A stretch of DNA of 26,737 nucleotides from IMG/VR virus record IMGVR_UViG_2703718837_000009. One strand, written 5' to 3'. The notes under the pieces were generated by a model. That model had not been told where the DNA came from. It did no database searches and saw only the letters and a program-made list of their open reading frames with translations. This stretch comes from a virus. Taxonomy: Duplodnaviria; Heunggongvirae; Uroviricota; Caudoviricetes. Below, in pieces: positions 1 through 26,737 of this stretch (positions are counted from its first letter, which is position 1; each line of letters begins with the position of its first letter). Both the position numbers and the translations under genes were made by a program.

Positions 1-591
1 ATGTCTCGAATTTTTGCTTACTGTCGGATATCAACGCTGGATCAGACCACCGAAAATCAACGCCGGGAAATCGAAAGTGCAGGTTTTAAAATCAAACCTC
101 AGCAAATAATCGAAGAACACATTAGCGGCTCAGCAGCAACCAGTGAGCGTCCTGGTTTTAACCGGTTGCTTGCTCGCCTGAAATGTGGTGATCAATTGAT
201 TGTGACAAAACTGGATCGCCTTGGTTGTAATGCAATGGATATCAGGAAAACAGTGGAACAACTGACCGAAACAGGTATCAGAGTGCATTGCTTAGCATTG
301 GGTGGCATTGACCTGACCAGTCCAACAGGAAAAATGATGATGCAAGTAATTTCAGCAGTCGCTGAATTTGAACGAGACCTTTTACTTGAACGCACTCATT
401 CCGGGATAGTAAGAGCCCGCGGCGCAGGGAAACGTTTTGGTCGACCACCTGTGTTAAATGAAGAACAGAAACAGGTGGTATTCGAACGAATTAAGTCAGG
501 TGTAAGTATAAGTGCCATTGCCCGGGAATTCAAAACCTCGCGGCAAACCATTTTAAGAGCCAAAGCAAAACTTCAGACACCTGACATATAA
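1..591 (+). CDS. pinR: Serine recombinase / DNA invertase (Pin family)
   Basis: 196-aa ORF starting at window position 1; N-terminal resolvase/invertase catalytic region (YCRISTLDQ) and C-terminal HTH; recognised as the Rac prophage Pin invertase. Confidence 0.9.
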
Positions 592-688
592 AAAATAATC
601 TCGGTGTGAGATGCTTTACGTCTTCCAAGCCCCCTTCCTTGCCGTAAATGGAAAGATACATCTAATTATAGAATTTATATGTTTTACC

Positions 689-1264
689 CTACGGCAGTGC
701 TGGCCATTCAATATTCTGTGCAGTTGACGTATCAACACGGTTCAGCAATACCCGATACTTTTTCCATGCTTCCAGCAACGAGATTTCTTCCTCCGTTGCA
801 ATTTCCAGATCTGCAGCATCCTGAAGCGGCGCAATATGCTCACTGGCTACCTGCATCAGGTTGTTTTTTGTTTCTTCCGCCTCCCGGATCCGGAACAGTT
901 TTTCTGCTTCCGTATCCTTCACCCAGGCTGTGCCGTTCCACTTCTGAAACTCCCCTTCCGGCGATAACCAGGTAACATTTTCCGGTAACGGACCGAGTTC
1001 AGAAATAAATAACGCGTTGCCGGAAGCCACGTCATAAACCGTTTTACCCCGATGATCTTCAACGAGATGCCACGATGACTCATCACTGTTGAAAACAGCC
1101 ACGAAGCCAGCCGGAATATCTGGCGGTGCAATATCGGTACTGTTTGCTGGCAGACCTGTATGAGGCGGAATATATGCATCACCTTCACCAATAAATTCAT
1201 TAGTTCCGGCCAGCAGATTATAAATTTTTATGGTCCGTGGTTGTTCACTCATTCTGAATGCCAT
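689..1264 (-). CDS. tfaR: Tail fibre assembly protein
   Basis: 191-aa ORF recognised as Tfa family; its start overlaps the stop of the upstream tail-fibre remnant (TAATG). Confidence 0.85.
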
Positions 1265-1887
1265 TATGCAAGCCTCACAATATAGTTAAATGCGATGTTT
1301 TTGACGGTGTTTTCCGCGTTACCAGCAGCGTTAACGGTGATGGTGTGTCCATGTGAACCAATCGCAACGGAGTGCGTATGAGCACCAATACCGACAGTAT
1401 GCGCGTGTGCACCTGCGCTTGCAGCAGTGCCGGACAGTGAGTGGGTATGTGCGCCAGCAGATGATGTTGCATAGTTTTGATTATGCACAACAGACAATCT
1501 TGTTGATGCACTACCAGCACCGGAGTTAGCACTACCCGCCATCGCATACGCGCTGAACCATTCATTCACGCGCACAGACGGCCCCGCCATCACGCTGAAC
1601 CAGCGGTTACGCACGGAATCTTCATGCCAGCGGGTATCGCTGTAACGGGTAAGCTGGCGATTCTTGTCTCCTGCATAGCTGAATGACGTCACCAGCCCCA
1701 GTGTGTCCGTAAACTCATAACGGTATTTCACGTTAATCCCGTTAAGATCATCGCTGCCGGGAACGTTCGTCGAGGCATGAAGATACCCCGCGCTCAGCGT
1801 GGACTGATGTTCAGATGCCCATGCAGGCGCACCGGATACGGCCAGACAAATGGCTGCGGACAAAATGGCGGCATAAAGTTTACGCAT
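1264..1887 (-). CDS. Chimeric ORF: Lom/Ail-like outer-membrane protein N-terminus fused in frame to side-tail-fibre C-terminus
   Basis: 207 aa; residues ~1-125 have a signal peptide and Lom-like beta-barrel motifs ([21 protein letters not shown]); last ~80 residues are the His/Gly-rich tail-fibre C-terminus ending [11 protein letters not shown]; sits where lomR-stfR lie in reference Rac. Confidence 0.6.
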
Positions 1888-1956
1888 AATTACCTCTCGC
1901 TTTTCTGCAATAAAAAAGGCACCATTTCTGGTGCCCTTATATGGGTTATAACAATT

Positions 1957-2475
1957 TCAACGAATACTGATGCCGGAAGCGGCTTTTTTGGTCACAATCA
2001 CCGTACAGTCGGTGATATTGCCTGCCCCCTGATTGCCTTTCTGGAAAATCTTAAACTCCAGAGTGACGCTACCACCACCACTAGGCATATCAATAACTGC
2101 ACTGTAACTACCGGGAATGGCCCCTTTAGTTTCTCTGGATGCGATTAATACGCCGTTTTTGCGAACTTCAAAACCATAACCCGTGTATCGCGTGCCTCCT
2201 GGGTTATTTCCGCTCCCCGGATCGTCATACGCTATACCGTTAAAAATAATGGGCGGAATAATAATCTGGCGGTCAAAGTTATGATCATCGCTGATGGTGA
2301 CTGTAACCGTACCGTTTGGTGTTTCCGTGTTACCCCACGTACCGACTTTTTTCGGGAAGGCTTTTGATACAGCTTTAACGAAATCCCCTCTGACCTGGGT
2401 CGCCTCCAGCATGCCCTTAATCGTACAGTTCTGGTTAATCGTGACATTGTTGAGCGTTCCTGAGTTCGCATTCAC
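1957..2475 (-). CDS. Putative phage tail protein fragment (position of tmpR/ynaA)
   Basis: 172-aa ORF between the tail-fibre remnant and the ydaY-position gene; Gly/Thr/Asn-rich composition typical of tail proteins; identity not verified. Confidence 0.35.
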   Translation of the reverse strand: MNANSGTLNNVTINQNCTIKGMLEATQVRGDFVKAVSKAFPKKVGTWGNTETPNGTVTVTISDDHNFDRQIIIPPIIFNGIAYDDPGSGNNPGGTRYTGYGFEVRKNGVLIASRETKGAIPGSYSAVIDMPSGGGSVTLEFKIFQKGNQGAGNITDCTVIVTKKAASGISIR

Positions 2476-2504
2476 ACTACCACTGATATCCGCATTTTTA
2501 GCGG

Positions 2505-3224
2505 TCAGCTTCCGGAATCCAGATACAGCTCGGTCATTCCGCCGCTGTTTTTCTGCGTCTGTTTCTGCCCTAACTGGACAGCACCGATCGTCATAAACAA
2601 TTCACCACAGCGACCGAGATTCGTGTACGTATTCACATCCTCGTTAATGCGCCCCATGAATGAGAACGGTCGATCAACCGAACAGATAAAGCTGTTCATT
2701 GCCTTGCGTTTCACCCACGAAGCATGGCCGCCATTGTCACCAAGAAAATCCCCGCCCTGCGACATAGCGATGGAAAGAGCAGGTATTGATTCGTAGTACG
2801 CCAGCATTTCAGAAAGGATCGCATCCAGTTTCCTTATCGGAAAATAGGCCTGGTCATAGTTGCGATCCACCCGAAACTGGAACTCGTGATAATCATCATC
2901 GAGCTGAATGAAGTATTTACACCCGACCAGTTTTGCCAGGTCGAAACAGGCATTACGGGCGTAAAAAATTGAGCGGCGGTCACAGAAATTATCGGCTTCG
3001 TCAAAACGACTGGCGATATCGGCTTTGGAAAACACCAGCACCTGTTCACCAAATTCAGCCATGTACTGATGCCGTGTCTTATCTTCATCATCAACAACGA
3101 TAAAAATTTTCCCGGTATAGCCAGCACGACGCAACGTCCGGTAAGTCAGAACTTTGTCCGGTCGCCCGTGAGTCAGAATAAAGGCGCAAAAATCATCACG
3201 CATATTCCTCCTCCTCACCACCAT
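2505..3224 (-). CDS. Hypothetical protein with DxD-type acidic motifs (position of ydaY)
   Basis: 239-aa ORF whose 5' end overlaps the 3' end of the ParB-like gene by 29 nt (alternative ATG at 3203 gives an 8-nt overlap); contains IVVDDED and QLDDDY motifs; function unknown. Confidence 0.6.
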   Translation of the reverse strand: MVVRRRNMRDDFCAFILTHGRPDKVLTYRTLRRAGYTGKIFIVVDDEDKTRHQYMAEFGEQVLVFSKADIASRFDEADNFCDRRSIFYARNACFDLAKLVGCKYFIQLDDDYHEFQFRVDRNYDQAYFPIRKLDAILSEMLAYYESIPALSIAMSQGGDFLGDNGGHASWVKRKAMNSFICSVDRPFSFMGRINEDVNTYTNLGRCGELFMTIGAVQLGQKQTQKNSGGMTELYLDSGS

Positions 3225-3987
3225 GCATGATCTCCACCATGCGCTGCGTCATCCGGACAAATCCATTTTCAATAGCCTGCTGATAATCAATGATCACCAG
3301 CGCCGACTCCTCGAAAAAACACTGAATTTCAGAGGGGGCGTGAGCGTAATAGTCCGCAATTCTGCTGAAATTAAACACCGTGTGACGTTCTGCCGCACAC
3401 AGGAGGAATTTCTCAATATCAGGCTCAAGGGACGCCGAACGTATCCGGCTGATCAGCTCCTGAGTTTTCGTATCGTCGTACAGTTCACTGATATCCGGTT
3501 TACCGCCCGACGGCTCATAAACAGGCGTATCAATTTTCGTCGTATACGGCTCCTCCTCATTTCCTGTACCGGGCAAAACATCCGTCAACAGTTCATCAAT
3601 TTCTGTCGGGATGAAGCCTGTCAGGGAGACATCAAAATCAGCATTGATTAGGTCCGACAGCTCCATCCGCAACAGATCTTCATCCCAGCCAGCATTCATC
3701 GGCAGGCGATTATCTGCCAGGCGGTACGCCTTTTTCTGCTCATCCGTCAGGCCAGACAGAACAATGACCGGAACAGAATCCATTTTGAGCATTTCAGCCG
3801 CCATAACACGACCGTGACCCGCAATAATTTCGCCCTTTTCGTCAATCAGCACCGGATTAGTCCAGCCGAATTGCTTAATACTTTCTACCAGTTGTGCCAC
3901 CTGCTCAGTACTGTGCGTCCTGGCGTTGTGCGCATACGGTGACAATTCTTGTAATGGGCGATAGACTATCTTTAATTTCTCGCTCAT
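3196..3987 (-). CDS. ynaK: ParB-like nuclease domain protein
   Basis: 263-aa ORF with ParB N-terminal/Srx-type motifs (NPVLID..GEIIAGHGR); position matches ynaK next to trkG; full length here. Confidence 0.8.
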   Translation of the reverse strand: MSEKLKIVYRPLQELSPYAHNARTHSTEQVAQLVESIKQFGWTNPVLIDEKGEIIAGHGRVMAAEMLKMDSVPVIVLSGLTDEQKKAYRLADNRLPMNAGWDEDLLRMELSDLINADFDVSLTGFIPTEIDELLTDVLPGTGNEEEPYTTKIDTPVYEPSGGKPDISELYDDTKTQELISRIRSASLEPDIEKFLLCAAERHTVFNFSRIADYYAHAPSEIQCFFEESALVIIDYQQAIENGFVRMTQRMVEIMHGGEEEEYA

Positions 3988-4124
3988 ACAGCCTTGCTTT
4001 ATGAATAAAACGCACCCCAGCAGCCATTGCTACTGGGGACGGAGGTGTTGCTGGTAAAGTTAGGTATTGGATCAATGAGTGAGTCAACATAATATTAAAC
4101 TCACAATTATAAATCAGCCATATA

Positions 4125-5582
4125 TTAGGAGCGCCAAAAAAAACCTGAAAACAATATAATAACAGGATAAATTTCAAGGCGACCAAGAATCATAGCTATG
4201 CACATTAAGCATTTTGCAATGTCATTAAGCACTCCGAATGACGATGCAGTAGCCCCAAAACCTAATCCCATATTATTAATACATGCAGCCACTGTTGCAA
4301 ATGATGTAAGAAAATCATATCCCATACCATTTAACACCAGTATAAAAAACACCGTGAAGAGAGTATAAAGAAAAAAGAAACTCCATACAGACCTCATTAC
4401 ACGATCTGTAACTATCTTCCCTCCTACATTTACACTCAACAACGCTCTGGGATGAGAAAGCTGATTTATCTCGTGTTTGCTTTGTTTGAAAAGTATAAGA
4501 AATCGAAGTGACTTAATTCCACCACAAGTTGAACCTATACATCCCCCAAAGAAACTTGACAACAGCAAAAACACTATCGTGTGCGTGGGCCAACTTGCAT
4601 AATCCTGCGTAGCTAAACCATTATCAGTGAGCATGGAGCTGGCAAGAAAAAACGAATGAATAAAACTTCCATGCAAGTCATACATACCTATATGCCAGAC
4701 CTGGAAAGAGGTAACAATGATCACCCCTAAGGCTATTAACAGAAAGAAACGAAGTTCAATATCTCTGATTAAAGGTTTTATCGTTTTCCTGCTAATAACA
4801 ATATACCAAAGAGTGAAGTTGAAAGCCGATAGCAGGGAAAAAGAACCAGCCACCAGCTCAACCAAATAGTTATTAAAATATCCGATACTCTCGCTATGAG
4901 TTGAGAAACCACCAAGCGAAACTGTGGAAATCCCGTGACAAATAGCATCAAACAAAGGCATTCCTGCAAGTCTATAACAGACAATACAAGCAATACCTAA
5001 TAAAGAATAAGTTATCCACAGTGTCCGTGACGTATCGGCCAGGCGGGGAGTGAGTTTGTCATCCTTAAATGGCCCCGGCATTTCTGACTGATAAAGCTTT
5101 GCACCACCAATACCCAATAATGGCAATACAGCAACCGCCAGAACAATAACTCCTAAACCACCTATAAAATTTAACTGTGACCGATAGTACAAATATGCCC
5201 GAGGTAATGAACTAACATCATCAATTACAGTTGCTCCTGTTGTTGTTATTCCAGAAACCCCTTCAAACAGAGCATCAATGAACGTTAAATTAAGTTCTGA
5301 GTCAATCCATAAAGGGAATGCACTAATAACAGAAAACAAAATCCAAAACATTACAATTATAATAAACCCATCACGGGTACGTAATTGAATGCCAGATTTC
5401 TTAGTTGTATACCACGCTCCGCCACCAATGCAAAAAAATATAACGAAAGTTATAAAGAAAACAAACAGGCTTTTTTCTTTATAAAACAATGCTACAACCA
5501 TTGGTGGCAACATTGAAAGACTATAGAGCCAAACCAGGAACCCACACATATGAGTAACAACTCTTACATGAGATGTATTCAT
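4125..5582 (-). CDS. trkG: Trk-system potassium uptake protein
   Basis: Polytopic membrane protein recognised as TrkG; 485 aa when started at MNTSHVRVV (the ORF track extends 6 codons upstream); gene is visibly AT-rich. Confidence 0.9.
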   Translation of the reverse strand: MNTSHVRVVTHMCGFLVWLYSLSMLPPMVVALFYKEKSLFVFFITFVIFFCIGGGAWYTTKKSGIQLRTRDGFIIIVMFWILFSVISAFPLWIDSELNLTFIDALFEGVSGITTTGATVIDDVSSLPRAYLYYRSQLNFIGGLGVIVLAVAVLPLLGIGGAKLYQSEMPGPFKDDKLTPRLADTSRTLWITYSLLGIACIVCYRLAGMPLFDAICHGISTVSLGGFSTHSESIGYFNNYLVELVAGSFSLLSAFNFTLWYIVISRKTIKPLIRDIELRFFLLIALGVIIVTSFQVWHIGMYDLHGSFIHSFFLASSMLTDNGLATQDYASWPTHTIVFLLLSSFFGGCIGSTCGGIKSLRFLILFKQSKHEINQLSHPRALLSVNVGGKIVTDRVMRSVWSFFFLYTLFTVFFILVLNGMGYDFLTSFATVAACINNMGLGFGATASSFGVLNDIAKCLMCIAMILGRLEIYPVIILFSGFFWRS

Positions 5583-5719
5583 ATCTAAATATTCTTTCAA
5601 TTATAACCACCTTGCTGCAATATTATGATTATACTGTATAAAATTTAACTCCTCTTAGATCTTACTTCACTGTTCCTTATGAAACAATCATCAAAATGAA
5701 TCATATTGTAGTTAAGATT

Positions 5720-6184
5720 TTACTTTAAACACTGCTCGGTTATGTATTGCTGAGCACCTTCAAGTTGGGCCTGCATCATTACCAGTCGTTCCCGGAGGGT
5801 GAAATAATCCCGTTCAGCGGTGTCTGCCAGTCGGGGGGAGGCTGCATTATCCACGCCGGAGGCGGTGGTGGCTTCACGCACTGACTGACAGACTGCTTTG
5901 ATGTGCAACCGACGACGACCAGCGGCAACATCATCACGCAGAGCATCATTTTCAGCTTTCGCATCAGCTAACTCCTTCGTGTATTTTGCATCGAGCGCAG
6001 CAACATCACGCTGACGCATCTGCATCTCAGTAATTGCCGCGTTCGCCAGCTTCAGTTCTCTGGCATTTTTGTCGCGCTGTTCTTTGTAGGCGATGGCGTT
6101 ATCACGGTAATGATTAACACCCCATGACAGGCAGACGACGATGCAGATAACCAGAGCGGAGATAATCGCGGTTACTCTGCTCAT
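5720..6184 (-). CDS. rzpR: Rz i-spanin (inner-membrane spanin)
   Basis: 154-aa ORF, N-terminal TM segment then coiled-coil; near-identical in pattern to lambda Rz; start overlaps the endolysin stop. Confidence 0.9.
5779..5964 (-). CDS. rzoR: Rz1 o-spanin lipoprotein, embedded in +1 frame of Rz
   Basis: 61-aa ORF wholly inside Rz; lipobox LVVVGC and proline-rich stretch PPPPPAW..PPPDW typical of Rz1. Confidence 0.85.
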
Positions 6185-6657
6185 ACCTCAATCTCTCTGA
6201 CCGTTCCGCCAGCTTCTTTGAATTTTGCAATCAGACTGTCAGCCTTATGCTCGAACTGACCATAACCAGCGCCCGGCAGTGAAGCCCATATATTGCTGCA
6301 ACGGTCGATAGCCTGACGGATATCACCGCGATCAATCATCGGCAAAGCGCCACGCTCTTTAATCTGCTGCAGCGCTACAGCATCCTGACTTTCTGGAGAA
6401 AAATCTTTCAGGCCAAGTTGCTTGCGGTAGGCATCCCACCAGCGTGAAAGAAGCTGGTAACGTCCAGCGGCTGTTGATTTGAGTTTCGGATTTAGCGTGA
6501 CAAGTTTGCGGGGGTGATCGGAGTAATCAGTGAACAGTTCGCCACCGACAATAACATCATAACCGTGATTTCTGGTTTTCTGCCGTCCGTTATCTGTTCC
6601 TTCTGACCATGCCACCATATCAAGGAAAGCTTTACGCTGGGAATTAAGTGTCTGCAT
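6181..6657 (-). CDS. Endolysin, lambda R-type lytic transglycosylase
   Basis: 158-aa ORF closely matching lambda R as I recall it ([33 protein letters not shown]...). Confidence 0.9.
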
Positions 6658-6660
6658 TAA

Positions 6661-7002
6661 TTACTCCTTATGGGCACCGAACTTGTTACCGATGACCCTC
6701 ATTGCCGCACCACGAATAGCATCAACACCAATCAGCCCCACCCCACCACCAATGGCAACAGAAAGTGATTTAGGCCATCCGACATACTCAAGCGCGGATG
6801 CAAAGGTCAGCGTCAGAGCACCACAAAGCAGAATCTCAAGCGTTTTTCGTTTCCAGCCGCCGCCACCGCCAAAATAGGCAATGCGCAAACCAGCCATAAT
6901 AATTGACATAACCACTGCACCCAGCGGCGTATCTCCACGCCACCAACTTTGTAAGAGTTCCAGTAAGTCAGGCCAGGAATGAGGGGCATTGTGCATTTTC
7001 AT
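6661..7002 (-). CDS. Class I holin with dual-start (Met-Lys-Met) motif
   Basis: Small membrane protein directly upstream of R; SD GGAGGTGA precedes ATG-AAA-ATG (7002/6996), like lambda S107/S105; the track's 7011 start is a GTG inside the SD. Confidence 0.8.
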   Translation of the reverse strand: MKMHNAPHSWPDLLELLQSWWRGDTPLGAVVMSIIMAGLRIAYFGGGGGWKRKTLEILLCGALTLTFASALEYVGWPKSLSVAIGGGVGLIGVDAIRGAAMRVIGNKFGAHKE

Positions 7003-7100
7003 AAGCCTCACCTCCGAGAGTTCGGATGGTGCTAAGTGTAAGATTCAGGCTCTCAGGCTTGCTAACAAGAAGTCGAGGATGTTTCCGGAGCCTAACAACG

Positions 7101-7127
7101 AAAAAGCCCCGGGACATGCCGGGGTCA
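7101..7127 (-). terminator. Intrinsic terminator upstream of holin (tR'-like)
   Basis: On the minus strand GACCCCGG-catgt-CCCGGGGC hairpin followed by TTTTT, about 90 nt upstream of the holin start. Confidence 0.5.
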
Positions 7128-7349
7128 GATGGAGTGCCAGATTAAGCTTCTGGCGGTATATACTCGTGTTTGATATCGTTAAATCGCCAAAAGTAACAAT
7201 TCAAACAAAGAGGATTTTTATGTCTGAAAAAAACAAGCCACAAGATGAAAATAAACCTCAGCAACCCGTGGCACCAAAACCAACTCCAACACAAAGTACT
7301 ACAGACTTTGCTACACGTCGTGTTTTTGTTGGAGATTCTGCCGACTCAG

Positions 7350-7919
7350 TCATTGAACATATAAAAAAACAGCCGAGATAAACATCGCCGCTACCGGAGC
7401 AAGGATGGTATACATCCTTGCTTTATCGAGACTCGTGCGGATTTTCTCATTTTCCAACAGTAACTCTCTTGCTGTATCACTCAAGTCAACAAGGCGATAC
7501 CTTCGTATAAGCGGCAATAACTTATCAGGTCCTAAATATCCTGCATCAGCGAATATTTTAAAGCTCGAGGGCTCCATATCCTTATATTTTTCATGATATA
7601 GATGATCAGGAGGGGCATTGATCAGGCCCCTAACCTTCACAGATAAACCAGTACATACCAAGTAAATGGCGCACCATGTCCATAGTAATGTAAATGTGGT
7701 AATTCCGGCGGTGAGAAAATCGAAATTAGTTTTCTGTGTCAGCAATAAAAAAGATGAACCAATTCCAACAATCTGAATGTTCAGAAGTTTGTATCCATTC
7801 TCAACATTGGTTTTGTTAGAAAGATGAATCTCTCGTATCGTCTCTTCCCCTTGTTTTTCAAGATAATCGACGAGCTCATCATCTACTCCTAAAAAATAAT
7901 CTTTAGGTAGTTCTCTCAT
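7350..7919 (-). CDS. Hypothetical membrane protein (moron between Q and holin)
   Basis: 189-aa ORF with GGAGGTGAG SD just before the ATG; three hydrophobic segments; AT-rich; sits in the Q-S moron hotspot. Confidence 0.6.
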   Translation of the reverse strand: MRELPKDYFLGVDDELVDYLEKQGEETIREIHLSNKTNVENGYKLLNIQIVGIGSSFLLLTQKTNFDFLTAGITTFTLLWTWCAIYLVCTGLSVKVRGLINAPPDHLYHEKYKDMEPSSFKIFADAGYLGPDKLLPLIRRYRLVDLSDTARELLLENEKIRTSLDKARMYTILAPVAAMFISAVFLYVQ

Positions 7920-8027
7920 CTCACCTCCACATCCTGTACTGAAAACAATTTTACCAGAATGTCTCGATTCTAGGTATTCCGCCAGGAATCGCGCTCCAGA
8001 AATGAAACATCAGGTTCGCCAGTACCA

Positions 8028-8057
8028 GAAACAACAAAACCCGCTCAATGGCGGGTT
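8028..8057 (-). terminator. Intrinsic terminator downstream of Q-like gene
   Basis: Minus-strand hairpin AACCCGC-cattga-GCGGGTT followed by TTTTGTTGTTT. Confidence 0.45.
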
Positions 8058-8140
8058 CTGGTAAAGTTCATGCGCTTGGTTCGCCTCGCGATACAGCTTT
8101 GCGAAGCATACCGGAATTGAAGCAGTTTATGCGTAAAAAA

Positions 8141-8683
8141 TCAAGCTATTTTTTGAGCAAATGATTCTCGCATGGGAATATATAGGGCATACTCAGCAAC
8201 AGCCAACCAATTAGCAATTCGCTTTTCGCATGTGCTAAAACACCACTCAGGATGTGCATCATTTAGCAATTCAGCCATTTTGCGCTTAGTCATCCCCCGT
8301 CCTTCATACCGTTGCCGGAGGACACTAATCAATCCAGGATGCTCTGCCAGCACCTCACTTATGACTCTATCAATACATAACGCCTCTGCATCAGTACAAT
8401 GCGCCAGCCAGGTCTTTTGCTTGCCATTGATCATCTCTCGCAAAAACGCTTCCAGCTCAGGTTTCTCTATTCCCGCTTTTTTCATCCTGCGCAGGGCTTC
8501 ATTGACGGCTGTTTTCGTCAATTTTTTGGATGCCAGCAACTGGTTAAACATATTTCCCGTCTTACCGCCGCCAATATACGACCAGCGCCCCCACATGCGC
8601 AGTTTTCCCTGAATCCAGACACTTTCCAGCGTGGTGAGACGAAGGTGTTCCCCGCTTTTGCCTGTATTTGTTGGGTAAATCAT
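8141..8683 (-). CDS. Putative late-gene antiterminator (Q-like)
   Basis: 180 aa from ATG at 8683 (SD GGAAGG); immediately downstream of nin-type DUF1364/DUF1367 genes and upstream of the lysis cassette; family assignment from memory. Confidence 0.6.
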   Translation of the reverse strand: MIYPTNTGKSGEHLRLTTLESVWIQGKLRMWGRWSYIGGGKTGNMFNQLLASKKLTKTAVNEALRRMKKAGIEKPELEAFLREMINGKQKTWLAHCTDAEALCIDRVISEVLAEHPGLISVLRQRYEGRGMTKRKMAELLNDAHPEWCFSTCEKRIANWLAVAEYALYIPMRESFAQKIA

Positions 8684-8970
8684 AAATAACCTTCCTTTCT
8701 CCAGATTTCTTGTGTGCGAAAAACACCTTCTGCATGCATCAGGCGTAATTCTTCTTTGGTGTAATCGCTGGTTTTTACCCGCCCGTCGATTAAATCGTGG
8801 CATGAGCTACAGGCAATCGCTGCCTGCATATCGTGTGGTTTTGTCGCTGTTCCGCACGTCCCCGCCAGCCTGTAATGCGCCAGCACAGAGGTTTCGGGAT
8901 TGTGATTGCAGTAGCCAGGGATTCTGATCTGGCACATCTGGCCTTTAGCCGCTTTACGTAAATTCACCAT
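8680..8970 (-). CDS. DUF1364-family phage protein (YbcO-like, Cys-rich)
   Basis: 96-aa ORF resembling DLP12 YbcO (RKAA.G..CQ.RIPG.CN.NPETSVLAH..L.G.CGT.TKP.D...AIACS.CHD); 4-nt overlap with Q start. Confidence 0.7.
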   Translation of the reverse strand: MVNLRKAAKGQMCQIRIPGYCNHNPETSVLAHYRLAGTCGTATKPHDMQAAIACSSCHDLIDGRVKTSDYTKEELRLMHAEGVFRTQEIWRKEGYL

Positions 8971-9569
8971 TACGCAAACTCCAGTAGTTGTGCGGCCACA
9001 TTTTCAACTTCCTCCTGAGAGGAGAATTTACGGAACAGAATCCAGTTCCACAGCACATTCAGAACAGATTTATAAACCTGCTGAAACTCGGTTTCGTCCA
9101 TATTCGCAAACGCGATGGATTTCGCCCTGCGCCCACGGCTACCGTCCGGATAAATATGCTCGGTGTAAAATCCGGCCTGAATGGTTACCCACTCGCGGAA
9201 AGCCTCAAACGACTTTAGCAATGCCGTATCCCGAGTTCTGCGTGTCGCAACTGTATTTAGATATTGCTCTGCGGCATCACTCAGGGCTGGTGTGTGTTCC
9301 CGACCAACTGATTCGCACAAGTAATCCACGAAACCAGACAGCAGTTCTCGTTCGCGAGGTGTGATCGCCCCACCGACCGGAGTCCAGTAATCGAATCCCA
9401 GTTGCAGGAGTTTGAAAAAACGCTTGTGGAATGCGTAGTTACGCACACGCTTAAAGTCTGCGTGTATCCACTCACCTATTTTGATTTGATGCAGAAAATC
9501 GCAACTCTCCGGCGTCGCCGGGAGAAGTAAACCAGAAGAGGTTTGTTTGACCAGTTGTATATGCGCCAT
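8970..9569 (-). CDS. DUF1367-like phage protein (nin region)
   Basis: 199-aa ORF; stop overlaps the DUF1364 start (TAATG); position and pattern fit the YbcN/DUF1367 group, not verified. Confidence 0.5.
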   Translation of the reverse strand: MAHIQLVKQTSSGLLLPATPESCDFLHQIKIGEWIHADFKRVRNYAFHKRFFKLLQLGFDYWTPVGGAITPRERELLSGFVDYLCESVGREHTPALSDAAEQYLNTVATRRTRDTALLKSFEAFREWVTIQAGFYTEHIYPDGSRGRRAKSIAFANMDETEFQQVYKSVLNVLWNWILFRKFSSQEEVENVAAQLLEFA

Positions 9570-9849
9570 TTCTCAATCTCTCGATGGCGCAGCGCAGCAG
9601 ATGCCAGTTGTTCAGGCTGACGAATAAAGTATAAATAAACTGGCTATGGTGTAAAGCCCCACATAGCATGAACAAACACTACATATCAAATAGCTGGTAC
9701 AAGGATAGAAATACGACATTTATTATTAAAAACGATTAGATAAATTACATTTTAATGTTATGCAGAAGTTCTTTTTTATCATAACATTTCAATAAAAGCA
9801 TTACAGATGCAATCATCCCGTCATCATCAATTATTTAAGGTGGTTAAAC

Positions 9850-9936
9850 ATGGAAAATAACAAGTTCGCACATCTCGCTCCTTTTTTATCCGTAATCCTT
9901 TTCGCTTGTTGTTTTATATGGGCATTATTTTTATAA
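9850..9936 (+). CDS. Candidate small hydrophobic protein (28 aa)
   Basis: ATG 7 nt after AAGGTGG; MENNKFAHLAPFLSVILFACCFIWALFL, one predicted TM helix; in the AT-rich intergenic region; not in the ORF track (below length cut-off). Confidence 0.3.
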   Translation: MENNKFAHLAPFLSVILFACCFIWALFL

Positions 9937-10327
9937 AGTAGCCACATGATAAGTTGCTGGAATCATATTTCCCACTCAAGTCATTAACATTTGATAAGAT
10001 ATATCTAAAAGGACACCTTTACATTATTTATGTGTATATAATTTATTTATATACACAGTAAAGGTATCCTGGGAAAATATTTATCGTTAAAAAATACATC
10101 ATAAATAATTAAGCTGAAATTTCAGAACACAACTAATACACACAATAAGGTTCAGTAACAATAATCTATGTGGACTACATCGAGATTTTTTGATTAAACT
10201 TTAATAACTTATTCCTAACACACAGAATGCATAAACTAAAAGTAAAACAAATAGTTATACGAAAAACAACCATATTTATTATATCTTCTCCTCTAATCAA
10301 CATATCAATTATGTGTTTCATAACAGC

Positions 10328-10375
10328 TTGACATAACCCTCAAAAACACGCATTTATAATGCATGTTTTTGAGGG
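10328..10375 (+). promoter_or_regulatory. Promoter with NsrR-type palindromic operator upstream of the yeaR-like gene
   Basis: TTGACA at 10328-10333, TATAAT at 10355-10360; 39-bp near-perfect inverted repeat 10337-10375 whose core AACACGCATTT-A-TAATGCATGTT resembles the NsrR 11-1-11 consensus. Confidence 0.5.
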
Positions 10376-10382
10376 GGTGGTT

Positions 10383-10721
10383 ATGACACACAAGAGAATT
10401 CCTAAAGATTGGGTAATCAAACGCTCAACTCCGTTCTTCACAAAAGAGAACGTACCTTCAGCGTTATTAACACATCATAATACAGCAGCAGGTGTTTTTG
10501 GGCAGTTGTGCGTAATGGAAGGCACTGTAACATATTATGGTTTTACTGATGAGAATGCTACTGAACCGGAGATAAAAGTAGTCATTAATGCTGGCGCTTT
10601 TGCAACAAGCCCACCACAATACTGGCACCGTGTTGAACTAAGCGATGATGCTCAGTTTAATATTAACTTTTGGGTCGCTCCAGACTTCTCGGGCGAAAAA
10701 GTCTATAGCACCAAAAAATAG
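10383..10721 (+). CDS. DUF1971 / YeaR-like protein
   Basis: 112 aa from ATG 10383 (SD GAGGGGG); matches the YeaR pattern RSTPF...VM.G.V.Y.G..DE...EP......AG.F...PP..WH...FNI.F.VAP. Confidence 0.75.
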   Translation: MTHKRIPKDWVIKRSTPFFTKENVPSALLTHHNTAAGVFGQLCVMEGTVTYYGFTDENATEPEIKVVINAGAFATSPPQYWHRVELSDDAQFNINFWVAPDFSGEKVYSTKK

Positions 10722-10750
10722 ATGATCATATTAAAAATGCTTTAACAGTC

Positions 10751-10788
10751 AGACCCGGCAGGGCTATCCCCGACGGGTCTCATTTTTG
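10751..10788 (+). terminator. Possible weak intrinsic terminator after the yeaR-like gene
   Basis: AGACCCG...CGGGTCT 7-bp stem with a long loop, followed by TCATTTTTG. Confidence 0.3.
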
Positions 10789-11483
10789 TAAATATATTGG
10801 TTCTACATTGACAGGAGACTTCAACCATAAGAAGTAATCTGAATACTTGAGCAATAAATTTACTTAAGATTAATGAGCGCACCTTGCCGGACAAAGATAA
10901 ACCAAGGTAACACCTTTTTTCTAGCCAGTATGTAATCAATCAGAAAGCCGCTCCATAAGAACAACAGCAAGACAATAAATTGCCATTACAGCCGCAATAG
11001 CCAGCGCACATTTGAGAATCAGCACGACAACCCCCTGTATTAGACGCACACCAGTCCTGATAAATATGAGGCTGTCTCGTCAGTGATTCAATACAACTAT
11101 TGGGTATAGTTTCTGTGATTTTATTCTGTAGAAATGGAACACAACAACCAGTCACCACCAGCACTTCTTTAAATACGCCAAGTCCGACGCAAGCTAACCT
11201 TCTAGTCCGCTTTGAGCGAAAAGCGGACAGGAACATTCTGGTTAATAGATATCAATGCTAACAAAAAAGCTCCCGATGGAGATTTTGAAACCGCTTCCAC
11301 ATAATGAAATAAAAGGATTTATTTCTGGTCATGCCCACACATTGACCACGTCGAAGTAAGTAGCTCCGCTTCGCGGAGTTACTTAAGATAATTTCTATGT
11401 AGTTCCATGCTATGATTTAATTTTCAAGTTACAAAATCTAAATCTACAAATGTCCATTTGGGTGTAAAATTACACAATCCTAT

Positions 11484-13809
<2,326 letters not shown>

Positions 13810-14110
13810 TTTAATTACCTTATATATCCAAACTCTTAATTTTCTCTTTTTTACCATAGGATTAATCCAAAATAAAGACCTTGTTGACTAAACCCTCATG
13901 TACAAAATGCACACTTACTCAAAAGGATCTGGAGGCAATCTCGACCTCCATGATTTAGTTCCTAGGGATAAGCAGAAATCTAGCACTGGATTAAAATTTA
14001 AAAATAATAATCAATAGGTTATAATGGTTTTTATTCGCATCCATGGGATCTGCTGCTGCCCGCATGATGTTGGATGCGACGGCGCTGGCACGACCTCACC
14101 CGGTGAAACG

Positions 14111-14557
14111 ATGAAACGCGAAAGGGTTGTTCTTCGGGAAGGTGCAGTTGGACTTTCAATCGATGACGTTGCAAAAGAGGCTGGCGTCAGTAAGGCAACG
14201 GTAATGTACGATCATAAGTCAAAGCAAGATTTGCTCAGCGATCTCATCAGTCGCCTTATGCCAGTAGAGGAGGAACGTGTTCAGCAAGCGATAGCGGAAA
14301 GTAATAATACCCCACATCCCGCACTCTATGGGCGAATTATTTCAGCCAGTAATGCTCTCAGTCATACTGAGAGAGCAGTAGTGCTGGCGGTCAGCGAATC
14401 GTTAACTAACGATACGAATATCAGGGACACCATGCGTTCCTGCACAAACAAAGATTTGGATGAGATAAAAAGAGGACCAAAACCAGACGTTGCCGTCCTG
14501 GTATATTTGGCGTTATCTGGTATCTACTGCCAAGAATTTTTTGATTTTTACAAATGA
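14111..14557 (+). CDS. TetR-family transcriptional regulator
   Basis: 148 aa from ATG 14111 (SD GGTGA); N-terminal HTH LSIDDVAKEAGVSKATVMYDHKSKQDLL; divergent from the three-gene operon. Confidence 0.7.
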   Translation: MKRERVVLREGAVGLSIDDVAKEAGVSKATVMYDHKSKQDLLSDLISRLMPVEEERVQQAIAESNNTPHPALYGRIISASNALSHTERAVVLAVSESLTNDTNIRDTMRSCTNKDLDEIKRGPKPDVAVLVYLALSGIYCQEFFDFYK

Positions 14558-14830
14558 TCTCCTGGCGAGCGAGATAAAATTATCGAAGGCATTCGCTGTT
14601 TGTATGAATCATACCCTTACAAGTCTGAATAAATAATGTCTCCGGGAATGACATTTCATGTGCGACTAATTCGCGATATTCCTATACGTAAAGGTCCGCT
14701 TTTGGCACAAAGTGGACAACCACGCTAGCTCTACCCTGTGCCACAAAATGTCAATTTGCATCTGAACTAATGCACTTTAATCTCGTCACTTCAATAAATA
14801 CCGAACATCCCCCTGATAAAACGACAATAT

Positions 14831-15208
14831 TCACTGCATAACTTCACTCTTCAGGCACTCGCGACAGATTATGTTCAGACGCCTGTCGTAACGGCGTATT
14901 TCTCCGTCTGGTAATGACCAGATAAGGTCAGGATCAACCACAACCGGTTTCTTCACCTTTGTCCTTGATAGTTTTTTGCGGGCGTTTTGCCAGTCTTTAC
15001 GCGCCTGCTCAGACGGGAATAATCCGTAGCCTGAATTGTAAACATCACCACTGGCGACTAGTTCTCTGGCGAGAGTGCTTATGTAATACCTTGATGCACC
15101 GGTTTTAGCCTCCAGAGCCCGTAACGTCTCGCGACCGCTCAGAGGTACAAGTTCAACAACCTGTCCTTTAATTTTTTCTCGCTCTTCTGGTGTAAATACT
15201 TTTGCCAT
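14831..15208 (-). CDS. Hypothetical phage protein
   Basis: 125 aa from ATG 15208 preceded by SD GGAGG; basic protein directly downstream of the replication module. Confidence 0.5.
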   Translation of the reverse strand: MAKVFTPEEREKIKGQVVELVPLSGRETLRALEAKTGASRYYISTLARELVASGDVYNSGYGLFPSEQARKDWQNARKKLSRTKVKKPVVVDPDLIWSLPDGEIRRYDRRLNIICRECLKSEVMQ

Positions 15209-15223
15209 AGGTGCCTCCGGCAA

Positions 15224-15985
15224 TCACTTTTCCGATGCAACATGGCGGGAAGAATCAGTAATCTGTCGTACAATATCCCTGTGCTTGTTCAACTCACGCA
15301 GCGCGGCGCAGACACGCTCCCACTTCTGGACATGATTTTTCGCCCGACGCAGTTCGCGGTTTGCCATATGCAGTGATGGTAAAACCAGGTCATCCGCTCG
15401 CGTTTCAGTAAACGATGGCAGCGACTGCACAATGTCCGCCACAGTTTCTGTTTTAATATCTTCCTGTGTTGCAGCCTCCTGTACTGGTAACGCAACACCT
15501 GCGGTCTGAGGAAAGGCCTTACCATCAGTTTCCGCTACCGATGCTGCTTTCGGCTCTGCTGGTAAATTATCGCCCGGTATGCAGTAACGAAATTTACCGC
15601 CCTGATTTACGCGAATCAGACGACCTTTGCTGATTGCCATTGCCAGCGTTGAAGCCACTTTGCGTGATGTGGTACCAAACAATGTAGCCAGCTCATCAGC
15701 CGTTTGTGGTCCTCGTTGTTCAATCGTCGCGGTTAAATCGCACTCTGAGATTTTCGCTACTGTTGCTGTGGTGATTTCTTCCGGCAGTTCTGCCTGCGCT
15801 GGCTGTTCCTGCTGAACATTGTTATCAGCCACACGCCAGGTGTACGCGCTTTTATCAACAAAACCAGCCTTTTTCAGTTCCCATAGTTCGTTCAGCACTT
15901 CTTCACGACTGATATCAAGTCGCGCAGCAAGTTCTATGGATGTGGCTTTTCCCATTGCTTTCAGTGCGTCAAAAACAGTCTCCAT
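15224..15985 (-). CDS. Hypothetical phage protein, DUF1627-like (N-terminal winged-helix)
   Basis: 253 aa from ATG 15985 (SD GGGAGA); follows the DnaC-like gene as in many lambdoid prophages. Confidence 0.5.
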
Positions 15986-16007
15986 TAAATTTTTCTCCCG
16001 GTAAAAA

Positions 16008-16754
16008 TTACTTCGCAATTCCTGGCTGGACGACATTCGGACGCCAGCTCTCCCAGTTAAAATTCACCCATCGCCCGCCGTTCATGGTCATGCGATCCAT
16101 AATCCGCTCGCCGAGCAATGTTTTCATGGCCTCATAGTTCAGGTTTGTCAGCATCCCCACGCTGCGCATCGACGCTGTCCGGCGATCAACAATCTGGTGC
16201 AGTACCACCTGCTCGTTTTTCGTCTCGCGCTGAATGCCAATTTCATCAAGAACCAGCAGATCCACTTCGCACAGTTCCCGCAAAAATTTTTCGCCTGACT
16301 GCCCATCGTCATAGCTGGCGTGCAGGGCACTCATAACATCAGCCACGGTAACCACAATCACTGTCTGACCGTCTTTCAGCAGGCGATTCCCGATAGCTGC
16401 CGCTAAGTGGTTCTTCCCGGTACCAGGTTTTCCGCTGAACGCAAAATTTGTACACCCGGTCATCAGTTCATCAGCGATGGATTTCGCCTGACTCAACGCG
16501 TATCGCTGCCCTTCGTTCTGCACCTGGTAATTCGAAAACGAGCATTTGCGGTGCAATGGCTGGATGCCAGAGCGATTCAGAATTTTTTCCACCCGCAACT
16601 GACGATTCTGACGGTTGATCTCCTCACAACGTTTCTGGCCTTCGGAAAGTTGCCACTCGCGCCACTCCGCTACCGTCTTGAATGGCGCGGTTACATGTGA
16701 CGGGGCCAGTCTGCGGATACGTTCAAGAACATCGCCTGTCGCAATATTTTTCAT
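16008..16754 (-). CDS. ydaV: DnaC/IstB-like replication ATPase (helicase loader)
   Basis: 248-aa ORF with Walker [16 protein letters not shown] and Walker B LLVLDEIG. Confidence 0.85.
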
Positions 16755-16760
16755 GGTCAG

Positions 16761-17618
16761 TTACCCCCTGAAGCCTGGCGGGATCGCACTATCCGGTAAC
16801 GAGACGGTGTTAACCTGTCGGAGTAACGTCTCAGGTCGAACACCTTTCGGCGCGAACAAGCCCTGGTATTCATTGGCGATGCTGTGTCGAATCACCTGCT
16901 CAGGTGAAAAACCCTGCTGGCGGAATTTTTCCAGCTCCCGTATCGCCCCGTTAGCGCCCTGCTCCGTTCGAATCGGTTTTCGCAATGCCTGGCGAAATTC
17001 AACCCACTCACGCCAAAGCGAGACAGAAATCCAGTTCGGCAAAGTAATATCCAGAGGGTCAAACTTTTTGACACCTCGATTCCCCCGGGGGGGATTTAGG
17101 GGGGGATCTGTTTTTAGATCTTTATCTGTATCTTTATTAGTTGCCTTTGTGTTGACATCATGTTCAAACACCACTTCAACATCTGTTTGAACACCTGTTA
17201 AATTTCTCTCTTGTTTTGTTTGAACATCTGCTTCCTTTCTGCTTCTTCTGGCCTGAACAGATGCTTTTCCTGCGGCTGATTTTTTGGTTAATTTTTCCCT
17301 GACTGATGCCAGATCTTCCTCAATCCGAAGATGCACCCATTCCTCGCCGTTATCGCAAAAAAACTCCTGCAAGGATGGTTCAACATCAGCCCATCGCTCG
17401 TTAGTCAGACGGGCAATTTTTGCCAGCCTGTTTTTAGGTATTGGCTTTCCTGTTTGCCAGTAATTGAACATCAGCAACAAATACGCACCATGCTCCTCTG
17501 CTGACAAATGCATGGTGTCAGCCAGGTAATCAGCTATGTACAGTTGCATGTATGGTAATGCGGCCATAATTGCCCCGTATGATGCTGCCCGGTGGCTTAG
17601 AATAAGCACAAACAGCAT
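16761..17618 (-). CDS. ydaU: Replication initiation-like protein (DUF1376)
   Basis: 285-aa ORF upstream of ydaV in the replication module; recognised as Rac YdaU. Confidence 0.75.
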   Translation of the reverse strand: MLFVLILSHRAASYGAIMAALPYMQLYIADYLADTMHLSAEEHGAYLLLMFNYWQTGKPIPKNRLAKIARLTNERWADVEPSLQEFFCDNGEEWVHLRIEEDLASVREKLTKKSAAGKASVQARRSRKEADVQTKQERNLTGVQTDVEVVFEHDVNTKATNKDTDKDLKTDPPLNPPRGNRGVKKFDPLDITLPNWISVSLWREWVEFRQALRKPIRTEQGANGAIRELEKFRQQGFSPEQVIRHSIANEYQGLFAPKGVRPETLLRQVNTVSLPDSAIPPGFRG

Positions 17619-17630
17619 GGAAACTTTTGC

Positions 17631-18053
17631 TTAATGAACAATGACAGAATCGTCGGAAGAACCGCCGCCGCTGAAATGCGCTTTCCGGTAAACGGCTTGG
17701 ACTGCATCATCATGCGCATCAATTGCCGTACTTAACGCTTCCTGCGCCGCCAGTAATGCACGGCGTTCCAGGGTATCGAAGATGCAGAGTCGGTGACGCA
17801 GCTCGCGCGGAAGGATTGCCAGAATTGCTGGGATCAGCTTCTGAATTTTTTCTCTTTGCGTTTTCGTTTCACCTTTCAACCAACGGTGATAGATATTCTG
17901 CTGATTGTTCCAGTCCTTGCCTGGAACCAGGGGCAATTCGCCGCCCCCCTGGCGCAGATATTCTTCAGTAATTGCATTGGCTACCCATGCCTGCCCTTTT
18001 TCGGCTGCTAGGGCAAACAACACTGATTCGATGTGCTCATGCTTGATTTTCAT
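17631..18053 (-). CDS. ydaT: YdaT (Rac prophage toxic/regulatory protein)
   Basis: 140-aa ORF directly downstream of ydaS. Confidence 0.8.
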   Translation of the reverse strand: MKIKHEHIESVLFALAAEKGQAWVANAITEEYLRQGGGELPLVPGKDWNNQQNIYHRWLKGETKTQREKIQKLIPAILAILPRELRHRLCIFDTLERRALLAAQEALSTAIDAHDDAVQAVYRKAHFSGGGSSDDSVIVH

Positions 18054-18075
18054 GAATCATTTGCCTCTTGATGTT

Positions 18076-18372
18076 TCAGGTATGATCAAATGAGGATTTG
18101 TTACTGTCATTTAGTTGCTTCACTGACATATTCTGCGAACAACATGCCGAACGTCGTAAATATGACCAGTCAATATCAGGACGAAGTTCTTCGCACAGAA
18201 CCTCACCTCTTGTTGCACGTTCAATTGCTGGACATCTCTCGGCAGGCAATTGACGTACCCCTTTGATCCATTGATTTACGCTTGGAGGTGATACACCTAA
18301 AAGCCTAGCCATTGCTGATTGCCCACCGACAACAGCACAAGCTTGCTTGAATGAATAGTTCTCTTTTTTCAT
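18076..18372 (-). CDS. ydaS: Cro-like HTH regulator YdaS
   Basis: 98-aa ORF with HTH (MARLLGVSPPSVNQWIKG), divergent from racR. Confidence 0.85.
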   Translation of the reverse strand: MKKENYSFKQACAVVGGQSAMARLLGVSPPSVNQWIKGVRQLPAERCPAIERATRGEVLCEELRPDIDWSYLRRSACCSQNMSVKQLNDSNKSSFDHT

Positions 18373-18399
18373 CGAATGAACTCCAAAAACACACAGAAA

Positions 18400-18475
18400 T
18401 ATTAGGCGACGCCTAACGCAATTGTCAATAGGCTGTGCCTAATGCAGTAAGGGTAGGGATTGCCTAATGTAATGC
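18400..18475. promoter_or_regulatory. Operator/promoter region between ydaS and racR
   Basis: Perfect palindrome TTAGGCG-A-CGCCTAA (18402-18416) and two direct TGCCTAATG copies (18436-18444, 18461-18469); TTGACA on the minus strand (plus 18423-18428) faces ydaS. Confidence 0.5.
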
Positions 18476-18495
18476 GCATAGGAGAATATTAAGCA

Positions 18496-18972
18496 ATGCT
18501 TAGTGGTAAAGACTTAGGCCGAGCGATAGAGCAGGCCATTAACAAAAAAATCGCATCGGGATCCGTCAAATCAAAGGCGGAGGTCGCACGCCACTTTAAA
18601 GTCCAACCACCATCAATTTATGACTGGATTAAGAAAGGCTCTATAAGTAAAGATAAACTTCCAGAATTATGGCGTTTCTTTTCTGATGTTGTTGGTCCAG
18701 AGCATTGGGGGCTTAACGAATACCCCATACCAACCCCCACCAATTCAGATACAAAAAGTGAACTTTTAGATATAAACAACCTTTATCAAGCAGCCTCTGA
18801 TGAAATAAGAGCGATTGTAGCTTTCCTGTTATCTGGAAATGCTACAGAACCAGATTGGGTTGACCACGATGTTCGCGCCTACATAGCAGCGATGGAAATG
18901 AAAGTGGGTAAGTATCTGAAAGCTCTTGAATCTGAACGGAAAAGCCAGAACATCACAAAAACTGGAACTTAA
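18496..18972 (+). CDS. racR: Rac prophage repressor
   Basis: 158-aa ORF with N-terminal HTH, divergent from ydaS, flanked by repeated operator-like motifs. Confidence 0.85.
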   Translation: MLSGKDLGRAIEQAINKKIASGSVKSKAEVARHFKVQPPSIYDWIKKGSISKDKLPELWRFFSDVVGPEHWGLNEYPIPTPTNSDTKSELLDINNLYQAASDEIRAIVAFLLSGNATEPDWVDHDVRAYIAAMEMKVGKYLKALESERKSQNITKTGT

Positions 18973-19082
18973 ACTTATATGGTCTGACGGAAAACTCCTG
19001 GATTCCGTTATTTAACCCCCCCATCACTTTCTGCTGTCGCCATCACCTATTAGGTTACGCTCAAAACATTAGGCATAGCCTA

Positions 19083-19111
19083 TTGACAATCAATTAGGCA
19101 TTACCTATAGT
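19083..19111 (+). promoter_or_regulatory. pL-like promoter with operator repeats downstream of racR
   Basis: TTGACA, 17-bp spacer, TATAGT; overlapped by CATTAGGCA / TTAGGCA, inverted copies of the motif found upstream of racR. Confidence 0.5.
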
Positions 19112-19280
19112 TCCAGCATACCACCCACCCCGCCCCACAGAACGCCGGGCAATACTTCGAGTTACCAGGCAGTGGTAAGGGGTTAAGTAGCCAGCCCGAG
19201 GCGTATGAACATGACGGCGGGATTCAAATTTTGCAGTGCAGCAGTTAGTTCCGCCACCCGGCGTTAAGGGGAGAGATAAG

Positions 19281-19415
19281 ATGGTGCATTACGAAGTAGT
19301 TCAGTATTTGATGGATTGTTGCGGTATCACTTACAACCAGGCTGTGCAGGCTTTACGCAGCAACGACTGGGATCTCTGGCAGGCAGAAGTCGCTATACGT
19401 AGCAACAAGATGTGA
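19281..19415 (+). CDS. ydaG: Small Rac protein YdaG
   Basis: 44-aa ORF (MVHYEVVQYLMDCCGITYNQAVQALRSNDWDLWQAEVAIRSNKM) found by manual translation; below the ORF-track cut-off. Confidence 0.55.
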   Translation: MVHYEVVQYLMDCCGITYNQAVQALRSNDWDLWQAEVAIRSNKM

Positions 19416-19425
19416 GATTCGCAAA

Positions 19426-19581
19426 ATGCAAAAAATCGACCTCGGCAACAACGAATCCCTGGTGTGCGGCGTGTTCCCCAACCAGGATGGAACGTTCACT
19501 GCCATGACGTATACCAAAAGCAAAACATTTAAAACCGAAACTGGTGCGCGCCGATGGTTGGAGAAGCACACAGTAAGCTAA
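19426..19581 (+). CDS. ydaF: Small Rac protein YdaF
   Basis: 51-aa ORF (MQKIDLGNNESLVCGVFPNQDGTFTAMTYTKSKTFKTETGARRWLEKHTVS) found by manual translation. Confidence 0.55.
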   Translation: MQKIDLGNNESLVCGVFPNQDGTFTAMTYTKSKTFKTETGARRWLEKHTVS

Positions 19582-20066
19582 CGATTAAAACGTCTACTCC
19601 TGCTGTTCCAGAATAACTTCATAAAATGGGAGTATTTTTCGGTGACGAGATAATAAGAACAGTTTGCGCTATCACTCTGATGTTGAATGATGCCCTTCCG
19701 TTCTAATTTTTTCATAACCGGGTTACGGCAAGGAGAAGTGATAATAAGATTTCCTGTTTTAAGGAAATCTTTAAATACAGCGATTTCTTTCTCAGATAAA
19801 CGAAGCAATACTCGTTGCTCTGGTAGTAATGAATAATGCTTTTGAATATGTGCTCGCAATCTTGAGAAGGAAATGGCGACCACGAAAGAAAAGGCAAAAA
19901 CGATAATCTGAAAGAGCCAAGGTATTTCAGTATAAGCATTGAATGCGACAGTAAACTCTTTCGGTATCAGCCAGAGAGTGAGACCAAAAATGATAATCGT
20001 ATACATAAGTCTTTCGAGTGGCTCGTTAGCAAAAAGTTTCAACAATGGAGTAAATACATCCAACAT
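19578..20066 (-). CDS. sieB: Superinfection exclusion protein B
   Basis: 162 aa from the internal ATG at 20066 (MLDVFTPLLKLF...); hydrophobic N-terminal half; the track ORF extends 41 codons upstream. Confidence 0.8.
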   Translation of the reverse strand: MLDVFTPLLKLFANEPLERLMYTIIIFGLTLWLIPKEFTVAFNAYTEIPWLFQIIVFAFSFVVAISFSRLRAHIQKHYSLLPEQRVLLRLSEKEIAVFKDFLKTGNLIITSPCRNPVMKKLERKGIIQHQSDSANCSYYLVTEKYSHFMKLFWNSRSRRFNR

Positions 20067-20507
20067 ATCAATAACTCTCAACTGTAAGGGTATTGAAATG
20101 TTAACACAAGCTCTCGCTGTAGGGGTATAGCCGAGACCACCGAAGCCCGGAGGTGGTGAAATAAAACCGGGCACAACACGAAGGCGCATTTCCGATATCC
20201 ATAAAGAGTCGGTCTTGTCTGTTAAATTTAAATGGTGGGAGTGCGCCTCCGGTTGTAAATAACGACATTGCTGTGTGTAGTCCTGGCGGCATCAGTTTTT
20301 TTCTTGAAGTTCGGCTGATGTCCGCCCTTTTTAAAGTGAATTTTGTGATGCGGTGAATGCGGCTAAGCGCACGTGGCACAGTTAAAAGTCATGTTAGTCC
20401 TTATTGGTTTGGGTGGGAAAGCCGACTGTAATTGTTAACTGGTTGCAGTCACCTGGAGGCACCAGACACCGCATCAACAAAGTTCATTTGTAAAAATGGA
20501 GATAATT

Positions 20508-20729
20508 ATGATTGCACATCACTTCGGAACTGATGAAATACCACGTCAGTGTGTGACTCCTGGCGATTATGTTCTTCATGAAGGCCGGACATATATTGCC
20601 TCGGCAAACAATATTAAAAAGCGAAAACTATATATTCGTAACCTGACCACAAAAACATTCATTACTGACCGCATGATTAAAGTCTTCCTCGGTCGTGATG
20701 GTTTACCTGTAAAGGCGGAGTCATGGTGA
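20508..20729 (+). CDS. kilR: Cell division inhibitor KilR
   Basis: 73 aa from [14 protein letters not shown]; SD GGAG upstream. Confidence 0.85.
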
Positions 20730-20899
20730 TGACTAAGAAAATAAAATGTGCTTACCACCTTTGCAAAAAAGACGTTGAAGAAAGCAAAGCTATTGAAAGA
20801 ATGCTTCACTTCATGCACGGGATTTTATCAAAAGACGAACCGAGAAAATATTGCAGTGAAGCTTGTGCCGAAAAAGACCAGATGGCACATGAACTTTAA
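20729..20899 (+). CDS. ydaE: Small Cys-rich protein YdaE
   Basis: 56-aa ORF ([14 protein letters not shown]...CSEAC...) overlapping the kilR stop; alternative in-frame starts at 20723/20726. Confidence 0.6.
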   Translation: MTKKIKCAYHLCKKDVEESKAIERMLHFMHGILSKDEPRKYCSEACAEKDQMAHEL

Positions 20900-20973
20900 T
20901 TAATTGACTATTCGAAACTGAATTTATGCCAGAAATGGCAGGTATTCGCTCAACCTTAATTAAGGAGAAAAAC

Positions 20974-21249
20974 ATGATTACCAATTATGAAGCCACTGTT
21001 GTAACTACCGATGACATTGTTCACGAGGTGAATCTGGAAGGAAAGCGCATTGGCTACGTAATTAAAACAGAAAATAAAGAAACCCCATTCACTGTGGTTG
21101 ATATCGATGGTCCATCAGGCAACGTAAAAACACTTGATGAAGGTGTCAAAAAAATGTGCCTGGTGCATATCGGAAAGAATCTGCCCGCAGAAAAAAAAGC
21201 CGAATTTCTGGCAACTCTAATTGCAATGAAATTAAAAGGTGAAATCTGA
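20974..21249 (+). CDS. racC: RacC protein
   Basis: 91 aa from MITNYEATVV with SD AAGGAGA; the track ORF is extended 16 codons upstream. Confidence 0.8.
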   Translation: MITNYEATVVTTDDIVHEVNLEGKRIGYVIKTENKETPFTVVDIDGPSGNVKTLDEGVKKMCLVHIGKNLPAEKKAEFLATLIAMKLKGEI

Positions 21250-21350
21250 AAGAAATAGCCTGCGTATGGCGCAGGCTATGAACAGTGTGTATCCGGCAAG
21301 ATCATTCACTGAACAAAACGAATTTTAATCTGAGTTGAGGTTAAAAAACA

Positions 21351-23951
21351 ATGAGCACAAAACCACTCTTCCTGTTACGGAAAGCGAAAAAATCATCCGG
21401 TGAACCTGACGTCGTCCTGTGGGCAAGCAACGATTTTGAATCGACCTGTGCCACTCTGGACTACCTGATCGTTAAGTCAGGTAAAAAACTGAGCAGCTAT
21501 TTTAAAGCTGTTGCCACGAATTTTCCTGTCGTTAATGACCTGCCCGCTGAAGGTGAGATCGATTTTACCTGGAGTGAACGCTATCAACTCAGCAAAGACT
21601 CCATGACATGGGAACTAAAACCGGGAGCAGCACCAGACAACGCTCACTATCAAGGCAATACCAACGTCAACGGCGAAGACATGACTGAGATTGAGGAGAA
21701 TATGCTACTCCCAATTTCTGGCCAGGAACTGCCCATTCGTTGGCTTGCTCAACACGGCAGCGAAAAACCGGTAACGCACGTTTCACGCGACGGACTCCAG
21801 GCATTACACATTGCTCGGGCTGAAGAACTACCGGCTGTTACTGCCCTGGCTGTTTCCCACAAAACCAGCCTGCTCGACCCGCTGGAAATTCGCGAACTCC
21901 ACAAACTGGTTCGTGACACTGACAAAGTTTTCCCTAATCCTGGTAATTCAAACCTGGGACTGATAACTGCTTTTTTCGAAGCATACCTGAACGCTGACTA
22001 CACCGATCGAGGACTGCTGACAAAAGAGTGGATGAAGGGTAATCGTGTTTCACACATCACTCGCACGGCTTCCGGTGCTAATGCTGGCGGCGGAAACCTC
22101 ACCGATCGCGGCGAAGGTTTCGTACACGATCTGACGTCACTGGCGCGCGACGTAGCCACTGGCGTACTGGCCCGTTCAATGGATCTGGACATCTATAACC
22201 TTCATCCGGCACACGCTAAACGCATTGAGGAAATTATCGCTGAAAATAAACCACCCTTTTCTGTTTTCCGCGACAAATTCATCACCATGCCTGGCGGGCT
22301 GGATTATTCCCGCGCCATCGTGGTTGCGTCCGTAAAAGAAGCACCAATTGGGATCGAGGTCATCCCCGCGCACGTCACTGAATATCTGAACAAAGTACTG
22401 ACTGAAACCGATCATGCCAACCCTGATCCGGAAATCGTGGATATTGCCTGCGGTCGCTCCTCTGCCCCGATGCCGCAGCGAGTAACAGAAGAAGGAAAAC
22501 AGGATGATGAAGAAAAACCGCAACCATCTGGAACAACGGCAGTTGAACAGGGAGAGGCTGAAACAATGGAACCGGACGCAACTGAACATCATCAGGACAC
22601 GCAGCCGCTGGATGCTCAGTCACAGGTAAATTCTGTTGATGCGAAATATCAGGAACTGCGGGCAGAACTCCATGAAGCCCGGAAAAACATTCCATCAAAA
22701 AATCCTGTCGATGACGATAAATTGCTTGCTGCATCACGTGGTGAATTTGTTGACGGAATTAGCGACCCGAACGATCCGAAATGGGTAAAGGGGATCCAGA
22801 CTCGCGATTGTGTGTACCAGAACCAGCCAGAAACGGAAAAAACCAGCCCAGATATGAATCAACCTGAGCCAGTAGTGCAACAGGAACCGGAAATAGCCTG
22901 CAATGCCTGCGGCCAGACTGGCGGGGATAACTGCCCTGACTGTGGTGCGGTGATGGGCGACGCAACATACCAGGAAACATTCGATGAAGAGAGTCAGGTT
23001 GAAGCTAAGGAAAATGATCCGGAGGAAATGGAAGGCGCTGAACATCCGCACAATGAGAATGCTGGCAGCGATCCGCATCGCGATTGCAGTGATGAAACTG
23101 GCGAAGTCGCAGATCCCGTAATCGTAGAAGACATAGAGCCAGGTATTTATTACGGAATTTCGAATGAGAATTACCACGCGGGTCCCGGTATCAGTAAGTC
23201 TCAGCTCGATGACATTGCTGATACTCCGGCACTATATTTGTGGCGTAAAAATGCCCCCGTGGACACCACAAAGACAAAAACGCTCGATTTAGGAACTGCT
23301 TTCCACTGCCGGGTACTTGAACCGGAAGAATTCAGTAACCGCTTTATCGTAGCACCTGAATTTAACCGCCGTACAAACGCCGGAAAAGAAGAAGAGAAAG
23401 CGTTTCTGATGGAATGCGCAAGCACAGGAAAAACGGTTATCACTGCGGAAGAAGGCCGGAAAATTGAACTCATGTATCAAAGCGTTATGGCTTTGCCGCT
23501 GGGGCAATGGCTTGTTGAAAGCGCCGGACACGCTGAATCATCAATTTACTGGGAAGATCCTGAAACAGGAATTTTGTGTCGGTGCCGTCCGGACAAAATT
23601 ATCCCTGAATTTCACTGGATCATGGACGTGAAAACTACGGCGGATATTCAACGATTCAAAACCGCTTATTACGACTACCGCTATCACGTTCAGGATGCAT
23701 TCTACAGTGACGGTTATGAAGCACAGTTTGGAGTGCAGCCAACTTTCGTTTTTCTGGTTGCCAGCACAACTATTGAATGCGGACGTTATCCGGTTGAAAT
23801 TTTCATGATGGGCGAAGAAGCAAAACTGGCAGGTCAACAGGAATATCACCGCAATCTGCGAACCCTGTCTGACTGCCTGAATACCGATGAATGGCCAGCT
23901 ATTAAGACATTATCACTGCCCCGCTGGGCTAAGGAATATGCAAATGACTAA
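21351..23951 (+). CDS. recE: Exodeoxyribonuclease VIII (RecE)
   Basis: 866-aa ORF; acidic/Pro-rich central linker and C-terminal nuclease domain; stop overlaps recT start. Confidence 0.9.
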
Positions 23952-24753
23952 GCAACCACCAATCGCAAAAGCCGATCTGCAAAAAACTCAGGGAAACCGT
24001 GCACCAGCAGCAGTTAAAAATAGCGACGTGATTAGTTTTATTAACCAGCCATCAATGAAAGAGCAACTGGCAGCAGCTCTTCCACGCCATATGACGGCTG
24101 AACGTATGATCCGTATCGCCACCACAGAAATTCGTAAAGTTCCGGCGTTAGGAAACTGTGACACTATGAGTTTTGTCAGTGCGATCGTACAGTGTTCACA
24201 GCTCGGACTTGAGCCAGGTAGCGCCCTCGGTCATGCATATTTACTGCCTTTTGGTAATAAAAACGAAAAGAGCGGTAAAAAGAACGTTCAGCTAATCATT
24301 GGCTATCGCGGCATGATTGATCTGGCTCGCCGTTCTGGTCAAATCGCCAGCCTGTCAGCCCGTGTTGTCCGTGAAGGTGACGAGTTTAGCTTCGAATTTG
24401 GCCTTGATGAAAAGTTAATACACCGCCCGGGAGAAAACGAAGATGCCCCGGTTACCCACGTCTATGCTGTCGCAAGACTGAAAGACGGAGGTACTCAGTT
24501 TGAAGTTATGACGCGCAAACAGATTGAGCTGGTGCGCAGCCTGAGTAAAGCTGGTAATAACGGGCCGTGGGTAACTCACTGGGAAGAAATGGCAAAGAAA
24601 ACGGCTATTCGTCGCCTGTTCAAATATTTGCCCGTATCAATTGAGATCCAGCGTGCAGTATCAATGGATGAAAAGGAACCACTGACAATCGATCCTGCAG
24701 ATTCCTCTGTATTAACCGGGGAATACAGTGTAATCGATAATTCAGAGGAATAA
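23944..24753 (+). CDS. recT: Single-strand annealing recombinase RecT
   Basis: 269 aa from [13 protein letters not shown]. Confidence 0.9.
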
Positions 24754-24809
24754 TTCAGCCTGGCGGTGTAATGCACCGCCAACTTGAAATATTTTTTATG
24801 AGAAAAATT

Positions 24810-25004
24810 ATGAGATATGACAATGTTAAACCATGTCCATTTTGTGGTTGTCCATCAGTAACGGTGAAAGCCATTTCAGGATATTACCGAGCGAAGTGTA
24901 ACGGATGCGAATCCCGAACCGGTTATGGTGGAAGTGAAAAAGAAGCACTCGAAAGATGGAATAAACGAACCACTGGAAATAATAATGGAGGTGTTCATGT
25001 ATAA
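24810..25004 (+). CDS. ralR: Restriction alleviation protein (Lar family)
   Basis: 64 aa from MRYDNVKPCPFCGC...; Cys-rich Lar-family pattern. Confidence 0.8.
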   Translation: MRYDNVKPCPFCGCPSVTVKAISGYYRAKCNGCESRTGYGGSEKEALERWNKRTTGNNNGGVHV

Positions 25005-25206
25005 AATTACCGCCACTATTGAAAAGGAAGGTGGCACTCCTACTAACTGGACAAGATATTCAAAATCTAAACTAACGAAATCAGAATGCGAAAAAATGCT
25101 CTCAGGTAAAAAAGAAGCAGGCGTTTCCAGAGAGCAGAAAGTAAAACTGATAAATTTTAATTGCGAGAAACTTCAGTCCTCGAGAATTGCATTGTATTCA
25201 AATTAA
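24997..25206 (+). CDS. ydaC: Small Rac protein YdaC
   Basis: 69 aa from MYKITATIEKEGG; its ATG overlaps the ralR stop. Confidence 0.65.
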   Translation: MYKITATIEKEGGTPTNWTRYSKSKLTKSECEKMLSGKKEAGVSREQKVKLINFNCEKLQSSRIALYSN

Positions 25207-25284
25207 AACTTCATAGCTGATTATTAATAATCAACATCGGGCGTCAATTTCAGTCTAACATTGGCGCCTGCCAGAGGTGATGCG

Positions 25285-25500
25285 ATGGCACAAGTAATCT
25301 TTAATGAAGAGTGGATGGTTGAATACGGCCTGATGCTTCGCACTGGTCTGGGGGCCAGACAAATTGAAGCATACCGCCAGAACTGTTGGGTGGAGGGCTT
25401 CCACTTCAAACGAGTATCTCCTTTAGGTAAGCCAGACAGCAAACGAGGGATTATCTGGTACAACTATCCAAAGATAAATCAGTTTATCAAAGACTCATGA
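25285..25500 (+). CDS. xisR: Excisionase-like protein
   Basis: 71 aa from [15 protein letters not shown]; immediately upstream of the integrase. Confidence 0.7.
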
Positions 25501-25501
25501 T

Positions 25502-26737
25502 ATGTCTAAATTACCAACAGGTGTCGAGATTAGAGGTAGATACATTCGCATCTGGTTCATGTTTCGAGGAAAACGATGTCGGGAAACATTAAAAGGCTGG
25601 GAGATTACAAACAGTAATATTAAAAAGGCCGGAAATTTAAGAGCGCTGATAGTTCATGAAATAAACTCCGGTGAATTTGAGTATTTAAGACGTTTTCCCC
25701 AGTCCAGCACTGGGGCAAAAATGGTGACAACGAGAGTCATAAAAACGTTCGGAGAGCTTTGTGATATCTGGACAAAAATTAAAGAGACAGAGTTAACAAC
25801 AAACACAATGAAGAAAACGAAATCACAATTAAAAACACTCAGAATAATAATTTGTGAAAGTACCCCGATATCACATATTCGTTATAGCGATATCTTAAAC
25901 TACCGGAATGAACTGCTGCATGGAGAAACGCTTTACCTGGATAATCCAAGATCCAACAAAAAAGGAAGAACCGTGCGCACAGTTGATAACTATATCGCCC
26001 TGCTCTGTTCGCTGTTGCGTTTTGCGTATCAGTCGGGATTTATATCAACCAAACCATTTGAAGGAGTAAAAAAATTACAGCGAAACAGAATAAAGCCTGA
26101 TCCGTTATCTAAAACAGAATTCAATGCATTAATGGAAAGTGAAAAAGGACAGAGCCAGAACTTGTGGAAATTTGCCGTTTACTCAGGACTTCGTCACGGG
26201 GAACTGGCAGCTCTGGCGTGGGAGGATGTGGATCTCGAAAAGGGAATAGTGAATGTCAGAAGAAACCTGACGATACTTGATATGTTCGGTCCCCCAAAAA
26301 CAAATGCCGGGATCCGAACAGTAACACTACTGCAGCCTGCTCTTGAAGCACTGAAGGAGCAATACAAACTGACCGGGCATCATCGCAAAAGCGAAATCAC
26401 CTTTTATCATCGGGAGTACGGCAGAACCGAAAAGCAAAAACTGCATTTTGTTTTCATGCCCAGGGTGTGTAACGGAAAACAAAAACCTTATTACTCGGTA
26501 AGCAGTTTGGGGGCAAGGTGGAATGCAGCAGTAAAACGTGCTGGTATTCGCCGCCGTAATCCGTACCATACGCGGCATACTTTTGCCTGCTGGCTGTTGA
26601 CGGCAGGAGCGAACCCGGCATTTATAGCCAGCCAAATGGGGCATGAAACTGCGCAGATGGTGTATGAAATTTACGGTATGTGGATTGATGACATGAACGA
26701 CGAACAGATAGCCATGTTGAATGCGCGGTTATCGTAG
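25502..26737 (+). CDS. intR: Tyrosine integrase
   Basis: 411-aa ORF ending exactly at the window edge; C-terminal catalytic region with HTRHTFA...GH motifs typical of lambda-type integrases. Confidence 0.9.
   Translation: MSKLPTGVEIRGRYIRIWFMFRGKRCRETLKGWEITNSNIKKAGNLRALIVHEINSGEFEYLRRFPQSSTGAKMVTTRVIKTFGELCDIWTKIKETELTTNTMKKTKSQLKTLRIIICESTPISHIRYSDILNYRNELLHGETLYLDNPRSNKKGRTVRTVDNYIALLCSLLRFAYQSGFISTKPFEGVKKLQRNRIKPDPLSKTEFNALMESEKGQSQNLWKFAVYSGLRHGELAALAWEDVDLEKGIVNVRRNLTILDMFGPPKTNAGIRTVTLLQPALEALKEQYKLTGHHRKSEITFYHREYGRTEKQKLHFVFMPRVCNGKQKPYYSVSSLGARWNAAVKRAGIRRRNPYHTRHTFACWLLTAGANPAFIASQMGHETAQMVYEIYGMWIDDMNDEQIAMLNARLS

Follow-up and report, generated by a model that had tools for sequence, protein, structure and literature searches.

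The closest described counterparts of the cassette analysed here are small membrane effectors of anti-phage systems, namely PycTM of Pycsar and the SLATT/CBASS '2TM' proteins. The SLATT/CBASS 2TM families were reportedly described by Burroughs et al. in 2015, and 2TM effectors kill or arrest the infected cell by perforating or depolarising its inner membrane. In temperate phages, RexAB is cargo expressed from the prophage beside cI, and the site between the antiterminator and holin genes (the Q-S site) of other phages carries nmpC, bor and toxin genes. SLATT effectors have a length of approximately 190 aa (e.g. PMC11381338), and in Panoptes a transmembrane (TM) effector is held off by a constitutive inhibitor (PMC12657218). 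The literature found on PycTM, prophages or SLATT concerned cyclase-linked systems only, and no mention of the 189-aa protein studied here (M189) was found.

The cassette was located in a window of 26,737 nt (the whole stretch of DNA that was analysed, IMG/VR record IMGVR_UViG_2703718837_000009). Its host replicon is a Rac-like prophage of E. coli, a label given in an earlier note on this DNA and upheld by the presence of both trkG and RalA. The Q-like antiterminator gene is located upstream, the holin gene downstream and M189 between them, with the following features (window positions, strand and basis of the call):

8141–8683 (RefSeq start 8683; alternative start 8803), minus strand: Q-like antiterminator (DUF1133), flanking gene; Pfam, PHROG, RefSeq
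8026–8145, minus strand: Q-linked 120-nt segment, flanking context outside the cassette; homology
7948–7956, minus strand: TGGTAAAAT, a −10-like element TAAAAT (here in extended −10 form), candidate cassette promoter; conservation
7924–7928, minus strand: Shine-Dalgarno sequence GGAGG of M189; sequence
7350–7919, minus strand: M189, predicted inner-membrane protein of 189 aa; ORF with ATG start
7220–7381, plus strand: S53, hydrophilic Pro/Gln/Lys-rich protein of 53 aa, convergent to M189; RefSeq, phrog_14506
7171–7197, plus strand: 27-nt box TGATATCGTTAAATCGCCAAAAGTAAC, 22 nt upstream of the S53 start codon; conservation
7136–7154, minus strand: hairpin GCCAGA-N7-TCTGGC, between the box and the terminator; covariation
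7101–7124 (hairpin 7107–7124), minus strand: intrinsic terminator CCCCGG-N6-CCGGGG with a T run, for M189-sense transcription; terminator scan
6661–7002 (7011 in the ORF call), minus strand: lambda-family holin, flanking gene; Pfam, PHROG, RefSeq

The antiterminator gene matched Pfam DUF1133 (E = 5e-109), phrog_753 and, weakly, Phage_antitermQ (27 bits), and the holin gene matched Phage_holin_3_1 (E = 2e-27) and phrog_126. The earlier note had described the ORF between them as AT-rich and as a moron in the Q-to-holin hotspot, and both descriptions were correct. The GC content was 0.389 for the M189 ORF and 0.402 for the cassette, compared with 0.471 for Q, 0.493 for the lysozyme gene and 0.513 for the holin gene. 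The locus combined variable cargo and this deviant GC content with a terminator of its own and varied flanking families. The moron reading holds since the cassette lies where related prophages hold different cargo: with the same Q family, its position was occupied by tRNAs (L098), a gene for a TolA-C-terminal protein (L100), or an ORF6N gene and another gene pair (L099), the latter pair having no relatives in the PDB. In other genera, the cassette was flanked by at least five Q families and at least five holin families. It was located directly downstream of Q and upstream of the holin in approximately 8 of the approximately 15 lineages looked at. Other sites were after a tail chaperone, antirepressor or methyltransferase gene, in a lambdoid immunity region (P0129), in the head region of a Mu-like phage (P0154) and after gpD of a P2-like phage (P0166). 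Many prophages of Enterobacterales and Pasteurellaceae carry the cassette, and the full segment was found in 225 (approximately 4%) of the 5,426 complete genomes of E. coli. The Rac prophage of E. coli K-12 does not carry it. Relatives of M189 were detected in 117 viral contigs and in only 2 of 72,556 plasmids. The cassette is mobile and has entered the cargo hotspots of phages unrelated to one another.

Cargo at the Q-S site of other phages includes host-fitness genes, and the nearby prophage gene trkG encodes an ion transporter. M189 could likewise be a conversion factor for stress, ion or envelope functions of the lysogen, unrelated to phage conflict. We regard this as quite unlikely, given the phage-borne occurrence across many genera and phage types, the dedicated antisense partner gene, and the lack of transporter or enzyme signatures in M189.

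Two terminator hairpins reported in the earlier note were both detected on the minus strand (8060–8035 and 7124–7107), but the roles assigned to them are probably swapped. The Q-proximal hairpin (8035–8060, terminator scan) had been taken as Q's own terminator. It is located in the 120-nt Q-linked segment, which aligned in four prophages carrying different cargo and which, in an LT-IIb phage, was positioned upstream of tRNAs and a holin. Homology to other prophages with the same Q family stopped at approximately 8026–8036 or 8075–8082 of the window. Because the segment stays with the Q family whatever the cargo, the hairpin is more likely a tR'-type terminator overridden by Q. The holin-proximal hairpin (7107–7124), previously called tR'-like, is probably not of that type, as it travels with the cassette: a terminator with covarying stem pairs also followed the cassette in other genera. 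The Q-linked segment also contained a −10-like TATGCT at 8110–8105 and a candidate late promoter (TTGATT at 8144–8139, a 17-nt spacer, TTCAAT at 8121–8116), which agrees with the consensus at 8 of 12 positions and lies below the scan cut-off.

The cassette lies behind this Q-linked promoter/terminator segment, and therefore late transcription should read it. Together with the placement directly between Q and holin in the lineages counted above, and with M189 being a small multi-TM protein whose first TM segment is Gly/Ser-rich, this would suit an accessory of lysis: an auxiliary holin, antiholin-like timer or depolariser, expressed late to tune the phage's own lysis, with S53 setting the dose. 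We consider such a role unlikely. No match of M189 to a holin family was obtained in Pfam or PHROG, and the holins next to it come from five families unrelated to each other, leaving M189 no co-evolving partner. The cassette carries a terminator of its own as well as a −10-like element, and it also occurs far from lysis genes, i.e. at the immunity, Mu-like head, gpD and tail chaperone sites. Moreover, most related prophages lyse without it, as, of the 2,217 genomes that the Q-to-holin query matched, only 225 contained the full segment.

The start codon of M189 was preceded by a strong Shine-Dalgarno sequence (TGGAGGTGAG-ATG, containing GGAGG), as the earlier note had stated. M189 matched phrog_11870 along its entire length (E = 6e-108), had 104 relatives in the database, distributed across Enterobacterales and nearly constant in length at 189 aa, and had a dN/dS of 0.065–0.094. 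On these grounds it is a real gene, far beyond a chance ORF, and under strong purifying selection. Residues invariant across the relatives include F9, E21, E25, G52, W80, P104, Y108 and R140. The three hydrophobic segments claimed before were recovered as two strong ones (approximately 69–92 and 169–189; Kyte-Doolittle 19-residue mean ≥1.6) and a moderate, Gly/Ser-rich one (45–62; mean of approximately 1.4, by hand). The predicted layout comprises an acidic N-terminal cytoplasmic helix, TM1 (45–62), TM2 (69–92), a cytoplasmic region with an RRYRL motif (93–168) and a C-terminal TM3 (169–189). The distribution of charges also places residues 1–44 and 93–168 inside the cell. The AF2 model (pLDDT 83.6) had helices at 14–62, 68–92 and 134–188, suggesting long helices that extend into the membrane.

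The cassette is not the single ORF that the earlier note had assumed. S53, annotated in RefSeq (with an alternative GTG start at 7166), overlaps the 3' end of M189 by 32 nt and matched phrog_14506 over its full length (E = 2.4e-31). Outside the overlap with M189, the dN/dS of S53 was 0.06–0.33; S53 is a conserved protein-coding gene under purifying selection. The small proteins contain a conserved motif, DF..R.FVGDSA, and share MSE.NKP...DF..R.FVGDSA even among distant members. A convergent ORF of approximately 45–56 aa, overlapping the 3' end by 9–35 nt, was present at nearly all of approximately 95 M189-family loci. This pairing extended to relatives with approximately 20–30% identity in Mu-like, P2-like and Pasteurellaceae phages. 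Convergent small ORFs were found at the lambdoid immunity-region locus (P0129) and in the Mu-like (P0154), Pasteurellaceae (P0206) and P2-like (P0166) phages; at a further locus (P0194), the overlapping convergent ORF was longer (90 aa). M189 and S53 form a two-gene cassette in which both genes are real, conserved and linked.

Co-inheritance of the two genes, as demanded of toxin-antitoxin (TA) pairs, was found. Also consistent with a selfish addiction module, which would secure its own maintenance or that of the prophage without acting against other phages, are the small, labile-looking partner in a two-gene unit, the convergent antisense layout, which recalls type I systems, and the mobility between unrelated phages. 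Nevertheless, M189 did not match any TA family in Pfam, PADLOC or NCBIfam, S53 had no similarity to any known antitoxin, and the toxicity of M189 is putative, which makes pure addiction a rather improbable explanation. Many prophage TA modules also defend, and therefore addiction overlaps with the reading that we prefer, in which M189 is a defence effector restrained by S53.

Conserved non-coding signals were found on both sides of the gene pair. The −10-like TAAAAT element is located approximately 30–45 nt upstream of the M189 start codon (approximately 30 nt for the gene analysed here), and GGTAAAAT or a close variant occurred at the same distance in nearly all of the diverse loci, including that of P0129; it was absent from Pantoea. 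This conservation suggests that the element may act as a promoter. It has no −35 element and was missed by the consensus promoter scan, which requires one; the scan detected no canonical sigma-70 promoter for either M189 or S53. The 27-nt box upstream of S53 contains an inverted repeat, GTTA-N12-TAAC, with compensatory changes among loci. It occurs once in the window, with 0 copies expected by chance, and once per cassette elsewhere. Its conservation exceeds that of both coding sequences: a 17-nt core was identical in 53 fetched loci, and the box was kept among loci with proteins approximately 50% identical. In L099, the box adjoins a different cargo. The box may serve as promoter/operator of S53 or as an RNA element. 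An operator of the main prophage repressor was rejected, as the box is not repeated within the window or within a cassette. The promoter scan found nothing over the box. Three promoter types were rejected by eye: sigma-70 (TTGATA-N18-TAACAA without the invariant final T), sigma-E (GTTACTT-N17-TCA[A/G]A on the other strand, AAC poorly conserved) and sigma-54 (TGGCAC without a correctly spaced GC). The hairpin at 7136–7154 is conserved in position, with compensatory changes (GCCAGT/ACTGGC in L065), and was replaced by a different GC stem in L005 and L006. In our reading of the alignment, its G.U-type changes are compatible with pairing only in the M189-sense strand. No known RNA family was detected within the cassette with Rfam.

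The remote-homology and structure checks proposed in the earlier note gave a mixed result: M189 itself matched no annotated family, and a transitive link to PycTM and 2TM effectors was obtained via P0129. No Pfam, NCBIfam or PADLOC model matched M189, its sole PHROG match was the unannotated phrog_11870, PDB searches with the single sequence and the family profile gave nothing meaningful, and fold searches returned generic long-helix matches only. P0129 matched the M189 family profile over its full length (E = 2e-22), and its subfamily aligned to the core M189 family with 100% probability in hhalign (E = 1e-46). The same protein matched PADLOC PycTM (E = 1.5e-8, profile positions 7–152 of 160) and a CBASS 2TM effector model (E = 4e-5, positions 23–168 of 173). 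It carries a precomputed PF18967 label, with a score against Pfam PycTM of 16.1 bits, below the 27.2-bit cut-off; a profile search centred on P0129 retrieved no other PycTM-labelled protein. PycTM matches were obtained for 4 of 78 M189-family members. Two other members had sub-threshold matches to SLATT_1 (NF033634; E of approximately 0.1, 12.5 bits against a cut-off of 41), in which residues 18–85 aligned to profile positions 1–72 in the same register in both. No Pfam SLATT family was among the 25 families listed of the 70 that the 78 members matched. With 189 aa, three hydrophobic helices and helical arms in the cytoplasm, M189 is PycTM-like in build. In the approximately 15 cassette neighbourhoods examined, neither an adjacent pyrimidine cyclase (PycC) nor SMODS, SLOG, CD-NTase or other nucleotide-signal genes were found. 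From these profile comparisons, M189 distantly resembles membrane-perforating anti-phage effectors, and the PycTM link leans mainly on one bridging sequence, P0129. The function guessed at in the earlier note, a superinfection-exclusion, abortive-infection or host-fitness factor, would be compatible with these findings and draws some support from the remote PycTM/2TM link.

Effector-family similarity combined with phage carriage and no cyclase could alternatively point to an anti-defence decoy, a look-alike that would jam the assembly of host 2TM effectors into oligomers or titrate away their signal. Decoys would be expected among early genes rather than at late or cargo positions, and in M189 a full-length membrane protein is conserved together with a partner gene, any nucleotide binding by it being hypothetical. 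We therefore rate a decoy as very improbable. Another alternative is non-lethal superinfection exclusion: M189 would block phage DNA entry like P22 SieA, T4 Imm or HK97 gp15, with S53 as its regulator. This fits an inner-membrane protein that is prophage-borne, apparently has its own promoter, and is nearly confined to phages and inserted in cargo hotspots that include the immunity region, a frequent home of exclusion genes. No similarity to the described exclusion proteins SieA, SieB, Imm, Sim, gp15 and Cor was detected via Pfam, PHROG and NCBIfam, nor any likeness to annotated PHROGs. Additionally, a large conserved cytoplasmic part and an obligate partner are foreign to known entry blockers, and the weak homology favours suicide effectors. 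Exclusion of the non-lethal kind is, on balance, unlikely.

A conserved, phage-borne gene pair in cargo hotspots, one member of which resembles membrane effectors, is a good candidate for a new phage-exclusion module. Our preferred reading, to which we assign a probability of roughly 0.4, is that M189 is a SLATT/PycTM-like membrane effector restrained by S53 and acting in abortive infection or exclusion. The cassette (approximately 7100–8025) would be a self-contained insertion in a Rac-like prophage, with the Q/late-promoter module on one side and the holin gene on the other. In the lysogen it would be read from its own promoter and, after induction, also by Q-modified polymerase. M189 would reside in the inner membrane, with its arms (14–44 and 134–168) and the conserved P-x-x-L-Y/RRYRL region in the cytoplasm, and, as a distant relative of SLATT/PycTM-type 2TM effectors, may perforate that membrane. 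S53, a small, probably disordered cytoplasmic protein whose convergent transcript would extend into M189 in antisense, would silence it as a protein inhibitor and/or by antisense or convergent-transcription interference. A superinfecting phage may upset this balance by shutting off the host, by depriving M189 of its labile partner or by triggering it directly, and the freed M189 would then abort the infection. The position behind the late promoter, which is the commonest one, is awkward for this proposal: lytic growth of the phage itself would then produce large amounts of a toxic effector, unless S53 or the timing counteracts it. A further step would be to see here an undescribed self-regulating exclusion or abortive-infection system. 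In it, a cyclase-less SLATT/PycTM-like effector and a dedicated, convergent and disordered partner of approximately 50 residues would be mobile among hotspots of lambdoid, Mu-like, P2-like and Pasteurellaceae phages, with the 27-nt box and hairpin as the control switch; we regard this fuller version as possible but doubtful.

Should the cassette prove to serve exclusion or abortive infection, Pycsar/CBASS-type membrane effectors would also work without a nucleotide synthase, under the control of a tiny partner protein and/or convergent transcription. Temperate phages would then trade the cassette between cargo hotspots, two PHROG families with no assigned function (11870 and 14506) would gain one, and a compact, readily testable system of approximately 0.9 kb would be added to those described. 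Even with a non-defensive role, the 3'-overlapping pair with its 27-nt box would be a clean model of convergent-transcription regulation in phage cargo.

Compared with known systems, the cassette shares with Q-S morons (stx, LT-II genes, nmpC in DLP12, tRNA genes) the site downstream of Q and its promoter/terminator, a composition deviating from the flanks and a variable presence among related prophages. Unlike these toxin, porin and tRNA cargoes, it is an uncharacterised convergent pair with its own conserved signals. With type I TA systems (hok/sok, and ralR/ralA of the same prophage), it has in common the combination of a putatively membrane-active or toxic product and an overlapping antisense transcript. 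In contrast to those systems, the S53 'antisense' codes for a protein that is conserved by purifying selection, M189 far exceeds type I toxins in size, and the two genes overlap at their 3' ends. M189 resembles the SLATT/CBASS 2TM proteins (PADLOC 'Effector 2TM') as a stand-alone protein of approximately 190 aa with an N-terminal helix and a TM hairpin, whereas its family matches are sub-threshold or transitive and it has no SMODS, SLOG or CD-NTase neighbour. PycTM of Pycsar (PF18967; PADLOC PycTM) is similar in size (approximately 160–190 aa) and in its helical multi-TM build, and P0129 matches it nearly end to end. M189 can be distinguished from PycTM by the missing adjacent cyclase and direct model match, a third, C-terminal TM segment, a convergent small gene as partner, and phage carriage outside defence islands. 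Panoptes OptE and lambda RexB have no sequence relationship to M189 but follow the logic proposed here, in which a disruptive membrane protein is restrained by a constitutive partner and freed by infection. RexAB occupies the site beside cI where the P0129 cassette is located, and the partner in the cassette is a 53-aa protein or an antisense transcript rather than a nucleotide synthase or sensor.

The window derives from a Rac-like lambdoid prophage of E. coli. Between its Q-like antiterminator gene (Q) and the holin gene, the earlier note had described one AT-rich ORF with an SD-ATG start and hydrophobic segments (M189), and these properties were accurate when the ORF, its GC content and its hydropathy were re-checked. 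The two terminator-like hairpins it had reported were found by scanning on the - strand, at 8060-8035 and 7124-7107. M189 is not the single ORF of the interval: a second, convergent gene (S53) lies there. The two genes and their signals are referred to as the cassette (~7100-8025).

6661-7011, -, lambda-family holin, which with trkG, the Rz/Rz1 pair and a GH24 lysozyme precedes M189 in window order
7124-7101, -, intrinsic terminator for M189-sense transcription
7136-7154, hairpin GCCAGA-N7-TCTGGC
7171-7197, +, 27-nt box TGATATCGTTAAATCGCCAAAAGTAAC
7220-7381, +, S53, 53-aa ORF annotated in RefSeq, overlapping the last 32 nt of M189
7350-7919, -, M189, 189 aa, ATG start behind TGGAGGTGAG
7956-7948, -, -10-like TAAAAT, here TGGTAAAAT, an extended -10 form
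8026-8145, -, Q-linked 120-nt segment, starting at the Q stop codon and ending a little beyond the 8060-8035 hairpin
8141-8683/8803, -, DUF1133 Q-like gene, beyond M189 from the holin and, in window order, followed by DUF1364 and DUF1367 genes

M189 had a GC content of 0.389, below that of the holin (0.513), the lysozyme (0.493) and Q (0.471). The protein matched phrog_11870 from end to end (E 6e-108). A collection of 5.8 billion proteins contained 104 relatives, almost all exactly 189 aa long and with identities as low as 42%, from Escherichia, Klebsiella, Citrobacter, Serratia, Yersinia, Proteus, Providencia, Morganella, Pantoea and Sodalis. Alignment of 43 of these gave 23 invariant positions, including those in the N-terminal DYFLD.DD.L..LE.QGE motif, GIGSSF in the first transmembrane (TM) segment, W80, P104-x-x-L-Y108 and R140 of RRYRL. 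The dN/dS against increasingly distant copies was 0.065-0.094. Judged by its sequence, M189 is a genuine gene.

S53 matched phrog_14506 (E 2.4e-31), and its dN/dS outside the overlap with M189 (0.06-0.33) indicated that it is translated. In the protein alignment, homologues opened with MS(E/Q).NKP, followed by a low-complexity stretch rich in Pro, Gln and Lys, a conserved DF(A/S)..R.FVGDSA motif and a basic tail. Polar residues or proline made up 68% of S53, and neither composition nor hydropathy revealed a hydrophobic segment. Among ~95 fetched loci encoding M189 relatives, nearly every locus with an intact M189 contained a convergent ORF of ~45-56 aa (counted from the conserved start) with a 3'-end overlap of 20-35 nt. 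An exhaustive profile search, which yielded 100 cluster representatives, extended the pairing with a convergent small gene to very distant family members. P0129 lay in the immunity region of a lambdoid phage, P0154 next to DUF1804 and the portal gene of a Mu-like phage, P0206 in a Pasteurellaceae phage and P0166 behind gpD of a P2-like element; for P0194 the convergent overlapping ORF was longer (90 aa). Since pairing was kept in such distant members, the unit of inheritance is an obligate, 3'-overlapping, convergent gene pair. That such a pair is a purely selfish addiction module was considered improbable.

Regions upstream of M189 and S53 were aligned among loci whose proteins were only ~50% identical. 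The TAAAAT element, usually GGTAAAAT, preceded the M189 start codon by ~30-45 nt and as a rule lay just 3' of whichever terminator stands before the cassette. The 27-nt box, with the S53 start codon ~20-30 nt downstream of it, was more strongly conserved than the coding sequence of either gene. It occurred once in the window (0 expected by chance), its 17-nt core was identical in 53 fetched loci, and two lineages showed compensatory changes in the inverted repeat that it holds (GTTA-N12-TAAC); no canonical promoter type could be assigned to it. The GCCAGA-N7-TCTGGC hairpin also had compensatory replacements among loci, with G.U-type changes that, on our reading of the alignment, pair only on the M189-sense strand, and the stem of the adjacent terminator covaried. 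Box, hairpin and terminator also flanked a different cargo pair in a related prophage (L099), and thus act as a portable control region. The terminator scan detected no + strand terminator from S53 through to the far end of M189, so the S53 transcript should run antisense through M189; the M189 transcript should likewise run antisense through S53.

Of 5,426 complete E. coli genomes, 225 carried the full Q-M189-holin segment, and 2,217 in all matched some part of this query. In prophages of the same Q family, the interval was filled by tRNA-Thr and tRNA-Gly (L098), a TolA C-terminal-domain gene (L100), or an ORF6N gene and another convergent pair (L099). In other genera, the cassette was flanked by at least five families of Q protein (phrog_753/DUF1133, 127, 943, 304, PF06530) on one side and at least five of holin (phrog_126, 1350, 785, 20, 198) on the other, so its recurrent position is not due to shared flanks. 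Both patterns support the proposal of the earlier note that M189 is a moron in a Q-to-holin hotspot; that this cargo serves as a host-fitness factor was judged improbable. Further sites were found after a tail assembly chaperone, a Rha-type regulator and a DNA methyltransferase. The family had 117 matches in IMG/VR, plus a few in deposited phages. Among 72,556 plasmids there were only 2 matches, one in a phage-sized plasmid. The cassette is almost confined to phages and, from its varied sequence contexts, behaves as mobile cargo. Actinobacillus phage vB_Apl-pPE4 (PP818812.1), deposited with an Actinobacillus host, had a lambdoid late region of enterobacterial type (Hok/Gef, DUF1367/1364/1133-like genes) with a 53%-identical cassette, then a tellurite-resistance gene, then holins. 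An equally similar M189 copy (52.9%) on a 47.7-kb E. coli 'plasmid' (CP100067.1) suggests the same or a related phage.

Homology to other prophages of the same Q family ended at ~8026-8036, in some at 8075-8082. The 120-nt Q-linked segment aligned in four prophages with different cargo, and the LT-IIb enterotoxin phage SerU also has it, with tRNAs and a holin downstream. Lambdoid phages need to keep Q linked to the promoter-proximal site where it loads and to the terminator that it overrides. Because the segment stays with Q and is constant across cargo, the 8060-8035 hairpin, previously assigned to Q as its own terminator (8028-8057), is the better candidate for the tR'-type terminator, and 8026-8145 may serve the DUF1133 Q family as its late promoter/terminator unit. 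It contains a putative weak promoter (TTGATT, 17-nt spacer, TTCAAT; 8 of 12 consensus positions, under the scan cut-off), then a -10-like TATGCT of the sigma-dependent-pausing kind. The scan flagged TTGGCT-18-TATATT at 8206-8177, inside the end of Q. On either promoter reading, M189 has the late promoter and terminator upstream of it, like stx, and should be read after induction, besides any transcription from its own element. The longest Q ORF encodes 220 aa (8141-8803, -, ATG at 8803). As the DUF1133 match begins at residue 41 and RefSeq has the gene begin at 8683, where it overlaps the DUF1364 stop upstream, the shorter form (8141-8683) is more likely.

Since the commonest site of the cassette is directly upstream of the holin in the late transcript, the most serious rival reading is that of a lysis accessory. 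Five unrelated holin partners, cassettes far from lysis genes, and a terminator and -10 element of its own make this role unlikely.

Elsewhere in the window, a three-gene operon with a divergent TetR regulator (11484-13857, -; 14024-14557, +) encoded a SIR2 protein (PADLOC ThsA-type SIR2, E 6.6e-32), a non-canonical purine NTP pyrophosphatase and an adenosine deaminase matching the deaminase part of PADLOC CARF_ADA (E 3e-36). In strain AR_0369 the same DUF1367-DUF977 slot was filled by the anti-phage genes iteA/iteS, which marks the slot as a second hotspot for cargo and the operon as a defence candidate. Between the DUF1367 and DUF1971 genes, ~750 bases of 25-30% GC (9600-10350) contained no ORF of at least 40 aa except 10175-10321; this stretch may be a remnant, an insertion scar or a regulatory region. 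Rfam matches were obtained for the RalA antitoxin sRNA of Rac (225 bits; 25003-25181, -) and the IS009 RNA family (221 bits; 723-921, -). The ORF at 3196-3987 (-), annotated ParB/Srx-like in related genomes, matched a PADLOC type II methyltransferase model over its first 144 residues (E 1.5e-38).

Residues ~69-92 and 169-189 of M189 were strongly hydrophobic, and residues 45-62 (LLNIQIVGIGSSFLLLTQ) moderately so. The AlphaFold2 model (43-sequence alignment; pLDDT 83.6, pTM 0.65) consisted of a helix (14-62) forming a cytoplasmic arm that runs on into TM1, TM2 (68-92), short helices of lower confidence (93-133) and a long helix (134-188), again a cytoplasmic arm running on into TM3. Residues 93-168 contained 14 Lys and Arg, the 63-68 loop one; by the positive-inside rule, both arms, P..LY and RRYRL are predicted to be cytoplasmic and the C-terminus periplasmic. 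The fold searches matched nothing but BAR domains and designed helical bundles; kinship with these was rejected, as the matches reflect long helices, not ancestry. Non-lethal entry exclusion by such a membrane protein was deemed unlikely.

The M189 protein of the window had no match in Pfam, NCBIfam, PADLOC or PDB sequences. When 78 diverse family members were scanned singly, four matched PADLOC PycTM and a few matched CBASS '2TM effector' models (two PDLC00700, one PDLC00668). The strong match was that of P0129, to both PycTM (E 1.5e-8, residues 17-182 on profile positions 7-152 of 160) and a CBASS 2TM effector model (E 4e-5, positions 23-168 of 173). Its precomputed Pfam label in the protein collection was PF18967, for which our own scan gave only 16.1 bits against a cut-off of 27.2 bits. 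By profile comparison P0129 is a secure M189-family member (E 2e-22 against the family profile; hhalign of the core family with its subfamily, probability 100%, E 1e-46), with the motifs DDYFLD.DDEMLEYLE, P..LY and LRRYEL. Two other members matched SLATT_1 in the same register (E ~0.1). A search centred on the P0129 subfamily yielded no further PycTM-labelled proteins, and the M189-PycTM link is a transitive one, running largely through one sequence. We give about even odds that the M189 family falls within the SLATT/PycTM superfamily. Type I CBASS SLATT effectors are ~190 aa long (PMC11381338). No curated family or paper describing M189 or S53 was found in Pfam, PHROG, NCBIfam or the literature.

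The best-supported reading, with a probability of roughly 0.4, is that M189 is a phage-carried SLATT/PycTM-type membrane effector that is held by its obligate partner and aborts infection. The effector would have lost, or never had, a signal synthase. Control could be exerted by S53 protein binding the cytoplasmic arms, by antisense or convergent-transcription interference, or by both. A superinfecting phage would perturb the M189-S53 balance, and the released, putatively toxic effector would depolarise or perforate the membrane and thereby abort infection. An anti-defence decoy seems very improbable. The cassette is compact, widespread, consistently organised and directly testable.

In Pycsar, the cyclase adjoins the effector gene, whereas no nucleotide cyclase was found in any cassette neighbourhood examined. 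As the M189 protein of the window also had no Pycsar-model match above threshold, it should not be filed as a Pycsar component. In Panoptes, a TM effector is kept off by a constitutive inhibitor (PMC12657218), a precedent for the logic proposed for M189 and S53. The closest known counterparts are the PycTM/SLATT effectors for the mechanism of M189, and Q-S morons such as stx, LT-II and nmpC for the placement of the cassette.

Follow-up and report, generated by a model that had tools for sequence, protein, structure and literature searches.

What does a prophage of E. coli gain from a short DUF1971 gene placed directly behind a long, nearly symmetrical palindrome, and which factor, if any, reads this palindrome? 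A preliminary description of the locus, made from the letters alone, had proposed a prophage-borne, YeaR-like gene under a near-perfect operator of the nitric oxide (NO) sensor NsrR. Here, we follow up this proposal in three data sets: the window, i.e., the complete stretch of 26,737 nucleotides given by IMG/VR record IMGVR_UViG_2703718837_000009, to which all positions refer; 13 operator alleles of the prophage locus, collected from IMG/VR and E. coli genomes and represented by 23 haplotypes, each 720 bp long; and 80 orthologue loci from one-genome-per-species collections, 52 of which are chromosomal loci of Enterobacterales. In our judgment, the gene is probably a moron of a Rac prophage, an STM1808-type gene with a sigma-70 promoter of its own that would be repressed by the NsrR of the host and relieved by NO.

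Prophage Setting and Distribution

The prophage origin of the DNA is clear. It is Rac, located at ttcA, and comprises intR, xisR, recET, racR, ydaSTUV, a Q-like gene, lysis genes, and trkG. Strain MS15047 harbors a 100%-identical copy of the prophage, in which the coordinates of the locus are those of the window plus 103; its annotation adds ralR, kilR, and sieB, and describes the product of the Q-like gene as a DUF1133 protein. The early-right operon of the phage runs on the minus strand. The DUF1971 gene (10383–10721, plus strand, stop codon included) is situated in the nin region and is antisense to this operon. On one flank, it is accompanied by the DUF1367-YbcO-Q block (8141–9569, minus strand), on the other by a SIR2/Ham1/adenosine-deaminase operon (11484–13809, minus strand), a side that has the appearance of a variable, defence-like island. 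The GC content amounts to 40–42% in the gene and 25–32% in the upstream spacer, compared to about 49% in the neighbouring phage genes.

Among 5,426 complete E. coli genomes, 457 (8.4%) carry the gene, always with at least 95% nucleotide identity, and no diverged chromosomal copy was detectable in the same collection. To our knowledge, the Rac prophage of K-12 is devoid of the gene. Within IMG/VR, proteins of the same subfamily were found in no phage lineage besides this Rac-like lineage of E. coli. Two further matches in this database sit at the very ends of predicted proviruses; the one that was checked, L152, is a chromosomal dsbB flank. Homology to the other prophage alleles stops directly past the stop codon at 10721, and the DNA 3' of the stop codon in other carriers is different cargo, namely QueH, two hypothetical proteins, or a DNA-binding protein. 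The position inside Rac, the occurrence in a minority of E. coli genomes, and a GC content below that of the adjacent phage genes are all in agreement with the earlier view of this gene as a moron.

Downstream of the gene, an inverted repeat at 10744–10790 (plus strand) forms a terminator-like, GC-rich hairpin followed by TCATTTTTG, with a folding energy of −17.8 kcal/mol (z = −1.9). A strict terminator scan made no call at this hairpin; taken together, hairpin and T-run are the probable terminator of the DUF1971 gene. A search against Rfam revealed no RNA family at the locus.

The DUF1971 Protein Is of the STM1808 Type

The gene product has 112 amino acids. Its assignment to DUF1971 was confirmed by profile search: Pfam model PF09313 matches with E = 2.3e-26 and 92 bits, compared to a cut-off of 23.1, over profile positions 1–80 of 80. 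RefSeq (WP_000149055.1) uses the same start codon, ATG 10383. A longer, mechanically derived ORF of 120 amino acids begins at ATG 10359, inside the palindrome; we rejected it as an over-extension, because the N-termini of the orthologues (MSHxRIP) align with MTHKRIP at 10383.

The label YeaR-like, however, had to be given up. Identity to E. coli YeaR is only 41%, in contrast to 79% to a Salmonella DUF1971 protein of 113 amino acids (P0014). Proteins from Kluyvera, Leclercia, Enterobacter, Klebsiella, Citrobacter, and many Vibrionaceae are 77–82% identical, and the nearest relatives in sequence are those of the Kluyvera/Leclercia/Enterobacter type (80–82%) rather than those of the Salmonella/Citrobacter type. 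Comparison with solved structures gives the same order, with 200 bits for 3DL3, 89 for YeaR (3BB6), and 46 for TehB (3M70). The closest structure, 3DL3 from Vibrio fischeri, matches residues 1–111 and belongs to the same subfamily; it is a structural-genomics entry whose name, "tellurite resistance protein B", is inherited from TehB.

In Salmonella, the orthologue is located directly after nhaB-dsbB. Judging by the gene order of LT2, we take this nhaB-dsbB-DUF1971 locus to be STM1808. The histidines H31, H32, and H82 are invariant in the orthologue alignment and are all present in the window protein as well as in STM1808, for which H32 and H82 are reportedly required for zinc binding and NO resistance. 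By sequence, the window protein is a member of the STM1808 subfamily of DUF1971 and not of the YeaR type. This more accurate label makes the link to NsrR stronger, as STM1808 is listed among the genes of the NsrR regulon and is reported to play a part in virulence (Karlinsey 2012, Mol Microbiol 85:1179, in the form in which it is quoted by PMC7527575 and PMC7082413).

A Predicted NsrR Operator Inside the Palindrome

The palindrome extends over 39 bp (10337–10375, without strand assignment) and reads CCCTCAAAAACACGCATTTATAATGCATGTTTTTGAGGG. A repeat search resolves it into two arms of 18 nt each, 10337–10354 and 10358–10375, which are separated by a 3-nt spacer and are 94% complementary. Hence, the inverted repeat is real, but the single mismatch ascribed to it holds only when the three central nucleotides are counted as a loop. 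With the centre base 10356 as axis of the 39-bp palindrome, 17 of 19 positions pair, the unpaired ones being C10349/A10363 and a T/T pair next to the centre. Likewise, the TATAAT at 10355–10360 is perfect and overlaps the centre at 10356, but it is not centred on this base. The ATG at 10383 is separated from the end of the palindrome by 7 bp and is preceded by GAGGGGGTGG.

The core of the palindrome, AACACGCATTTATAATGCATGTT (10345–10367, without strand assignment), is an 11-1-11 inverted repeat, AACACGCATTT-A-TAATGCATGTT, and constitutes the predicted NsrR operator. We scored it with a symmetrised matrix derived from 26 distinct 23-bp sites of E. coli CFT073 (Table 4 of the ChIP-seq study PMC5320621). 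It attains 20.7 bits, while the training sites range from 12.0 to 31.3 bits with a median of about 20; individual values on this matrix are 20.3 for hmp, 23.9 for yeaR, and 31.3 for ytfE. Compared to the ytfE site AAGATGCATTTAAAATGCATCTT (Table 4, PMC5320621), the core has one mismatch per half-site, just as had been stated in the preliminary description. The left half-site has a C at position 5, where all 26 published sites have other bases, and the right half-site is near-consensus.

Statistically, the match is strong. It is the top match of the matrix in the 26.7-kb window, with a per-position p of 1.7e-7 under the composition of the window and of 2.2e-6 under 70% A+T, and well below 0.1 matches of this score are expected by chance in the window. 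Relative to the published cut-off for NsrR site prediction, ln P −14.28, the operator reaches −15.6 at window composition and a borderline −14.0 if the local AT-rich background is used. The runner-up (13801–13823, 17.3 bits) overlaps the start codon of the adenosine deaminase gene in AT-rich DNA and was treated as a chance match.

Promoter and Ribosome Binding Site

Read from the sequence, a −35-like hexamer TTGACA is located at 10328–10333 (plus strand); it is invariant in 23 of 23 prophage haplotypes and ends 11 bp upstream of the predicted operator. Two candidate −10 hexamers were read from the region 10351–10360 of the same strand, CATTTA (10351–10356) and TATAAT (10355–10360), with spacings of 17 bp and 21 bp from TTGACA, respectively. 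Both lie within the predicted operator, and the −35/−10 spacing is irregular. A consensus promoter scan, which looks for TTGACA/TATAAT pairs with a spacer of 16–18 bp, called none at the locus, since the spacer between the two hexamers is 21 bp. From this distance, and from the position of the −10 in the orthologues at 17–18 bp (see next section), it follows that TATAAT is only a candidate −10. CATTTA would be weak as a −10, and TATAAT, at 21 bp, could not cooperate with TTGACA; the strength of the promoter is uncertain. The Shine-Dalgarno region (10371–10378, plus strand, read from the sequence) is GAGGGGGT in the window and GAGGAGGT in most alleles, and positions 10376–10385 are unchanged across all prophage haplotypes.

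The promoter had also been proposed for comparison with that of the chromosomal yeaR gene. E. coli yeaR-yoaG likewise encodes a DUF1971 protein and has a −10-like hexamer in the AT-rich centre of its NsrR site (AAATGGTATTTAAAATGCAAATT). The general layout is therefore shared, with TAAAAT in the middle of the yeaR site, but the distance to the ATG is not: it is 15 bp here, compared to about 60 bp for yeaR. The yeaR-yoaG operon is repressed by NsrR and activated by NarL, and nitrate/NO conditions strongly induced yeaR, 160-fold in CFT073. The prophage gene differs from it by the lack of a yoaG partner and of a convincing NarL 7-2-7 site; inspection by eye for a site of the yeaR type yielded only TAACCCT (10334–10340, 6 of 7 positions), which is partnerless and was rejected.

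Chromosomal Orthologues Share the Predicted Operator and the Promoter Layout

The strongest support for the NsrR reading comes from the comparison with orthologues. When the best site within 250 bp upstream was determined, 51 of the 52 chromosomal Enterobacterales orthologues revealed an NsrR site of 20.7–30.4 bits, mostly 24–30 bits, that ends 15–27 bp before the start codon. The remainder of each 6-kb locus has a best score of about 2–14 bits. The sole exception, L011, carries a 1-bp deletion in its NsrR site. Among the Vibrionaceae, most orthologues have no NsrR site directly upstream according to the same matrix.

Moreover, the prophage promoter can be aligned base for base with the promoter of the Kluyvera/Leclercia type, including −35, operator, and Shine-Dalgarno sequence. 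The TTTACA of the orthologues corresponds to TTGACA in the window, at equal distance to the NsrR site. Their −10, TATTTT, is found 17 bp downstream, inside the left half-site, where the window has CATTTA. Both promoters then continue with the right half-site and the GGAGG ribosome site at equal distances. Upstream of about −60, the similarity fades, and a Fur box like that of the Kluyvera-type orthologues is absent upstream of the prophage gene, where the best match (12 of 19) is at background level. This collinearity suggests that core promoter, operator, and gene were captured together by the prophage. The coding DNA is about 72% identical to the nearest chromosomal versions and thus too diverged for a donor to be named. 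With equivalent sites upstream of the chromosomal orthologues, a collinear promoter, and a score of statistical weight, the NsrR-type match claimed for this locus is upheld.

The same comparison bears on the question of whether the palindrome is the operator of another dimeric regulator, such as a phage repressor, a nearby TetR-family protein, or another Rrf2-family protein of the host such as IscR. The palindrome is indeed longer than the 23-bp NsrR site, and a TetR-family gene is encoded at 14111–14557, 3.7 kb away. However, the same core is found upstream of chromosomal orthologues in genera without a Rac-like phage. Conservation is lowest in the outer arms (see next section), which would have to provide the extra specificity, and neither the vicinity of the TetR gene nor the intergenic region between racR and ydaS contains a similar palindrome. 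A phage repressor would normally be expected to have several operators, whereas the arm sequence occurs only once in the window, where 0.04 matches with at most 3 mismatches are expected by chance; a repeated phage operator was rejected on this ground. Altogether, we regard another regulator as extremely improbable.

Variation among Prophage Alleles

The operators of the 13 prophage alleles score between 17.7 and 28.6 bits. The window allele belongs to the weaker ones, with 20.7 bits compared to 26–29 bits in other alleles. In the 23 haplotypes, the palindrome is the most polymorphic stretch: 17 of its 39 columns segregate, in contrast to 38 of 245 columns in the upstream non-coding DNA (Fisher p = 2.6e-4); for the coding region, the corresponding count is 23 of 336. 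Most of the variation within the palindrome originates from the outer arms. The core GCATT...AATGCAT is kept in the 13 alleles, except that the G of the right half (10361) is replaced by A in three of them and that one has GCATTC. The −35 hexamer and the stretch from the Shine-Dalgarno sequence to the ATG are conserved among the prophage alleles as well. Consequently, only one part of the operator as originally drawn persists, the 23-bp core common to all prophage alleles, while its near-perfect 39-bp symmetry resides in hypervariable outer arms and is not a conserved element.

The long form of the palindrome, which is best described as an allele-specific extension of the operator, is present in seven of the 13 alleles, and the outer pairing is missing in the other six. 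Alleles closest to the chromosomal promoters (GGAGGT as ribosome site; AAGGTG or AAGATG in the left half-site) include some without outer pairing, and thus the 39-bp symmetry of the window looks derived. In our reading of these alignments, the 23-bp core would be the selected element and the extended symmetry a by-product. Most likely, the 39-bp symmetry arose from template-switch ("quasipalindrome") mutation or from weak selection for symmetry, and does not represent a second functional element.

Could the NsrR-like site be an inherited relic, with a gene that is constitutive, silent (e.g., through H-NS), or expressed on phage transcripts only? Some consensus bases are gone from the operator of the window, as its score relative to the other alleles indicates, the −10/−35 geometry is irregular, and no other part of the locus varies as much as the operator. 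The low GC content of the upstream DNA would permit silencing by H-NS regardless of NsrR, and promoters that are bound yet not regulated by NsrR are on record in CFT073 (PMC5320621, discussion). On the other hand, core, −35, and Shine-Dalgarno sequence are kept in nearly all 13 alleles while adjacent bases vary freely, which points to purifying selection on the bases of operator and promoter. Furthermore, the right half-site of the window allele is near-consensus, and a single good 11-bp half-site can be enough for NsrR binding (Partridge 2009, as cited in PMC5320621). On balance, we consider a relic unlikely.

The variation of the arms also allows us to assess whether the palindrome acts as a nucleic-acid hairpin, either by hiding the ribosome site in read-through RNA of the plus strand or as a pause, terminator, or processing element in the early phage transcripts of the minus strand, which traverse the gene in antisense direction before reaching Q. 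RNA across the palindrome folds with −25 kcal/mol (plus strand) or −27 kcal/mol (minus strand) at a z of about −6, and in the minus-strand RNA a G-U pair takes the place of the single mismatch. Changes on both sides are seen at three arm pairs, with intermediates, e.g., in the compensatory series CCTC/GAGG, CCTC/GATG, CATC/GATG; between the window and the L085 allele, the paired changes are A:T to C:G and C:G to G:C. Yet palindromic operators of any kind fold well in silico, and the covariation across the 13 alleles is marginal, as 21 of 500 shuffles reach its score and 151 of 500 reach its pair count. Outer pairing is dispensed with in nearly half of the alleles, and the core is conserved in sequence and not merely in pairing, which speaks for a protein site. 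A U-run behind the stem is missing on both strands, and the terminator scan made no call. A putative mRNA starting past either candidate −10 would exclude the left arm and have an unstructured 5' end (−5.5 kcal/mol, z +1.1); with such a start, the hairpin could form only in read-through or antisense phage transcripts. A function as hairpin therefore appears highly improbable to us, although slightly less so than the operator of a different regulator.

A bolder reading makes the variability itself the point. As an evolving quasipalindrome, the locus would have its arms rewritten by template switching, thereby giving rise to the series of operators from 17.7 to 28.6 bits and hence to lysogens with differing NO thresholds. 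In addition, expression of the late genes of Rac could be modulated by convergent transcription in response to NO, or by the hairpin of −27 kcal/mol in the phage transcript; this is conceivable since the unit is antisense to the early-right operon and just upstream of the Q-region genes. If true, the prophage's own decision would be coupled to the nitrosative stress of its host. We hold this scenario to be quite unlikely, at a level only just short of the relic.

Proposed Regulation

We return to the reading we prefer, i.e., a moron under the control of the host NsrR. In an unstressed lysogen, the iron-sulfur repressor NsrR of the host would bind as a dimer to the 11-1-11 repeat at 10345–10367. 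There, it would cover both candidate −10 hexamers together with the likely transcription start and would block the polymerase recruited by TTGACA at 10328. NO would nitrosylate the cluster of NsrR and release the repressor, such that an mRNA of approximately 0.4 kb could be made. Translation of this short mRNA from a GGAGG-type ribosome site would yield a small, cupin-like protein. The prophage would thus provide the STM1808-type subfamily that the E. coli chromosome is without. The predicted arrangement corresponds to classical promoter occlusion by NsrR, with NO-inducible expression out of an otherwise silent prophage. Binding of NsrR, induction by NO, and a benefit to the lysogen are inferred steps of this scheme.

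Comparison with Known Systems

Apart from the similarity of the proteins, the prophage gene and STM1808 of Salmonella enterica have in common that each forms a single-gene unit whose 11-1-11 NsrR site precedes the start codon by a few tens of bp. They differ in that STM1808 occupies a fixed place on the chromosome, behind dsbB and the dsbB terminator, while the prophage copy combines a weaker operator and the 39-bp palindromic extension with a consensus TTGACA as −35.

Prophage morons under host regulators are known from lambda (bor, lom) and Gifsy-2 (sodCI). The DUF1971 gene resembles these cases as a putatively independent unit with a predicted promoter of its own, a probable terminator, an atypical GC content, and absence from related prophages, and presumably it is likewise expressed from the repressed prophage. 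Unlike in bor, lom, and sodCI, the predicted host controller is NsrR, and the cassette of promoter, operator, and gene was apparently captured from an enterobacterial chromosome.

In the literature searched, we found no description of a prophage-borne DUF1971 gene or of its NsrR site. NsrR operators, the control of DUF1971 genes (yeaR, STM1808) by NsrR, and host-regulated prophage morons are all known already. What is new, and well supported, is a predicted member of the NsrR regulon on a prophage, with an unusually polymorphic operator and from a subfamily lacking on the E. coli chromosome. The arrangement is a familiar one and adds no new mechanism, and our understanding of the action of NsrR or of morons is unchanged by this locus.

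If NsrR controls the gene, approximately 8% of the sequenced E. coli receive, by phage delivery, an addition to their NO regulon that is otherwise missing. The locus would then illustrate clearly how a phage can take over promoter, operator, and gene of a host together in a single cassette, by which the cargo plugs directly into a conserved sensor of the host. The allelic series of operators offers a natural experiment on operator strength, and lysogens with and without the gene would provide a simple handle on the function of DUF1971 proteins.

Surroundings of the DUF1971 gene in the Rac prophage

The window is otherwise identical to the annotated Rac prophage of E. coli MS15047, but its first ~2.5 kb are unlike that prophage. 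On the minus strand, Rfam models identified an IS009 RNA element at 723-921 and, at 25003-25181, RalA, which is the antitoxin sRNA of the RalR/RalA system. Such features are expected of Rac or of insertion sequences.

Between the DUF1971 promoter and the DUF1367-YbcO-Q block lies a 760-bp non-coding spacer (9570-10330) of 25-32% GC, which is probably a target of H-NS. Immediately before DUF1367, the spacer holds a promoter-like site on the minus strand (TTTACA-16-TATACT, 9655-9628; 10 of 12 matches), which points to a possible separate promoter for the Q-region genes.

The neighbouring minus-strand operon encodes an adenosine deaminase (12829-13809), a pyrophosphatase of the Ham1/ITPase family (12278-12832) and a stand-alone SIR2 protein (11484-12278), and a gene for a TetR-family regulator (14111-14557) is divergent from it. 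PADLOC matched the SIR2 protein to ThsA-like SIR2 models at 108 bits and the deaminase to the CARF_ADA deaminase domain at 123 bits, and gave no match for the Ham1 protein. Taken together, ATP/adenosine deaminase, ITPase and NADase appear to form a previously undescribed island for defence against phages or for nucleotide depletion. In other Rac-like prophages the same slot carries other cargo, namely QueH, two hypothetical proteins, or a DNA-binding protein. The second-best match to the NsrR matrix in the window (AAGATCCATTTTAATTACCTTAT, 13801-13823) reaches 17.3 bits and overlaps the deaminase start codon; in this AT-rich DNA it is probably a chance match.

Start codon of the DUF1971 protein

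Many database entries for this protein (e.g., P0001, P0002, and P0004) start it at an in-frame ATG within the operator, giving 120-121 aa beginning MHVFEGVV. The ATG of this long form, which corresponds to an extension over 10359-10382 of the window, falls inside TATAATGCATG of the NsrR site, and this start is almost certainly mis-called.

Regulatory sites at related loci

At chromosomal DUF1971 orthologues (loci L027, L009, and others), the NsrR site likewise extends into a longer palindrome, whose outer arms are unrelated. At the DUF1971 gene, the palindrome measures 43 bp in Citrobacter (TGGCATTTATAAGATGTATATTAAATACATCTTATAAATGCCA) and 33 bp in Kluyvera (TTCATAAGATGTATTTTAAATGCATCTTATGAA). 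Either the effective length of the NsrR sites at this gene exceeds 23 bp, or palindromes are prone to growth via templated mutation.

Beyond the enterobacteria, no NsrR site was found directly upstream of the DUF1971 gene at three loci from Neptunomonas and Parendozoicomonas (L068, L071, and L078); paired strong sites of 18-24 bits are located 0.7-1.1 kb from the gene, which suggests its placement within an NO-responsive neighbourhood.

The chromosomal orthologues nearest to the prophage gene (L005-L026, from Kluyvera, Leclercia, Enterobacter, Pseudescherichia, and Buttiauxella) are preceded by a Fur-box-like sequence agreeing with GATAATGATAATCATTATC at 13-17 of 19 positions. No such sequence was found in the prophage copy or in the Salmonella/Citrobacter/Klebsiella type. 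At L005-L026 its place is constant, at roughly -85 to -67 relative to the ATG and immediately upstream of the -35 element, and this fixed position suggests that DUF1971 genes of this type are under dual control by Fur and NsrR.
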